Source of the DNA: an uncultured Planctomycetaceae bacterium
GTDB taxonomy: Bacteria > Planctomycetota > Planctomycetia > Planctomycetales > Planctomycetaceae
Direction: 5' to 3'
Assembly: GCA_963813715.1 (NCBI GenBank)
Contig: CAWFAK010000007.1
Span: 512,001-576,000, forward strand
Length of the DNA stretch: 64,000 nucleotides
Program-made: the position numbers and the translations under genes
Notes under the pieces: model-generated
Databases searched by the model: none
What the model was told of the DNA's origin: nothing
Seen by the model: the letters and a program-made list of their open reading frames with translations, nothing else
Part shown: piece by piece, positions 1 to 64,000 of the stretch
Numbering within the stretch: position 1 is the first letter of the stretch
Layout: each line of letters opens with the position of its first letter

Positions 1-1236
1 CTCGCGGGGCGCGATCAAGCACAAGAGCGGATGCACCGTGCGGAACGTATCCCACAGCGACATGTCGGTGTAATAAGTAAAGCCCTCGGCACGGTGGGTG
101 CGCCCGTCGAAACCGAGATAGTCGCCGTTGACGTCGCTAAAGATGGTCGGCATCTGCAACGCGTGGTAGAGGGCCGTGTAGAACAGGACTTTCTGTCGGG
201 CCGTGCCCCCTTCCACACGGATGCGGCCGAGCATTTCTTCCCATTGGCGAATGCCGTTCGCCAACACCTGGTCGAAGTTCAAGTTGCCGGCTTCGCGCTC
301 CAGATTCTCCCTGGCGTTAGCGAGGCTGACGTACGAAATGGCCAGCTTGAGTTCGACCGTCGGCGGGGAACCGTCCTTCTCGAACATCAGGTCCGCACCG
401 ACATCGTCGCCCGCCGCGCTCGTTTGCCCCGTTTGTGACGAGCCGTCCTTCCAGACCCCGAACGTCGTGAACCGCCGGTTGGCTCGGGCCACGAAATAAA
501 CGGTGATGCCGCCGTAGCGACTCGAAAATGTGCCGAAGGTGTGAGCCGAGCCTTCCACTTCGTTCGCAGCCGGCCGCACGCGCACGGACCCCTGCTTACT
601 CTTGCCGCGGCCGAGGACGCTCGAGACGTGCAGAAGCAGATGCGGAGCGTCGCCGCGAGTGAATTGGTAGCGATGGACGCCCACGCGTCGTGTGGCGGTC
701 AACTCGGCTCGCAGCCCGCGCTCCGGGAGAGTGACGCGGTAATAAGCCGGAAAGGCTTTTTCGTTCTGGTGGGAGTATTTGGCGTTCAAACCCTGTCGCA
801 TCGCGTCGGCCGAGTCGCCTGCCGCAAGCGGAATGACCAAGAAGTTTCCGCCGTCGGTCGCGCCAGTCCCGGCCAATCGCGTGTGGCTGAAGCCGAGAAG
901 CTTCGGATCGCGATAGTAGTAGCCTGATGTATTCGTCGCCCGGCGGCCGGAGCTGGAGACCGTATCGGGACTCAACCGCACCATTCCAAAGGGGACCGTC
1001 GCGCCGGGAAACTCGTTCCCGCAGAGATACGAAACGCCGCCGGTCCCCACGAATGGATTCACCTGCCGGCCGAGTTCGCCGGCTTGAACCGGCTGGGACG
1101 TAGGCGACGGTTCGGCTCCGCGTGCGAACATCAGCGGAACGAACGTCGCGACTGCGACAACAACGCACCAGAGGATCGGTCTGACTCGCTGATAAAGAGG
1201 TGCGCGATCGGTTGGCAGAAGTCGAGAGCCGAACAT
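1..1236 (-). CDS. GH92 family alpha-1,2-mannosidase, N-terminal part (runs off the left edge of the window)
   Basis: Not in the ORF track because there is no stop in the window. Manual translation from ATG at 1236: MFGSRLL...VVVAVATFVPLMFARG (signal-like), then VNPFVGTGG..GNEFPGATVPFGMVRLSPDT..SGYYY..GFSHTRLAGTG, the typical GH92 N-terminus. Confidence 0.85.
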   Translation of the reverse strand, partial: MFGSRLLPTDRAPLYQRVRPILWCVVVAVATFVPLMFARGAEPSPTSQPVQAGELGRQVNPFVGTGGVSYLCGNEFPGATVPFGMVRLSPDTVSSSGRRATNTSGYYYRDPKLLGFSHTRLAGTGATDGGNFLVIPLAAGDSADAMRQGLNAKYSHQNEKAFPAYYRVTLPERGLRAELTATRRVGVHRYQFTRGDAPHLLLHVSSVLGRGKSKQGSVRVRPAANEVEGSAHTFGTFSSRYGGITVYFVARANRRFTTFGVWKDGSSQTGQTSAAGDDVGADLMFEKDGSPPTVELKLAISYVSLANARENLEREAGNLNFDQVLANGIRQWEEMLGRIRVEGGTARQKVLFYTALYHALQMPTIFSDVNGDYLGFDGRTHRAEGFTYYTDMSLWDTFRTVHPLLCLIAPRE

Positions 1237-1241
1237 ACGGA

Positions 1242-2483
1242 TCAGGCGCTCCAACGGGCGAGTTGATTGGTGCGGAGGGCCCGATTCGCCAGATGTGCGG
1301 CCGCCGCGCTCTTGACCCCCTCGGCAACCGGCGCCCGTGGCTGTTTCCGTTCACGGAGGCATTCGATCCAGTTGGCCAGGTGGAGCACTTCCCCGGGAAC
1401 TTCCAGATAGAAATCCTGCCCTCGCGCGTGCGGTCCCAGAATCATCTGCATTTCGGATTCGGGCAGAGGAAGCTTTTTCTTGCGCTCGGGATAGATCTCG
1501 TAGCGGCCCCGATCGAGATAGAGCGTGGCATTCGTGCCCATGAATTCGAGCATCGCGCCGTTGCGGGCGTTGGAAAATGTCCCCTCGAAGTAGACCTGGA
1601 CGCCTCGCCCGGGGTAGCGGAGCACGGTCTGCACCGTGTCGGGAGTCTGCCAGAGATCACCTTTCATGAAGCTCGAGCCTAGGCTGACGGCCTCCTCCGC
1701 GTGGTCCAGGCCCAGGAACCAGTGGGCGACATCGATGTAATGCACCATCAGATCGGTAAAGATTCCCCCGCCGAAATCCCAGAACCAGCGCCAATTGCGG
1801 AAGCGGTATTCGTCGAACGGTTGATCGCGAGCGGTCCCCAAAAATCGCTTCCAATCGACCGACTTGGGATCGATGCCGTAACTCCCCTTCGGCCCGCGAT
1901 CGGCATTGCGATTCCAAGTGAGATGCACTTTGCAGATTTCGCCGAGCGCTCCGCCGCGAATAATGTCGTAGGCTTTTAGAAACTGCGGCATGCTCCGCTG
2001 CTGCATCCCGACCTGAACCACCAGCTCGGGATGCTTCGCCTGCGCCGCGATCACCGCCTCCCCTTCCTCGATCCGATGGGTTAACGGCTTTTCGCAATAG
2101 ACGTGCTTGCCCGCCGCCAGCGCATCGATCACCAGCGGGACGTGCCAATGGTCGGGCGTGCCGATGATCACCGCGTCGACGTCGGCACGTTCCAGCAGCT
2201 TTCGATGATCCTTGGTGGCGAACGCGCCGGGAGCCGCCAGGTCGCGGCCCCTGTCCAGGCTGGTGTCCCAGACATCGCAAACGGCGACGATCTTGGTCCC
2301 GGCAATCTGCTTGAGAGCACTCATCAGCTGCCGGCAGCGTCCGCCCGTGCCGATGCAACCGATACTCACAGTCTCGTTGGCCGGGTAGCCGAGGGCGCCA
2401 GCAGAGTAACCCGCCGTCATGAGTGCGGCCGTGCCGGCCCCCATGCGTCCCAGAAAGTCGCGTCTTGGATGCTCAATGGTCAT
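1242..2483 (-). CDS. Tat-exported Gfo/Idh/MocA family oxidoreductase
   Basis: Tat motif PRRDFL; IGCIGTGGR, TPDHWH, GKHVYCEKP, VQVGMQQRS, NWRWFWDFGGG motifs. Confidence 0.9.
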   Translation of the reverse strand: MTIEHPRRDFLGRMGAGTAALMTAGYSAGALGYPANETVSIGCIGTGGRCRQLMSALKQIAGTKIVAVCDVWDTSLDRGRDLAAPGAFATKDHRKLLERADVDAVIIGTPDHWHVPLVIDALAAGKHVYCEKPLTHRIEEGEAVIAAQAKHPELVVQVGMQQRSMPQFLKAYDIIRGGALGEICKVHLTWNRNADRGPKGSYGIDPKSVDWKRFLGTARDQPFDEYRFRNWRWFWDFGGGIFTDLMVHYIDVAHWFLGLDHAEEAVSLGSSFMKGDLWQTPDTVQTVLRYPGRGVQVYFEGTFSNARNGAMLEFMGTNATLYLDRGRYEIYPERKKKLPLPESEMQMILGPHARGQDFYLEVPGEVLHLANWIECLRERKQPRAPVAEGVKSAAAAHLANRALRTNQLARWSA

Positions 2484-2954
2484 GACAACAGTCTTCGGCC
2501 ACGAAAATCGCACAAAAGCGAGCGCTTGATCGATCGTAGCCGCGACCGTTCGCAAATGCGACGGCGACGGCCTGAGAGACTGCGACAGCCGATCCGCCCT
2601 CGCGACCGATCGCCTTGCCGAGCCCGGGTGTTCACAGAGCTGTGTTCACAGGGGGATACTACAGCGATGCCCGTCGAGAATCGGCACAGCGCGAGCAAGC
2701 TTCATTTGTTCGAGGCCCGCGGCAGCGAGTTTGCACCGTGAAAATGTCGCTCCACTCCATCAATACCCGAGTGAGCTACCTCAGCGTGCTACCAGCGACG
2801 ACATAGAAATAGTTGACGATTGCTCACTTGCCGGAAGATAGGCGTCCACTTATTTTTTCTTCCAACAAGCGGGCCTCGCGGCACCGGGGCGTCCATCCGT
2901 TGATTAGTGAATGCATAAAATCGAAAAAGCAGCGGCAAACAAGGGATCTCGACG

Positions 2955-2983
2955 TTGCCGGTCGCGTTAACGATTGTTAACGT
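2955..2983 (+). promoter_or_regulatory. Putative sigma70 promoter with overlapping palindromic operator
   Basis: TTGCCG-N17-TAACGT. Inverted repeat CGTTAAC-GATT-GTTAACG at 2965-2982 overlaps the spacer and -10, about 50 nt before the ATG at 3032. Confidence 0.4.
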
Positions 2984-3031
2984 GCGATAGTCGAGAAAAA
3001 CCATCTCATTTTCTCTGTAAGGCAAACGCAA

Positions 3032-3385
3032 ATGGCTAAGAAGGCAAACGGATTCAATCTGTCGGAGACAATTCGGGACTATCGAAAGTCCCATCGCGCG
3101 GCATCGGCTCGAGACGCAATGGAAGCCATCAAAAAGAGCCACCCCGATCAAAAGATTAACGACGGCACTTTCAAGAGCACCTTCTATAAGCTGGTCGGCA
3201 ACGGACGAAAGCACTCCGTGCGCCGCGCCAAGCCGATGCGGGGCCGCGGCCGTGGCGGCGACGTCTCCAGCGAAGTGATGCGGGCTGGCCTCACGTTCAT
3301 TCGGCTGGCCGGCAGCGTCGAAGAGGCCCGGCAACATTTGGCCGGTCTCAAGGACCTGATTGAAACGGCCAAGTCGGTCGAGTGA
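3032..3385 (+). CDS. Small basic hypothetical protein, possibly DNA-binding
   Basis: 117 aa, K/R rich; N-terminal helical segment NLSETIRDYRK, basic RGRGRGG linker, C-terminal helix pair FIRLAGSVEEARQHL. Resembles a small-protein type I recall from Planctomycetes. Confidence 0.7.
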   Translation: MAKKANGFNLSETIRDYRKSHRAASARDAMEAIKKSHPDQKINDGTFKSTFYKLVGNGRKHSVRRAKPMRGRGRGGDVSSEVMRAGLTFIRLAGSVEEARQHLAGLKDLIETAKSVE

Positions 3386-3456
3386 TCGGTGGTCCGAGGC
3401 GCGAGCACACGCTAGCCACTCTGCGGGCCGCTAGCGACTCAAAAGCTCGTTTCCGG

Positions 3457-3472
3457 CTGGCACGGCCGATGC
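3457..3472 (+). promoter_or_regulatory. Possible sigma54 -24/-12 promoter
   Basis: CTGGCACGGCCGATGC matches TGGCACG-N4-TTGC with one mismatch (GG-N10-GC intact), about 280 nt upstream of the methyltransferase. Confidence 0.35.
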
Positions 3473-3749
3473 GGATATTGATTCGCGGCCTATTAACGAC
3501 TGCGCTGTCTCGATTGCGCTCGATTGCGTGCGACGGGCCGCCGAATTGGCCCGTAACGTTCACGCGAGCCATCGGCAGTGCGGGTCGCAGCGGATCTTGC
3601 GCATTTTTCTCGCAGGTCTCATCTTCTTGTTGGGACTTGAGAGAATTGCGCAAAGCCGTTGCCGATTAGGTAAGGAGCTTGGGCGCCTGAAAGGGTAGAT
3701 CCGTCTGGCGACTTTGCGGGCACAGTCAGCGTCTGGAAAGTCTCCAACC

Positions 3750-4637
3750 ATGATTCGCGGTCCGGCGATCGAGAAGCGTGCGATCCGCCTGTCGAACGAC
3801 CTGGCGACGCCTTTCTATCGACTCTTCTGGGGTCGCCATATCCACCACGGATTGTGGAACGCGACGGAGAGTCCAGCTGATGCCCAGTCGAACCTGATGG
3901 AAGCCGTAATCCGCGAGGCGCATGTCCGCGGCGGCGAGCGGGTGCTCGACATCGGTTGCGGCATCGGTGCGTCCGCCGTGCATCTCGCCCGAGAATGTGG
4001 CTGCCGGGTTACGGGCGTCACGATCAGTCGCGTCCAACAGCAATGGGCAACGCTGGCTGCCCTGTTCTCCGGAGTCGGGCCGCAGACTCGTTTCCTGGCG
4101 GCTGACGCCGAAACCGTCGAGCTTCCGCAGGGCGGGTTTGACCTGATCTGGATCATCGAGTGCACTGAGTACCTGTTCGATAAGGCTGCGTTCGTTCATC
4201 GCTTGGGAGAATGGCTACGGCCCGGCGGACGCGCCGTGATCTGCGTCTGGGAGACCGGCGACGGCCCGCTTAGCGAAGAGGCAGAGCGCCACGTCTATGA
4301 CGTCTGTGCCGGCTTCGGCTACCCGTCGCTGGCCAGCGGCGAGGAGTATCGTCGCTGGTTCCTCGAGGCCGGCCTCGAAATCGACCACTGCAGCGACTGG
4401 ACGGCGAAAGTCAGCCGGACTTGGGAGATCTCATGGCACGACGCGCAGCATTCGCGAGTGCACTGGTTCGCGCGGCTCATCGGTCGCCAACGATTCACCT
4501 TCTGGGATCATTACCTGGCCATCCTGACCGCTTACCGAACGGGTGCCATGAAATACGAATGCTGGACGCTGTCCAAGCCCATCGCTCCCAGCCCAGCTCG
4601 AGATTCGCAGACACAACCCGCTCCCGTGGCCAATTGA
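3750..4637 (+). CDS. Class I SAM-dependent methyltransferase (tocopherol/sterol methyltransferase-like)
   Basis: WGRHIHHGLW, VLDIGCGIG, VTGVTIS, FDLIWIIE, LRPGG motifs. Confidence 0.85.
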   Translation: MIRGPAIEKRAIRLSNDLATPFYRLFWGRHIHHGLWNATESPADAQSNLMEAVIREAHVRGGERVLDIGCGIGASAVHLARECGCRVTGVTISRVQQQWATLAALFSGVGPQTRFLAADAETVELPQGGFDLIWIIECTEYLFDKAAFVHRLGEWLRPGGRAVICVWETGDGPLSEEAERHVYDVCAGFGYPSLASGEEYRRWFLEAGLEIDHCSDWTAKVSRTWEISWHDAQHSRVHWFARLIGRQRFTFWDHYLAILTAYRTGAMKYECWTLSKPIAPSPARDSQTQPAPVAN

Positions 4638-5034
4638 GCCACCGCTCGCGCCGATTCGCTGAGTCGTCCGTGGCCGTCCTGATCCAAACGACCCAGTGCC
4701 GTACCGTGTTTCCCGGATTTGACGGTTAGAGCGAACTCGCCGGCGCCTTTGTCCGTGCGGGGCGGCCAAACTTTGGCGCTGTTTTTGCGGTTGCCGCTCT
4801 GCAACGTGTCGATCAGAACGGCGCACTCCCCCGCCGTCACGAACGGCACTCCGCCTTTGACCAAATTCTGCGCGAATCGATGTGAAAAAACTGGAGAAGA
4901 TGGTAGGTTTACACACGACCTTGCGGGCAGCGACCGGCGCCACGAGCCGCTAGCTTTGACGAGCCTCTTGAGACTCTGCTGACCGCAATTCCGGTCTAGG
5001 GACCGCGTCCTGGCATCCTAAGGAAGCTGACTCA

Positions 5035-6381
5035 ATGCAGACCCTGAATAGCACCCCGAGTCTTTCGACGGCCAAAAGCGAGCAAGTGCTTCAGCGAGGC
5101 AAGCAATCGATCGCCGGTGGCGATAGCAGCACGATGCGCGTGCTCCCGTATCACCTGCCGCTGGTGGCCGCCCGTGGCCAGGGATCGCGAGTCTGGGACG
5201 TCGACGGCAACGAATACATTGACCTGAACATGGCCTACGGACCGCTGGTTTTGGGCCACTGCCCCGAGCCCGTCATCCGCGCCGTAACCGATCAAATCAC
5301 GAACCGCGGCAGCCAGCTCGGCTTTCCGACGGAAGTCACGATCCGCGTCGCCGAGAAGATCAAGAAGCTCTTCCCGAGCATGGAGCTGATGCGGTTTGCC
5401 AACTCGGGGACCGAGGCCTGCGTGTCGGCCGCCCGCCTGGCGCGGGCCTGGACCGGCCGTCCCAAATTGATCCAATTTGAAGGCCATTACCACGGCTGGA
5501 GCGACACGCTCTTCAATCGTTATCACGCACCGCTGGAAGACCTGCCCACCGGTCCCTACGGCCCGTCGATTCCGGGAACGCAGGGCATGAATGGCGGCCC
5601 GCACGAGAACCTGGTCGTCCGCTGGAACGACGTCGACGGCCTCGAACAGTGCCTCGAAGACCATCGCGGCCAAATCGCCGGCGTGATCATGGAGCCGGTG
5701 ATGGGTAACGCGGGAACCATCCCGCCGCAGCCCGGCTATCTGGAGGCGGTCCGCGCTCTGACGAAGGACCACGAAGCCCTCTTGATCTTCGACGAAGTGA
5801 TCACCGGCATGCGTGTGGCCGCGGGCGGCGCCCAGGAGCTGTACGACATTCAGCCGGACGTCACCGTCATCTCCAAGGGGCTGGGCGGCGGCTATCCGGT
5901 CGCGGCGTTCGGTGCCTCGAAAGAGATCATGCAACTCATCGTGGACGGCAAGATGTTCCACGGCGGAGTTTATTCGGGCAACGCCGTCGTCATGTCGGCC
6001 TCGGAAGTCGTGCTGGACGAGATCATCGCCCATCGCCGCGAGTTCTACGACAAGCTCAACCAGTTCGGGAACGAGCTGACCTCGGGGATGTCGCGAATTC
6101 TGTCCAGCGCGGGCATTCCGCACCTGACGCAGCACGTCGGCCCGATGATTTCGATCTTCCTGACCGACGGGCAGGTCGATTCGCTCAACAACTATCGGGA
6201 AGTCCGCCAGCACTGCGACTTCGCCAAGTACATCCGCCTGCAGCATCTGATGCAGCGTGCGGGCGTCTACTTCCACCCGAACCAATTCGAGCCGCTGTTC
6301 CTTTGCGTCGCGCATTCCAGCGAAGACCTGGCTATCGTATTGGAGAGGTTCGAGCAGGCCGTCGCCGCGCTGCGAGCGTAA
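5035..6381 (+). CDS. Class III PLP aminotransferase (glutamate-1-semialdehyde aminomutase-like)
   Basis: WDVDGNEYID, FANSGTEA, FEGHYHG, LIFDEVITG, ISKGLGGG (PLP lysine). The context is not heme biosynthesis. Confidence 0.9.
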   Translation: MQTLNSTPSLSTAKSEQVLQRGKQSIAGGDSSTMRVLPYHLPLVAARGQGSRVWDVDGNEYIDLNMAYGPLVLGHCPEPVIRAVTDQITNRGSQLGFPTEVTIRVAEKIKKLFPSMELMRFANSGTEACVSAARLARAWTGRPKLIQFEGHYHGWSDTLFNRYHAPLEDLPTGPYGPSIPGTQGMNGGPHENLVVRWNDVDGLEQCLEDHRGQIAGVIMEPVMGNAGTIPPQPGYLEAVRALTKDHEALLIFDEVITGMRVAAGGAQELYDIQPDVTVISKGLGGGYPVAAFGASKEIMQLIVDGKMFHGGVYSGNAVVMSASEVVLDEIIAHRREFYDKLNQFGNELTSGMSRILSSAGIPHLTQHVGPMISIFLTDGQVDSLNNYREVRQHCDFAKYIRLQHLMQRAGVYFHPNQFEPLFLCVAHSSEDLAIVLERFEQAVAALRA

Positions 6382-6582
6382 CGAGGGACCCTGCCGCGTT
6401 TGTCGACATCCCCTTCGACATGAACTGACGAACTGCCCGGCGGTCCCGAAACAGCCGCACCGATTTCAGGGGCCATGCGCCCGGCCGACTGCTCGGAGCG
6501 ATCGGTCGGCTCGCTTTGCCCTTTGACCCGAGCCCAGGATCTCAATCTCCGCCTCCGCGCTCGAGTGAGATGTCGCCGATCC

Positions 6583-8094
6583 ATGGAAGTCGAACTGCAA
6601 GAGGATGGAGTCGCCTTGGCGGCGGCACAGACCCCCAAACCTCGTACCTTCGAGGCGTGGTTGGGCCAATCGGGGGACCCCACTCCGCTTCCGCGAACGG
6701 ACCATCGCCGTCCCGTGTTGGTAGTCGGAGCGGGGCCGGCCGGGCTGGCCGCGATGGCAGCCTTGCAGCAGGCGGGCGTCGAGTTCGAGGGACTGGAATT
6801 CCACAGCCAGGTCGGCGGAATCTGGGACCAGTCGAATCCGCTCAGTAGCGTCTACGACAGCCTGACGACCAACACGTCCCGCTACACGATGCACCTCGGC
6901 TCGGCCATGCCGAGCAGTTGGCCCGACTACCCGCATCATCGGCAGGCACACGGCTATCTGGAGCGGTTCGCCGAAGAGTCCGGCATCCTGCCGCGCATTC
7001 GATTCCTGACGTCCTTCGAAGGCGCCAGACAGTCGGACCACCACACGTGGATTGCCGCTCTGCGGTCGGTTGGCGAACACCAGAGCCATGCCCGGGAGTA
7101 TCGCGCGATCCTGATCGCGACCGGCATGCACAACAAGAAGAACCGGATCTATCCCGAGCCACTCCGCTCACAAGCCGTCGCAAGCGGCCTCGATGTCATT
7201 CATGCGAGTGAGTACCGCAATCCTGCCGGATATGTCGGTAAGCGAGTGCTGGTGGTGGGCCTCGGCGTCTCGGGGACTGATATCGCCAGCGAGATCAGCC
7301 GCGTCGCCTCCCGCACGATGCTCTCCTTCCGCTCGGTGCCGTGGATCGTGCCGCTGAACCTCTTCGGTCGACCGGGAGACCTCGCCGCGCTCAGCAGCAC
7401 CTCGCGGCTTCCGTTCCGGGTGCAGCGCGACTTCTTCCGCATGGTCCGCGCGATGACGGTCGGCGACCCTCGCCGTCTGGGCTTGCCCTTGCCGACGGAC
7501 GGCCTCTGGGACCGCTTCGCTCTTTCCGATCGCGGGATTGTGGAAGCGCTCAGGACCAAACGAGTCGTGGCCTACCAGAACGCAATCGCGATCGAGAATG
7601 GCGTCGCGCAGTTTGACGACGGCCATTCCGAACCGATCGACGCGGTCGTATTTGCCACGGGCTACGAACGAAAATACCCGCTTTGGGATGCGACCACTCC
7701 GCGGGGAAAAACTCTCTCGGAAACACTCCCGTTCTTGATCTTTGACTCGACTGATCCATCGCGAGCCTGTCTTTCCGAGGCGATTTCTCCCTGCGGATGC
7801 TGGCCCATCTTTCGCGAACAGGGACGCGCGATCGCCGCATTTTTTGCCGCCGAACAGGCCGACGCAACGAGCGTGTTGGATTTCAACGCTCGACGATCGT
7901 TGCCCTCCCCGGACGTCAAACGGAACTGGTACAAAAACGCCGACGGCTTTCACGTCAATGCCGGCGCTTATCTCCAGACACTGCAAAAGCTGACGGCGTG
8001 GCTCTCCGCGTCGCGCCGCACGGTCAGCGCCCTTCGTGCCTCATCGTCGCCGGTCGTCGCCGCTCAAGAAGGAGATCTCTCCGGACACTCATGA
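6583..8094 (+). CDS. Flavin-containing monooxygenase (FMO/class B)
   Basis: GAGPAG, VGGIW, GLDVIHASEY (degenerate FxGxxxHxxxY), GLGVSG, VFATGY. Start codon uncertain. Confidence 0.85.
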   Translation: MEVELQEDGVALAAAQTPKPRTFEAWLGQSGDPTPLPRTDHRRPVLVVGAGPAGLAAMAALQQAGVEFEGLEFHSQVGGIWDQSNPLSSVYDSLTTNTSRYTMHLGSAMPSSWPDYPHHRQAHGYLERFAEESGILPRIRFLTSFEGARQSDHHTWIAALRSVGEHQSHAREYRAILIATGMHNKKNRIYPEPLRSQAVASGLDVIHASEYRNPAGYVGKRVLVVGLGVSGTDIASEISRVASRTMLSFRSVPWIVPLNLFGRPGDLAALSSTSRLPFRVQRDFFRMVRAMTVGDPRRLGLPLPTDGLWDRFALSDRGIVEALRTKRVVAYQNAIAIENGVAQFDDGHSEPIDAVVFATGYERKYPLWDATTPRGKTLSETLPFLIFDSTDPSRACLSEAISPCGCWPIFREQGRAIAAFFAAEQADATSVLDFNARRSLPSPDVKRNWYKNADGFHVNAGAYLQTLQKLTAWLSASRRTVSALRASSSPVVAAQEGDLSGHS

Positions 8095-9173
8095 TCGAAA
8101 TACGGACCTTTGACGGCGATCCGGAGGAGTTGGCCGTATTTTGCACGAACGTCTGGAGGACTCGTTACCAGGGGCACATGCCCGTTTGGTTGTGGACCGG
8201 CCCATTTTTCGAATGGGAGCTCTTCTCGGACCAACCGGGGGCACGTGACTTTCTGGTCGCCGCCTACGACGGCACTCGACTTGTGGGTGCCCATCCGGCT
8301 AAGCCCGTTCACTATCACTGGCAAGGCGAAACCGTTTTCGGCACGGCCGGTGCGTATTTCTCCGTCGATCCGGCGTACCAGGACCAGGCCGTTTCGTTGA
8401 AGTTGGTGCTGGAACAGCGCCGGCGGCATCGCGAGCGCGGTGCGAAATTCGACATGGGCTACCTGATCATGGGCGCCCAAGCCGCGATGGGCAAAGAATT
8501 CTGGCTGCGACTGAAGACGATGCAAGTCGTCACCAAGCTCAGCCTCTGGACCCGCATGATCGACCATCGCGCGCTCACCGAATTTTCCGTTTCGGCCCGC
8601 GATCGCTGGGGCTCAAAGCTGATGGGACTCATGCAAGGTCGTCCCAAGCCGCCGGCCGATCCGTCCGCCATTCGTCCCTACCGTGATACCGATCTCCCCG
8701 ACTGCCTAACGTTGGCTCGTGAGCAGAGCCAGGCGGCCGAATTCGGCATTGTGTGGGACGAAGTCTCCCTCGCCCGGCAATTGGCGTTTCCAGGTGTGCC
8801 GCGGACGCTCGTCTTCGAACGAGAGGGACGCGTGCGCGGCTTCGTCAACTTCTCGAAGCAACCGTTCTGGGGTCGCCGCGAGATCCTGGTCGGAATGATC
8901 GATCTGTTATGCGTTCAGCAGCTCAACGCCCGGCAGACGCGCGACCTGTTGAGAGCCGCGTTGGTCGAAATCGCGGAAGCCGGCTGCCACGTGGCCACCT
9001 TGCTGGGCGGGCGAGGGGTGCCCATTGGCTCTCTGCTGCGGACCGGCTTTATCGAGGAGCTGCCACCAGATTATCTTTACGTCGCGCAAGCGATGACGCC
9101 GGATGCGCCCACGCTCAAGAACCAAGCGTGTTCACGCCATCATGCGGTAGTCGGCCTCAAAAGAGCTCGCTGA
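8091..9173 (+). CDS. Tandem GNAT-fold acyltransferase-like protein
   Basis: ATGA overlap with the FMO stop; LVAAYDGTRLVG, FSVDPAYQDQAV, a second IRPYRDTDL repeat and LLRAALVEI..GC. Confidence 0.65.
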   Translation: MIEIRTFDGDPEELAVFCTNVWRTRYQGHMPVWLWTGPFFEWELFSDQPGARDFLVAAYDGTRLVGAHPAKPVHYHWQGETVFGTAGAYFSVDPAYQDQAVSLKLVLEQRRRHRERGAKFDMGYLIMGAQAAMGKEFWLRLKTMQVVTKLSLWTRMIDHRALTEFSVSARDRWGSKLMGLMQGRPKPPADPSAIRPYRDTDLPDCLTLAREQSQAAEFGIVWDEVSLARQLAFPGVPRTLVFEREGRVRGFVNFSKQPFWGRREILVGMIDLLCVQQLNARQTRDLLRAALVEIAEAGCHVATLLGGRGVPIGSLLRTGFIEELPPDYLYVAQAMTPDAPTLKNQACSRHHAVVGLKRAR

Positions 9174-10600
9174 TCGGACTTCCCTGATAGACCTGGTGCG
9201 GCCGCCCCGTTTCGTCATGCCAGGCGACCGTCTCCGGCAAGCCGAGCGATTGATAAATCGTGGCCGCCAAGTTCTCGGGAGTCTTGGGGTTGTTGGCCGG
9301 GAACGCGCCGATCTTGTCCGAGGAGCCGACGACCGCCCCGCCCCGCACTCCACCTCCGGCAAAGAACACTGTCTGGACCGCGCCCCAGTGATCGCGGCCG
9401 GGCAGCTTGTAGAACTGGGGCAGATGACTGATCCGCGGCGTGCGACCGAACTCGCCTGCCATGACGATCAACGTCGAATCGAGTAGCCCGCGATCGTGCA
9501 GATCATCCAACAGCGCCGACACCGCCTGGTCCGTTGGCGGGAACAGTTTGTCGCGCAGATGCGGGAACGCCTCGCCGTGCGTGTCCCACGTTTCGTTGTT
9601 CCCCAAATGCACTTGGACGAGGCTCACGCCGGCTTCGATCAGCCTCGCCGCCATCAAGAGCGACCAGCCAAACGAGTGACGACCGTACCGATCGAGCACC
9701 GACGGCCGGCGCGCGTTCGACGTCGAGCGCGTCGCGAATTCGCCGATCGGTCGAGCAGTCCGATCGCCCCCTGCCGAAACCGGTCGAATTCCTCGACGTC
9801 GGCACAGCGCTCGAGATCGGCCCGCTGGTGATCGACCACACGGAGCAGATCGGCCCGCCGCAGCATGCGACGTGCGACGTCAACGACTGCGGCAGCGACA
9901 GGCTCGGAGCCTCGAACCGCGTCCGCCGCGGCGTGTTCGGCCGATCCTGGTGGTCGAACTCGTACGTCGGAAACGCTCCGTAGCTGGCGTGACTGTACGG
10001 TGCCACCTCGATAAACCACGGATCGTGCCGCGACCCCATCACGCCGGCAAACTGACCCGGAATGGCCCGACGCGTCGCGTGAATCAGGCGATCGGGCAGC
10101 ACGGCCGCGGGCGGCAAATTGTTCCGACGCTGCACCAAGTCTCCCGCCACCGACGCCATCGAGGGCCAATCGGTCGGCTCCGGGGAGACGGGATTGAAGC
10201 CCCGCGGCAGATCGCTTCGCCCCGTCAGCATGATGTGGTGCCCCGCCGAATGATCATTCGACGGGTGCGTGAGCGATCGGCACAGGGCCCACAAGTGGCT
10301 CCGCTGGGCCAGCCGCGGAAGGTGCTCGCAGATCGAAAGGCCGGGCGTGCTCGTGTCGATCGGGCGAAACTCGCCGCGAATATTGGCCGGGGCCAACGGC
10401 TTCATGTCGAAGCTGTCGATCTGCGAGAGGCCGCCCGACAGAAAGATGTAAATCACTCCGCGGGCTTTGGGCTGGGCAATCGGGCTCGCGGCGGCTTGCC
10501 GCAGCGGAGCCAGGTGATTCATTCCCAGCCCCAGCAAGCTGATCGATCCGGCTTCGAGCAGCGTGCGGCGGTCCAGACGCGGATGGTGATCACCGAGCAT
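9157..10600 (-). CDS. DUF1501 family protein (split by frameshifts near 9700-9870)
   Basis: Tat-like DRRTLL, IFLSGGLSQIDSFDMKP, CEHLPRLA; C-terminal part has ARLIEAGV, WDTHG, GEFGRTP, GRDHW. Confidence 0.9.
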
Positions 10601-11675
10601 CAATCACCTCGAGAAGGCGGGCGCGGGGAGCGGTCCCCGGCGATGGCGGGAAACGGGCGGGCAGGCGAGCACGGGCAGGACGATCTCCGGAGATCGTAGC
10701 ATGCTCCGACGCGTTATGCCCCTCCGCGGACGACCTCAGCGGTGCGTGGGCTCTTCGATTTCTTCGCTCGCGCCGGTCGGCGCGCGCTTCTGAAAGCCCG
10801 CTCCGCCGCTTGGTGCCGCGACCCGTGATTTCTCGCCAGGCAGACTGCGCCGGCGGCGTGAAGGCGAAGAAGCAGAAGATGAGGGGCATCGCCTCGCGCA
10901 CTACGAACACGATCGCCAGCGTGAAGATGATCTGGATCAAGCGCAGCCGACTGCGATGACCGCGAAACAGCTGACTGAAGAAATGCGCGTAGCGGAATCG
11001 CGAAACCATCAACACGGCCACGGCCAACGTGATCGCGGGCAAAAGCAAGTACGTGGTCGGGACCAGCCATTCCGCCAATGCACTCCACGCGCCTTCCGTG
11101 GCGAGGGCCCGGCTCCGCAGGCCGGTCAGAGCAATGGGGAACGAAGCGATCGTCGCAGCGGCGGCCGGCGACGGCAACCCGCTGAAAAAGGTGTGCGAGT
11201 CCTCTTCGTCCGTCTCCACGTTGAATCGGGCGAGCCGCAACAACGCGCACAGCGAAAACAGGCAGGCGATCACCCACAAGAGCCGCGACGGATACTCGAA
11301 AAACGGCTGGAAACGGGCGTCGAACAGGCTCACGCCCGACGCGTCGGCCTCCATCGAGTGCAACAGACGCAACATCAGGAAGGCGGGGGCCACGCCGAAA
11401 CTGATGGCGTCGCACAGGCTGTCGAGTTGGGCGCCGAAATCGCTCGTCTGCCGCGCCAGTCGGGCGACGCTGCCGTCCAGCATGTCGAAGAGCATCGCCA
11501 GAAAAATCAAAAACGCGGAGATGAACAGAAAATGCTCGCCGGCCGGATCGGGGCCGACGCGGGCCGCGTACGTGATCGCGCCGAACCCGCAAGCCGCGTT
11601 GCCCAGCGTCAACAGCGTCGGCAGAACGGCGAAAACCTTGCGACGGCTGACCAGGCTGCGGCGACGGCGTCTCAG
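10590..11675 (-). CDS. pssA: CDP-diacylglycerol--serine O-phosphatidyltransferase
   Basis: PTLLTLGN, FDMLDGSVAR..FGAQLDSLCDAISFGVAP, LRLARFN, FSGLPSP; adjacent to psd. Start approximate; the true stop may be near 10714 through a frameshift. Confidence 0.85.
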   Translation of the reverse strand: MRRRRRSLVSRRKVFAVLPTLLTLGNAACGFGAITYAARVGPDPAGEHFLFISAFLIFLAMLFDMLDGSVARLARQTSDFGAQLDSLCDAISFGVAPAFLMLRLLHSMEADASGVSLFDARFQPFFEYPSRLLWVIACLFSLCALLRLARFNVETDEEDSHTFFSGLPSPAAAATIASFPIALTGLRSRALATEGAWSALAEWLVPTTYLLLPAITLAVAVLMVSRFRYAHFFSQLFRGHRSRLRLIQIIFTLAIVFVVREAMPLIFCFFAFTPPAQSAWREITGRGTKRRSGLSEARADRRERRNRRAHAPLRSSAEGHNASEHATISGDRPARARLPARFPPSPGTAPRARLLEVIDAR

Positions 11676-12632
11676 CTCCGATACCGCGCGACGATCGTCG
11701 ATCCCGCGAGGACTTTCTCGCCGACTTTCACCGAGATCTCCAGGCCGGTCTCCCATGGCAACACCAGTTCTGTCCGCGACCCCAACTTGATCATTCCGAA
11801 TTGTTCACCCGCATTGAGCACGTCGCCCGGTTTCAGCCAGCAGACGATGCGGCGGGCAAATTGCCCCGTGATCTGCCGGACGGTCATCCGCCGAAAGGGC
11901 GCAGACTCTTCCTCGATCCGGACAGCCAGCTGCTCGTTCTCCCGGGCCGATTCGGGCCGCAACGCGTTGAGCATCTTCCCTCGCCGGTAGCGCAGGCCGA
12001 TGACCCGCGCCCGCACCGGGCTGCGATTGATGTGCACATTGAAAATCGACAGGAAGATGCCGACGCAGATCGCCCGCCCGCCGCTGAACTCGTCGTCGGT
12101 CACCTCTTCAATGGTCACGATCTTGCCGTCGGCCGGCGCAACCACAACGCCCGCTCCGGTCGGCGCCTGCCGCCGCGGATTGCGGAAGAACCAGACCACC
12201 AGACCCGCAATCACTGCCAACGCGAGCGCCAAAAGACCAACCGTAACTCGACCACCCGTCGAGGAAATCCAGAACGCGATGCGAAACAGCAAGAGCGCCG
12301 CCGCCAGCGCGCCGCCGCCGATCACGATTAACTCCGCCAGTCCGACGCGGGCAAACGGCAGCCGATCGCGCCAGGTAAACGGATCATCCTGCGGCTCCCA
12401 ATAGTAGCCGCCCTGATTGCGGTGGAACTTGAGGTCGCGCGGATCGAGCACTTCGTGGGGGCAAGGATTGTAAGAGCCGCGACGCGTCTGCAGCATCCGC
12501 GATCAGATAACGGGGCCGCAAGGCCTTGAGATACCACCGTCGCAGCCGCCCCCAGTTCTGCTCCAGACGAATCACCACCCCGCCACCCGGCTGGATGTTG
12601 CGGATCTGCGGATCCATCGGCTCGAGGGGCAA
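11672..12632 (-). CDS. psd: Phosphatidylserine decarboxylase proenzyme (frameshift near 12500)
   Basis: WFFRNPRR, APADGKI, IFLSIFNVHINRSP, ARRIVC, GMIKLGSR (self-cleavage site). Confidence 0.9.
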
Positions 12633-13092
12633 CCGCCGCCGATGACGGTGGGCGAGCGATCACACGGCGCGGTCGCGACGACGGCGCCACACGCGGGCAC
12701 CGAAGACGCTGGCAGCACGATGGCGCATGACGTGCAACGACGGCGCGGACAGCGGCGTGGCCGTCTGAGAATCGCTATCGAGTGCAGGCTGGTCGGAAGT
12801 CATCACTGCTCACCGAACCGTTCACCGGGCCTCTTACTGGGCCGCCGGATGGTGGAAATACGAACTCCATCGCGGGGTCGGGCAGCCGCCGAAAGCTCGG
12901 CAATCAATCCGCCCAAAGCAAGAAGTCCATTATAGTTCGGTTCACTTGGCGAAAGAAACGAGGGCCGGCGATTGATCCATGTCGCGAAAGTTGGCGTTTT
13001 TCCAGCGGGTTGACCGTGCCGTCGGCAGTCGAGCATGATGATTCTGCCGGCAGAGGCTGTGGATCGGGGACTGCGAAGGAGGGCCGCGACTC

Positions 13093-14049
13093 ATGCAACG
13101 ATTCCGCAACATCCTTGTGGGAATCGACCTGGCGAACGCCGATCATCTCGCAGAATTCGAGCTGACGCCGCCGAACGAAGAGGCGCTGCGGCGGGCGATC
13201 TGGCTGGCCGCCCATACCGGCGGCCGGCTGACCATCTTTGCGGCTCTTGATATCGCGGAGCCGGCCCGCACCATGCTGCAGCAAGAGCTGGAGCATACCG
13301 AAGGCAACCTCGAACGACAGGCCGGCGAGATCCTCGAACGGTTCGTCGTCCGGGCCAAGTCCCAAGGTGTCGAAGCCGTGCAGCGGCTAGGCTTCGGCAG
13401 CCCGTGGCAGGAAATCTGTCGCCAGGTGCTCGTCGAGAATCACGACCTGGTCGTGATCGGCACCCGCGATCTGGGGCAAATCAGCCGCATTTTGTTCGGC
13501 TCGACCGGCGTCAAGCTGTTGCGCTACTGCCCCTGCCCTGTCTGGATTACGCGGCCCGATCCCAACTGGGACGATCTCAACATCCTCGTCCCCAGCGATC
13601 TCAGCGACGTCAGCCAAGACGCGCTCCGCATCGCGGTCAACGGCGGCCAACTCGTCGACACGCGGCTGCACCTGCTCCATGCCGTCGAGGGCATGATCGC
13701 TCCGCCCGCCTGGTTCGGCAAAACGCAACGGAAAATGGTGAACGACTTCCTCTGTCAGGAACGAGCCGAAGCCACCCGCCGACTGCACGAACAGCTTTCG
13801 CTGACGGACTATCGCACCTTGCCCCACGGCGTGCAGGTGCATGTCGTCGACGGACCTCCCGACGAAGCCATCCTCAAGGCGATCGACGATTTTCAAATCG
13901 ACCTCGTCGTGATGGGGACGGCCGGCAACGCCGGGCTCTCAGGTTTTGTCGTCGGGACGACCGCCGAACGGCTCGTCTCCCATATGAAGTGCTCGGTCAT
14001 TGCCGTCAAACCGGCGGGATTCGAGTGCCCGGTGACCCCGGAAGCATAG
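13093..14049 (+). CDS. Tandem universal stress protein (UspE-like)
   Basis: Two USP domains: ILVGIDL...DLVVIGT..FGSTGVKLLRYCPCPVW and ILVPSDLS...DLVVMGT..VGTTAERL. Confidence 0.9.
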   Translation: MQRFRNILVGIDLANADHLAEFELTPPNEEALRRAIWLAAHTGGRLTIFAALDIAEPARTMLQQELEHTEGNLERQAGEILERFVVRAKSQGVEAVQRLGFGSPWQEICRQVLVENHDLVVIGTRDLGQISRILFGSTGVKLLRYCPCPVWITRPDPNWDDLNILVPSDLSDVSQDALRIAVNGGQLVDTRLHLLHAVEGMIAPPAWFGKTQRKMVNDFLCQERAEATRRLHEQLSLTDYRTLPHGVQVHVVDGPPDEAILKAIDDFQIDLVVMGTAGNAGLSGFVVGTTAERLVSHMKCSVIAVKPAGFECPVTPEA

Positions 14050-14618
14050 TCCGAGCGCGTAAACGGGGAGTTTTGAGCTCGACTGCCGGCCGCCATAACC
14101 CTCAGTCGCCATTAGGGATGAGGCGACACGGCTGCCGGTGATCGGCCGGCTCCAAGCATCGTGCGAAACCTCTCGGCATCCCGTGGATCGGGGCTTTCCT
14201 GATTGCCCGAAAATTCTGCAGATCTGTGAGAAGCCGCACAGAGGAAAAGGCGGCCGACTGCGATACTTCAACTGATACGCTGACGCGTATTCGGCAAACC
14301 AGACACCTTCTCGATCGCTCGGCGGGCGGTTCGTTATTCGCACGGTCTTTACTTAAACTCATACACAAAGCCGCCTGTCGGGTGATTGTTTTTGCTCGTC
14401 GCTCTAATTCGCTAATTCATTCGCCGAATAATGCGGGGAAGGCAGCTCTTGGCCTTCCCCGTCTTTTTGCGCCGGGCGAGTTTCACTGCCCGGCGATCGT
14501 GGACGGGGCGCTGCGTAGAAAACTGATCTTGGGCGTGCCGCCCGCCTGTGGCAGGATGAGAAGAGAGACTGTTTCGCGATCGCTCTGCGCGCCCACGGTC
14601 TGGAGCTGACGGCCCGCC

Positions 14619-15031
14619 GTCCCGCTGTGACAAAAGTTTCATCCCCTGCGGGGCCCTCCGGGGTGGGGATCCTTTTTTCACAGAGGGGATAAAAAGATCC
14701 CCGTGCGCGCGGGACAAGTTGTCCCGCCGGGTCCGCCTAAAAGTGGTCCCGCCGGGACGGGTCTCTCACAATTGATATAAGGGGGGTGGACCCACCGATG
14801 GGAGTCCCACCGGTCAGCGGCGATCCATCCCAGCAATCGGGACGGGATTGATTGGGATGGGACACGAAGCGATGAGGATTGCCGGGCTTGAGCAACGCGT
14901 GTCTCCGCCGCAGCGTCGCGTTCTCCGCCCTCACCCCGGCCCTCTCCGGCAGCCTGGGAGAGGGTGCAAAACGGGACGGGATCGGGACATGGGACTTGGG
15001 GATGGGACGCTGGGACCGGGACGGGATTGAT
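14619..15031 (+). repeat. GGGAY-rich non-coding element, copy A
   Basis: About 17 GGGAC/GGGAT on + and about 7 on - (counted by eye). CGGGACGGGATTGAT at 14838 and 15017. Head 14629-14710 is homologous to the reverse complement of 40119-40184. Confidence 0.75.
14928..14964. repeat. REP-like palindromic element
   Basis: CCCTCACCCCGGCCCTCTCC-GGCAGCCTG-GGAGAGGG, a widespread extragenic palindrome type, embedded in element A. Confidence 0.65.
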
Positions 15032-15085
15032 TTGGTCGGAGGTGTCACGGGCCCTGGGCGGCGATCGGCAGCTTGACGCCCCCCG

Positions 15086-15128
15086 GTCGATTTCCAAAGA
15101 TTGACGCTGTCGATTCGCAAAGATTGAC
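15086..15128 (+). promoter_or_regulatory. 20-nt direct repeat upstream of the RiPP precursor
   Basis: GTCGATTTCCAAAGATTGAC (15086-15105) and GTCGATTCGCAAAGATTGAC (15109-15128), 18/20 identical, period 23. Confidence 0.55.
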
Positions 15129-15165
15129 CGAGTCGGCTTCGACCAAAGGTCCCGAGGGTGTGGGC

Positions 15166-15672
15166 ATGCGTCTGAACGAACGGCGGGAAAGCGCGCTCAG
15201 TCGGCGCGACTTTCACCGGCTTGCGACCGCGGCCTTCGGCGGCCTGCTGGCCGGTTCGCTCGCCGGGTGTGGTGATGGCGATCGGGCGGCGGCCCCCGTT
15301 TCAGGCTCGCCCGCTGCTCCGAAAACCGGGCCGGCACCGACCACGACCGCCCCGGTGGTCAGCGCCACGACGGTGGCGCTCCACGCCTGCCGCGGCCTGA
15401 ACGAGTGCAAAGGACTGGGCAAAGACCACAAAAATGCCTGTGCCGGCCAGGGAAACTGCTTCACCGTCACCCATGACTGCGCCGAGAAGAACGATTGCAA
15501 ATCCCAAGGCGGCTGCGGCGGGACGAATGGGTTCAATGACTGCAAAGGCAAAGGCGGTTGCGGACACTTCCCGATCGAGGACGGAGTCTGGAAGAAAGCC
15601 CGCGCCCAGTTCGAGTCCCGCATGAAGGTGGCAGGCAAGAAAGTCGGTCCGGCCCCGGCGGCCGCCGGCTAA
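15166..15672 (+). CDS. Cys-rich MNIO RiPP precursor (bufferin-like) with Tat-lipoprotein signal
   Basis: SRRDFH twin-arginine motif, LAGC lipobox, Pro/Thr/Ala linker, 9 core Cys in repeats CRGLNECKG, CAGQGNC, CAEKNDCKSQGGC, NDCKGKGGC; immediately upstream of DUF692. Confidence 0.8.
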   Translation: MRLNERRESALSRRDFHRLATAAFGGLLAGSLAGCGDGDRAAAPVSGSPAAPKTGPAPTTTAPVVSATTVALHACRGLNECKGLGKDHKNACAGQGNCFTVTHDCAEKNDCKSQGGCGGTNGFNDCKGKGGCGHFPIEDGVWKKARAQFESRMKVAGKKVGPAPAAAG

Positions 15673-15696
15673 CGTTGGCGTCAGAGAGCAGGCGAA

Positions 15697-16663
15697 ATGA
15701 TCCCGTCACGACTTGGTCATCCCAATCTCGGACTCGGGCTGGGCCTGCGAACCGTCCACTATCAACACATCCTCGACCACAATCCGAGCGTGGACTGGTT
15801 CGAGGTCATCTCCGAAAACTACATGGATTCGGGCGGGCGGCCCCGCTACGTGCTCGAGCAGGTCGCCGAACGCTATCCGATCGTGATGCACGGGGTCTCG
15901 CTGTCGATCGGCAGCACCGATCCGGTCAATTTCGAGTATCTCAACAAGCTTCGCGATCTGGCCCGGGTGACCAAGGCCCTCTGGGTCTCGGATCATGTCT
16001 GCTGGACGGGAGTCGCCGGTCGCAACACGCACGACCTTTTGCCGATTCCCTACACCGAGCAGGCGCTGGCGCACGTGATCGACCGAATCCGCGTCGTGCA
16101 GGACGTGCTGGAGCGGCCGCTGGTGCTGGAGAACCCCAGCACGTACGTGACCTTCGCCGACTCGACAATGCCCGAGGCCGAATTTCTGACGCGCATGACC
16201 GAGGCGACCGGCTGCGGCCTCTTGCTCGACGTCAATAACGTTTACGTCTCCTGCTTCAACCACGACCAGGATCCCTTCGAGTTCCTCCGCTCGATCCCGC
16301 ACGAACGGGTCGTGCAATTTCATCTGGCCGGCCATACCAACTGCGTAACGCACTTGATCGACACGCATGACGGCCGGGTCATCAATCCGGTCTGGGACTT
16401 GTATCGGCTCGCTCACCAGCTGACGGGCGGCGTCTCCACCCTGCTCGAATGGGACGCGCGGATTCCCGCCGTTCCCCGTCGTGCACGCGGAAGTACTCAA
16501 AGCCCGCAACTATATGGTGTCGGAGCTCACGGGGTTCGCGGCCGACGCTGCGAGCACAGCGAGCGATGCTCAAAGCGCCGCTGAGTCGGAAGTGTTCGAG
16601 GAACTCGCTGAAGAGCCCGGCATTCCGCAGCCGGCAACCTACGCGACGGCGGAGTTCGAGTGA
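15697..16663 (+). CDS. DUF692 multinuclear non-heme iron oxidative enzyme (MNIO); frameshift near 16468
   Basis: [69 protein letters not shown]. The C-terminus continues in ORF 16481-16663. Confidence 0.93.
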
Positions 16664-16714
16664 CCCTTTGACCGCGGACGTTGAGGTCGCGATTTGATTG
16701 GCGGGCGAGTTGGA

Positions 16715-17650
16715 ATGACGGGCAACCGGCAAGAGCTGCGGCAACTCGCCCAGATTCAGCGTTGGCTGCAAGCCGTCATTACGCATCCCGACGGCGTCGA
16801 AGCGGGAATGGCATCGGACGCGGCGCAGTCCGAGATCGATATCTCGGCCGATCGCGTCGAAGAAGTCATCGATCGTTCGAAACGGCGGACCAGCGTCGAG
16901 CGGCTGGAAATCTACGCGAACGCCTACTACGCGCGGCTGCTGGAATGCTTGCGCGATGAATATCCCGCCCTGCTGCATGCGGCGGGCGAGGAAGTCTTTG
17001 ACGGGCTGGCCTTTGGCTATCTGCAGGCGTATCCGTCGCAGAGCTACACGCTGGGCGAATTGAGCCGGCGATTCGCCCAATACTTAGAGGAGACGCGGCC
17101 GACCGACGAAGACGAGGCGGGCGCGGGCCCGTCGTGGCCCGAGTTTCTGATCGACCTGGTCCGTCTCGAACGCTGCTATAGCGACGTCTTTGACGGACCG
17201 GGCGCCGAACGCATGTCGCTGCTCGACGCGGCCGCACTCAAGGACCTTTCACCCGAAGCCTGGATGCAGGCGCGCCTCGTCACCGTCCCCTGCCTGCGGC
17301 TGTTGTCGTTGCGATTCCCGGTCCACGAGTACGCGACGGCCGTCCGCGAGAAAACAGATCCCGATCTGCCGGAACCGACGCCGACCTGGCTGGCGGTGAG
17401 CCGGATCAATTACGTGGTCCGCCGCTGGACGCTCAGCCCGGTGCAGTTCGAATTGCTGGCGGCACTGATCGAAGGACAAAGCGTCGGCGCGGCCATCGAG
17501 CGAGCCGCCATACTCGCGGTCGAATCGGGCGAAAGCGTCGAAGGACTCGCTGCCAGTCTGCGCGACTGGTTCGCCGAGTGGTCGTCGGCCGGATTCTTTC
17601 AGGCGGTCGAGCTGCCCGGCTCACGCGAAGGTGAATCCTCGATTAAGTAG
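16715..17650 (+). CDS. DUF2063-type MNIO partner protein (HvfC/BufC-like)
   Basis: QRWLQAVITHP, ERLEIYANAYYARLLECLRDEYPAL, YLQAYPSQSYTLGEL, DLVRLE; directly follows DUF692. Confidence 0.88.
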   Translation: MTGNRQELRQLAQIQRWLQAVITHPDGVEAGMASDAAQSEIDISADRVEEVIDRSKRRTSVERLEIYANAYYARLLECLRDEYPALLHAAGEEVFDGLAFGYLQAYPSQSYTLGELSRRFAQYLEETRPTDEDEAGAGPSWPEFLIDLVRLERCYSDVFDGPGAERMSLLDAAALKDLSPEAWMQARLVTVPCLRLLSLRFPVHEYATAVREKTDPDLPEPTPTWLAVSRINYVVRRWTLSPVQFELLAALIEGQSVGAAIERAAILAVESGESVEGLAASLRDWFAEWSSAGFFQAVELPGSREGESSIK

Positions 17651-17741
17651 CGTCTCCGCTCGTTGCTCGCCCGACCTCCGGCCGACATACTGCGACGAGC
17701 CCATCTCTTCGCACAACAATTCGCCCGCTGGAGTGCCGCCA

Positions 17742-18795
17742 ATGTCCAACAAATTGTCGCTGTTCAACAAGTCGTTGTCTCTCACGTGTCTGGGGATTTG
17801 TCTCCTCGTTGCCCTGCCGGCCCGCTCGGCCGACGGTCCGGGGCCGTTCGAGGTCGCGGAGACGATCCACATCGGCGGCAAAGGCGGGTTCGACTATGTG
17901 ACGGTCGATTCGCAGGGCAAGCGGCTCTACATCCCGCGGGGCACGCACACCCAGATCCTTGACCTGACCACTGGCAAACTCGTCGGCGACATTCCTGGGC
18001 AGCAGGCCAATCACGGCGTCGCGCTGAACAGGCAGGTCGGTCGCGGCTTCATCTCCGATGGGCCGGGCTATGTCGTGATCTTCGATTTGAAGACAAACGC
18101 TGTGCTGGGCAAGGTGCAGGTCGCTCGCGGAGCCGACGGGATTATCAACGATCGGGGCAGCAAGACGCATCTTCGTCGCGTGCGGGTCGTCGGGCAGCCT
18201 GACGCCGATTCCCATCGATGTCGATCCGACCAACGGCAAAGCCGATCCGGCGATCGAGCTGGGCGGTAAACCCGAATATCTGGCGTGCGACGGCCAGGGA
18301 CGAGTCTTCGTGAACCTCGAGGACAAGGACCAAGTGGCCGTCGTTGACTCGAAGGCCCTCAAAGTCCTCGACAAGTGGTCGATCGCTCCGGGTGGAACGC
18401 CGGTGGGGATGCAGATCGATCCGGAACATCACCGCTTGTTCGTCGGTTGTCGAGAACCGCAAAAGCTGATCATTCTCAACACCGAAGACGGTCACGTGCT
18501 CGGCGATTTGCCGATCGGCGTCGGCTGTGATGCCGTGAAGGCCGATCAGGGCGACATCTTCGCCAGTTGCCGCGATGGCAGCTTGACCGTGGGGCGCGAG
18601 ACTTCGCCCGGCAAGTTCGAGGTTTTGCAGACCGTGAAAACACGACCGGGCGCCAAAACCATGGCCCTCGACCACGCCACCCACAGCATTTACCTGCCGA
18701 CTGCCGAGTTCGGGGAAGAAACCGACCGCCGCGGCCGACGGAAAGCCAAGCCCGACAGCTTTATGATCGTGGTCGTCCGCCCCGTGCAAAAATAG
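17742..18795 (+). CDS. Exported YncE/YVTN-like beta-propeller protein (frameshift near 18165)
   Basis: Signal peptide; GGKGGFDYVTVD..RLYIPRG, HGVAL, GFISDG, LGGKPE, VFVNLED, RLFVGCR, GAKTMALD. Confidence 0.85.
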
Positions 18796-18813
18796 AGGCT
18801 GGGGGAATTGGAA

Positions 18814-19884
18814 CTAGTTCGCAGCCGGCACTTGCTGCGTCAGGCAGTGGAACGCCCCCAGGCCCCAGATTACATCCAGGCAGTCCAGGCCGATGACCTC
18901 GCGATCGGGAAAGAACCGGGCCAGCGTCGATCGCGCAATCTCGTCGTTCGGGTGATTGTAGGTCGGCAGCAGGACGACGGTGTTGGCAATGTAGAAGTTG
19001 GCGTAACTCGCCGGCAGGCGCTGCCCTTCGTAAACGACTGGGGGCGGCATCGGAATCGGGACGATCTCCAGCGACCGCCCGTTCAGGTCGGTCATCGCTT
19101 CGAGGCGTCGCAAGTTTTCCCGGAGGGGAGCAAAGTTGGCGTCCGATGGGTCGTCCTCGATGGCCGTCACGACCGTGCGTGGTCCGACGAAGCGGGTCAG
19201 ATCGTCGACATGCCCGTCAGTGTCGTCCCCCACGATGCCGTCACCCAGCCACAGCACCTTTTCGACGCCCAGCATTTCCAGCAGGCGGATCTCGATGTGA
19301 TCCCGAGAAAGGTCGGGGTTGCGGTTCGGATTGAGCAGGCAGCCTTCGGTCGTGAGCAGCACGCCGCCACCGTTGCTGTCGATCGAGCCCCCCTCGAGGA
19401 TCATCCCCCCCTTGCGGCAGGGAATTCCCAGAGTGTCAGCCATGCGGGACGGAATCAGGTTGTCGAGATCGTGCGGCGGGTACTTGTTGCCCCAGGCGTT
19501 GTAGTCCCAGTCGATCGCCAGTCGCGGAGCTTTGGCCCCGCGACCGTCGCGATGGGTGAGAATGATTGCTCCGTGATCGCGGCACCAGGCGTCGTTGGTC
19601 GGGAAGCGATGAAAGCGAATGTCGCCCGTCGCACGTGCCCCGTCGAGAAACCGCCGAGCCTTCCCCTCCATCGCCTCGTCGTTGACGTTGATGTGAACCG
19701 TTTCCGAGCGGGCGAGCGCCGCCGCCATTTGCGCATAAACCGGGAAGATCGTCTCGATCTTGCCGGGCCACGACGCCTCTTTGTGCGGCCACGACAGCCA
19801 CGTGGCTTCGTGCGGCTCCCACTCGGCTGGCAGGCGGTAGCCGAGCTGTTTGGGCGTCGCGTCGGCAGTCACGGAAGTGCTCAC
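18814..19884 (-). CDS. aguA: Agmatine deiminase
   Basis: PAEWEPHEATWLSWP, NDAWCRDHG, LEGGSI, DDTDGHVD, ASYANFY, GAFHCLTQQVP. Confidence 0.93.
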   Translation of the reverse strand: MSTSVTADATPKQLGYRLPAEWEPHEATWLSWPHKEASWPGKIETIFPVYAQMAAALARSETVHINVNDEAMEGKARRFLDGARATGDIRFHRFPTNDAWCRDHGAIILTHRDGRGAKAPRLAIDWDYNAWGNKYPPHDLDNLIPSRMADTLGIPCRKGGMILEGGSIDSNGGGVLLTTEGCLLNPNRNPDLSRDHIEIRLLEMLGVEKVLWLGDGIVGDDTDGHVDDLTRFVGPRTVVTAIEDDPSDANFAPLRENLRRLEAMTDLNGRSLEIVPIPMPPPVVYEGQRLPASYANFYIANTVVLLPTYNHPNDEIARSTLARFFPDREVIGLDCLDVIWGLGAFHCLTQQVPAAN

Positions 19885-19890
19885 GGCAGG

Positions 19891-20782
19891 TCAATCGATA
19901 TAGCGTCGCGTAATCTCGCCGTAGGCGTCGACACGGCGGTCCCGGAGGAAGGGCCAGTGCGTCCGCGCGAAGTCGAGCTGGCCCAGGTCGACGGGCACGA
20001 CGTGCGTCGCCGTCTGATCGACGGGCCCGCGCCACAGCACTTCGCCGCTCGGATCGGCGACAAAGCTCTGTCCCCAGAATTCGATGCCGTCGCCGGCAGC
20101 TCGCCGGATCCTTCTCCAAACCGGTGCGGTTGACGCTGACAACGAAGCAGCCGTTGGCGACCGCGTGCGAGCGCTGGATCAGCTCCCAGCTCTGGTGCTG
20201 ACGCCGGCCGTACTGGGCCTTCTCGGACGGGTGCCAGCCAATGGCGGTCGGATAGAAGAGGATGTCCGCCCCGCGGAGGGCCGTCAGCCGTGCCGCTTCC
20301 GGATACCACTGGTCCCAGCAGATCAACACGCCGAGCTTGGCGAACCGCGTCGGAAAGACCTGGAACCCGAGATCGCCCGGCGTGAAATAGAACTTCTCGT
20401 AGAAGAGCGGATCGTCGGGAATGTGCATCTTGCGATACTTGCCGACGAACGAGCCGTCGGCGTCGATTACGGCGGCCGTGTTGTGATAGAGCCCTTCGGC
20501 CCGCTTCTCGAACAGCCCGGCGACGATCGCCACGCCCAGTTCCCGGGCCACCCGGCCGAGCTGCTCGGTCGTCGGACCGGGGATCGGCTCGGCCAGGGCG
20601 AAAAACGCGTGGTCTTCCCGCTGGCAGAAATAAGTCGACGTGAAGAGCTCGGGGAGGCAGACGACCTGCGCCCCAGCCGCAGCGGCCACCCGAATCTGGG
20701 CGACGGCATGCGCCAGGTTCGCGGCCGGATCGGTCCCGCAGCGAAGTTGAACCAGGCCGATCGAGACGGTTTTGGCGGACAT
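19891..20782 (-). CDS. aguB: N-carbamoylputrescine amidohydrolase (nitrilase family; frameshift near 20100)
   Basis: CLPELF, YRKMHIPDDPLFYEKFYFTPGD, LICWDQWYPE, YPTAIGW, FWGQSF, WPFLRDRR. Confidence 0.9.
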
Positions 20783-20833
20783 TGTTGCGGGACCGGTTGT
20801 CTTTGGAACCGTCGTGGTCCCTTGCACGAGCGC

Positions 20834-21922
20834 CTAGCGGGCGCCGGCGTCCAGCTCCTCGAAGACGGCTTTCATCAACAGGGGCAACGCCACCGTCGCG
20901 TCGGCATAGACCTCGGCGAAGCGGCCGCCTTCCTGCGGCGGCATGAACTTGCCCCAGCTGACGCCTTCCGAGTAGGTGCAGCCGGAGAGCCCGCCCCAAT
21001 GGACAGGCTCCGGGCAGATTCGCACTCCGTATTTGAACCGCGGCGTCGGCAAGTTCGCGCCGAGCCGGGCGTTGGTGATGTCGTAGTAGGGAGCGACCTG
21101 CTGGGCCCAGTTGCGGGGCACGCCGCCGCCGATCGTGAAGATGCCCAGCGTCGAGCAGTCGCCGATCAGGCGGGCGTATTCCTGCAAGTCGAGAAACGGA
21201 TTGAACGGCGGGATGGCCTGCAGCACGGTGTGATGGTCGGCCTTGGCCGGATCGATGCCCTTCTTCGCCAGCGCCCGGTGCATGGCCCACGTCGAAACGT
21301 CGAGCCCCATTTCGCTGTCAGTGAACGCCGGAATGAAGACGGGGACGTTTTTCTCGTAGGCGCTCCGCAGCACGCCCGGGCCCCTCGGCCAGCGCGCTCA
21401 GCCGTTTGCCGAGCGCCCGGCAGATGCGGGCCGACGACCAGACGCCCCCTTCGGGCTCGGTCTGGTCCATCACCGACGCCACGAGCTGGGCCACTTCGTT
21501 GAGGTTGGCCTCCATCTCGAGCGTGTCGTAGATGCGGTTGTAGCCCTGGTCGAAGAGCTCGGTGTCGCTCTGCGTCGGGTCACACCGATAGTGCGTCAGG
21601 CCGATCGATTCGGTGAGGCCGTGGGCCATGAGGGCCCCGGTGGCGATCACCGCGTGGACGAGGCCGCGCTCGATCAGGTCGCAGAAGATGCGGCCCTGCT
21701 TGGCGACCGTCATCGCGCCGGAGATGGTGACGACCACGCGACACGACGGATCGCGGGCCATCTCCATAAAAATGTCAAAAGCTTCACCGAGTTGGCGGCC
21801 GGAGAATGCCGTTTTGGACATCGGCGCAGGAGATCGCGGAAGGAGGCGATTCCGTCGAGAGAAAGACTCTCCAACGGTTCAAGACCGTCCTCACGCCCGT
21901 CGTGGAGCGAACGATTATCCAT
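20834..21922 (-). CDS. Deoxyhypusine synthase-like protein, probable homospermidine synthase (frameshifts near 21375 and 21825)
   Basis: TAFSGRQLGEA, TISGAMT, ATGALMAH, GYNRIYD, PAFTDSE, IGGGVPRNWAQQ, GGLSGCTYSEGVSWGK, DATVALP. Confidence 0.88.
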
Positions 21923-21951
21923 GGCAGCCGCCAACCCGAGAGCAGTCTGGG

Positions 21952-22351
21952 TTATGTCGAAGTAGCCACTGGTTCTTCTTCCAGTGCGCTCTCCGTTTGC
22001 GGTTCCAGGATAAAACGAGGCATCTGGCGGATGGAAACGTCACCCAGCCCGATTTCCTCGCGGATGTAGGCCAGGACATCTCGCGGATTGGTTCTTCCGC
22101 ACGTAAAGACGTCCAGTGCGACCAGCCCCAGATCGGCATAGGTGTGGCAGGAACAGTGGCTCTCGTCGAGAACCACGACTGCCGTAAAGCCGGGGGGAGA
22201 ATTGTGCCCGAATTGATACCGAACCTGAGAGATCACGTTGGCGCCGGCGCGCAGCGCCTCGGGCCATGGCGGCCAACATTGCTCCGTCATCTAGACAAAC
22301 GTCACGAGAGACGTTACGGCAGTCCACCAGAAGATGTTTGCCCTTTTCCAA
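21952..22351 (-). CDS. speD: Pyruvoyl-dependent decarboxylase of the SpeD (AdoMetDC) family (frameshift near 22265)
   Basis: GKHLLVDC, GFTAVVVLDESHCSCHTY (ESH self-cleavage motif), DVFTCG; TTG start after GGAGG. Substrate uncertain. Confidence 0.85.
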
Positions 22352-22676
22352 TTCATAAACCCTCCCAAGACGCGTAGGCGACTTCACGCACCTCCCCACC
22401 CAACGCCATTTGGTCAAGACGACGCAGAGCAAAGAGGCCGCAGATCGGCACAGCGCCGATCCTGCCGATGGATAAAGATCGAATAATTTATGACGCAATC
22501 TCCAGATGAATCAAGACATATTTATCGTGTGGGCAAAAAAAAATTGGAGAACGGGAAACTTCGCGGCCTCGAAGATGCTCCGCAAGGCTCTGAGCGGCGC
22601 CGCGGCGCGCGGAAGAAGAGGCTCGTTCGAGGCGCCTCGCAGCGACGCAGAGCACCGGCGCAGCATCCGGGAACGG

Positions 22677-23708
22677 TCACACGCTGAAGCGCACGACGAT
22701 CTCGTCGCCGTCGCGCATCACGTACTCTTTCCCTTCGACGTGCTGCAGCCCCGCCGCCTTCACTTCGCGCTCCGAGCCGAGTCGCAGCAGATCGTCAACT
22801 GCCATGATTTCGGCCCGAATAAAGCCTCTGGCGAGATCCGTGTGAATTGTTCCGGCTGCGTCGAGAGCCGATCCGCCGCGGTGCAGGAGCCAGGCGTGGA
22901 CCTCTTTTTCATCACTCGTATAGAAGGTGATTTGGTCGGTCACTTGGAAGAGTGCCTGCAAAACTTTCGTCGCGCAGGGCTCGCCGAGCCCCATCTCGCG
23001 GGCGAACGTCTCGCGGTCCTCCGGCGGAAGCTGCTGAACTTCCAGCTCCAGACCGACCGGAGCCGACACGCAGCGCTGTCCACCGGCCTCGATCTGCTTC
23101 ACCAGTGCCTCGTCGACCGCTCCGTCGGCCGTGTTGAGCAGCACGAGCCGCCCTTTGCGGGTCAAAAGCGAGAACGATTTGGTGGCTTTGTCCTGCAACT
23201 CGCTGAATTCGAGGCCCGCGACTGACTCGCCCGCCTCCAGTTTGGCCGCGATTGGCTCCAGAGCGGCAATTTCTGCCTGTAATTGTTCCCGATCGGGCCG
23301 CGGCTTGGTCAAATCCTTGCGCAACCGCCCCAACCGGTTCGAGACGACCTGCAAATCGGCCAAAACCAAATCGTCATGAAAGGCCTGGACGTCGGCGAGC
23401 GGGTCGGCGCCGCTAAAGGAGCCGACAATCTGCACGAGGGCGGCCGATTCGCGAATCACTCCGAGGCGAGCCCCGTTCGAATCGTGGTCCTTGCGATCGA
23501 GGCCCGGCGTGTCGAAGAGCTCGATCCGCGCGGGCGACACCTTTTTCGGCTTGTAGAGACCGACCAGCCCGTCGAACCGCGCGTCGTGAACCACGGCGGT
23601 CCCCAGCTGGCCCAGGTGAGCCTTGGCCGGGTCCGGTTTCACCCCCGTCAACAACTCGAAGAGGGCACTTTTCCCAGATCCCTGGTAACCGACCAATCCC
23701 AGTTTCAT
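22677..23708 (-). CDS. YchF-related Obg-family NTPase (DUF933/TGS C-terminus), divergent
   Basis: GYQGSGKS P-loop, DTPG, C-terminal AAGTIHTDLARGFIRAE..EGKEYVMRDGD; lacks the canonical ANYPF motif. Confidence 0.85.
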   Translation of the reverse strand: MKLGLVGYQGSGKSALFELLTGVKPDPAKAHLGQLGTAVVHDARFDGLVGLYKPKKVSPARIELFDTPGLDRKDHDSNGARLGVIRESAALVQIVGSFSGADPLADVQAFHDDLVLADLQVVSNRLGRLRKDLTKPRPDREQLQAEIAALEPIAAKLEAGESVAGLEFSELQDKATKSFSLLTRKGRLVLLNTADGAVDEALVKQIEAGGQRCVSAPVGLELEVQQLPPEDRETFAREMGLGEPCATKVLQALFQVTDQITFYTSDEKEVHAWLLHRGGSALDAAGTIHTDLARGFIRAEIMAVDDLLRLGSEREVKAAGLQHVEGKEYVMRDGDEIVVRFSV

Positions 23709-23782
23709 GACTTCGACCTTATGTCCCGGGCGCCCGTGCGGCTTTTCCCGGTTGGTAGGCGGTTCAGCCCTTCGAGCCGGCG

Positions 23783-24178
23783 TCAGCCGTGCATCGACTC
23801 GGGTCCGACCGCTTCAAATGCGTTGACATAGTGCGTTAGCTGCGGCTCCCGTGCCCCTTCGGGCCAGAGGATGGCCACGACGTCGAAGCGGCAGCGGCGA
23901 TTCCAGAGCTTCTTTTGCTTGAGGTACGACAGGGCGGCGCGGGTCACTCGGGCTTGCTTCTCCACGGTGACCGACTCGGCGGGATGGCCGGCGTCGATCG
24001 ACTGCCGGGTCCGCACCTCGACGAACACGATCGTCTCGCCGTCCATCGCGATCAGGTCGATCTCGCCGACCCGATTGGCGACTCCCCGGCCGATAATCCG
24101 CAGCCCCTTCTTCTTGAGAAAGGCCGCGGCTCGGGCCTCCCCTTTCCTGCCGAGCAGTCCTCGCAGCCAGCTTTTCAT
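23783..24178 (-). CDS. yraN: YraN family (UPF0102) protein
   Basis: GRKGEARAA, GEIDLIA, IVFVEVRTR, RFDVVAI. Confidence 0.92.
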   Translation of the reverse strand: MKSWLRGLLGRKGEARAAAFLKKKGLRIIGRGVANRVGEIDLIAMDGETIVFVEVRTRQSIDAGHPAESVTVEKQARVTRAALSYLKQKKLWNRRCRFDVVAILWPEGAREPQLTHYVNAFEAVGPESMHG

Positions 24179-24287
24179 GCCAGCTCCTTCGGCAGCAGAC
24201 GAGGGTCGGTGGCGAATCGCGGGTGAAGGTTACGGCTGGGCGACGTCCAACCAGGAGGTCCGCCAGCCGCAGATGGTCCACCGGCGA

Positions 24288-24659
24288 TTATTCGGCGGCC
24301 GACTCGTCCTGCTTTTCGCGTCGCTCGGTGAGGCGGGTCGACTTGCCGACCCGCTTTTGCAAGTAGTAGAGCTTGGCGCGGCGGACGCGACCGTGACGCT
24401 TCACGTCGAGCTTGGCGATTTTTGGCGAGTGGACCGGGAAGCTCCGCTCGACGCCTTCGCCGGCGACGATTCGCCGCACGGTGAACATTTCGGTCATGCC
24501 CCGACCGCGACGGGCCGTGACGACGCCGGTATAGATCTGGATCCGCTCTTTGCCGCCCTCGAGGATCCGGGTGTGGACGTCGACCGTGTCACCAATCTGA
24601 AACTCCAGCGGCGCCTGCCGCAGACTGGAGGCTTCTGCAGCCTGAAGTAGCTTGTGCAT
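24288..24659 (-). CDS. rplS: 50S ribosomal protein L19
   Basis: GDTVDVH, KERIQ, FTVRRI..GEGVER, GRVRRAKLYYL. Confidence 0.97.
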   Translation of the reverse strand: MHKLLQAAEASSLRQAPLEFQIGDTVDVHTRILEGGKERIQIYTGVVTARRGRGMTEMFTVRRIVAGEGVERSFPVHSPKIAKLDVKRHGRVRRAKLYYLQKRVGKSTRLTERREKQDESAAE

Positions 24660-24725
24660 GACTCAACTTTCCTTGGAAGGCGACCGCGAGAGGAGGTACT
24701 TGAATAAGCGAAAAACGGCCCGGCG

Positions 24726-25469
24726 TCAACCTTTGCCGCAGCACGGACCGTTGACTTTGGAACTGGATTTTGACATCGGCGGAGCGGCCGGATTGGGCAC
24801 CGGGCCGCGGACTTCTTCGGTACGGCGGAGGCTCTGCTCCGCCTGCCAGCGGGAGATCTCCTCGTGGTTGCCGCTCAGCAAGACCGGCGGCACTTCCATC
24901 CCCCGAAACTCGCGCGGCCGGGTGTACTGGGGATGCTCGAGCAGCCCGGCATCGACGAACGAATCGTATTTGCAGCTGGTTTCGTCCCCGAGGACGCCCG
25001 GCACGTGGCGGATGACCGTGTCGATCACCAGCATCGCCGGCACCTCGCCCCCGTTGGTGACGAAGTCGCCCACGGAGATTTCCAAGGGCGCCAGCCCAGT
25101 CCGGATCCGGTCGTCGAACCCCTCGTACCGCCCGCACAACAGGAGCAGCCGGTCGTGGGCCGCCAGCTCGGTGACCAATTCGTGGTCGAGGCGGCGGCCC
25201 TGCGGAGTCAGCATCACCAGCCGGCCCGGGCTCGGTCCTTCCGCCTGCACGGCACTCACACAGTCAAATACCGGCTGACAGCAGATCAGCATCCCCGGAC
25301 CGCCGCCGAACGGGCGGTCGTCAACTTTTTGATGCTTGTCCTCGGTGTAGTCCCGAATGTTCCACAGCCGCACGTCGACCAGTCCGCGCTCGATCGCCAG
25401 CTTCAGCAGGCTTTGCTGCAGGTAGCCGTCGAAGATGCCGGGAAAGAGCGTAAGGACGTCGAAACGCAT
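24726..25469 (-). CDS. trmD: tRNA (guanine37-N1)-methyltransferase
   Basis: MRFDVLTLFP, VDDRPFGGGPGM, CGRYEGFD, SVGDFVTNGGE, LEHPQYTRP. Confidence 0.97.
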   Translation of the reverse strand: MRFDVLTLFPGIFDGYLQQSLLKLAIERGLVDVRLWNIRDYTEDKHQKVDDRPFGGGPGMLICCQPVFDCVSAVQAEGPSPGRLVMLTPQGRRLDHELVTELAAHDRLLLLCGRYEGFDDRIRTGLAPLEISVGDFVTNGGEVPAMLVIDTVIRHVPGVLGDETSCKYDSFVDAGLLEHPQYTRPREFRGMEVPPVLLSGNHEEISRWQAEQSLRRTEEVRGPVPNPAAPPMSKSSSKVNGPCCGKG

Positions 25470-25479
25470 GGCTGGGGGA

Positions 25480-25600
25480 AATGACCTAATGACGAAGCAC
25501 GAATGACGAATGAGGACACTAAGCACGAAGTCCGAATCTGTCTTTCATTCGGGCTTAGATCATTCGGACATTCTTTCGTCATTCGGGCCTTCGTGCTTTT
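25480..25600. repeat. CGAATGA-type imperfect palindromic element between rpsP and trmD
   Basis: AATGACGAAGCACGAATGACGAATGA ... TCATTCGGACATTCTTTCGTCATTCGGGCCTTCGTGCTT; 25552-25585 is the inverted copy of 26059-26092. Confidence 0.7.
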
Positions 25601-25629
25601 AAGTTCTGTTTCTATTGATCCCTGACCGA

Positions 25630-25983
25630 CTATTCGGCAGCGGTCTCAGCCGGCGCCTCTGCGGCGGCCTCGGTCTGTTTCGGCGGTCGCGCCTTGGGAG
25701 CGGCCATCGGCGGCGGAGCGGCCGCTTCGCCGAATCGGTTCGTGCGGACCTTCTTGATCAGAGCGGCGACGTTGACGCTGGGCTGGGCGCCGACGCCGAG
25801 CCAGTAGTCGATCCGCTCCATGTCCATCTTCACGCGGTCCTTCTTGATCCGCACCATCGGGTCGTAGAAGCCGACCTCCTCGATCGCCTTGCCGTCGCGG
25901 GGCGAGCGCGAGTCCATGATGCAGATCCGATAGAACGGTCGATGCTTGCGGCCCATCCGCTTCATCCGAATTTTGACTGCCAC
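25630..25983 (-). CDS. rpsP: 30S ribosomal protein S16
   Basis: MAVKIRMKRMGRKHRPFYRI..DSRSPRDG..GFYDP..WLGVGAQPS. Confidence 0.97.
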   Translation of the reverse strand: MAVKIRMKRMGRKHRPFYRICIMDSRSPRDGKAIEEVGFYDPMVRIKKDRVKMDMERIDYWLGVGAQPSVNVAALIKKVRTNRFGEAAAPPPMAAPKARPPKQTEAAAEAPAETAAE

Positions 25984-26044
25984 GCAAAACTCCTGGGTTT
26001 GTTTGAGACTGTTTTTTGTTGTTGTCAGCTTATCCAGTTATTCG

Positions 26045-26121
26045 TGAAGCTCGAAGCTCGAATGACGAAAGAATGTCCCAATGACCCAAGCCTGAGGCAG
26101 AGATGACATCATTCGCGCTTC
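26045..26121. repeat. CGAATGA-type element between ffh and rpsP
   Basis: GAAGCTCGAATGACGAAAGAATGTCCCAATGACCCAAGCC...CATCATTCGCGCTTC. Confidence 0.7.
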
Positions 26122-26123
26122 GG

Positions 26124-27602
26124 CTATCGGTTTCTCTTCCGCGCTTTTCGCGAATCCTTGCGTTGTTTTTTCTTCTTCTCGCGGGCCTTGGCCGAATCGA
26201 GCGGGCCACGCTTGCTGCGTTGTTTATCTTTGGCGAACTGGGCATTCGGGTCCATCATGCCACCGTCGGCCAGTTCGCGAACCGCACGGAGACGGTCTTT
26301 TAACCCCATGCCGGCCATCTGCTGCATCATGCCCGCCATGCCTTGGAACTGCTTGATGAGCTGATGCACATCGGATGCCTCGGTCCCGCTGCCGGTGGCG
26401 ATGCGGTTGCGGCGGCTGCGGTCGATGCGATCGGGGTTGCGGCGTTCGTCGGGCGTCATCGAGTTGATCATCGCCTCGATGCGGTTGATTTCGGCCTCGG
26501 GGTCGACGTCGGGATTCGAGTCGAGCATGCCGCCCAAGCCCGGGATCATCCCGAGAATTTGCTTCATCGGGCCCATGCGCTTGATTTGCTTGAACTGATC
26601 GCGGAAGTCTTCCAGCGTGAATTTGCCCTTCCGCATCAGCTCTTGCTGACGGGCCATGTCGTCGGCGTCGAATTCGCGCTGGGCCTTTTCCAGCAGGGTC
26701 GCCAGATCGCCGCCGCCCAGGATGCGGCTGGCCATCCGCTCGGGATGGAATTCTTCGAGCCGATCGAGCTGCTCGCCGACGCCGATATATTTAATCGGGA
26801 CGCCGGTGACCGCCTTCACGCTGAGAGCCGCCCCGCCCCGCGTATCGCCGTCGAGCTTGGTGAGGATCACACCGTCGAGTTCGAGCGCGTCGTTGAAGGC
26901 TTTGGCACTGCGGACGGCGTCCTGACCGGTCATCGAGTCGCAGACCAGAAGCGCCTGGTCCGGACCGACCTTGCTGTCGATCAGCTCGAGCTCCCGCATC
27001 AGATCGTCGTCGACGTGCAACCGGCCGGCCGTGTCGAGGATGATCACCTTCACGTTGCCGCGTTTTTTTGCGTCGGCGACGGCGTTGCGGCAGACTTGCA
27101 GCGGGCTGCTCTTGGCCGGGTCTTCGCTGTAGACCGGCACACCAATCTGCTCGCCGATGATCTTGAGCTGCTCGATGGCCGCCGGACGTTGGAGGTCGGC
27201 GGCGACGAGCATGGGCTGCACGCCTTGCTCGCGGAGCATCTTGGCGAGCTTGCCGCACGTCGTGGTTTTGCCGCTTCCCTGCAAGCCGCACATCATCAGG
27301 ATCGAGATGCCGTCGCGCTTGATCTGCAGCGAGTGATCGACAGGCCCCATCAGATTGACGAGCTCGTTGTAGACGATGCCGACAATCTGCTCGCTCGGCC
27401 GCAGCGACTTGAGCACCTGCTCGCCGACGGCCTGGTCGGTCACGCGCTTGATGAAGTCCTGTGCGACCTCATAGTTGACGTCCGCTTCGAGCAGGGCCTG
27501 GCGGACTTGGCGCAGCCCCTCGCGGATGTTGGCGTCGGTCAGCCGACCGCGATCGATCAGCGAGAGCGCCCCGCGAATGCTGTCTGTAATGGCCTCAAAC
27601 AT
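26124..27602 (-). CDS. ffh: Signal recognition particle protein
   Basis: [42 protein letters not shown] domain SMTPDER. Confidence 0.97.
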
Positions 27603-27838
27603 CGCCCGTCACCGTCCCCGCTGACCGTTTCGCTGCGCGCACGTTCCCTCACTCGGCCTCGCGCGAACCAGACATTTTAGGAGCCGAGCGAGGGCTTTAC
27701 AACGTAATCGGGTCGCCCAATCCGCCCCGAAATCTCGCAATTCGCAGACGGTGCCGCGCTGGCCGGATCCAGCCGGATCGACGTGGCGGCACATGATTTG
27801 CGTCACGATAGGGATCCCGAACCACGCGGAGCCCGTCC

Positions 27839-28459
27839 TTGGTCCCCAATCGCCAGAAGCAGGGAATCTCGTTTGCGGAACGTAATGTCGAAGCGATTGC
27901 GCGGATGGAGCACGAGCTGGAGGTCCAACGGACATTCGGCGAGCGCGTGGCCGACGGGTTCGCCGCTGTGGTCGGCAGCTGGCCCTTCATTATTGTGCAA
28001 AGCCTGCTGCTGGGGGCGTGGGTGCTCCTGAATGTCTGCCTGGTCGTCTTTCGCTGGGATCCCTACCCGTTCATCCTGCTGAACTTGGTGTTGTCGTTTC
28101 AGGCGGCCTACGCCAGCCCCATCATCATGATGAGCCAAAACCGGCAGTCGAAGATCGCCGACCGCCGCAACCAGCTCGACCTGCAAATCAACCTCCTGGC
28201 GGAGCAAGAAAGCACGGAAACCTTGCGGCTGTTGCGGAAGCTCTGCGAGCACGCGGGCGTCGATATGACGGGCGAGCACCGAGAACGCGGGCTCGAGCGA
28301 CGCACACATCCGGAAGACGTGGTCAACCTGCTGGAAAAAGCAGTCAAGCACCCGCCCCGAGAACTAAGCGCGCTGCCGCCACGGTCCTCGGCGGCGTTCG
28401 ACTGCCCCCGCGAGCCGCCACTGCGAAGGGCTCGACATGAAGCATTTCAAAACCGGTAG
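27839..28459 (+). CDS. DUF1003 membrane protein
   Basis: ERVADGFAAVVGSWPF, WDPYPFILLNLVLSFQAAYASPIIMMSQNRQ, DLQINLLAEQE. Confidence 0.9.
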   Translation: MVPNRQKQGISFAERNVEAIARMEHELEVQRTFGERVADGFAAVVGSWPFIIVQSLLLGAWVLLNVCLVVFRWDPYPFILLNLVLSFQAAYASPIIMMSQNRQSKIADRRNQLDLQINLLAEQESTETLRLLRKLCEHAGVDMTGEHRERGLERRTHPEDVVNLLEKAVKHPPRELSALPPRSSAAFDCPREPPLRRARHEAFQNR

Positions 28460-28793
28460 TCAGCGCGGCAGCTTCGACGTCGTGACCTCCACTCGCTTGG
28501 CCCAAGCCGCCAAAATGACGTTGCGGGCCGGAGCCGCCAGCGACTCGCACCCCAGCAACGAGCATCCCCACTCGGAGCAATGGCTCTTTGTGCTCTCCGG
28601 AACGGGGGAAGCGATCATCCATGACCGCTCGGGCAAGAGGCGGCGGACGAAGTTGCAGCCCAATTCGCTTCTGGTGATCGAGCGGGGCGAACGCCACCAG
28701 ATCAAGAACACGGGCCGCCGCCAGCTGGCGACTCTCAATATCTATCGCCCCCCCGGCCTACACCGCGGACGGGGAACTCGGGACGAGGCCTGA
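28437..28793 (+). CDS. Cupin domain protein
   Basis: NEHPHSEQWLFVLSGTG and IERGERHQIKNTG cupin motifs. Confidence 0.85.
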   Translation: MKHFKTGSQRGSFDVVTSTRLAQAAKMTLRAGAASDSHPSNEHPHSEQWLFVLSGTGEAIIHDRSGKRRRTKLQPNSLLVIERGERHQIKNTGRRQLATLNIYRPPGLHRGRGTRDEA

Positions 28794-28961
28794 AGGTCGC
28801 TCGCCGCGAGAGCGACGCGGCGGGCCGGCCGACTCTACCGGCAGAGATGCGGAGACCTCTGCGATTCGCCGTCTTCCGCGTGCCGGATCCGGTTGCAGCC
28901 CCCGGCGCCAGTCGCTATCCTTGTCCGTTTCTCCAAAACTCAGCAATTTGAGGCGGATCCG

Positions 28962-29639
28962 ATGGCGGTCGAAATGAAATTGGCGGTGGCCAAACGCTCG
29001 GTCAAGGGATCGACGGCTTGCCGGCGCCTGCGGCGAGCGGGACGCATTCCGGGAGTCGTTTACGGACACGCGATCGATCCGCAAGACATCGAAATCTCCT
29101 GGGAGACGCTCGCCCCTGTGCTCAAGGCGGGAACCCGCGTAGTCGATTTGGACGTCGAAGGTCACGTTGAAAAGGCCATGTTCCGCGACATCCAGTGGGA
29201 CACCTTCGGCTCCGAGGTCAACCACGTCGACTTCCTCCGTATCGACCCGAACGACCGCGTCGAAGTCGAAGTTCCCATCGTGCTCAAAGGAACGGCTCCC
29301 GGCACACTGGCCGGCGGCGTTCTGGACTTCCACTTGCACAGCGTGACGATCGAGTGCCTGGCGATCGCGATTCCCGACAATATTTCGGTCAAAATCGGCG
29401 ATCTGCAGATCGAGCAGGCGATCCACGTCCGCGAGCTCGAACTTCCCGCCAACAGCGTGGTGAAGAACGACCCGGAAACGGTCGTGGTCCAAGTCAAGCA
29501 CATCGTCGAGGTCGAGGCGACGGTGGGCGAAGCCGGGGCCGAACCGGGTCCAACCCAGCCGGAAATTGTCGGACGCAAGGTCAAGGAGACCGACGAGGAA
29601 GAAGCGGCCGAAGGGGACAAGGGGAAAGAGAAGAAGTAG
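28962..29639 (+). CDS. rplY: 50S ribosomal protein L25/Ctc
   Basis: RRLRRAGRIPGVVYGH, HVDFLRI, acidic tail. Confidence 0.95.
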   Translation: MAVEMKLAVAKRSVKGSTACRRLRRAGRIPGVVYGHAIDPQDIEISWETLAPVLKAGTRVVDLDVEGHVEKAMFRDIQWDTFGSEVNHVDFLRIDPNDRVEVEVPIVLKGTAPGTLAGGVLDFHLHSVTIECLAIAIPDNISVKIGDLQIEQAIHVRELELPANSVVKNDPETVVVQVKHIVEVEATVGEAGAEPGPTQPEIVGRKVKETDEEEAAEGDKGKEKK

Positions 29640-29746
29640 TCTCTGGCTCCGGCGGTTTCCGTTGGACTTCGAGGCGCAGCTGGCGGTCGCCTTGGCTTCG
29701 TCGGGGCGACCCCGTCCGATTCGCCGCCTGATTCGTCGGTAAGTCG

Positions 29747-30329
29747 ATGAAAATCGTCGTTGGACTGGGAAACCCCGGCCCGAAGTACGAGCAGACGCGG
29801 CACAACGTGGGATATCTCGTCATCGACGAGTTGTCCCAGCGTCTGTCCGCTGGGAAGGCGCGGGCGCGGTTCGACGCGAGCGTGGCCGAGGGGAACCTGG
29901 GAGGCGAAAAAGTCCTCCTGGCGACTCCCCGGACCTATATGAATGAGAGCGGCCGGTCTGTCCGGCAACTGATCGATTTCTACGGAGTTGCAGCTCCCCG
30001 ATTTGCTGGTGGTGTGCGACGATTTCAATCTCGAACTGGCCCGGCTGCGAATGCGGACGGGGGGTTCGGCGGGGGGTCAAAAGGGGCTGGCTGACATTAT
30101 CCGCAAGCTGGCGACGGAGGAGTTTCCCCGGTTGCGGATCGGCATCGGGAAGCCTCCCGAACATTTCGACGCAGCCGACTTTGTCCTGAGCAAATTCAAA
30201 CGGAGCGAACAACCCACAATCGACGAGGCCGTCACCCGTGCCGCCGAAGGGGTCGAGCTGTGGATTCGTGCGGGCATCGGCCCGGCGATGAACCGAATTA
30301 ACGCGGCAACCTCCCAAGACGATGACTGA
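29747..30329 (+). CDS. pth: Peptidyl-tRNA hydrolase (frameshift near 29990)
   Basis: [25 protein letters not shown]; second part [22 protein letters not shown]. Confidence 0.95.
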
Positions 30330-30433
30330 CCCGCCCGCCCGCGAACGCGTCGGAGCGCCCTCGGCCCCCCGGCAACTGCGTTGAAAATGCGGGTGAATTG
30401 GATACAACGAAGAAAGCTAAAAACCGCAGGAGA

Positions 30434-30976
30434 ATGACGTTGGCAGCACCATCAGCAACCGAACAACCGGCTCCGAAGACGGCCGCGCACAAGCTTTACG
30501 AGGGGATGTTCCTCCTCGATAGCAGCCGCTTCGCCACCGATTCCAAGGGCGCGACCGATCAAATCACCGGCATGATCGAAAAATGCGGCGGCACGCTCGT
30601 CGCCCACCGCCCGTGGCAGGACGGCCGGCTGGCTTATGCCGTTAAGGGGCATCGCAAGGGGCTCCACTACCTCACCTATTTTAAGATGCCGGGCGAGGGC
30701 ATCCGCGACTTGACTCGCGCGTGCAAACTGAGCGACCTGGTGCTGCGGCACGTGGTCATCGAGCATCCCCAGGCGATGTTCGACGCCATGGTCCAGGCGA
30801 TCTCGGGCGAATGGCATCCGCACGAAGCCGCCCAGGACGATTCGCCCGGCCGTGGCCGGGACCGCGGAGAACGGGGCGACCGTGATCGGGACCGGGGCGA
30901 CCGCGATCGGCCAGATCGGGACCGGGGCGAGCGTGACGATCGCGGGCCCGCCGAAGAGGGTGAATCCGAGGAATAA
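30434..30976 (+). CDS. rpsF: 30S ribosomal protein S6 with a long R/D/G-rich tail
   Basis: YEGMFLLD, RLAYAVKGHRKGLHYL, VLRH; located before ssb. Confidence 0.9.
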   Translation: MTLAAPSATEQPAPKTAAHKLYEGMFLLDSSRFATDSKGATDQITGMIEKCGGTLVAHRPWQDGRLAYAVKGHRKGLHYLTYFKMPGEGIRDLTRACKLSDLVLRHVVIEHPQAMFDAMVQAISGEWHPHEAAQDDSPGRGRDRGERGDRDRDRGDRDRPDRDRGERDDRGPAEEGESEE

Positions 30977-31048
30977 GAGCGGCCCGTTGGGCAGCCGGCG
31001 CGGGCCGGCCTGCCGGAGCACGGGAGTACGGGCCGGGGAGATCGGGGG

Positions 31049-31566
31049 ATGTCGAGCTTCAACAAAGTGATCCTGCTCGGTAACCTCACCCGCGATCCCC
31101 AGGTCCGCTACACGCCGGGCGGCACCGCGGTGGCGGAAATCGGCTTGGCGGTCAATCGCACCTGGTTCGACCAGAAGTCGAATTCTCGCCGCGACGAAAC
31201 GACCTTTGTCGACGTGACCCTCTGGGGACGGCAGGCCGAAGTAGCCGGCGAGTATCTGGCCAAGGGACGCCAGGTGCTGATCGAGGGACGCCTGCAATTG
31301 GATACGTGGGAGGACAAGGAGTCGGGCCAGAAACGGTCGAAGCTCCGCGTCGTCTCCGAAAACATGAAGATGGTGGGCGGCCGTGGCGAGGGCGGCGGCG
31401 GTAGTGGGGGCGCTGGTAGTGGTGGAGGCGGCGGTGGTGCCAGCCGCGGAGAGGGAGGACGCTCCGAGGGTCGCGGCGCTCGCGCGAGATGGAGAGTAGT
31501 GGCAGCGGCGGGGGCGGTGAAGACTTTCACGACGCGCCTCCGCCCGATGACGACGTGCCGTTCTAA
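31049..31566 (+). CDS. ssb: Single-stranded DNA-binding protein (frameshift in the Gly-rich linker near 31480)
   Basis: FNKVILLGNLTRDP, WGRQAE..YLAKGRQVLIEGRL; the shifted frame ends PPPDDDVPF-TAA at 31566. Confidence 0.95.
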
Positions 31567-31576
31567 AACGGCCGAA

Positions 31577-31710
31577 ACACCGCCGAGAAACCTCGGCAAG
31601 GAAACGCAGCCGAGCAGTCTCGGCAAGAGAACACAGCCGAGAGACCTCGGCAAGAAAATACCGCCGAGCTGCCTCGGCAAAGAAATACGGTCGAGCCAAC
31701 ACGGCGAGGC
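31577..31710 (+). repeat. Tandem array of 27-bp units, each a GCCGAG-N4-CTCGGC hairpin
   Basis: Stems start at 31582, 31609, 31636 and 31663 (perfect) and 31690 (degenerate); loops AAAC, CAGT, AGAC, CTGC, CCAA; A-rich linkers. Confidence 0.9.
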
Positions 31711-31740
31711 CCTGGACAATTTCAGAGCAAGGTGAATCCG

Positions 31741-32241
31741 ATGGCGAAACGGGGAGCAACGGCGGTAAGGGGATCGGGCCGGTCGTCGATCGACGTCCTG
31801 TTGACCGAGGACGTCACGAGTCTCGGCACGCAGGGCGACATCGTCCGCGTAAAGCCCGGCTACGCGCGGAACTTCCTGTTGCCGCAGGGGCTGGCCACGG
31901 TCGCCACCGAGCACAACAAGAAGATGGTCGAGCGACACAAGCTTCGCGTGGCCGAGTTGCAGGTCCAACGCGTGAAGCAACTTCGCGGCCAGGCTGACGC
32001 GGTCAGCAAGTACAGCGTCACCCTGGAGGCCAACGCCAACAAAGAGGGGCACCTCTACGGCTCGATCGTCGCGACGGACATCAGCAAGGCGCTCAAGTCG
32101 GCCGGTTACGCGGTTGAGCCGGACCACATTAAACTGGACGGTCCGCTCAAGGAACTGGGCATGTACACGGTGCGCGTCGAGCTGCACGCCGAGGTGAAGA
32201 CCGAAGTCAAAGTCTGGGTCGTTCCCGCGGCGTCCAACTAG
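31741..32241 (+). CDS. rplI: 50S ribosomal protein L9
   Basis: LGTQGDIVRVKPGYARNFLLPQG, GHLYGSI. Confidence 0.96.
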   Translation: MAKRGATAVRGSGRSSIDVLLTEDVTSLGTQGDIVRVKPGYARNFLLPQGLATVATEHNKKMVERHKLRVAELQVQRVKQLRGQADAVSKYSVTLEANANKEGHLYGSIVATDISKALKSAGYAVEPDHIKLDGPLKELGMYTVRVELHAEVKTEVKVWVVPAASN

Positions 32242-32352
32242 CCGATCTCGGGTCGCTCCGATTCCTTGGCGCGGCCAGGATGCGCCGCGCCTCGGTTCGA
32301 CCGACCCGCTTCCCCGACTCTCGGCGCCTGATTCAACGATCCGGAGGCAGGG

Positions 32353-33726
32353 ATGGCCACTGTCGAAGATTTTCTCACGCGACTGCCGCCGCAGAATCTC
32401 GACGCGGAACGCAGCGTGCTCGGCAGCATGCTGTTTTCCAATGACGCCGTCGACGAGGTGGGTTCGTTCCTCAAGGCGACGCACTTCTATCACGACGCGC
32501 ACCAGCAGATTTATGCGGCCATCTGCCGCATGCGCGAGCGGGGCCGGGGCGCCATCGACGCGGTGACGCTGGCCGAAGAGTTGGCGGGGCTCAAGCTGCT
32601 CGAGGAGGTCGGCGGCCCCAGCTACCTGCACCAGATCCTGGAGACGGTGCCGCACGCGGCCCACGTCCGCTACTACGCCGACATCGTCCACGAAAAATAT
32701 GTGCAGCGGGCCCTGATCGACACCTGCACCGAAGTGCTCCGGACCTGCTACGACTCGGGCCGCGCCGCCGATGACATCCTGCAGGAGACCGAGCAGAAGA
32801 TCTTCTCCATCCTCGAACAACAGGAACGGGAGACCAAGATCTCGATCCGGGACATCCTGCTGGAGACCTTTTCGCGGATCGACGTCCGCATGCAACAGCC
32901 GGGAGACGTCAGCGGACTGGCCACCACCTTCTCCGACGTCGACCACCTCACCACGGGCTTTCATCCGTCGGAGCTGATCATCCTGGCGGCGCGGCCCAGC
33001 ATGGGGAAAACGGCCCTCGTCTGTAACTTCGCCGAGTCGATCGCCCGCACCTCCAACCAGGGCGTGTTGCTCTTCAGCCTCGAGCAGTCGAAGCTCGAGC
33101 TGGCGGAACGCTTCCTCTGCATGGTCGCGCAGATCGACGGGCACAAGCTCCGCAACGGGCAGATCGACGAGGACCAGCAACAAAAACTCCTCGAAGCTTC
33201 GCACGCCCTGAGCGAAATCCCGATCTTCATCGACGACCAGCCCGCCCGCACCACTGCCCAGATCGGCGCGATCTCGCGGCGGCTCAAGCGGCAAAGCGGC
33301 CTGGGCCTGATCATCATCGACTATCTCCAGCTGATCGAACCGGACGATCGCCGAGCTCCCCGCGAGCAACAGATCTCGCAGATCACGCGGCGATTGAAGC
33401 AGCTCGCCAAGGAGATCAACGTGCCGGTGATCGCGCTGGCGCAGCTCAACCGCGGCGTCGAGCTGCGGGAGGAAAAGCGACCTCGCCTGGCCGACCTCCG
33501 CGAAAGCGGGGCCATCGAACAGGACGCCGACCTGGTCCTCTTCCTGCATCGGCCCGAAGCCTACGATCCGCAGGATCGCCCGAACGAGGCAGAACTGATC
33601 GTCGCCAAGCACCGCAGCGGCCCGACCGGCATCGTGAACCTCACTTGGCGCAAAGAATTCATGCGCTTCGAGAACTTCACCGCTCGGTCCGAACCGGGCG
33701 GATTCGACGATGACGAGTTTCGCTGA
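32353..33726 (+). CDS. dnaB: Replicative DNA helicase
   Basis: PPQNLDAERSVLG, AARPSMGKT, IIDYLQL, AQLNR, DLRESGAIEQDAD. Confidence 0.97.
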   Translation: MATVEDFLTRLPPQNLDAERSVLGSMLFSNDAVDEVGSFLKATHFYHDAHQQIYAAICRMRERGRGAIDAVTLAEELAGLKLLEEVGGPSYLHQILETVPHAAHVRYYADIVHEKYVQRALIDTCTEVLRTCYDSGRAADDILQETEQKIFSILEQQERETKISIRDILLETFSRIDVRMQQPGDVSGLATTFSDVDHLTTGFHPSELIILAARPSMGKTALVCNFAESIARTSNQGVLLFSLEQSKLELAERFLCMVAQIDGHKLRNGQIDEDQQQKLLEASHALSEIPIFIDDQPARTTAQIGAISRRLKRQSGLGLIIIDYLQLIEPDDRRAPREQQISQITRRLKQLAKEINVPVIALAQLNRGVELREEKRPRLADLRESGAIEQDADLVLFLHRPEAYDPQDRPNEAELIVAKHRSGPTGIVNLTWRKEFMRFENFTARSEPGGFDDDEFR

Positions 33727-33903
33727 ACTCCGCCGACGGCAGCCAAGCCCTGTTTAGCTTTGACGTCGCGCGTTCGTTTGCCGTAATATGCATCCATCAA
33801 CGCGTGCAAGCGCGTTTACCTAAAGCCCACCTGAACCTCCGCCTGCGTTTGACCGCCTCGATTGGCCTGCCCCGATCCAAGCTGACCGTTTCCCTACCTG
33901 ATT

Positions 33904-33987
33904 TCGCTCTTTGATCCTGCTCGCCAACTGACTCGCTCTTTAGATTTTGCTCGCCGACTGTCGCTCCCTGATTTTGCTCGCCGACTG
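33904..33987 (+). repeat. Three tandem copies of TCGCTCYYT(A)GATYYTGCTCGCCRACTG
   Basis: Cores at 33913, 33943 and 33970; intergenic between dnaB and the PPC gene. Confidence 0.8.
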
Positions 33988-34030
33988 AGTTCCTCCGCCC
34001 GATTGCCCGCCCTCCGTGGGGACCCGCCGC

Positions 34031-36143
34031 ATGCAGCCGACCCGCCGCGCTTGCGTGGTCATTTTGGCCGTGGTCATTTGGGAATTGCCCGCTGGTGCAT
34101 TCGGCACCGGTGCCACGGCATGGGCGCAGACCATCTCCTCCGTCACGCCACTGGCGTTGCGGCCGGGGCAGACGCAGGACGTCGTGCTGGCCGGAAACGG
34201 TCTCGGCGACGCCCGCCAGTTCTGGTCCAGCTTCCCGCAAAAGTCGGCCCTTGCCACGGAACCGGCTAATGCCAAAAAGAACCCCGCGTTGGCCACCTTC
34301 CGCATCACCGTTCCGCCGCAGACGCCACTGGGGATTTACGGAATTCGGGTGGCAACGAATAGCGGCGTTTCGCCCCTGAAGCTGGTGCTGCTCGACGATC
34401 TGCCGACCGTGCGGGCCACCGGCGCGAATCTCTCGCGACGCATCGCCCAGGCGTTGAGCCTGCCGACGGCCGTCGAAGGCACGCTCGGTCCGCAGCAACT
34501 GCACTACTTCAAGTTTCACATCGAAGCGGGGCAGGGCGTTTCGTTCGAGGTCTACGCTCGTCGGATCGGATCGCTGCTGGACCCCACGCTCCGGCTCTTC
34601 GACGCGAGGGGCCGCGAAGTCACCTATAGCGACGACGTCCCCGGGCTGAGCGAAGACGCGGCGATCCACCGGACGTTTCGCAAGGCCGGCGACTATGTCC
34701 TGGAGCTGGGCGACAACCTGTACCAGGGAGGTAGCGACTACTTCTACCGCATTCGCATCGGCGACTTTGCCGCGGCCCCCCTCCCCTACCCGCTGGCAGC
34801 CACGCGGGGCAGCGAATTCACCTGCCGCTTCGCCGACAGCGCGGCAAGCCCGATCGAACCTGTCCGCGGCAAGGCTCCCACGAACCCGATGCAAACCGCA
34901 CTCTTCCTTCCCGTTCGACAAAACGGCGGCGACGCGCAGAGCTTCGCGCCAATCCTCCTCTCCGACCACCGACAAGCCAGCGAAGCGGAACCCAACAACA
35001 GCGCGAAGACGGCTACCCGCGTGAATCTGGGCGACGATTTGAACGGCCGGCTCGAAACGTCGGACGATGTCGACAACTTTGTCTTTCATGCCTCCGCCGG
35101 CGAGTTGGTGCGATTCAAGTCGATTTCGCGCCGACTGGGCTCCCCGGCCGATGTGGTCCTCCGCGTGCTCGATGCGCAGGGCAACCCGCTGGCCGCCGCC
35201 GAGAGCCAGGGGTCCGAGGAAGCCACGCTCTGGGTGACTTTTCCCGCGGCGGCCGATTACACGCTCGAAGTTCGCGACCTCAATCACCGCGGCAATCCGC
35301 GGTTCGTCTACCACATCGACGTCGTCGCCGAGCCGTCCCAGCCTCCCAAAGAGCAGTCTCCCAAAAGCGGATCGGCCAAAGAGCCAAAACACGTCGCGCG
35401 ACATGTGCACACCTTTACGCTGAATGCTGCCGCCGACTCGGTGGTGATTCCCGGCGGGCGGAACGGCGGCGATCCCCGTCTCGTCGGTGCGTTCCCATTA
35501 CAACGGCTCGATCTTCGTGCAGGCGGTCGACCTGCCGCCGGGAGTGAAGAGCCGACCGACGTGGATCGGCGGCGGTGAAGATCTCGCCGAGTTGACGCTG
35601 CAGTCGACAGGCGAGCTTCCGGCAGGCGTCATCCATTCCATTCGCATCGTGGGCTCCCCCGAACATTCTGACGCGACGGTCATGGCACAAGCGACCGAAG
35701 CTGTCCGCACGCAGCTCGGCAACATGCCGTACCCACCGCTGGGACTGTGCGGCAATCTGGCGCTCGTCGCCGGACCGCGGCCCAACTTCACGCTCCACAC
35801 CGAGCCCGGCGAAATCGTCCTCAGCCCCGACCACTCGACGAAGTGCAAACTGATCGCCGAACGACAAAAGGGGTTCGACGACGAGATTGCCCTGGCGGTG
35901 AGCCCCGTCAAGAAGGGTCTGCCGCCGGGAGTCAGCGTCAGCGTCAAGCCGATCGCCAAGGGCGCGGCCTCCGCCGAAATCACATTCTCGGCCAACGGAA
36001 AGGCCGACCCAACCGTGGCGACCGTGGTCTTGGTCGGGACGATCAAACGGGGCAACCAGGCGTTCAGCGAGCCGGCTCCAGGCATCGAGCTGACCGTCAA
36101 ACGGGCGAGTGCCAAGCGAAAACCTGAAGGGAAAAAGTCATGA
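34031..36143 (+). CDS. Exported PPC-domain protein of the type that accompanies DUF1549/1553 genes (frameshift near 35460)
   Basis: Signal peptide; GIYGIRVAT..GVS, ARRIGSLLDPTLRLFD, AGDYVLEL, EAEPNN repeats. Confidence 0.8.
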
Positions 36144-38654
36144 GGAACCGAGTCCCTGTCGCCCGCCGATCGCGTCTGGCGGCTTTCGCCGTAACATTCG
36201 CTCCGGCAGTCGCTCTCGCACTCGCGCTCGTCGCTCAGGGTTTCCGCCCGGCGATCCGCGGCCGAGGCCAAATCCAAGAAGACGCCCCCCGAGCCGCCCG
36301 CCAAACTGTCGCTCGAGCCGGCAAAGTTCGAGTTCTCCAATCCGCGGACGACGCTGCAACTGGTCGCTAGCGGCACCTACGGGGGCGACCGCGTCCGCGA
36401 TCTGACGGCCGATGTGAAGCTCAGCTCGTCCGACCCGAAGATCGCCCGTATCAAGGGAACGACCGTCATTCCGGTCGGCGACGGCACGGCCAAGATCACC
36501 GCGAAGATCGGTGACCGCGAGGCCACGGCCGAGGTCGTCGTCCGCGGTCTCGACGATGCGGTTCCGGTCAGCTTCAAGAATGAAACGCTGCCGGCCCTCA
36601 CCAAGGCAGGCTGCAACATGGGGGCCTGTCACGGCTCGCCCTCGGGCAAAAACGGCTTCCGCCTGTCGCTCCGCGGCTTCGATCCGCCCCTCGACATCCT
36701 CACCCTGCGGACGGAGTACTACGGCCGCCGCACCAACCTGATGGATCCGGCCGAAAGCCTGATCCTGAAGAAGCCGCTGATGGAAGTGGCCCACGGCGGC
36801 GGCCGGCGGCTTCATAAGGGGGATGCCTGTTATCGCGTGCTCTTCGATTGGATCTCCGGCGGCATGCCGGTCGACGCGGCCGGCACGCCCGACTTGGTGA
36901 AGATCGTTCTCTCGCCGTCGCAGCGAGTCTTCCACGATCTGGGCAAGCGTCAGCAATTGCGGGTCGACGGCTATTTCAGCGACGGCAGCGTCCAGGACCT
37001 CACCGCGCTCACCGTCTTCAGCTCCTCGAACGAATCCGTGGCCACCGTGACTGCCGACGGCCTGGTCGAAAAGACGGGCCGCGGCGAAACGGCCATGCTG
37101 GCCCGCTTCCTCGACAAGATGTCGACGGCTTACATCACGTTTCTGGGAGACGTGAAGGGCTTCGCCTGGAACAATCCGCCCGTTCACAACTTCGTCGACA
37201 CGCTGGTCTACGAAAAGCTCCACCAACTGCAGATCGTCCCTTCGGAGACGTGCAGCGACGAAGAATTCGTCCGCCGCGCCTACCTCGATGCCGACGGCCG
37301 CCTGCCGCGGACCGAGGAAACGATCGCGTTCCTCGGCAGTCACGACTCGGCCAAGCGGGCTAAGCTGGTGGACGAACTGGTCGACAGCGCCGACTGTGCC
37401 GAGTTCTGGACGCTCAAGTGGTGCGACGTGTTGCGGGCCAACAGCAAGAAGCTCGAGCCGGCCGGCGTCCGCAAGTTCCGCCGCTGGGTCTACGAGAGCG
37501 TGCTGGCCGACAAGCCGCTCGACCAGATGGCCCGCGAGCTTTTGACCTCGCAGGGGAGCGTCTTCGAGAACCCGGCTGCCAACTACTGGCGAGCCAGCCG
37601 CGACCCGCAGGACGCCACCGAGACAACGGCCCAGCTCTTCCTGGGCATCCGCATTCAATGCGCGAAGTGCCATAACCATCCGTTCGAGCGCTGGTCGCAG
37701 GACAACTATTACGGCATCGCTGCCGCCTTCGCCCGCGTGGGCCGCCGACCCGGAGGCAACTCCAAAGAGGAAGAAGTCGTCTTCCGCGAGAACGCCGGCG
37801 AAGTCCAGCAGCCCCGGACCGGCCAGACAATGAAAGTCCATCTCCTGCTCAAAGGCGACGTCGACGTGCCCAACGACCAGGACCGCCGGGCCGTCTTCGC
37901 CAGTTGGCTCACCGCGTCCGATAACCCGTTCTTTGCGAAAACCTGCGTCAACCGCATCTGGGGACACCTGATGGGCCGCGGCATCGTCGAACCCGTCGAC
38001 GACTTCCGCGACTCCAATCCCCCCTCCATCGCCAAGCTGCTCGACGAGTTGTCCCGTCAATTCGTCACCAACGGCTACAGCAGCAAATGGGTGATGCGGA
38101 CCATCATGAAAAGCCACATCTATGAGCTGTCAGCCCGCAAGAACGACTTCAATAAAGATGACGAAATCTACTTCTCGCACGCCAACACGCGGATGCTGAC
38201 GGCCGAGCAGTTGCTCGACGCCATCTGCGACGTGACCGACGTGCCCGAACGATACACCGGCTTGCCCGCCGGCACGCGGGCCGTCGAGCTGCCCGATCCG
38301 CAGCCGGACAACTACTTCCTCAAAGTCTTCGGCCAACCGCAGCGGGAGATGGCCTGCCAGTGCGAACGCTCGACCGATTCCAACCTGTCGCAGGCGCTGC
38401 AGATGATCAACGGGCCTGTCGTCCACAACAAGCTCCGCGACGATGCGGGCCGCATCCCGCAGATGATCAAGGCGGGCAAGAAAGACGAGGCCATCATCGA
38501 CTCGCTGTACTTAGTCGCCCTTTCCCGTCCGCCGGCCGCGGAGGAACTGGCCGCGTCGAAGGCGCACATCGCCCGCTCGTCGGACCGCCGACAGGCGCTC
38601 GAAGACATCGGCTGGGCGATCCTCAACTGCAAGGAATTCTTGTTCCAGCACTGA
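36140..38654 (+). CDS. DUF1549/DUF1553 protein with Ig-like (Big_2) domains (frameshift near 36245)
   Basis: KAGCNMGACHG..GKNGFRLSL, FVRRAYLD, FLGIRIQCAKCHNHPFERW, NRIWGHLMGRGIVEPVDD, NCKEFLFQH. Confidence 0.9.
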
Positions 38655-38690
38655 GGCAGCTTGTTTCGACCGGCAACTCGCACGGCTAAA

Positions 38691-39584
38691 ATGGCGAGCG
38701 AAAGGCGTCCGACCATGGTCCGCCAACCGCGATCGTCCGGCCGAACTGCCCTCCTCCGCGACCGGGCACTGCGTTCGCTGAAGAACATCGCGGCGCGGAC
38801 ACTGCCTCGGCGGAATCCGCGGCTCCCGTCCGATCGGCTGTCGCCGTTTTCGCGGCGGAGATTGCGACGGTCGAAGTCCGACCCGCAGAGCCAGGCGAAC
38901 GAGGCGACAACAACTCCGGCGGTCGCACGTCGAATTCCGCTGGCGGCCAAGCTGGCTTACACGGCCTTCATGGCGGTGCTCGTCCCCTCGTATACGTATT
39001 TCTACGGCCCGACCAACTTCCTCTACTTTTGCGATGTGGCCCTGCTCATCACCCTCGTGGCGATGTGGGCGGAAAGTCCGCTGCTGGCCTCGATGCCGGC
39101 GGCCGGTATCCTGTTGCCCCAGGCGCTCTGGGTGGTCGACTTTTTAGGCGGCTGCGTCGGGCACCACGTGACGGGCATGTCGGCCTACATGTTTCACGGG
39201 GACCACACGTTCCTCTCGCTCTTCAAACGGGGGCTATCGTTCTTTCATTTCTGGCTGCCGTTCCTGGTGCTGTGGAACGTCTGGCGACTGGGCTACGACC
39301 GCCGCGCGCTTGCCGCCTGGAGCGTGCTGGCGTGGGGCCTCTTGCTCCTGTGCTATTTTGCCATGCCGGCCCCGCCCGCCCCGGCGTCCAATCCCGACCT
39401 GCCCGTCAACATCAACTACGTCTACGGCCCGAGCGACGACCGAGCCCAGACCTGGATGCCGCCCCTGGCATGGCTGGCCCTCTTGATGGTCGGCATGCCG
39501 GCGGTGATCTACGTGCCGACGCACCTGGTCCTCGCCCGCGTCATTGCCCCCGCGCCGTCCCCGCGACCACCGGTCAGCACCTAG
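38691..39584 (+). CDS. Uncharacterised integral membrane protein with an Arg-rich N-terminal extension
   Basis: KLAYTAFMAVLVP.Y..YGPTNFLYFCDVAL, GMSAYMF, LSFFH, GYDRRAL, NINYVYG; multiple hydrophobic segments. Start uncertain. Confidence 0.75.
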   Translation: MASERRPTMVRQPRSSGRTALLRDRALRSLKNIAARTLPRRNPRLPSDRLSPFSRRRLRRSKSDPQSQANEATTTPAVARRIPLAAKLAYTAFMAVLVPSYTYFYGPTNFLYFCDVALLITLVAMWAESPLLASMPAAGILLPQALWVVDFLGGCVGHHVTGMSAYMFHGDHTFLSLFKRGLSFFHFWLPFLVLWNVWRLGYDRRALAAWSVLAWGLLLLCYFAMPAPPAPASNPDLPVNINYVYGPSDDRAQTWMPPLAWLALLMVGMPAVIYVPTHLVLARVIAPAPSPRPPVST

Positions 39585-39596
39585 CCGGCCGTTTGT

Positions 39597-40184
39597 GTCC
39601 CGCCCCACTGGACTCGCGCGTGTTTAGGTCCCGATCAATCCCGTCCCGACCTTCGAGTCCCGTCCCCCGGCCTGCGACTATGGAGAAATTTCCCCCCCGG
39701 TTCACACGGGGGCTCGGCAATTCGATCCCGTCCCATCTGCCGTCCCTTTCAAAGAAAGTGTCCGGACCGGACGTTTGTCCGCCGTAAGTCACTGCGCTCC
39801 AAAGACTACGGCCGGACTCTTTCGAATTGTTAAGGCCGGACCGGACGCCGGACCAGTCTCTGAGTCCCGACCTTTTAGTCCCCGTCTCCGCGTTAGTGTC
39901 CCGTCCCACCATCTGTTTCCCAGGCCCTCGCGGGAGGGCCAGGAGGCGACGCGGCCGTCACTCATTCGAGTCCCGTCCCATTCCGTCCCGTTCTTTGAGT
40001 CCCGTCCCATGCACCGGTTGGATCCGACCTTGGACTTTGGACCCAGACCTTGGACTCGTCGGCTCCACGCCGGCGCGTGTCCCGTCCCGCTCATCCTAGC
40101 CGGGGCGCGCCTGATTTTCGCGCGCGGGGAGGATTCACCTCTATCGAGAAGAGGATCCCACCCCGCCGGGGATCTTTTTTTGTC
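39597..40184 (-). repeat. GGGAY-rich non-coding element, copy B (opposite orientation to copy A)
   Basis: About 22 RTCCC on +, many as TCCCGTCCC. ATCAATCCCGTCCCG at 39634-39648 is the reverse complement of the copy A 15-mer. Head at 40119-40184. Confidence 0.75.
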
Positions 40185-40537
40185 CCCGGCAGGAATCTAT
40201 TCGCCGGCGGAGACTGACCGACGGACTCTCAGCGCTCGACGGTCCGCTCGGCGCGCACCGATTGCGGTGCGGCCAAGAGCCTCTCTCTCCATTCAGCCAC
40301 AAAAGTCCGATTCATCCAAGATCAGTTTTCGCCAGACGGCGTGCTTTGAGGACAGGCAGGTGCGGGATGGCTGCGGGTCGTCGATCGTTGAGCGCGAAAC
40401 GACCAGGGGTTGGTGACGTCCCCGGGTCCGCCGTGCAGGAACAGCTACTGTTAGCGTCTTTCCGACAGTCGCGAGCGGACTCACAGCGGCAGAAACGGTG
40501 TATGCTACGCGAGGCAAATCTCGAAAGGGGCTGAAAG

Positions 40538-41110
40538 ATGAACCTCTGGGCGCCGCCGGAACGGACTGAGGACGAGAAGGTCGCGCTGTTCGGCACGCTC
40601 GACGAGGAAGGCTTCACCAACGCGGCAGTCGGCCTGTGGATGGACCTTCTGAGCTGTCCGCTTGCTCATGCCGCTTCTGACGCGTTTCATACGGTCGAGC
40701 CCCCGCCGCTCGGAGAAATGCGCCGCTACCCGCCACTGCCCGAGGCCACGAAGAAGCTTTTCGCTGAGATCCAGCAGGCCAAGCTGTCCAGTGATCTGGG
40801 CGCGGCACAGAGGATCGTGCGGAATCTCTACGGCGGTGCGAGCAACTCACCGAAGGTGTTGTCTGCCGACGGAAGCGTTCCTCTCGACGCGCTCGGACTG
40901 ACGAATGAGGAATTCGTCGAGGGCATTTTCAGTCGCGCGGCGCTCGGGAAATTGGCCCTGATGGCCGACGCGTGCCGGAGGGAATTGGGATACCGGTGGC
41001 GGTACCCCGAGTGCGTCGTGCCGTCACTGAAGGCGGTCATGCGAGAAGCATTTTGCAACATCGACGCGCTGATCGAGAGATTCGCATTCCTCAAAAGCGA
41101 CGAGAGTTGA
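40538..41110 (+). CDS. Hypothetical protein
   Basis: 190-aa ORF with protein-like composition; no recognised motif. Confidence 0.55.
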   Translation: MNLWAPPERTEDEKVALFGTLDEEGFTNAAVGLWMDLLSCPLAHAASDAFHTVEPPPLGEMRRYPPLPEATKKLFAEIQQAKLSSDLGAAQRIVRNLYGGASNSPKVLSADGSVPLDALGLTNEEFVEGIFSRAALGKLALMADACRRELGYRWRYPECVVPSLKAVMREAFCNIDALIERFAFLKSDES

Positions 41111-41238
41111 TCGTAGCGGCAGCGTGGCCACTACCGGAGACCTTCGGGAGAATTACCATTCATTGAGAGCCTTAAGCGGGGGTGTTAGGCTGCTGGGGGG
41201 CTTTCAAAGTCCGCTCGAACGTCGAGCCGAGGGATCCC

Positions 41239-42520
41239 GTGGCCATCGATCTGAACGTCAACATCGCCGCGTCTGACTTTAAGGCGAATCCGTTCCCGAT
41301 TTATCGCCGACTGCGGGAAACGTCCCCCGTCCACCGGGTAAAACTTCCCGATGGCCAGATGGGCTGGCTGGTGACGCGTTACGACGACGTGGTGCGCGTG
41401 CTCACGGACGATCGGTTCGCCAAAGACGCCTTTCGTGTGCTCTCGAAAGAACAGTTGTCGAAGGCGCCGCTTTTGGCCAAGCTGATGACGCCGCTGCTCA
41501 TGCCGCGTGGCACGGCACATGCTCAACCGCGACCCGCCCGATCACACGCGCCTCAGGGCGCTCGTGCAGCAGGCGTTCTCGCCGCGGCTCGTGGAGGGGA
41601 TGCGCGGCCGCATCCAGGCGCTTGCCGACGAACTGTTCGACCGCGTCGAGCGCCGCGGTCGGATGGATCTCATCGCCGACTACGCGTTGCCGATCCCGAC
41701 GACGGTCATTGCCGAGATGCTGGGCGTGCCCGTGGCCGATCGCCACAAGTTCCATCGCTGGTCAGGCGCGATGTTAGCGGCAGGCGCCACGCGGTTCGGC
41801 CTGCTGCGGGCGATGCCGAGCGCCTTGCGCTTTATGCGCTACATTCGCCAGCTCATCAAAATTCGCCGCGCCAACCTGCGCGATGACCTGATCAGCGCGC
41901 TCATCACGGCCAAAGACGCGAACGAACGTTTGAACGACGACGAATTGCTGTCGATGATTCTGCTCTTGATCGTTGCCGGGCACGAAACGACGGTCAATCT
42001 GATCGCCAGCGGCATCCTGGCGCTTTTGCAGCATCCCGACCAGTTGAAACGACTGCGCAGCGACCCGGCCTTGATCAAGCCGGCCGTCGAAGAGTTGTTG
42101 CGATTCACGGCCCCGGTCGAGACGGGGACCGAACGCTTCGCGACCGAGGAAGTCGAAATCGCGGGCGTGAAGATCGCCCAGGGAGCTTTGGTGATTGCGT
42201 CGATCGCCTCGGCCAACCGGGACGAGAGTCAGTTCGCCGGCCCCGATACGCTCGACATCACTCGCGAGCCAAACAGGCACCTGGCGTTCGGCCAGGGAAT
42301 CCATTTCTGCTTGGGCGCGTCGCTCGCGCGGCTGGAAGGACAAACCGCGATCAAGACGCTCTTGGCCCGCACGAGCGATTTGCGGCTGGCGGTCGACCCG
42401 GCCGCGCTGCGCTGGCGGAGCGGTCTCGTCCTGCGCGGGTTGAAGGCGCTCCCCGTTTCCTTCACGCCCGCAGCTCCCCGAGTCGCGCGGCCGGAGCTGG
42501 CCGAGACCCTTTCTCATTAG
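41239..42520 (+). CDS. Cytochrome P450 (CYP107-like; frameshift near 41505)
   Basis: DPPDHTRLR, AGHETT, EELLR, HLAFGQGIHFCLG heme-binding motif. Confidence 0.93.
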
Positions 42521-42590
42521 TTGTGCCGCCTGAGAGCTCGCACGGCTGCCGCGTGCGAACCCGCTCCCGGCCTCGTGGCACCTCAGGTCT

Positions 42591-44102
42591 TCAAACGACG
42601 ACCGGCGCCTGTGTCAGCAACTCGCCAACGACGCGGGCGCCGGTGACGGCCGGGTCGGTGAGGGCTTCGTCGCGGCCTTGGTGGGGATAGGTGAGGCGAT
42701 TGTGGTCGATGCCCAGTTGGTGCATCAGCGTCGCCAAGAGGCTCGGGCAGGTGACGATCTTTTCGACCGCCTTGTAGCCGAACTCGTCGGTGGCGCCGTG
42801 CACGTAGCCGGAGCGAAAACCGCCGCCGGCCAAGAGCAGGCTGAAGGCGTAGCGGTTGTGATCGCGGCCCGTGCCGCCTTGCGTGATCGGCAGCCGTCCG
42901 AATTCGCCCGCCCACCAGACGATCGTGCTCTCCAAGAGGCCCCGCTGTTTGAGGTCGGCGATGAGCGCGGCCGTCGGCTGGTCGACCTGCGGGCAGACTT
43001 TTCGCAATCCCGAGGCGAGCTCGTTGTGGTGGTCCCAGGGCATCGTGCCGGAGGCGATCGGCGCGGTCACTTGCACGAAACGGACGCCCTCCTCGACCAG
43101 TCGCCGCGCCATCAGGCACCGCGTGCCGAAGTTCGCGGTCGCCGGCTTGTCGAGCCCGTAGAGTTTCCGCGTGGCCGGCGTTTCCTGCGACAAGTCGAGC
43201 AGCCCCTCGGCATGCAGCTGCATGCGGGCCGCCAGCTCGTAGCTCTTGATGCGGGCCTCGAGATCGCCGTCGCGGGGGTAAAGCTCGCGACGATCTTCGT
43301 TGAGCTGCGTCAGCAGCGCCAGATCGTTGCGTTCGACTTCCGGCGGCATTTGTCGCGACGCGTGCAGATCGAGCACCGCGGCGCCGCGAGTTTGAATTTC
43401 GGTCCCGCGAAACAGCGCCGGCAGCCAGCCGTTTTCCCACAGCGTCGTGCCGCCGTTGTTGTAGCCGTCAGGATCGCGGAGCACGACGTAGGCGGGCAAG
43501 TCCTGGTTGAGCGTGCCCAGAGCGTAGCTCACCCACGCGCCGAACGTCGGCCGGCCGGGAAAAATTTTGCCCGTGGTGAGACAACGCAGGCCCTGTGGAT
43601 GATTGTTGTTGTCGCAGACCATCGACCGCACGAGGCACAGATCGTCGGCAACCGAGCCGATGTGCGGCAACAGCTCGCTCAGCTCCATCCCGCATTGGCC
43701 GTGGCGGTGGAACTTGAACGGAGAGCCCATCAGCAGATTGGCCTGGCTGCCGGGCTGAAAGCTTTCGACTTTTTGCGGATGCTTCTGGCCGCTACGTTTG
43801 TTGAGCTCGGGCTTCGGGTCGAAGAGATCGACCTGGCTCGGTCCCCCATTTTGCATCAGCAGGATGACGGACTTGGCCCGGCCGGGGAAATGCCCGGTGC
43901 GCGGTGTGAGATCGCTGCCGCCCAGCGCGTCGTTCTCGTCGGCGGCGGCCAGTTCCCGCGCGAGCAGATGCGACAGGGCCAGCGAACCGAAGCCCATCGC
44001 GGTGCGTTCGAGGAACGCCCGCCGCGAAAGCCCTGGTCCCAGCCAGGTCGGTTCTCGTTTCACCGCACCACTCGCACTGAAGTCACGGGCACAAAAGGTC
44101 AT
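42591..44102 (-). CDS. DUF1501 family protein
   Basis: SRRAFL Tat motif, QNGGPSQVDLFDPKP, ARRLVEEGVRFV, WDHH, GEFGRLP, GRDHN; ATGA overlap with the upstream gene. Confidence 0.92.
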   Translation of the reverse strand: MTFCARDFSASGAVKREPTWLGPGLSRRAFLERTAMGFGSLALSHLLARELAAADENDALGGSDLTPRTGHFPGRAKSVILLMQNGGPSQVDLFDPKPELNKRSGQKHPQKVESFQPGSQANLLMGSPFKFHRHGQCGMELSELLPHIGSVADDLCLVRSMVCDNNNHPQGLRCLTTGKIFPGRPTFGAWVSYALGTLNQDLPAYVVLRDPDGYNNGGTTLWENGWLPALFRGTEIQTRGAAVLDLHASRQMPPEVERNDLALLTQLNEDRRELYPRDGDLEARIKSYELAARMQLHAEGLLDLSQETPATRKLYGLDKPATANFGTRCLMARRLVEEGVRFVQVTAPIASGTMPWDHHNELASGLRKVCPQVDQPTAALIADLKQRGLLESTIVWWAGEFGRLPITQGGTGRDHNRYAFSLLLAGGGFRSGYVHGATDEFGYKAVEKIVTCPSLLATLMHQLGIDHNRLTYPHQGRDEALTDPAVTGARVVGELLTQAPVVV

Positions 44103-46307
44103 TCGGAATAAAGGAACTCGCTGGTATTGAGCAGCGTGCGGCACAATTGGGCGAGGGCCTTCTGACCGGCCCGAGTCGCGGTCGCACCGGCCCGCTGAAA
44201 CGCCGCATTCTGCCGGGATAAAAACTCGGAGCACTGCCGCACTTCTCGTTGGGTCGGCTGGCGCGACAGGGCCAGTCCAAACGCCGTCTCGACCGCTCGA
44301 TCCGGCGTTTCCGACGCGGCCGCTGCCCGTCCGGCCAGGTGCTCCGCCTCGTCGGCAATGAATTCGTCGTTGAGCATCGTCAGCGATTGCAGCGGGATCA
44401 CCGACGCGTCGCGCTTCGGGCAATTGACGGCGAACGCCGGCCGATCGAAGACGCTCAAGAGCGACAGGTTGTATGCCCGCCGCGAGAGCAAGTAGACGCT
44501 CCGGCGATTGGCGTCGCCAGGCCGCCGCAGTTTCGACGCATCGACGGTGACCAGGCCGTCCGGGCGGGCGATCAAGAGAATGGGCCGTCCGCCCATCGTT
44601 GAATCGAGCCGGCCGCCGACGGCCAACACGCAGTCGCGAATGGACTCGGCCTCGAGCCGTTTGGTGCGCATCCGCCACAACAGCCGATTCTCGGGGTCGA
44701 CGGTGGCCGGGTTCCGCGCGGTCGTGTTGCTGTCTGCGATCTGCGACGTTCGCCGCACCGACTGCGAGGTCTGCTGGTAGGCCGCGCTCAGCATCAGGGC
44801 CCGAATGAGGGGCTTGGTTTGCCAGCCGGCCGGTCCCTGAAATTCGGCCGAGAGCCATTCCAGCAGTTCCGGATGCGTGGGCGTTTCACCCTGGACGCCG
44901 AAATTCTCCGGCGTTCGCACCAGTCCTTCGCCGAACAGGTGTTGCCAGACGCGATTGACGTAGACCCGCGTGACGAGCGCGGCCGCCCGCGAATCGTGCC
45001 GCGTGATCCACCGCGCGAAGGCCAACCGCCGCCCGCTATCGGGACCAGCCGACGCCTGCTCGTGCACGACCGCCTCGTCGCGCGAATCGCAGAGCACGCT
45101 CAAATAGCCCGGCTGGACGACCGCTCCGGGCGTCTCGAACTGGCCCCGCTTAAGTAGGTGCGTGACCGGCGCGGGGCCGACGTCGTAGATCGCCTGAATA
45201 CGGTCGACGCGGCGCCGCTGGGCGCTCTGCGCAGCCACCAGCCGATTCAACTTCGCTTTGACTTGCGGGTTGCAGCCCGGCGTGCCCATGCGGCTTCGCA
45301 TGCGGGCCACGTCGCGATCGACGTCGGCATTGAAGCGATCGATCTCGGCCAGCTCGGTTGCCGACGCGTCGGGCAGCGCGGTCCCGGATTTCGGGCTTCC
45401 ACGGAAAGACGGGCTTCCAGTGCTCCGGGTTGTAGGCCGGCGTGAAGAGGGCCATCAGCCGGTAATAGTCCCGCTGCGGAATCGGATCGAACTTGTGCGA
45501 GTGGCAGCGGGCACAGTTGACGGTGAGCGCGAACAGGCTGTTGCCCACCACCTCCACCGTGTCGTGAAGCACGCCGTAATAGTTGAGCGGAATGTTGCTC
45601 TCGGGCTCGTGAGTTTGATCGCGGGCCGTCCGCAGATAGCCGGTGGCGATCAGGTCTTCGCGAATCTCTTCGGTGAACCGGGGAGCGTGCCGCCAGTCGA
45701 CCAGCTCGTCGCCGGCCAACTGCTCGAGCAGAAAGCGATCGAAGGGTTTGTCGGCGTTGAACGCATGAATCACGTAGTCGCGATACTTCCACTTCCCTTC
45801 GCTGACAAAGATGCCGTTGGCATCGCTGTCGAAGCCGACGGTGTCCGCATAGCCGACGACGTCGAGCCAGTGCCGACCCCAACGCTCCCCGAAGCGGGGC
45901 GACGCCAGCAGCCGGTCGACCTGGCGGGCGAAGGCGTTGGGTGAGCGATCGGCCAGAAACGCGGCCAGCTCCGCCGGATTGGGGGGCAAGCCGTGAAGGT
46001 CCAGAAAGGCTCGCCGGAGCAGGGTCGAGCGGTCGGCCGGCGGCGAGAAGCCGAGACCTTCGGATTCGAGCTGGGTGAGCAGAAAGGCGTCGATGGCGGT
46101 TTGGGACCGGTCCGCCTGTTTCAGCACAGGAACGACCGGCCGCCGCAGCTTTTGAAACGCCCAATGTTCCTTGTCGCGGGCGGTGACTTCCGCAGAATCG
46201 CCGTCTTCCCCGAACGCGGCGCGCGGCACCAGTGCGCAGAACGCAACCGCTAATAAAGCGGAGACGAATACGACGCCGAACGTGAGGCGAACGAGTGCCG
46301 AGGGCAT
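44099..46307 (-). CDS. DUF1549/DUF1553 protein (frameshifted near 45290-45375)
   Basis: HWAFQ, LLRRAFLDLHGLPP, FGERWGRHWLD, CARCHSHKFDPI; C-terminal part VNRVWQHLFG, PTHPELLEWL, RLEAESIRD, LNTSEFLY. Confidence 0.9.
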
Positions 46308-46491
46308 CGTGCGGGTCTCAGGCGGGCCGAGCGGGCGGGGAACGAGGCGGGGAAGGTCAGCGATGCGTCCCCGATTCTAACGCGCCGACTCGCGTGCGGC
46401 GACTGTCTCTGCGCCGACCCAGGGCGGAGTCACCGAGACGGTGCCCACAGACGGGACCGTCGGCCTCCCCGAAATTCGTGAAAATCAATCA

Positions 46492-46522
46492 TTGACTCTC
46501 CCGTCAGGGGAGGTCTTACGAT
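46492..46522 (+). promoter_or_regulatory. MerR-type promoter/operator with a 19-bp spacer
   Basis: TTGACT-N19-TACGAT with dyad GACTCTCCC-GTCAG-GGGAGGTC, about 33 nt before the MerR gene. Confidence 0.8.
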
Positions 46523-46555
46523 GACTCGCACCTCGATTTCGGGAGCCCACGCGGC

Positions 46556-47359
46556 ATGTTCAGCATCGGCGAATTCTCGAAGCTCAGCGGCTTGACCGTG
46601 AAGACGCTGCGCTTCTACCACGAAGAGGGATTGCTGGTCCCGGCCTATGTCGATCCCGACACGGGGTACCGCTACTACCAGGAAGGGCAGATCGAGACCG
46701 CTCGCGTCATCGCCTACCTGCGCAATTTGGAATTCACCATCAGCGACATCAAGGCGTTGCTTGCGCAGGAGAGCGAGAGCGACTTACTCGATTTGCTCGA
46801 GCGGCAACGGTCGCAAATCAAGGAACAGATCAAACGCCTGCGCCAGACGGTGCGCTCGCTCGATCAATTCATCTCCGAAGAAAGGCAGGGTCAAACGATG
46901 GCCGAGCTGTTGGAAAACGTCACCGAGAAACAGTTGGACGCCGTGCTCATTGCCGGAATCCGCATGAAGGGCCGCTACAGCGATTGCGGCAAGGGTTTTG
47001 CCCAGCTAGGCCGGAGCTTCGGACGCTTGATCTGCGGCAAGCCCCTGCTCTTGCATTACGACAGCGAGTATCGGGAAGACGACGCCGACTTCGAGGCCTG
47101 TCTGCCGATCCGCCAAAGCAAATCGGTCGAAGGAACCTCCGTGCGCGAGCTTCCCGGCGCGCGTTGCGTCACCCTCGTCCACAAGGGCCCCTACGACCAA
47201 ATGGGCCGTTCTTACGCCAAGGTCCTCAAATGGATCAAGGAGCGAAACTACAAAGTGGTGCTGCCGACGCGCGAGGTCTATCTCAAAGGACCGGGAATGA
47301 TCTTCCGGGGCAATCCGAAGAACTATGTGACCGAGATTCAGATTCCGGTGGACGGCTAA
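46556..47359 (+). CDS. MerR family regulator with GyrI-like effector domain (BmrR-like)
   Basis: FSIGEFSKL..KTLRFYHEEGLL.P..DPDTGYRYY; HKGPYD, REVYLKGP, TEIQIPV. Confidence 0.93.
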   Translation: MFSIGEFSKLSGLTVKTLRFYHEEGLLVPAYVDPDTGYRYYQEGQIETARVIAYLRNLEFTISDIKALLAQESESDLLDLLERQRSQIKEQIKRLRQTVRSLDQFISEERQGQTMAELLENVTEKQLDAVLIAGIRMKGRYSDCGKGFAQLGRSFGRLICGKPLLLHYDSEYREDDADFEACLPIRQSKSVEGTSVRELPGARCVTLVHKGPYDQMGRSYAKVLKWIKERNYKVVLPTREVYLKGPGMIFRGNPKNYVTEIQIPVDG

Positions 47360-47413
47360 AGCCAGAGCACGCCCGGACGGAAAGATCTCGGGCGGTTTAC
47401 ACCGCCCGCTCGG

Positions 47414-50400
47414 CTAGTTCTCGTCGGCGGGCGGAGCGAAGCCGCGGCGGAAGGTGTTCTCGGTGATGTTGATCGGGATCACGAACTGCAGCAGGTAATC
47501 GGGGCCGCCCGCTTTGGTGCCGATGCCAGAGAGTTTGAAGCCGCCGAAGGGTTGGCGTTCGACGAGAGCGCCGGTGATGCCGCGGTTGAGATAGACGTTG
47601 CCGGCTTGCAGTTCGTGGCGGGCCCGCTTGAGGTTGGCGGGGCTGCGGCTGAACATTCCGCCTGTCAGGGCATACGCCGAATCATTCGCCACGTCGAGGG
47701 CTTCGTCCAGGTCCTTGACCTTGATGACGGCCAGCACCGGGCCGAAGATTTCCTCGCGCGCGAGCCGGGATGCTGGGTCGACGTCGCCGAACACGTGTGG
47801 GCCGATGTAATAGCCGTCGTTGGCCGGCGTCTTGACCGCTCCGGCCGCCAGCAGTGGGAACGTCTCCTTGGCGAGCTTGATGGATTCGTTGATCCGCTTG
47901 AACGCTTCTTCGTCGATCACGGGGCCGATCGAGGAGTCGGGCAGCTCGGCCGGGCCCACTTTGAGCGACGTCGTGGCTTGGGCGAGCTTTTCCACAAAGG
48001 CGTCGTACACCGACTCGAGGACGATGCACCGCGAGCACGCCGAGCACTTTTGGCCCGCGTAGCCGAACGCGCTATACGTCACGCCAAGGACGGCTTCGTC
48101 GAGGTCGGCGTCGTCGTCGATGATGATCGCGTTCTTGCCCCCCATTTCGGCGATGACGTGCTTCACGAATTCCTGGCGGTCGTCCGGTTTCGACGCTTCG
48201 TGGTTGATCGCCAGACCCACCGAGCGCGAGCCGGTGAAGGCGATCAGATTGACGTCGGGACTGCCGATCAGCTCCGGCCCGACCTCTTCGCCCACGCCGG
48301 GCAGGAAATTGACGACGCCGTCGGGAATGCCGACGTTTTGCAGAATCTCCATCAACTTGTAGCCGACGACCGAGGATTGCTCGGCCGGCTTGATGATCAC
48401 CGTGTTGCCGGTCACCAGGGCGGCCGCCGTCATGCCGGTGAGGATGGCCAGTGGAAAGTTCCAGGGGGCGATCACGGCGGCCACGCCCCGCGGGCGGTAC
48501 GAATAGTCGTTCTCTTCTCCGGGCAGGTCGTGGCGACGGCCCGACATCAGGCGGCGGGCCTGATCGGCGTAGTACATGCAGAAGTCGATCGCCTCGGCGA
48601 CGTCGGCATCGGCCTCGATCCACGGCTTGCCGCACTCGTGCACTTCCCAGGCGGCCAGCTCGAACCGCTGGTTGCGCATGGTGGCGGCGACCAGCTCGAG
48701 ATATTCGGCCCGGTGGTCGACTTCGGTCCGCGACCACTGCTTGAACGCCCGGCGAGCCGCGTCGATGGCCAGCGAAGCCTCTTCGGCCGTCGCCGACGAA
48801 ATGATGCCGACCACCTGCGACTTGTGCGACGGGTTGATCGACTTCATCTTGCCCATCGTTTCGATCGCCCGCCCGTTGATCACGAGCGGATAGTCCTTGC
48901 CGAACTCCTCGGCCGTGTCCTTCACCGCGCGTTCCATCGCGGCTCGCGCGTCGGCCCGGCTGAAATCGGTGGGGGGCTCGTTGTTGAACGTGCGGGCGGG
49001 CTCGGCCGGAACGGCGGCCGGCGCTCGGCTGGAGGCAGCGGGCCGCGGCCACTTCGGTCGGTTTCATCAACAGCTCCTCGATCGAAACCTGTTCGGTGAA
49101 GCTTTGTCGCAGGAAGGAATCATTGGACGTGTTTTCCAACAGCCGGCGGACCAGGTAGGCCATGCCGGGGATCAGCTCGCCGAACGGCGTGTAAATCCGC
49201 ACGCGCTGGCCGCGGTCGGCCAAGAGCTGCGCCTGGTCGCCCCCCATGCCGTAGAGCATCTGCAGCTCGTAGGCTCCCTCGGGCACGCGGAGGTGCTTCG
49301 CGCAGGCGATGCCGTAGGAGAGGCTCCGCAGGTTGTGGCTGCCGAGGGCGGGTCGCAGCCAGCGATAGTTCTCCATCAGGAACCGCGTGAGCCGCTCGAA
49401 ATTGGCGTCGGACTCCCATTTCTGCTGGTAGACGGGAATGGGCCAGCCGTGCGCCTGGGCCATGATCGTTTCGTAGTCCCAGTAGGCCCCCTTCACCAGC
49501 CGCACCCAGATCGGCGTGCCGCGCTTTTCCGCCCATTGCAAGAGGGCTTCGGTGTCGCGCTGCGCCTCGGGCAGGTACGCCTGCACGACGATGCCGACGT
49601 CGGGAAAGTCGCGGAACTCGTCCTCCATCAGAATCTCTTTGAAGATCTGGAAGGTGAGGTCTTTGTAGGCGTACTGCTCCATGTCGACGTGGATGTAGGT
49701 GTCGTGCTCGCGGGCGGCCCGCAGCAAGGGACGCAGCCGCTGCTTGACGTGCTCGGCCGTGCCCGCCACGTCGATGGGGCGAAACTGGCTGTAGAGGGCC
49801 GACAATTTGAGCGACAGATTGACCCGCGGAATGCTGCCTTCGTGATCGCGATCGAGCCGCGGCACTTCCGACCAGGACTGCACCTCGGTCGCCATCCCCT
49901 CGATCAGGTTGAGGTAGCTTTGCTGATACGCGTCGGCGTCGCGCTCGCTGGTCGTGGCTTCGCCGAGCAGGTCGAGCGTGAAGGCAAACCCCTGCTTGCG
50001 GAGCTTGGTGACCGCGGCCAGCACTTCCTCGACCTTCGCACCGGCGATGAACCGCTGCGACATGCGGAGCGAGTTCGACCGGGCGTTGAGGGCCAGCGCC
50101 TTGCCCAGGACCGAGTTCGGCTGCGAAATCTCCAGCCCCAGCCGGACGGCCAGCGGCAGGTGCGAGCGAACTTCGTCAAAGTATTCCTGCAGATGGCGGG
50201 TGACGGCCTGGTGCGAGTGCAGCATGGGCAAGACGTCCACGAAGCGGAACATCTGCACCTTGACCGACTCGTCGGCCATGGCCCACGACAGGATGCGATC
50301 GTCCCACCAGCGGCGCTCGAAGATCGACGGGCTCCGCCGTTCCAGACGGGCGAACAGCTCCCGGCCAATCTCTTGCGTCTCGGCCTCGATGGCCGCGTTG

Positions 50401-50513
50401 AGGTCGGCGGATTTGGACCAACTCGCTCCCCCTCGCCCCTTGCCGCGCTTCTCAGAGATAATCCTTGCGTGCTTGATTTCGAATTCACCGAGTGTCCCTG
50501 CCTCGGCTGCCAT
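47414..50513 (-). CDS. putA: Bifunctional proline dehydrogenase / P5C dehydrogenase (frameshift near 49040)
   Basis: DLLGEA, VDMEQ, VRLVKGAYWD, AYLVRRLLENTSN; EAIDF, IAPWNFP, FTGS, EMGGKN, GQKCSACSR, QPFGG. Start uncertain. Confidence 0.93.
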
Positions 50514-50665
50514 TTTAGCCTCTCGACCTGAGCCGCTGTTAAGTTCAAGATTTTGACAATGACGCTTCCTTGACGAAATTCGGCGCCGGGCGGCTGCTCC
50601 AGTTCGAGGATGTCTTGAATTATTCGGAGGAACCGCGCTCTTTGTCTGCGTCAAAAGTGCGGAAA

Positions 50666-51345
50666 TCATAGGGCAGCTTCATCTCGAAGGACATGGACCC
50701 CGTGGCGATCCTTACAGAAGAAGCCGCGTTTCGCGCAGTTCTCTTCAGGATGAGTATTGAGCTCGGGGGGCTGCAGACGCGACGCCCTTTTTTCGTCATT
50801 TAATTCTTCAATAAACGTGCGCACCCGGACAAACAACACATCGTTAATAGACCGCGGCTTGCAAGCATCAATATGATTTGCATCCAAAGCGATTGGTACT
50901 ACGCCTGGAAGCCCGGGATCGGCACTCGACTCGTCGACGACCATTACCAAGTTAGTCGCGAGTTTTTCGTAATAGACTTGAACACGGATACCCAATTCCT
51001 CCACAGCCTGCCTGAACCACAGGTTCAGATTTATTAACCTGGCATCATTCTTTTGTAGGTCATCAATAATTTTATTTTTGCGCAGGACGGACCGTAGGTA
51101 GTCGACCCAATTCGCAATGCTCGACCCGGAGTGGGGGGTAGCTATGAACACGATACCGCACGTCGACCTTAAGATGTCACGCCAGCCCGATTCTCCGAAG
51201 TCCTTCGCATTGCGTAGCATCTGTTTGACAAGCAATCCACCAGAGACTGTGCACGATAAACACGATTGGTCGCTTGCCCAAGCCCTTAAGAGCCAGTTCA
51301 ACCAGGGCGTTAGTTGCGGTTCGGCCAAGGGAGACCGCTTCGGCC
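50666..51345 (-). pseudogene. 5'-truncated alpha/beta hydrolase fragment (SERAC1/PGAP1-like), AT-richer than its flanks
   Basis: RPIVFIVHSL / GGLLVKQML across a frameshift near 51245, GIVFIATPHSGS, VVDESSADPG, DANHIDACKP. The N-terminal HG-containing strand is not visible. Confidence 0.65.
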
Positions 51346-51586
51346 GGCTGGAGCGGTGCGCGGCGCGTCCTTCTGGGCGGCCTTGGCCCGGCTCGTTCCC
51401 CCTCGCCCTTTTTTCGACGTCGACATCCGGCAATCCTTGCGCTCACAAGCACGGGCGGACAAATCGCCCGCGGCACCCAGTGCGGTCCGGATGAATTATT
51501 GCGAAGCGGGCAAGCATTGCGAAGCGTTCGCCAAAAACCGTTGGCGACCGACGCCTGAGCCCCGGCGTTCGTGCATCGACGCACGC

Positions 51587-52818
51587 TTATGTGGTGTAGT
51601 CGGCGTTCAAACGCACGTATTCGGCCGTCAGATCGCTGGTCCAGAAGCGGATGGCTTCGCGACCGAGCGTCAGGTCCAGCTCGATCAGGACGTCCCGATT
51701 CGCGCGGAGGCCCTGCGAGAGGCTTTTGGCGTCGAAATCGGTCGGGGCGCCGGCGCGGTAGAGCGGCACGCCGTTGACCTTAAGGCTCAGATCCTCTTCG
51801 CGAAATGGGACGCCCGCGTAGCCGGCGGCCGAGATGATGCGGCCCCAGTTCGGGTCGCCGCCCGCAATGGCCGTTTTGACCAGCGGCGAATCGGCGATTG
51901 CGCGGGCAATCCGTACGGCATCCTCCCGAGTTTTTGTGCCGCGGACGTCGAGCGTGATGAAATGGTCGGCCCCCTCGGCGTCGCGAATGATGGCCTGGGC
52001 TAACTCGGCAGCCACGTCATCGACCATTTCCTGGAGCACGGCCAGTTCACGCTCGCCCAGCGGTGCGCGCTGTCGGTCGCCCGACGCCAGCAATAGCACC
52101 GAGTCGCTCGTGCTCATGTGGCCGTCGACGCTGATCGAATTGAAGCTGCGCTCGACGGCGTGCCGCAACATCGGGTCGGCCTGACGCGGGTCGAGGGCGC
52201 GTCGGTCATCAACACTGCCAGCATGGTCGCCATATTGGGGGCAATCATCGCCGCCCCTTTCGCCACGCCGCTGACGCGCACTTCAGCCCCGCCCACTTGG
52301 CGACAGGCCGTGGCCAGCTTGGGAAAGGTGTCGGTTGTCATGATCGCGGTTGCCGCGGCGCGAAATCCCTCGGCCGTGGACGTGAGTCGGCCGGCAACGT
52401 TGGGAATTCCCGCCGCCAGCTTTTCGCGGGGCAGAAACCGCCCAATCACGCCGGTCGAGCAGACGAGCACATCTTCGGCCGGGCAACCGAGTTGGCCGGC
52501 GACTTCGGCCGTCATCCAGCGGGCATCGTCATCGCCGCGTTCCCCCGTGCAGGCGTTGGCGTTCCCCGAGTTGATGATCACGGCGCGAGCCGTGCCTCGC
52601 GGCACGCGCAACCGCGAAATTTTCACCGGAGCGCCGCAAACCAGGTTCGTCGTAAACACGCCGACTGCGGTCGAGGGTCGATCGGCCGCGAAAAGCGCGA
52701 GATCAAGCTTCGAGGAATCCGACTTGATGCCGCAGGCCACCCCGGCCGCGCGGAAGCCGGCAGGCAGCGGAATCGACTTCGCGGCCTGTTCGGTCGCCGA
52801 GAGAGTGTTGGTCGTCAA
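51587..52818 (-). CDS. argJ: Ornithine acetyltransferase / N-acetylglutamate synthase (frameshift near 52190)
   Basis: [71 protein letters not shown]. Confidence 0.95.
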
Positions 52819-52868
52819 GACGGCGGGGCTCCTCATTAAGGTCCGGAAGGCCGTAGCGAGTGGCAAAC

Positions 52869-53883
52869 TTAGCGGGGCAGTCCCATCGTTTCGGGAAAGC
52901 CGTTCATCAGATTGAAATTCTGCACCGCCACGCCCGAGGCTCCCTTGAGCAGGTTGTCGAGCGTGGAGATCACGATCAGCCGGCCGTGCGTCACGCGGGC
53001 CGTCATGTGGCAGTAGTTCGTGTGGGCGACATCCTTCGTCGACGGCAGATGATCGACGACGCGGACGAACGGCTTGCCGTGATAAAAACCGCGCATCGTC
53101 TCGAGCGCGTCGGCCTGCGACAGGCTCCGCAGCGGGCGGGCATACATCGTGCAGAGAATGCCGCGATCCATGGGGACCATGTGCGGCGTGAAGATCGTCT
53201 CGACGGTTTGCCCGCTGGCCTGGCTCGAGCACCTGGTCGATTTCGGGCTCGTGCCGATGATTGCCGACCGAGTAGGCCGAAAAACTCTCGTTGCACTCGC
53301 CATATAAAATGTGGAGCTTGGGCATGCGTCCCGCGCCCGTGATGCCGCTCTTGGCATCGATGATGATGTCCTTGGGCTCGATCAGCTTGTGGCACAAGAA
53401 CGGCGCCAGCCCCAGGATCGAGGTGCTCGTGTAGCAGCCCGGGTTGGCGATCAGGTCGGCCGAGGGGATCTTTTCCGCGAACAGCTCGGGCAGACCGTAG
53501 ACAGTTTTCGGCAGCCGACCAGCATCGGTGTGCGGATGGCCGTACCATTTCTCGTAAACGGCTGCGTCGCGAAAGCGGTAGTCGGCACTCAGATCGACCA
53601 GGCGACAGCGGTGAGCCAGAAAGTCAGGGACGACGCCCATCGCAGCGACGTGTGGCAGAGCCGTAAAAACGAAAGACGCCCGCGCGGCAACTTCCGCGGG
53701 CGTCAGATTCTCGCAAGGAAGCGAAAGCCGGCCGGCCAGCGACGGATGAACCGCCTCAATCGACGGCGACCCCTCCTGCCGCGTGGTCAAGGCGGTAATT
53801 TCCACCTCGGGGTGATTCAGCAGGAGCTTGATCAGCTCCAGAGCCGTATAGCCGCTGGCCCCAACGATTGCGACCTTCACCAT
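52869..53883 (-). CDS. argC: N-acetyl-gamma-glutamyl-phosphate reductase (frameshift near 53225)
   Basis: [50 protein letters not shown]. Confidence 0.95.
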
Positions 53884-54098
53884 GCGACATCTAACTTTCT
53901 GAGGCGAGCGGCTAGTGTCAATTGGCCGGTTCAAATCCGCGGAGCGCAACGCGGCTCACACGATGCGGCTACATTGTACGATTCGTCTCCATGACGACAA
54001 AGAGCCGCGAGACAAGGTTCGCAGCCGGTACGCGTGGCCGGTCCTGGGAAAGGGTCGACGCCTCAATTAGAGTTGTGATCGGGCGAAAAGAGCGCGAA

Positions 54099-55034
54099 AT
54101 GAACGAGTTTCTCTGCCGCGTACTCCTCTGCGGGGCCCTTCTCTGCGGCACCCATCTCCTCAGCGCACCGGCCGGGGCAGCCGAGCCGGGATCCGAGACG
54201 GATTCAACCGACTCGGCGAAGGTTTCAAACAAGGAAGAGGGCACCCGCCGATCGCGTTACTTGAAAGAGCACTCGACGCTGACGAAGCAGGCCTACACCC
54301 AGCTCTTCAGCGGACCCTGCAACCAACGCAACACGCGGGACTGCTTTATTCTGGCGGCGATCGGTTCAATTCCCCTGTCGCAGCGCGAGGCACTCTTCCG
54401 GACGAGCATCACGCGGGAGGAGGATGGCTTCGAGATTCGGTTTCCGATGGGCGTTTCCGACGCGCACGACTCGGTACACGTTTCTAACCGCGATCTCGAG
54501 CCACAAGTGGTCCTCGTCAACGGAAAAAGAGTCGCCTATCAGCCGGTCAACACCACCGCCGGTTGGAAGGCCCTCGAAGCGGCCTACATCCTGCTGGCCT
54601 ACGGACGAGATGCCAACGGCCAGGTGAACCGCCAGGCAGCCGCCTATGGCGATCCGGTCGTCGTGCTGGAGCGCATGGTCAACACGAAGCGGTCGGCCCG
54701 GATTATCATCGGCAACGGCAAGAGCCCGCTGGCCGGCCTCTCGCCCAAGGTTCTGACGTCGGTCCGGCGTGTTTTCGACTCGTTCGACGCCAACCGCCAA
54801 ATGCTGATGCTGGGGAGCCTCGAGGCGTCGGTGAGGGAATTCGTCGTCGACGGCATCAAATTCAACAGACAGCACGCCTACGTCGCCTACGCGGTCGACC
54901 GCAAGAAGCAGTCGGTGACGCTGGTCAATCCTCACGATTCGACCCGGCCGCTTGTCGTCGCGTATGGCACCGTCGCCAGGGCCTTCCGCGTCGTTCGGCG
55001 CCTCGAATTCGACGCACAAAACACCTACCGCTAA
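54099..55034 (+). CDS. Secreted papain-fold cysteine peptidase, calpain (C2)-like
   Basis: Signal peptide; QRNTRDCFILAAIGSI (Q..DC), LEAAY, QHAYV (His), VTLVNPHD (Asn). Confidence 0.6.
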   Translation: MNEFLCRVLLCGALLCGTHLLSAPAGAAEPGSETDSTDSAKVSNKEEGTRRSRYLKEHSTLTKQAYTQLFSGPCNQRNTRDCFILAAIGSIPLSQREALFRTSITREEDGFEIRFPMGVSDAHDSVHVSNRDLEPQVVLVNGKRVAYQPVNTTAGWKALEAAYILLAYGRDANGQVNRQAAAYGDPVVVLERMVNTKRSARIIIGNGKSPLAGLSPKVLTSVRRVFDSFDANRQMLMLGSLEASVREFVVDGIKFNRQHAYVAYAVDRKKQSVTLVNPHDSTRPLVVAYGTVARAFRVVRRLEFDAQNTYR

Positions 55035-55230
55035 ATCACCGTGCGCGATTTTGAGACGCTGGTGGGAAACCCTCGGTCAACGTCCCAAAATTGCGCGCAG
55101 TCGTTTAGGCGACGGCAGACCGCGCGTTGCTTTGAATTCGTGCCCGAACCGGTCAAAATGAGGTCCGATTTCGACGAAGAAACGCGGGCGGGAATCCGCC
55201 GCAACAGGCATTGTGAAAGGCGATTGAGCA

Positions 55231-56458
55231 ATGGCGAACGTGAAACAACTGGCTGAGGCTGCGCTGAACGAGGGTGCCGGTATCCTGCGACTGGCTCCCA
55301 ACTGGGTGCCGCGGTCGTTCCTGCAACCCGGCAAGCGGATCAAGCTGCATCCGGCCGATTATTATCGCGCTCGGCACGCACCGCGGGGGCATCGACGAGC
55401 GCTGGTTCGCCTCCACCACACCGGCCACCAACGAGGGAGCCCCGCCCGACGAAGGGCTAAGCTACGCGGTCTTCGGCAAAGAGCGGTTCACGCTTCGCGA
55501 CGCCGTAGCCGACCTCGGCGCCGAGTTGGTGGGCGATGCGATCTGGAGCGCCTATCACCGCTGGCCCGTCTACTCGAAATTCTTCGACAACATGGGGCCG
55601 ATTCCCCATCACATGCACCAGAACGACGCCCAGGCCAAGCTGGTGAAGCAGGAGGGCAAGCCCGAGTCGTACTACTTCCCGCCGCAGCTCAACGCTATCG
55701 GCAATAATTTTCCATACACGTTCATGGGCCTGGAGCCCGGGACGAGCAAGCAGGACGTGATCCGCTGCCTCGATCGTTGGAACGACGGCGATAACGGCAT
55801 CCTCGACCTGTCAAAGGCCTATCGTTTGAAGCCGGGCACCGGCTGGCTGGTGCCTCCCTGCGTGCTGCACGCCCCGGGCAGCCTCGTCACGTACGAGCCG
55901 CAATGGGGCAGCGACGTGTTCGGCATGTACCAGTCGATGGTGGAAGGCCGCGCCGTTCCCCGCTCGCTCTTGACGAAAGACTTCCCCAAGGAGAAGCACG
56001 ACGACGTCGCCTACCTCGTCGACGCTTTGGATTGGGAAGGGAACGTGAATCCAAACTTCAAGGATTCGCATTACCTCGAGCCGATCCCCGTCGCCCCCAC
56101 CGAGAAGGAAGGCTACGTCGATCGCTGGATCGTGTACGGCAAATTCGCCGGCAAGCAGCTGTTCACGGCTAAGGAGCTGACCGTCGAGCCGGGTGCCAAG
56201 TGCACGATCAAGGATGGCGGCGCCTACGGCTGGATCACCGTCCAGGGCAGCGGCCGCATCGGCAAGCTGCGGCTGGAAACGCCGGCCATGATCCGCTTCG
56301 GCCAGATGACCGAGGACGAAGTCTTCGTCAGCGCCAAAGCGGCGGCTGCCGGCGTCGTCGTCGAGAACACGGGCACGGGCCCGCTCGTCGGCCTCCGCTA
56401 CTTCGGCCCCGACGCCCAACCCAACGCCCCCAACGTCGGCGATCACAAGAAACGCTGA
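55231..56458 (+). CDS. Cupin-fold protein, phosphomannose-isomerase-like (frameshift near 55367)
   Basis: [51 protein letters not shown]. Confidence 0.7.
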
Positions 56459-56538
56459 GCCGAGCGGCGCCATGCGCCATCGACGCCGCGCGCCCATTCC
56501 CATGTCCGGCAGCACCGTATCCCAGACGGAAACTCACT

Positions 56539-57594
56539 ATGACGACTTCCACGCGCAACAACTTTCCCAAACTGCATAACGCGGCCTGGCCGGGGGTCGT
56601 CGGTAAGGGGCCCGATTCTGAGCCGCCGATCGAGCTCGACACGATGCTCGACCTGACGGCAGCGGCAGAGGTTAACGGCACGAAGTTCGACGGGGTCGAC
56701 CTGTTTCTCTTCGCGCCGCACGTCGACATCGATTCGTCGGATGACGATCTTAAACGCTTGGCCGAGCGGGTCCGTTCGCGGAACCTAGTCATCGGCTCGG
56801 TCGTCGCGCCGGTTTGGCCTCCGACCGGGGGCGGTTCCGCGATGGGGAGCGAGGCCGAGCGCAAGGTGTTTTTGGATCAGGTTCGTAAAGGCTGCCGCAT
56901 CGCGCGGCGGCTCAAAGAAATCGGCGCGCGGCCGTACGGGGTTGTGCGGATCGATTCCGCGGCGGGCCCGGGCGACTGGTCGAAGGATCCCGAAACCAAT
57001 CAGCGCCACATCGCCGACACCTTCCGCCAGGCCTGCGACATCGCGGCGGACGCGGGCGAGCGGCTGGCGGCCGAGGGGGAAATCTGCTGGGGGGGCATGC
57101 ACAGCTGGAAGCGGATGCTTCAGCTGCTGGAGCTCGTCGATCGCCCGGGCACACTCGGTTTCCAGGCCGACATGGCCCACACGCTGCTTTACACGCTGGG
57201 ACACAACGCGGCCGAGGATCGCATCCTGCCCGCCAACTTCGATTGGAAAGACCCGGCTCAACTCGATAGCGCGCTGAAGACGCTGACCTCCGCGTTACGA
57301 CCCTGGACGATCGACTTCCATGTCGCCCAGAACGACGCGACGGTCAAAGGCTCCGGCTCCCACGACAAAACGGGCCGTCACTGCCTGCCGAACGATCCGA
57401 ACGGCAAACTGAAAATCGCCCACCACGCCGGCTTCTGGCTCCGCGACAGCTACGGCAACCTGACCAAGCGGCTGCGACACATCTGCTGGGACGGCTGCAT
57501 GTTCTCGAACGAAACGATGATGAAGCCGCAAACTTGGAACGAAATCCTCGCGGCCATGGTCAGCGTCCGCGAAGCACACGGCTGGAAGGAATAG
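56539..57594 (+). CDS. Xylose-isomerase-like TIM barrel sugar isomerase/epimerase
   Basis: [37 protein letters not shown] metal-site pattern. Confidence 0.8.
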
Positions 57595-57602
57595 GGACAA
57601 TC

Positions 57603-58745
57603 ATGCCCAAGCCACTCAACATCGGTCTGATCGGTTACGGATTCATGGGGCGTGCGCACTCGAACGCGTATCGTCGCGTGAATAATTTCTTTCAACTCGG
57701 GCATAAACCCGTGCTGAAGGCGATTTGCGCCCGCAACGAAGATCAGGCTCAGATCTTCGCCGACACATGGGGTTATGAGTCGATCGAGACCGATTGGAAG
57801 GAGCTGGTCGCGCGGAAGGATATTGACGCCGTCGACATCTGCGTACCGAACAACCTGCATCACGACATCGCCATCGCCGCGGCGCAGGCCGGCAAGATGG
57901 TGCTGTGCGAGAAGCCCCTGTCGATGAACACGGCCGAAGGGTCCAAGATGGTGGAGGCCGTCGAGAAGGCCGGCGTGCCGAACATGGTTTGGTACAACTA
58001 CCGCCGCGTGCCGGCCGTCACGATGGCCAAGCGGCTGATTGAGGAAGGCCGCCTGGGGAGAATCTTTCACTATCGCGCGGTGTTTCTGCAGGACTGGACG
58101 ATCTCGGCTGACCTGCCTCAAGGGGGCACCGGGCTCTGGCGGCTCGATGCCCAGGCGGCCGGCAGCGGCGTCACCGGCGACCTGTTGGCACACTGCATCG
58201 ATACGGCACTTTGGCTTAATGGCAAGATCGACAGCGTTACCGCGATGACCGAGACCTTTATCAAGGAGCGTCCGCACACTCTCACCGGCAAGGTCGAGAA
58301 GGTCGAGATCGACGACGCCTGCGCGTTCCTGGCCCGTTTCGGCAACGGCTCGCTGGGCACCTTCGAGTCGACTCGCTATGCCCGCGGCCACAAGGCACTT
58401 TACACGTTCGAGGTCAACGGCGAGAAAGCCTCGCTCAAATGGGACCTGCACGACCTGCATCGCCTCGAGTATTTCGACCACGGCGACGAAGGAAAGCTTC
58501 GCGGCTGGCGGTCAATTCATGTCACCGATCACGGCGGCGAGCATCCCTACATGGACAAATGGTGGGTCCCTGGGCTGCAGATCGGCTACGAGCACAGCTT
58601 CGTGCACCAGGTGGCCGATTTCCTCTCAGGCCTGGAAACGGGGACGCCGGCCGAGCCGACCTTCAAGACGGCCCTCGAGACGCAGAAGGTCTGCGACGCC
58701 GTGTTGGCGAGCGCCCGGGAAGGCCGCTGGACGAGAATTGCGTAG
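57603..58745 (+). CDS. Cytoplasmic Gfo/Idh/MocA oxidoreductase
   Basis: [31 protein letters not shown]. Confidence 0.92.
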
Positions 58746-58810
58746 CTATTCACAGTTGGCGGCCGGTATAATCGTTGCGTCCTCGGCGCGTTTTCGGGGA
58801 TTCGTTGCAA

Positions 58811-58845
58811 GGGGTCTCGCCACAGACGGCGGACGCCTTTTTTTT
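58811..58845 (+). terminator. Intrinsic terminator-like hairpin
   Basis: GGGGTCTCGCC-ACAGAC-GGCGGACGCC followed by T8. Confidence 0.55.
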
Positions 58846-58936
58846 GTTCGCCCGCGTCAATTCGATCGAGGCGCCGCATTCTCGAATTCGCCGGCCGGCG
58901 GCAGCACAAACCGAACGGCCCGGGGAGTTTGCACGT

Positions 58937-59416
58937 ATGGAAATGCAACCGATTTCACGCGAGGGATACGACAAGCTCCGCGAGGAGATCCGCCGGCTCG
59001 AGGATGACGAAATGCCCCGCATCGCGGCCCAAATCGCTGCCGCCCGAGCCGAGGGGGACTTGAGCGAGAACGCCGAGTACCACGGCCAGCGCGAGGCGCA
59101 GGGCCTGTTGCAGGCCAAGATCAACCAGCTCAAGAGCAAGCTCGGCAACTGCTACATCGCCGACAAGTCGTCCATGCCGAAGGGGGTCGTCGCCTTCGGA
59201 GCCACCGTCACCATCAAGGACCTTTCCGACGGTTCGCTGGAAAAGTACGAGCTGGTCGGGCCGGGCGAAGAAAACTACGACGGCGAAGTGATGAAGATCC
59301 TCACCAGCAGTCCCATCGCGCAAGGCCTGTTGGGGAAAAAAGTGGGCGACTCGGCCGAAGTCACCATTCCCCGCGGTGTGCTGCGGATGAAGATCGTCGA
59401 AATCGCCGACGCCTGA
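58937..59416 (+). CDS. greA: Transcription elongation factor GreA
   Basis: [34 protein letters not shown]. Confidence 0.95.
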
Positions 59417-59585
59417 GTGTTTTTTGGCCCTCTTGCTCCGCCTGCCGCTCGGTCCCCCTGCCGCTGACTAAACACACCGTCCGCCCGCCGCCGCTTCGCC
59501 CGTGATTGTCTGCCCGCCGGCTCGATTTGACACACCCTCGGACCTCCGAACGGATTCCCCTCCTCCAGCGAAAGAGTTTTCTACC

Positions 59586-60877
59586 GTGCGCCCGAACCTG
59601 TCGGACCTTGGACCTCTTACGCCCGGGGTCACCATCTTGCCGCGCGTCATTGTGGCGGTCTTATCGCTCTTACTCTGCGTAGCGAGCGCGGCCCAAGCCG
59701 ACGATTGGTTTCAATTCCGCGGACCGGACGGCGAAGGTCATTCGACCGCACTGGGTCTGCCGACGCATTGGAGCAAGACGGAGCACGTCCGCTGGCGGCA
59801 GCCGATTCCCGGACGCGGCTGGTCGTCGCCCATCTGCGTCGGAAACCAGATCTTCCTCACCACAGCCGTGCCAAGCGGCTCGACCCATTCACTGCACGTG
59901 CTGTCGCTTGATGCCGTCACCGGCAAGATTTTGTGGGACGAAACGATCTTTGAGCGGTTAGCCACAGACCGTGCCCGCATTCACTCCAAGAATTCGCACG
60001 CGAGCCCCACGCCTCTGGCCGACGGCGGCCGACTGTTCGTTCACTTCGGCACACACGGCACGGCTTGCCTATCGCTCGACGGCAAGGTGCTGTGGAAAAC
60101 GCGCGACCTGGTCTACCAGCCGAACCATGGCAGCGGTGGCTCACCCGTGCTGGTCGACGGGGTGCTCGTGTTTAGCTGTGACGGGGCCGACAAACAGTTT
60201 GTCGCCGCTCTCGACGCCGACACGGGCAAGCTGCGTTGGAAGAAGAACCGCCCCCCCTGCGACGAGCCGAAGAAATTCGCCTTCGGCACGCCGCTGGCGA
60301 TCGAGGTCGATGGTCGCAAGCAGATCGTCAGTCCCGGCGCGAACTGGGTAGTCGCCTACGATCCGCAAACAGGTGACGAAATCTGGCGCGTCCGTTACGA
60401 GGGATATTCGGTGGTGCCCCGGCCCGTGTACGGCAATGGACTCGTCTACCTGTCGACCAGCTTCGACTCCCGCAGGTGCTCGCCATTCGCTCAAATGGCC
60501 ACGGCGACGTGACCGATACTCACGTGGCTTGGCGACAGTCCCGCTCCGCCCCCTCCACTCCGTCACCCCTCTTGATCGGGAACAACCTGTTTCTGATCAG
60601 CGATAGCGGAGTCGCCTCGTGTCTCGATGCCAAGACCGGCAAGCCCCGCTGGACTCATCGCATCGGCGGCACGTTCTCGGCTTCGCCGATGGTCGCCGAG
60701 GGGCGGATCTACTTGTTGAGCGAGATGGGCGAGAGCACGATCTTTCGGGCGACCGGGGAGCGCTACGTCGAAATCGCCCGCAACAAGCTCGACGAGCGGG
60801 CACTCGCCTCGCTGGCGGTAATCGATCGGGGCCTGCTCCTCCGTACGGACGAGGCCCTGTATCGGATCGAGAATTGA
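59586..60877 (+). CDS. PQQ-like/BamB-type beta-propeller protein (frameshift near 60472)
   Basis: DWFQFRGP, GRGWSSP, KNSHASPTP, FSASP repeats. Start uncertain. Confidence 0.85.
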
Positions 60878-60994
60878 GGGCGGATCGAGAATTGAGGGCG
60901 ATCGCCGCAGAGGCGGGTGGGTGGTTTAACCGAAGCTAGCCAAGGACCAAGCGGCTGACTGACATCTCCGGTTCGGCCGACTGCGATTTCTCGC

Positions 60995-61234
60995 TCAGCC
61001 CACTGAGATTTCATTGACCAGCTGCACAGCCGGGGCCGCTGTCAGAATCGCCTGAGTGACCAGCTGCTTGGCGTAATAGGTGGCGGTGCGTCCGGTGACC
61101 ACCAAGCGGTTTTCCCGCTGATGGATGGCCAGTTCGCGAACTTGCTGCTGCGTTTGGCGATGGATGAAGCGAATCAGCTCAGAAAGGCTTGGCGAATTGG
61201 GGCGAGCGGTGGGCTCCGTCGTCACGAACGGCAT
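60995..61234 (-). CDS. Small BON-like domain protein
   Basis: VRELAI..RLVVTGRTATYYAKQLVTQAI..LVNEISV; GGAG ribosome-binding site. Confidence 0.75.
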   Translation of the reverse strand: MPFVTTEPTARPNSPSLSELIRFIHRQTQQQVRELAIHQRENRLVVTGRTATYYAKQLVTQAILTAAPAVQLVNEISVG

Positions 61235-61278
61235 GACAGCTCCAAGTGCGTGCAGTGGCTTGTTTTGAAACGAGCGAT

Positions 61279-61295
61279 AGCGAATGGCGTGCCGG
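61279..61295 (-). promoter_or_regulatory. Putative sigma54 promoter of the BON-like gene
   Basis: Minus strand CCGGCACGCCATTCGCT (GG-N10-GC), about 45 nt upstream of the ATG. Confidence 0.55.
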
Positions 61296-61630
61296 CTCCT
61301 GGGAATCGCAGTTACACCGACCGTTGAGCAGCCGTGGGGCGGGCGATTCGGAGTGTGAATCGGCCTCCCGCGCGTGCTCAGATTTGTCGCAAATCCAGTT
61401 TTGACAAGCAATTTCCGACGATGCCTCAAGCCCGCACACTGGTCAGCTACAAGTGAGCGGCAGCGACAAGTTGGCCCTGACCGGGGCGAGTCGACTCGCC
61501 ACAACCCGAAGGCCAGTGACGCAGGTTTAGGCAGCTCTGAGGAGATTCGTGCAAGCCGATCCGTGGACCGAGTGATCGGCGCGAGCAGGGCGACAGAGTG
61601 CGAGCGTGGCGGAGCGGTCCGGGCGGCAAC

Positions 61631-61665
61631 AAAAAAAGGCTCCGGGAGAAAACTCCGAAGCCCTT
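61631..61665 (-). terminator. Intrinsic terminator
   Basis: Minus strand GGCTTCGGAG-TTTT-CTCCCGGAGCC followed by T7, downstream of ORF 61762-62043. Confidence 0.75.
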
Positions 61666-61761
61666 AGTCTTAGTTCAGAATAGCCGTTGACGACGGAACT
61701 GGTTCGTCAACGATCAGGCGCACGCCGGCGCGCGTGAGCACTCAATCGATCGATCGTGAGC

Positions 61762-62043
61762 CTAGGTCTGGCTCTCGACGTGCGGACCGTGATCGTAGCA
61801 ATCGCTGTGGTGCCATAGCGGCAGACCGGCGGCATAACGCGCGGCCAGCATCAGCACCTTCGCCTCGGAACCCGGCTTCGCGGTGGTCGGGCGGATCGGA
61901 TCGACGCCACGAGCCCGGAATTGCTCTTCGGTATAGTATTCGAGGGTTCCGTCATTCCCTCCGAACTCACTTTCCTCGTCGCTTTCCAGCGTCTCGACGG
62001 CGGGATCCGCACCGAACTCTTCGTCCTCAAAATCAAACGCCAT
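61762..62043 (-). CDS. Small acidic hypothetical protein
   Basis: Acidic N-terminal half; C-terminal motif PTTAKPGSEAKVLMLAARYAAGLPLWH..D; GGAG ribosome-binding site and downstream terminator. Confidence 0.75.
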   Translation of the reverse strand: MAFDFEDEEFGADPAVETLESDEESEFGGNDGTLEYYTEEQFRARGVDPIRPTTAKPGSEAKVLMLAARYAAGLPLWHHSDCYDHGPHVESQT

Positions 62044-62476
62044 TCGTCAGACTCCAACTGTGTTTAAGGATTCGTGCGAAAAGCCAGCCAGGCGCGTTAG
62101 TTGGCCACGGGAATCCCGGAAACCAGGCTTGCACTGCATCGCCGTCGGCATCGCAAACTCAAAGCAGTTCGAGAAACTCAGACGGATCGAATCGGCAAAC
62201 TCATCGACGCAGAAGGCGTCATGCGGGCGGGCCGGAACTTGGGCTGGTCCATCAACCGATTCTTGGGATCTGCGCGCTGATTGTCAATAAAAAAAACGGC
62301 AAAAATGCCGGGGAAAAGCCAACATGATTGCAGCGTAAACTTCTTCAGAATTCTCAATTTTGGGACCGCCGACACAGCTTGCCCGAACGGTACGAATGTT
62401 CGCCGATACGCACGCTCCGCTGAACTCGAACCAAAAATTGGCGTCCGCGCCCCTGACGGTGACGGCCTCGGGGTCG

Positions 62477-64000
62477 CTACCGAACGCGGCGATGCGCGTC
62501 GTACCGCTTGAGCTTTTGGTAAAGCGTGGAGCGCTCGATGCCCAGGATCTCGGCCGTCCGCGTCATGTTCCAGTTCGTGCGTTCCAGCGTGGCCAGGATG
62601 TGCGCCTTTTCGACCAATTCCAGCGAGATATCCCCCTGCGGCTGGTCGATGACGTTCATCGTGGGATCGGACGGCGGCGTCCGCAGGGCGGTTAGCCGAA
62701 TGTCCTCTTCCCGCACGTGGTCGCCCGCACAGAGAATGACCGCCCGCTCCACGACGTTTTGCAATTCGCGGACGTTGCCTGGCCAGTCGTAGTTGGCGAG
62801 CGCGTCGAGGGCGCCGCGGGTGAAGCCGACGACCTGCCGTCCCGTCTTGCGGGCCGAGTTGTGCAAAAAGAACTCGCCCAGGACGGGGATGTCGGAACGC
62901 CGCTTGCGCAATGGCGTGACGGTGATCTCAACGACGTGCAAGCGGAAATAAAGGTCCTTGCGAAAGGTGCCCCGCTCCACTTCGCGTTCGAGGTTCCGGT
63001 TCGTGGCGGCGACGACCCGCACATCGACTTCGACCCGGGTGCGACCGCCGACGCGCTCGAACGGATGCCCCTCGAGTACGCGGAGGAACTTGGCCTGGAT
63101 GCCCAGGCTCATCTCGCCGACTTCATCGAGAAACAGCGTGCCCTTGTTGGCTTGCTCGAATTTGCCGATCTTCCGTTCAGTCGCCCCGGTGAAAGACCCC
63201 TTCTCGTGGCCGAAGAGCTCGCTTTCGAGCAGGCTCTCGGCCAAGGCGGCGCAGTTCATCGTGCAAAACGGGCGGCTTTTGCGATCGCTGCTGAAATGCA
63301 TGGCCTGGGCCACCAGTTCCTTCCCCACACCGCTTTCGCCGCGGATCAACACGGTCGCGTTGGTCGGGGCGAAGCGGGCGATCGTGGCGCGAAGCTCCTC
63401 AACTTCGGGGCTTTGGCCGACGATATGGCTATCCCCCTGCATCTGCTGGCGGAGCGCCTCATAGTCGGTGCGGATACGGTCCAGGCCGCGGGCCAGCGAC
63501 TCTTTCTCTTTCAGATTTCGCAGGGCGACCGCCATTTGATCGGCGACGGCGATGGTGAATTCCAAGTCCTCGGGCTGAAAGGGGTGCTTGGGATCGATGC
63601 AATACAGATGCACCAGTCCGTGGATCAGCGGGCCCAACTGAATCGGCGCGCAGATCACGCTGTCGGCCCGCACTTCGCCCAGGGCATCGCGATCCGAGAT
63701 CCGTGCGTCGTCGCGCACGTCGCGGGCGAGGATCGCTTCCCGCGTCGACAGAACCTGGGTCGACAGGTAGTTGGACACCATGTGATACGGGCTCTCGCCT
63801 CGGGCGCTGTACGCCACGACCGACAGTTGCGCGGCCTGCGCCCCCTCGGCCACGGCCTTGGGCAAAAGCAGCACGGCTCCGATGTCGAAGTTAATGCTGC
63901 CCCGCAACCCCGTGAGCACGACTTCCGCCAGATCCTTGGCTCCGGCGGCAGCCCCCATGTCGAGCGCCAGGCGATAGAGCGACGCCAATTCGCTCTGCGT
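62477..64000 (-). CDS. Sigma54-dependent enhancer-binding protein (GAF + AAA+ + Fis HTH), N-terminus beyond the window
   Basis: GESGVGKE, ESELFGHEKGSFTGA, LFLDEVGE, FRKDLYFRL, WPGNVREL, TAEILGIERSTLY. Confidence 0.95.
   Translation of the reverse strand, partial: TQSELASLYRLALDMGAAAGAKDLAEVVLTGLRGSINFDIGAVLLLPKAVAEGAQAAQLSVVAYSARGESPYHMVSNYLSTQVLSTREAILARDVRDDARISDRDALGEVRADSVICAPIQLGPLIHGLVHLYCIDPKHPFQPEDLEFTIAVADQMAVALRNLKEKESLARGLDRIRTDYEALRQQMQGDSHIVGQSPEVEELRATIARFAPTNATVLIRGESGVGKELVAQAMHFSSDRKSRPFCTMNCAALAESLLESELFGHEKGSFTGATERKIGKFEQANKGTLFLDEVGEMSLGIQAKFLRVLEGHPFERVGGRTRVEVDVRVVAATNRNLEREVERGTFRKDLYFRLHVVEITVTPLRKRRSDIPVLGEFFLHNSARKTGRQVVGFTRGALDALANYDWPGNVRELQNVVERAVILCAGDHVREEDIRLTALRTPPSDPTMNVIDQPQGDISLELVEKAHILATLERTNWNMTRTAEILGIERSTLYQKLKRYDAHRRVR

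Follow-up and report, generated by a model that had tools for sequence, protein, structure and literature searches.

The locus described here raises the question of whether a planctomycete precursor that bears both a twin-arginine motif and a lipobox, encoded ahead of an MNIO (DUF692) gene, belongs to a known kind of RiPP pathway, and by which route its product would leave the cytoplasm. The window, which is the whole stretch of 64,000 nucleotides that was analysed, comes from an uncultured Planctomycetaceae bacterium, and the three genes of interest occupy positions 15166-17650 of its plus strand (Table 1). The first part of the question has a plain answer, as the locus is a bufABC-type operon of a known kind (bufferin/captophorin, Cys-Lys group) and otherwise an ordinary member of its class, with no new chemistry implied. 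For the second part, the reading that we consider likely is that the modified precursor would be exported by the Tat pathway, lipidated at Cys35 and held at the membrane as a metal buffer, with the frameshift in the MNIO gene most likely being an error of assembly.

Table 1. Features of the operon and its surroundings, in coordinates of the window.
Feature	Position	Strand	Basis and remarks
Candidate promoter/operator region	15066..15135	+	30-100 nt 5′ of precursor ATG; putative function
bufA-like precursor gene, 168 aa	15166..15672	+	Translation; signal, linker, 9-Cys core and conserved C-terminal segment
Signal: SRRDFH (15199-15216), Ala/Gly-rich h-region, lipobox LAGC (15259-15270)	15199..15270	+	
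Pro/Ala/Thr/Ser/Gly-rich linker, residues 36-71	15271..15378	+	Presumed flexible tether; alignment A1
Cys-rich core, residues 72-138	15379..15579	+	Alignment A3; presumed sites of MNIO action and of metal binding
Conserved C-terminal segment: W142, R146, F149, E150, M153, then GK..GPAPA tail	15580..15672	+	Alignments A1 and A3
bufB-like MNIO (DUF692) gene	15697..16663	+	PF05114, NF050167; read-through end 16663, conserved C-terminal tail
Stretch of ~55 nt unique to the window	16651..16712	+	Between MNIO stop and partner start; DNA alignment
bufC-like partner gene	16715..17650	+	DUF2063 N-terminal domain and NGO1945_C-like (RRE-type) C-terminal domain; no signal peptide

A sequence-only reading of this DNA had described a tight operon of precursor, DUF692 and DUF2063 genes, and that layout is borne out. 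The Cys-rich precursor gene is followed by the MNIO gene after 24 nt and then, after a further 51 nt, by the partner gene, with the enzyme and its partner both confirmed by Pfam and NCBIfam models. The MNIO matches PF05114 (E 1.3e-104) and the structure 3bww in the PDB (E 2.9e-43), and reaches 351.1 bits against the BufB equivalog NF050167 (cut-off 310) from just the 258 residues ahead of the frameshift, which upholds the assignment to the bufferin-type MNIO RiPP operons. Its C-terminal tail extends past the BufB model and is conserved in 50 loci. The partner scores 66.1 bits against PF09836 (cut-off 27.2) and 26.8 bits against PF22106 (NGO1945_C), just under the cut-off of 27. Upstream of the operon, a DNA alignment of five related loci (the window, L003, L004, L005 and L007) contains a conserved block, GCTTGACGC..CGATTTCCAAAGATT, and Tandem Repeats Finder reports a 23-nt tandem repeat of 2.3 copies at 15082-15135. 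A promoter scan of the region upstream of the precursor gave no match to the sigma-70 consensus, and Rfam returned merely one sub-threshold miRNA match over 13800-17900.

The traits from which the precursor had been singled out, namely SRRDFH, LAGC, a Pro/Thr linker and nine Cys, are all present in its translation. Its initiator M1 is invariant in alignment A1, SRRDFH forms residues 12-17 and LAGC residues 32-35, with Cys35 as the predicted lipidation site. The linker that follows is poorly conserved and varies in length in A1 (mean entropy 2.65 bits). Nine Cys, besides that of the lipobox, lie between residues 75 and 132 in the contexts HxCRGLNxCKG, NxCAGxGxC, HxCxxxNxCK, GGCG and NxCKGxGGC. 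The C-terminal segment, which includes VWKKARAQFESRM at residues 141-153, has no counterpart in the CKG-type Buf2-like relatives discussed below, and their hhalign alignment with the precursor stops before it. Conservation is concentrated in two places, with a mean entropy of 1.00 bit over signal residues 12-35 and 0.95 over the Cys core, as against 2.6 in the n-region and linker that flank the signal. Among the window protein and the 120 homologue clusters among the matches listed, RRxF is found in 120 of 121 sequences and the nine core Cys in 118 of 121, while 117 of the 120 sequences with the arginine pair place a Cys exactly 22 residues past the first Arg; these features of the precursor are therefore not due to chance.

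How this precursor relates to established bufferin families was addressed with profile models. A search against bufferin precursor HMMs, as the earlier reading had proposed, places the precursor outside the NCBIfam BufA2 equivalog, with a weak match of 23.9 bits against a cut-off of 60. Positions ~35-62 of that model match weakly in all 28 aligned members (best E 3.1e-7). The core contains nine Cys, as compared with six or twelve in the BUF_6/12Cys family. When the core profile (A3) is compared by hhalign with ten CKG-type Buf2-like precursors (A6), which themselves score 25.5-54 bits on the BufA2 model with none reaching 60, the two align over 72 columns with a probability of 99.9% and E 3.8e-31. 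Judged by this profile comparison, the precursor core is homologous to those of Cys-Lys, Buf2-like precursors. NF050166 was also run on 151 genomes from the phylum; this search did not recover the Caulobacter control and has poor sensitivity for so short a family, and it served as a source of example loci only. In its supplement, PMC12452194 reports that a Buf_6-12Cys HMM flags Planctomycete proteins adjoining MNIOs, which may or may not be of the window subfamily. None of five NCBI accessions of family members occurs among its representative nodes for figures or the listed rows of its genome table, an absence of little weight. A search of the ESM Atlas returned Planctomycetota clusters at 0.96, along with low-score leads.

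The gene order recurs well beyond the window. Across 80 related loci, the synteny comparison that had been suggested shows an MNIO gene immediately after the precursor gene in 52, and the partner gene next in 42, and the precursor, MNIO and partner genes are the only ones conserved beyond the five closest loci. No MNIO follows the precursor in the remaining 28 loci, 4 of which end within ~700 bases of the precursor. Where the precursor is unlinked, one BufB-like MNIO is nonetheless encoded elsewhere in the genome, as seen in all five such genomes tested. The window genome itself encodes two unlinked paralogous precursors, which have twin-arginine signals and no lipobox, and the same MNIO and partner pair probably serves these as well. 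The sequence-only reading had also noted the absence of DoxX, which it described as common in bufferin/oxazolin loci. The absence itself stands, as there is no DoxX gene in the 64-kb window (the three DoxX matches of the genome are all located elsewhere) and none in the 115 ORFs that flank 28 related loci. It is not special, since the buf2 cluster of Caulobacter also lacks DoxX (PMC11626156). A missing DoxX is normal for buf2-type clusters, and DoxX is frequent but optional in bufABC operons.

The family is large, with precursor homologues falling into 563 clusters and relatives encoded in 405 species-representative genomes, of which nearly all the named ones are Planctomycetota. It had been suggested that the locus represents an uncharacterised Planctomycete subclass, and this holds in that the family is experimentally uncharacterised and almost confined to the phylum; members of the family are, however, already listed as Cys-Lys captophorin precursors in Data set S2 of PMC13097082. 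That data set includes 46 sequences with the string CRGLN, and the entries displayed from it, WP_105354423.1 among them, have the RRDF signal, lipobox, core and C-terminal segment of the window precursor (PMC13097082). Their shared architecture means that the family has already been catalogued as putative captophorin precursors. The study as presented centres on Pseudomonadota and follows no member of the window subfamily, and the terms "Tat", "signal peptide" and "lipoprotein" do not occur in its main text (PMC13097082). Lipidation as such is also in print, as ~16% of Buf2 precursors are predicted lipoproteins (PMC12452194) and lipoprotein bufferins are discussed further in PMC13056109. The main texts of these last two papers contain neither "Tat" nor "twin-arginine". 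With lipoprotein bufferins and the family listing already published, only the Tat route appears undescribed for the bufferin class.

Among the closest known systems is bufferin 2 of Caulobacter vibrioides (bufA2-bufB2-bufC2; BUF_6/12Cys), with which the window operon shares its three-gene order, the lack of DoxX, an MNIO at the level of the BufB equivalog, a Cys-Lys type core related through the CKG-type intermediates, and an N-terminal export signal in place of a classical leader (PMC11626156). In Buf2, a change of -4 Da is seen on the four central Cys and a disulfide links the outer pair, and Buf operons are described as copper-induced and copper-protective (PMC11626156). Unlike bufferin 2, the window precursor has a twin-arginine and lipobox signal rather than a Sec/SPI one, nine core Cys rather than six, a Pro/Thr-rich tether of ~36 residues and the extra conserved C-terminal segment; the weak BufA2 score and the conserved MNIO tail past the model set it further apart. 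A second comparison is with bufferins predicted to be lipoproteins and with lipidated MNIO RiPPs of the ChrH/DybH family, which likewise undergo SPII processing after cytoplasmic modification, but which, unlike what the window signal suggests, are reported as Sec-dependent (PMC12452194; PMC13056109); DybH, moreover, falls in another MNIO subfamily, whose chemistry is not the same (PMC13056109). The oxazolin or HvfABC(+DoxX) systems of Haemophilus and relatives also combine an MNIO and a DUF2063 partner with a Cys-rich, signal-bearing, copper-binding precursor (PMC11252979; PMC12452194). Unlike the window, these clusters feature EGKCG (Lys-Cys) repeats and usually DoxX (PMC11252979; PMC12452194), and the window proteins remain below the respective equivalog cut-offs (MNIO against HvfB, 249 bits with a cut-off of 360; partner against HvfC, 55 bits with a cut-off of 142).

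What distinguishes the window precursor is thus its signal, for which a combined Tat and lipobox type had been predicted and is supported on several counts. The Tat model TIGR01409 matches residues 1-45 at 18.6 bits (cut-off 16.7), a match that arises solely when these residues are scanned alone and yields no row for the full-length precursor; the model matches at E<=10 in 23 of 28 aligned members, and 6 of 15 members scanned singly pass its cut-off. In alignment A1, R13, R14, F16, G34 and C35 are invariant, while D15, H17 and L19 are conserved at 81-94%. The h-region has a mean hydropathy of 1.70 +/- 0.16 (n=120), compared with 1.82-2.31 in 5 Sec-type relatives, and the arginine pair and h-region occur together in 77 of 93 assessable 50%-identity representatives. 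Two members are named by NCBI as twin-arginine signal proteins. The window genome encodes the required machinery, with TatC (175 bits, and a further piece of it), TatA at 50 bits, two copies of Lgt, and LspA. Taken together, the signal fits the Tat/SPII type. Of the 28 aligned members, 10 also match NF058595 "invert_tail" over the signal region, far below the cut-off. A genome-wide regular-expression scan for Tat-like lipoprotein signals (124 Tat-like, 7 with a lipobox) missed the precursor of the window itself, and its counts were therefore discarded. Tat-dependent lipoproteins, in which a twin-arginine signal ends in a lipobox, exist in actinomycetes and haloarchaea.

From these observations we infer the following pathway. 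The precursor would be made in the cytoplasm, where the MNIO and its DUF2063/RRE-type partner, both free of signal peptides, would oxidise several of the nine core Cys, with 5-thiooxazoles as the products to be expected if the analogy to Buf1, Buf2 and oxazolin holds. The twin-arginine signal would then direct post-translational export through Tat, after which Lgt would lipidate Cys35 and LspA would cleave the signal. The modified domain would be held at a membrane on its flexible linker of ~36 residues, where, again by analogy, its likeliest role is the buffering of copper or of some other soft metal.

A more ambitious version of this pathway can be put forward tentatively, as a possibility that we hold doubtful: that the twin-arginine signal doubles as the RiPP leader, with the DUF2063/RRE partner masking it until the MNIO is done, so that Tat would export a folded, perhaps metal-loaded, lipid-anchored metallophore. 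Conservation of the signal equals that of the Cys core, which export alone does not obviously demand. Tat substrates are known to be held by signal-binding chaperones of the TorD, DmsD and NapD type and to be matured in the cytoplasm before post-translational export, and the DUF2063 partner of the window might play a role of this type. If this were true, the choice of Tat would itself set the time of export.

The same operon and chemistry could also be combined with export by Sec/SPII, with the arginines forming an ordinary positive n-region and the likeness to Tat being devoid of functional meaning. In favour of such an arrangement, the class is published as Sec-dependent (PMC12452194), Sec export has been shown for Caulobacter bufferin 1 (PMC11626156), plain Sec-type N-termini are found on a homologous core in 5 of the 93 representatives, other Buf2-like precursors in the phylum (L087-L090) have Sec signals, and the TIGR01409 score is barely above its cut-off. 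We nevertheless regard it as unlikely, as a Sec n-region should show exchange between Lys and Arg, whereas here both arginines and the Phe two residues on are invariant, the positions around them (D15, H17 and L19) are strongly conserved, the h-region is rich in Ala and Gly, with a lower hydrophobicity than that of Sec-type relatives, and 23 of 28 members match the Tat model.

The integrity of the MNIO gene bears on whether the operon makes a product at all. The indel that had been noticed near 16468 is real in the window: the reading frame is lost near 16465-16472 and picked up again in a different frame, which runs to the stop at 16663, and a DNA alignment with three related loci identifies a single surplus base, in the simplest case one C out of the CCC at 16465-16467. 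All four contigs that cover the site, drawn from three public runs (X2, X3 and X4) and representing relatives ~90-97% identical to the window, lack one base at 16465-16468. In a further run (X1), which yielded pieces at least 99% identical to the window, none spans 16465. A second difference lies just downstream, where contigs of three runs skip 55 bases at 16651..16712. In relatives, the MNIO stop and the partner start overlap (ATGA), and they overlap or nearly do so in most loci; in the window, the insertion uncouples the two genes. These two changes, seen in no related locus or contig, could signify a decaying pseudo-operon in this strain, in which the +1 frameshift cuts off the end of the MNIO fold and the conserved tail, the partner is uncoupled, and no modified product is formed. 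We consider this decidedly unlikely. Similar interruptions affect at least two neighbouring genes, each of them a single ORF in the related locus L004, TatC is also in two pieces, and the assembly has a completeness of 82.6% for just 18 contigs, all of which fits indel errors throughout the assembly rather than decay of one operon; in addition, there are no further stop codons elsewhere in the three genes. Since the extra base is absent from all four covering contigs and two neighbouring genes are broken alike, an assembly error is the most likely origin of the frameshift.

Lastly, it is very improbable that the Cys-rich protein is not, or not only, an MNIO substrate and instead serves as an unmodified disulfide-rich or metal-binding Tat lipoprotein with a loose MNIO linkage, for although 28 of 80 loci have no adjacent MNIO, two paralogues in the window genome are unlinked and a HiPIP cluster is listed in the ESM Atlas with a low score (0.77), the tested genomes with unlinked precursors retain a BufB-like MNIO, the precursor-MNIO order prevails in most loci, the core is related to Buf2-like precursors, and many bufferin precursor genes are reported to stand alone (PMC12452194).

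The reading that we prefer, a bufABC-type operon with a Tat-exported and membrane-held product, has consequences beyond this locus. In numbers, bufferins and captophorins rank with the largest RiPP classes. Since transport by Tat is strictly post-translational, the twin-arginine group, spread over the species-representative genomes counted above, provides a ready comparison for the problem of how a precursor is retained in the cytoplasm. Keeping a precursor with an export signal there until it has been modified is named as an open problem by the authors of PMC12452194. For the Planctomycetota, in which metal homeostasis has received little study, this reading predicts membrane-tethered copper-binding peptides.

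The locus is a genuine bufferin/captophorin-type operon, in which the gene for the bufB-like MNIO (DUF692) enzyme carries what is probably an assembly indel. Translation of the window genes placed every feature listed by the sequence-only reading where that reading had put it, and its claim of an MNIO RiPP operon held, given an enzyme that passes the BufB cut-off, a bufC-like DUF2063 partner, and a precursor core homologous to Buf2-like precursors. Residues 1-258 of the MNIO hit PF05114 (E 1.3e-104) and score 351.1 bits on the NCBI BufB equivalog (cut-off 310), with scores below the cut-offs of the HvfB, ApyH, MbnB and ChrH models in the same NCBIfam scan; among solved structures, the nearest is 3bww, a DUF692 protein from Histophilus (E 2.9e-43). 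The partner matches DUF2063 at 66.1 bits, carries an NGO1945_C-like C-terminal domain just below threshold (26.8 bits, cut-off 27), falls short of the HvfC equivalog (55 versus 142 bits), and has no relative in a sequence search of solved structures. Direct reading of the translations found no signal-like sequence at the N terminus of either protein. The C terminus of the MNIO is a conserved tail with the pattern (I/V)P(H/Q)P..(V/I).A(E/D)(V/F)E, which follows a variable acidic linker, is present at 16481-16663 of the window and in 50 related loci, and sits past the end of the BufB model.

Features of the operon, its precursor protein and two paralogous precursors of the source genome (G000)
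Feature	Position	Strand	Description
Precursor gene	15166-15672	+	168 aa; translation
MNIO (DUF692) gene	from 15697; restored frame ends 16663	+	starts 24 nt past precursor stop; translation
DUF2063 partner gene	16715-17650	+	translation
Precursor n-region	N terminus, before residue 12		variable
SRRDFH	residues 12-17
Ala/Gly-rich hydrophobic stretch	ends in LAGC, residues 32-35
Pro/Ala/Thr-rich stretch	residues 36-71
Core	residues 75-132		nine Cys
Segment VWKKARAQFESRM	residues 141-153
GK..GPAPA tail	after segment VWKKARAQFESRM
Paralogous precursor, locus L084	1357-1791 (G000:C7:~39.6 kb)		twin-arginine motif, signal-peptidase-I-like end
Paralogous precursor, locus L085	1465-2049 (G000:C8:~551.6 kb)		twin-arginine motif, signal-peptidase-I-like end

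Upstream of the precursor gene, a block at 15066-15135 (GCTTGACGC..CGATTTCCAAAGATT) is conserved across five related loci, and part of it is tandemly repeated in the window and in one of these relatives, L003 (23 nt, 2.3 copies). It has no match to the sigma-70 consensus and is a putative promoter or operator. The ~1.1 kb non-coding gap between a tandem-Usp gene (13093-14049) and the precursor gene also contains a G-rich sequence in which GGGAC units recur (14964-15030).

DNA alignment with three related loci places one surplus base in the window's MNIO gene near 16465-16472. Every public-run contig spanning the site (X2, X3 and two of X4) has one base fewer at 16465-16468 and none keeps it, these contigs being from relatives 90-97% identical and perhaps of other strains. 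Deleting one C of the CCC run at 16465-16467 gives the reading frame of the relatives, which stops after the C-terminal tail pattern shared with the MNIO of 50 loci. The frameshift could alternatively mark decay of the operon in the window strain, but two neighbouring genes are interrupted as well, each two ORFs in the window and one in the related locus L004: a secreted protein gene following the operon (17742-18795, no Pfam family) and an amidase-like gene (19891-20827). The TatC match likewise falls in two pieces (G000:C15:41971-42890), and genome completeness is 82.6% despite just 18 contigs. The split secreted-protein gene, amidase and TatC suggest indel errors across the assembly and, together with the low completeness and the relatives' contigs that lack the base, make an assembly indel much the more probable explanation. 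Another peculiarity of the window is an insert of ~55 nt that separates the MNIO stop from the start of the partner gene (16651-16712) and is missing from all related contigs and loci; the relatives join 16650/16657 to 16706/16713, where the MNIO stop and partner start overlap as ATGA. The insert ends in a near copy of the preceding sequence and could reflect either a minor duplication or an artefact of assembly.

Among the best 80 loci of 405 encoded relatives, the MNIO lies directly 3′ of the precursor in 52 and the partner follows in 42, while ten have an MNIO without a detected partner (in two of them the sequence stops too soon for a verdict) and 28 have no MNIO (four end within ~700 bases of the precursor). 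No downstream DUF2063 partner is detectable beside the MNIO of L018, L020, L021, L033, L054, L069, L071 and L082; at L018, L021 and L069 a thioredoxin-like gene lies upstream on the opposite strand. Outside the five nearest loci, conservation is limited to the core trio of genes. Genomes with an unlinked precursor encode a BufB-like MNIO elsewhere (five of five tested, one each), with no precursor in front of it in the two genomes inspected. The window genome itself holds one good MNIO, a second that is weak and apparently broken, and two unlinked paralogous precursors with SRREF/SRRDF motifs and no lipobox. The weak MNIO-like gene, at L002 (G000:C12:~443 kb), scores 43.9 bits on PF05114 (model positions 115-232) and is apparently split across two overlapping frames; the L084 paralogue is divergent from an adjoining BlaI/CopY-family (Penicillinase_R) repressor gene. 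One enzyme pair probably serves several precursors, and shared enzymes have likewise been suggested for stand-alone precursor genes in passages of PMC12452194.

The precursor matches no family in a Pfam scan. Checked against the bufferin precursor models, it does match the NCBIfam BufA2 equivalog, though weakly and below the cut-off (23.9 bits against 60), and the match is as weak in all 28 aligned members. In a profile comparison, the core nevertheless aligns over 72 columns with a set of ten CKG-type Buf2-like precursors (hhalign, 99.9% probability, E 3.8e-31). These precursors themselves reach 25.5-54 bits on BufA2, and they lack any equivalent of the conserved C-terminal segment. Because of this core homology, weak BufA2 score and unmatched segment, we place the core, by homology, within the Buf2/Cys-Lys superfamily, and the precursor in a distinct subfamily marked by its nine Cys and by an additional segment at the C terminus. 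The suggestion that it could be an uncharacterised Planctomycete subclass stands in part: the subfamily is large and Planctomycete, but members of it are already in Data set S2 of PMC13097082 (RefSeq captophorin precursors). There, 46 sequences contain CRGLN, and since the examples displayed share the signal, core and C-terminal segment of the window family, the family is already catalogued in print, though not discussed there. The genome table of PMC12452194, through its counts alone, records Buf_6-12Cys proteins beside an MNIO for Planctopirus limnophila and a single unlinked one for Pirellula staleyi.

Of 1097 candidates from a word-seeded search, 563 clusters passed E<=0.001; a one-genome-per-species scan gave the 405 encoded relatives among 441 pattern matches. 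By title, all but one of the best 80 loci are from Planctomycetota (Planctomycetaceae, Planctomicrobium, Schlesneria, Gimesia, Bremerella, Pirellula, Blastopirellula), the exception being a MAG that bears a Deltaproteobacteria label. When only the core was used as the profile, an exhaustive search recovered 427 representatives (50% identity) at E<=0.001 and 173 at E<=1e-10. Sampling the phylum evenly gave matches at 1e-5 in 18 of 151 genomes, with strong full-length matches confined to the window's own family (G000 and three of six others).

The N-terminal signal fits the claim of a Tat-exported, lipid-anchored precursor and is likely Tat/SPII. Residues 1-45 score 18.6 bits on the Tat-signal model TIGR01409 (cut-off 16.7); the full-length protein gives no row, owing to HMMER filters. 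TIGR01409 matches 23 of 28 aligned members at E<=10, six of 15 members scanned singly pass its cut-off, and two members bear NCBI names as twin-arginine signal proteins. Among the window protein and the best 120 of the 563 clusters, RRxF occurs in 120 of 121, the exception being truncated at the N terminus, and a Cys stands exactly 22 residues past the first Arg in 117 of 120; 16 sequences read AFGC, TFGC or WLGC at the lipobox, outside the initial pattern. The most hydrophobic 15-residue stretch after RR averages 1.70 (sd 0.16, n=120), against 1.82-2.31 in five homologous precursors that start with an ordinary Sec-type sequence. Genes for TatC, TatA, LspA and two copies of Lgt are present in the genome. 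A wider survey took the 150 best representatives (50% identity), left out 57 (23 whose N terminus was too short, 13 with a long extension there, 21 failing the core pattern) and kept 93: 77 have RR and an uncharged h-region (a lipobox-like Cys is present in 47 of these), 11 lack RR but have a hydrophobic N terminus (some of these being truncated), and five have neither. Other CKG-type precursors of the phylum have RRDF-type or Sec-type signals, and in the captophorin dataset a small fraction of the DUF2282 and EGKCG precursors have twin-arginine-like N-termini (RRDF 65, RRSF 31, RRNF 14, RRTF 9, RRQF 2, RREF 1, not all in signals). In Data set S2, motifs such as TRRDFLKLAG and DRRSFNLAL begin a few DUF2282-type/EGKCG-type precursors, apparently from Pseudomonadota. 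Tat-type signals may thus occur sporadically, as a minority type, throughout the class.

In the main texts of PMC12452194, PMC13056109 and PMC13097082, 'Tat' and 'twin-arginine' are absent. Full-text literature searches returned only unrelated work for twin-arginine with MNIO and only copper-channel work for bufferins with Tat. PMC12452194 ran SignalP 6 yet chose precursors by predicted Sec signal peptide, and gives ~16% of Buf2 precursors as predicted lipoproteins; lipidated MNIO RiPPs are demonstrated for the DybH family (PMC13056109). The reported absence of DoxX is correct for the window but not unusual, as the Caulobacter buf2 cluster also lacks it, and none occurs among 115 flanking ORFs of 28 related loci (left from an initial 215 once ORFs <100 aa or overlapping the core trio were removed). 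Three proteins of ~360-410 aa (P0150, P0164, P0172) join an N-terminal DoxX/HvfX-like membrane domain (42.6-60.8 bits, under the cut-off of 80) to the Cys-rich core of this family at the C terminus, in predicted architecture a bufferin-type domain fused to DoxX; P0167 and P0176 show the same join by eye.

By analogy with Buf1/Buf2 and captophorins, the MNIO and partner would turn several core Cys into 5-thiooxazoles in the cytoplasm, other core Cys could form disulfides after export, and the modified product would bind copper. From its signal, the precursor would be exported post-translationally by Tat, lipidated at Cys35 and then cleaved by LspA, the variable linker tethering the product to a membrane. 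Contigs that tile the operon of a ~95% identical relative come from a rhizosphere metatranscriptome library, a weak hint of expression there, as such libraries can contain DNA. The signal segment (residues 12-35) is as conserved as the Cys core (mean 1.00 and 0.95 bit), with A22, A23, G26 and G30 nearly invariant; the linker (2.65 bits) and n-region (2.60 bits) are least conserved. In passages of PMC12452194, the authors suggest, as speculation, that the Sec signal stays masked by the partner while the enzymes complete the modification, and cite preliminary data that the signal belongs to the recognition sequence. A twin-arginine signal this conserved would fit such a double role, in export and in recognition or masking. 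The operon implies no new chemistry; it is one of a large Planctomycete subfamily with precursors that bear a predicted twin-arginine lipoprotein signal.

Follow-up and report, generated by a model that had tools for sequence, protein, structure and literature searches.

A four-gene planctomycete operon that probably encodes an agmatine-dependent route to sym-homospermidine

A stretch of 64,000 nucleotides from an uncultured Planctomycetaceae bacterium (contig CAWFAK010000007.1; this whole stretch is called the window below) carries a speD-like gene followed by homologs of deoxyhypusine synthase (DHS), aguB and aguA. Which polyamine could such an operon produce, from which precursor, and are its genes intact in the organism? 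We read it as an agmatine-dependent ('diagmatine') route to sym-homospermidine, and we read the frame breaks that interrupt it in this assembly as sequencing or assembly indels rather than decay. We give this reading a probability of about 0.62.

Layout of the operon and its frame breaks

The first-pass annotation described the speD-like, DHS-like, aguB and aguA genes as co-oriented with gaps of 6 to 51 nt, and this is correct. All four lie on the minus strand, and the gaps read from the sequence are 29 nt (speDA-speY), 51 nt (speY-aguB) and 6 nt (aguB-aguA). The coordinates are collected in Table 1. The operon had also been called self-contained, and this is supported. Its four genes are collinear in all 11 genus-mates, a conserved arrangement rather than a chance one. 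The start codon of speDA is preceded by a Shine-Dalgarno-like run, GGGAGGG. On the far side of the upstream spacer is a ychF-like gene, with YchF domains on 22677-23708. The promoter is presumed to lie in the spacer, which contains an A+T-rich stretch. A scan of positions 18500-22800 for sigma-70 promoters gave no promoter-like sites, and a terminator scan of the same interval gave four terminator-like sites against 3.0 expected.

Table 1. Features of the operon, with start and stop positions and Pfam matches.
Feature	Position	Strand	Start	Stop	Pfam match and remarks
speDA (SpeD-family pyruvoyl proenzyme, predicted L-arginine decarboxylase)	21952..22351	-	TTG 22351	21952	PF02675; 133 aa when in frame; 21952-22290 matches AdoMet_dc positions 30-106 (68.7 bits)
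speY (deoxyhypusine-synthase homolog, predicted agmatine-coupling G44G 'diagmatine' synthase)	20834..21922	-	ATG 21922	20834	PF01916, both pieces; 21318-21821 and 20834-21373 match DS positions 6-147 and 153-287
aguB-like carbon-nitrogen hydrolase, predicted N1,N9-bis(carbamoyl)homospermidine amidohydrolase	19891..20782	-	ATG 20782	19891	PF00795, both pieces; 20050-20827 and 19891-20142 match CN_hydrolase positions 2-211 and 213-254
aguA-like guanidino-group deiminase, predicted G44G iminohydrolase	18814..19884	-	GTG 19884	18814	PF04371; intact, 356 aa; matches PAD_porph over the full profile 1-321 (408 bits)
325-nt spacer between the ychF-like gene and speDA, with an A+T-rich stretch	22352..22676	-			presumed promoter region

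Three of the four operon genes are out of frame in this assembly, through four indels. In speD 2 nt are missing near 22246-22253. The N-terminus of speY is broken by the loss of 1 nt at 21823, and a second break in the same gene is an extra nucleotide at about 21378-21380. One nucleotide too many is also found in aguB, at about 20099-20100. The two-nucleotide loss in speD and the two insertions (at ~21380 and ~20100) are seen in the window only and are absent from all five genus-mates that were aligned. At each of the four sites a frame-restoring difference is present in Logan contigs from all four independent soil metagenome runs.

Frame breaks are also found outside the operon. A tblastn census against a 98%-complete genus-mate found about 10 frameshifts over 45 kb of the window, with psd, DUF1501 and further window genes affected, and the density in the assembly is about one per 4-7 kb. 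The census was used in place of a screen for overlapping ORF pairs, where most of the 22 pairs proved to be separate neighbouring genes. A reverse control, with the window ORFs compared to genome G009, produced three apparent shifts; two fall on antisense shadow ORFs and one on an out-of-frame ORF tail, and they therefore say nothing against G009.

Because other window genes are split too, the four indels in the operon are most likely assembly errors. They could instead be real mutations in an operon that is decaying in this strain. Their density would suit decay, with four in the 3.5 kb of the operon against about 6 in the other ~41 kb compared, as would the best-matching read set, which shares only 0.51 of sampled words with the window. 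However, the damage extends to psd, DUF1501 and other window genes, the frames are intact in the contigs of all four soil runs, and the coding sequence of the operon is otherwise kept, at 94% identity to genome G002. The genus-mates also argue against decay: aguA, speY or lysA is split at other sites in genomes assembled into few contigs (aguA and lysA only in those that are 67-87% complete), and the many-contig genomes are intact. We consider decay improbable, and split genes in this assembly should not be taken for pseudogenes.

The SpeD homolog and the probable origin of agmatine

The SpeD homolog of the window is very probably an arginine decarboxylase, judging by its residues and its relatives. 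Intact forms found elsewhere are 133, 152 or 166 aa long and 93-99% identical to it. Its Ser, His and Cys align with S63, H68 and C83 of the T. maritima AdoMetDC (1TLU, 1VR7), and in the alignment the processing Ser is marked by the S63A mutant structure 1TMI. The core motif is HTYAD, compared with HTWPE in T. maritima, so that Ala replaces Pro71; all 13 clade members carry the Ala-Asp pair. SpeDA is described as marked by the loss of a Pro that bona fide AdoMetDC enzymes always keep (PMC10407285), and the diagnostic position was deduced here from the text of that paper. Over 94 aa the homolog shares 71% identity with P0121, which represents a 90% cluster containing a Gimesia maris DSM 8797 fragment (EDL58976.1), and it is by this 81-aa fragment, in the same 90% cluster, that the comparison is tied to the assayed G. 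maris SpeDA (WP_081459519). The latter is reported to be active with arginine and inactive with ornithine and lysine (PMC10407285). The first-pass annotation had proposed an arginine decarboxylase here, and the lost Pro, the retained Ser, His and Cys and the identity to a near-copy of the G. maris gene all speak for it; according to the text of PMC10407285 the idea is already published.

The same gene might be an ordinary S-adenosylmethionine decarboxylase working for a distant speE. It matches TIGR03330 as well as PF02675, and 'S-adenosylmethionine decarboxylase' is the public name of its relatives. This is very hard to reconcile with the replaced Pro and the near-copy of an assayed arginine decarboxylase. 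It is also at odds with the fixed place of the gene upstream of speY, which directly follows it in 65 of 80 related loci, and with a separate, Pro-bearing speD that adjoins speE. The public name is probably wrong for the relatives of this gene.

The Pro-bearing speD is found on contig C17 of the same genome, in a cluster of speD, DUF4178 and a membrane-fused aminopropyltransferase (NF002956, 652 bits, cut-off 472) that is unlinked to the operon. Its product keeps HTFPE and is 32% identical to the SpeD homolog of the window. Two SpeD copies are present in 10 of the 12 genomes of the genus. A 360-aa PF03435 match on C17, the sole one above the cut-off, was considered as an HSS or carboxyspermidine dehydrogenase and was rejected; it covers the N-terminal NAD domain only and comes with epimerase-like matches.

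Other routes into polyamines were searched for in the genus set of 12 genomes, of which four are at least 90% complete. None of the 12 has a detectable AAT-fold decarboxylase (PF01276), PvlArgDC (PF01862) or arginase-fold agmatinase. An AR-fold decarboxylase is present as one gene in 11 of the 12, and the gene of this genome is LysA by TIGR01048 (481 bits, cut-off 298) and adjoins asd. An arginine or ornithine decarboxylase other than the SpeD homolog was found in none of the 12. The published genomic signature of SpeDA is seen here: SpeE accompanies a second SpeD, and canonical decarboxylases for arginine or ornithine are lacking.

The case for an arginine decarboxylase had been built on two statements, that decarboxylated S-adenosylmethionine (dcSAM) has no consumer here and that agmatine has no other local source. 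The latter is upheld by the genome search for speA-type genes. The former is true of the locus but not of the genome, since the suggested search for speE finds it on C17, next to a canonical speD of its own. As a speE elsewhere is part of the published two-SpeD signature, its presence leaves the arginine decarboxylase reading standing. With speD and speE present and an ornithine decarboxylase lacking from the searched genomes, agmatine has to be the source of some amine acceptor, and agmatine itself or N1-aminopropylagmatine may be further substrates of AguA and AguB.

SpeY, AguA and AguB in the proposed route

Every substrate and product in the following scheme is taken from the published enzymology of relatives, and the gene identities, gene order, conservation and active-site residues are observations made here. 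SpeDA would cleave itself between LDE and SH, at the Ser, to form its pyruvoyl group, and would decarboxylate L-arginine to agmatine. SpeY would then join two agmatines into N1,N9-bis(guanidino)homospermidine (G44G) in an NAD-dependent reaction at its conserved lysine. Deimination of both guanidino groups by the AguA homolog would give the bis-carbamoyl compound (C44C), and hydrolysis of both carbamoyl groups by the AguB homolog would give homospermidine. That homospermidine is the end product, as the first-pass annotation proposed, is very probable; sym-homospermidine is the only major polyamine of Gimesia (PMC4334474).

The intact ortholog of SpeY is a protein of 363 aa that begins MDTRSLHDG. 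SpeY keeps the catalytic Lys (K329 in human DHS, K299 in Thermus CdmS) and a Glu at -6. Profile alignment to human DHS placed the SWGK motif and this Glu, and both are inside the window ORF 20834-21373. Asp243 and Asp316 of human DHS are both Leu here (SEMG-L-D and GG-L-SGC). In CdmS the same sites are reported as F204 and L286 (PMC10981699), a contrast that rests on a model of CdmS. The intact ortholog (L010) reaches no NCBIfam equivalog cut-off, scoring 179.7 bits against 500 for the G44G-synthase model NF002699, 155 against 450 for NF001980 and 232 against 434 for NF002006. Planctomycete SpeY belongs to a DHS-like subfamily outside those assayed so far. Among 120 good genomes sampled across the class, 111 carry the DS family, so co-occurrence of AguA and SpeY could not discriminate.

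All six bacterial SpeY proteins assayed in PMC13625781 are reported to make G44G from two agmatines. When expressed in E. coli lacking speB they are described as giving approximately background homospermidine, and G44G accumulates. Thermus CdmS is also reported to make G44G (Sci Rep 2024, PMC10981699). Neither planctomycetes nor Gimesia are mentioned in the main text of the J Biol Chem 2026 paper (PMC13625781). The route preferred in the first-pass annotation, by N-carbamoylputrescine and putrescine, is probably wrong, as all seven SpeY proteins assayed in the two papers are reported to couple two agmatines (PMC13625781, PMC10981699). Its alternative was that the DHS-like enzyme aminobutylates agmatine and that AguA and AguB process the product. 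This is much closer to the published G44G route.

The aguA-like gene is the sole PAD_porph gene of the genome, and it is single copy in all 12 genomes of the genus. Among NCBIfam models the AguA homolog comes closest to agmatine deiminase and the AguB homolog to N-carbamoylputrescine amidase, in both cases below the equivalog cut-offs. The AguA homolog scores 291.6 against 381.8 for TIGR03380 and 311.8 against 483 for NF010070, and the intact AguB ortholog scores 297.4 against 410.25 for TIGR03381 (aguB). The closest solved chain to the AguA homolog is 1XKN (463.7 bits). One AguA homolog linked to SpeY has been described as G44G-specific with undetectable agmatine activity, and diverse AguA homologs are said to accept G44G in vivo (PMC13625781). 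On the basis of their linkage to speY, we predict that the AguA homolog is a G44G iminohydrolase and the AguB homolog a C44C amidohydrolase. The AguB-like protein may also act on N-carbamoylputrescine.

The pathway might nevertheless run through putrescine, with AguA and AguB converting the agmatine made by SpeDA and the DHS-like enzyme joining two putrescines into homospermidine. The best model matches of the AguA and AguB homologs would agree with this, as would the score of the planctomycete SpeY subfamily below the G44G-synthase cut-off and the need of the C17 speE for an amine acceptor where an ornithine decarboxylase was not found. We think it unlikely. The six SpeY proteins gave G44G in place of homospermidine, Leu occupies both of the human Asp sites, and AguA and AguB are both under the canonical cut-offs; in addition, the authors of PMC13625781 reason that SpeY would run short of substrate if a canonical enzyme consumed the agmatine. 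Another arrangement is that AguA and AguB accept G44G or C44C, agmatine and N1-aminopropylagmatine alike, so that one arginine decarboxylase and one hydrolytic pair supply two branches, to homospermidine and to the product of the C17 speD and speE. The single AguA of the genome and genus, the lack of a detected agmatinase or ornithine decarboxylase, the canonical speD with its membrane-fused aminopropyltransferase and the acceptance of G44G by diverse AguA homologs are consistent with such dual use. The undetectable agmatine activity of the assayed SpeY-linked AguA homolog argues against it, and we doubt that it applies.

A further reading concerns this soil genus as a whole. Arginine would enter polyamines only through a single pyruvoyl arginine decarboxylase and a single AguA/AguB pair, and AguB would be a dedicated bis(carbamoyl)homospermidine amidohydrolase, the first of its kind. 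The C17 cluster would draw on the pair as well, by N1-aminopropylagmatine or aminopropyl-homospermidine, and the chemistry of planctomycete SpeY may differ in detail. This reading is speculative, and we hold it as a tentative possibility. If it were true, two polyamine branches would hang on agmatine without free putrescine.

Relation to known systems

The nearest known system is that of Gimesia maris, from the same bacterial family, in which a speD-like gene is reported directly upstream of speY (Li et al., J Biol Chem 2023, PMC10407285). Its SpeDA (WP_081459519) shares the HCYAD/HTYAD-type core without Pro, at an identity of about 71-75%. However, the G. maris aguA and aguB are described as lying elsewhere in the genome (PMC10407285), and the Gimesia sp. 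loci examined contain speDA-speY only, whereas all four genes form one operon in the present genus (12 of 80 loci). The same four activities are clustered in a Ca. Diapherotrites archaeon, whose SpeDA has been assayed as an arginine decarboxylase; that cluster differs in being archaeal, in having aguA and aguB fused and in a SpeDA from another clade of the published tree (PMC10407285).

The SpeY/DIH pathway reported from Rhizorhabdus wittichii and Ca. Fonsibacter ubiquis also combines SpeY with AguA and AguB homologs and is described as leading from agmatine by G44G and C44C to homospermidine, with the AguB step a predicted one there as here (Li et al., J Biol Chem 2026, PMC13625781). Its agmatine is made by a re-purposed PLP ornithine decarboxylase, here by a predicted pyruvoyl SpeDA, and its AguA and AguB homologs are described as unlinked in R. 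wittichii whereas they are linked here (PMC13625781). The speDA-speY-speB clusters of Capsulimonas corticalis and others are built on the same principle, except that a single ureohydrolase does the work of AguA and AguB, as in Thermus, where CdmS is paired with a ureohydrolase (PMC10981699). Arginase-family genes make up 12 of the 27 downstream ORFs scanned in the same SpeDA clade. The ureohydrolase systems release urea in one step, whereas AguA and AguB would release ammonia and CO2 in two.

The operon is a real finding and a largely ordinary one, as the arginine-to-homospermidine route that it most likely encodes is already in print. Its linked gene set is suited to testing whether an AguB homolog hydrolyses bis(carbamoyl)homospermidine, a step that is still a prediction for every organism in the published accounts cited here. 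The agmatine-dependent homospermidine pathway, itself defined only recently, gains a compact bacterial example in which speDA, speY, aguB and aguA are unfused and which comes from a soil planctomycete genus that is widespread.

Operon layout and reading frames

The speDA (speD-like), speY (DHS-like), aguB and aguA genes lie in one orientation on the minus strand, spanning 22351 to 18814 of the window (C7:512001-576000). The intergenic gaps are 29 nt (speDA/speY), 51 nt (speY/aguB) and 6 nt (aguB/aguA), as the first-pass annotation had placed them (6-51 nt), and its coordinates were also correct. A ychF-like gene lies upstream of speDA in the same direction across a 325-nt spacer, the gene downstream of aguA is convergent, and all 11 genus-mates compared have the collinear order speDA-speY-aguB-aguA. 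A RiPP-like cluster is also present in the window, which we take to resemble copper-binding 'bufferin' clusters.

Features of the window and of contig C17
Feature	Position	Strand	Remarks
speDA	TTG 22351 to 21952	-	start/stop from sequence and intact orthologs; GGGAGGG 8 nt upstream of TTG; Pfam AdoMet_dc at 21952-22290, 68.7 bits
speY	ATG 21922 to 20834	-	start/stop as for speDA; Pfam DS in two pieces, profile positions 6-147 and 153-287
aguB	ATG 20782 to 19891	-	start/stop as for speDA; Pfam CN_hydrolase in two pieces, profile positions 2-211 and 213-254
aguA	GTG 19884 to 18814	-	start/stop as for speDA; Pfam PAD_porph at 18814-19884, 408 bits
RiPP-like cluster	15073-17650	+	
199-aa Cys-rich protein	within 15073-17650	+	no Pfam match
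MbnB/TglH/ChrH (DUF692) enzyme	within 15073-17650	+	350.9 bits; frameshifted near 16470
DUF2063 protein	within 15073-17650	+	
Frame change, DUF1501 gene	about 9690		tblastn census vs G009
Frame change, psd	about 12480		tblastn census vs G009
Frame change, DUF692-type gene	about 16470		tblastn census vs G009
Frame change, gene at 17643-18792	about 18150		tblastn census vs G009
Frame change, aguB (once)			tblastn census vs G009
Frame changes, speY (twice)			tblastn census vs G009
Frame change, gene at 34013-36140			tblastn census vs G009
Frame change, PSCyt2/PSD1 gene	about 45377		tblastn census vs G009
Frame change, speD indel			not sampled by census; added to it
canonical-looking speD (HTFPE), 581-aa DUF4178 zinc-ribbon protein, 538-aa membrane-fused aminopropyltransferase	C17:703574-707745		loci L001, L003

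Three of the four genes are out of frame in this assembly. Aligned with five genus-mates (L009-L013), the window alone lacks 2 nt at about 22253 (speD), has one extra nt at about 21380 (speY; CCC, compared with CC in all five relatives) and has one additional base at about 20100 (aguB). Logan contigs from four soil metagenome runs of four different studies were compared over 18700-22500; no run resembles the source of the window, the best sharing 0.51 of sampled words. All four omit the base at 20099 or 20100 (aguB) and one at 21378 (speY; run X2 has contigs at both 21375 and 21378), and all insert GC behind 22246 (speD). A fourth indel, a C inserted behind 21823 in all four runs, rejoins the N-terminus of SpeY (MDNRSLHDG...) to the remaining gene and matches the relatives.

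The breaks extend beyond the operon. A tblastn census, in which ORFs of G009:C107 (G009 is a collinear genus-mate, 98% complete, in about 210 contigs) were compared with window 700-46100, gave 10 frame changes. One of these falls on an antisense shadow ORF, so that with the speD indel about 10 are real. Among the genus-mates, G003, G004 and G011 have a split aguA, and G003 and G011 also a split lysA-like gene; these three assemblies comprise 1-9 contigs at 67-87% completeness. Both genes are unbroken in many-contig genus-mate assemblies of 91-98% completeness. Genes are also split, at other positions, in four of the 12 four-gene loci from public species genomes. The frame breaks very probably reflect indel errors that such assemblies carry in general. 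We retain a reservation that the four operon frameshifts may be real decay, as indels are denser in the operon (4 per 3.5 kb) than elsewhere in the window (about 6 per 41 kb). Window 700-46100 differs from the 98% complete G009 by about 10 frameshifts, and a split gene of this genome is not to be taken for a pseudogene.

The SpeD homolog as a predicted arginine decarboxylase

Intact relatives of the SpeD homolog, of 133, 152 or 166 aa and 93-99% identity, are common (932 matches). In alignment with T. maritima AdoMetDC, the Ser of LDESH corresponds to S63, a position marked by the S63A mutant 1TMI, the following His to H68 and the Cys of FTCG to C83; the text of Li et al. 2023 (PMC10407285) describes these three residues as kept in all homologs. 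The window protein has HTYAD vs HTWPE in T. maritima, and all 13 clade members compared carry this Ala-Asp. According to the same text, the SpeD-derived pyruvoyl arginine decarboxylases (SpeDA) do not conserve a Pro that is invariant among bona fide AdoMetDCs; from its wording we infer that this is the Pro of the HTWPE-type motif. It also reports a Gimesia maris protein assayed as active on arginine and inactive on ornithine and lysine. The window homolog shares 71% identity over 94 aa with P0121, representative of a 90% cluster that includes an 81-aa fragment of G. maris DSM 8797, and its matches at Gimesia sp. loci are about 75% identical.

A second SpeD homolog (C17:707167-707745) retains HTFPE and shares 32% identity with the window type. 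It is followed by the DUF4178 protein and the 538-aa aminopropyltransferase, which scores 652 bits on NF002956 (cut-off 472). The sole AR-fold decarboxylase of the genome is LysA, adjoining asd, and no AAT-fold decarboxylase, PvlArgDC or arginase-fold enzyme was found in this 82.6% complete genome. Given that completeness, the searches were repeated on 12 genus genomes including this one, four of them at least 90% complete. PF01276, PF01862 and PF00491 were found in none of the 12; one lysA-like gene is present in 11, two SpeD homologs in 10 and a single aguA in 12. This gene content is precisely the signature used in PMC10407285 ('two SpeD, one SpeE, no SpeA or SpeC'). The first-pass annotation proposed an arginine decarboxylase in an operon devoid of speA and spermidine synthase; outside the operon, the genome does have a speD/speE pair, on C17. 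This pair needs an amine acceptor, which, in a genome where neither ornithine decarboxylase nor agmatinase was found, can only derive from agmatine.

Spread of the gene arrangement

In 80 public loci encoding a SpeDA relative, speY directly follows the SpeDA gene in 65 and is missing from 13 with downstream DNA present; two have no downstream DNA. All four genes occur in 12 of the 80, under record titles of Planctomycetaceae or, in one case, Planctomycetota. From 39 candidates in the remaining loci, 27 downstream ORFs were scanned and 12 were arginase-family, the published speDA-speY-speB form. Gimesia loci carry speDA-speY only, in contrast to the four genes together here. Of 120 good genomes sampled from the class, 111 carry the DS family.

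Close SpeDA homologs (74-78% identity) at L029, L030, L032, L033 and nine other loci have no speY within about 6 kb downstream, and their substrate may differ; at L032 the DNA immediately upstream encodes a homolog of the C17-type aminopropyltransferase. Near relatives (61-78% identity; L034, L051-L097) occur in Hydrogenedentota, Nitrospirales, Desulfobacterales, Sumerlaeia and Latescibacterota records, many with speY and then an arginase-family gene downstream. This range fits the published wide horizontal spread.

The text of PMC10407285 already contains the arginine decarboxylase idea, SpeDA/speY clustering and an archaeal speDA, speY and aguA-aguB cluster. An unfused four-gene bacterial operon was not found described in the article texts covered, and 'Planctomyc' and 'Gimesia' have no occurrence in the main text of PMC13625781.

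Probable route to homospermidine

The chemistry of the route is already in print in two papers. In the text of Kobayashi et al. 2024 (PMC10981699), a Thermus DHS homolog couples two agmatines. In that of Li et al. 2026 (PMC13625781), N1,N9-bis(guanidino)homospermidine (G44G) builds up in E. coli lacking speB with each of six further SpeY from diverse phyla, while homospermidine stays near background; human DHS, plant DHS and HSS make no G44G. AguA homologs convert G44G to its bis-carbamoyl counterpart (C44C), and no activity on agmatine was detected for the AguA homolog associated with SpeY in R. wittichii.

Aligned to a profile of 11 SpeY orthologs, K329 and E323 of human DHS are kept, D316 is replaced by Leu (GGLSGC) and D243 by Leu (SEMGLD), and both motifs are present in the window's own speY ORF. 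According to the text of PMC10981699, it is at just these two positions that Thermus CdmS, a SpeY-type enzyme, departs from human DHS (L286 and F204). AguA and AguB score below the NCBI equivalog cut-offs for the canonical enzymes, and the SpeY ortholog is under that of every NCBIfam equivalog, the G44G-synthase model included.

The published SpeY and AguA chemistry, the SpeY residues and the AguA and AguB scores make Arg -> agmatine -> G44G -> C44C -> homospermidine the most likely route. The SpeD homolog would form agmatine from arginine, SpeY would couple it to G44G, AguA would yield C44C and AguB is predicted to release homospermidine. As the tested SpeY couple agmatine to G44G, the path through putrescine first favoured for this operon is not close to the likely route; the second option, in which the DHS-like enzyme acts on agmatine before AguAB, comes close to it. 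According to the text of PMC4334474, Gimesia has a single major polyamine, sym-homospermidine.

The closest solved chain to the AguA homolog is 1XKN (463.7 bits, against 188-233 for the other chains matched), a structural-genomics entry named 'putative peptidyl-arginine deiminase'; chains named agmatine deiminase are among those far below it. 1XKN could be a template for the speY-linked AguA subfamily.
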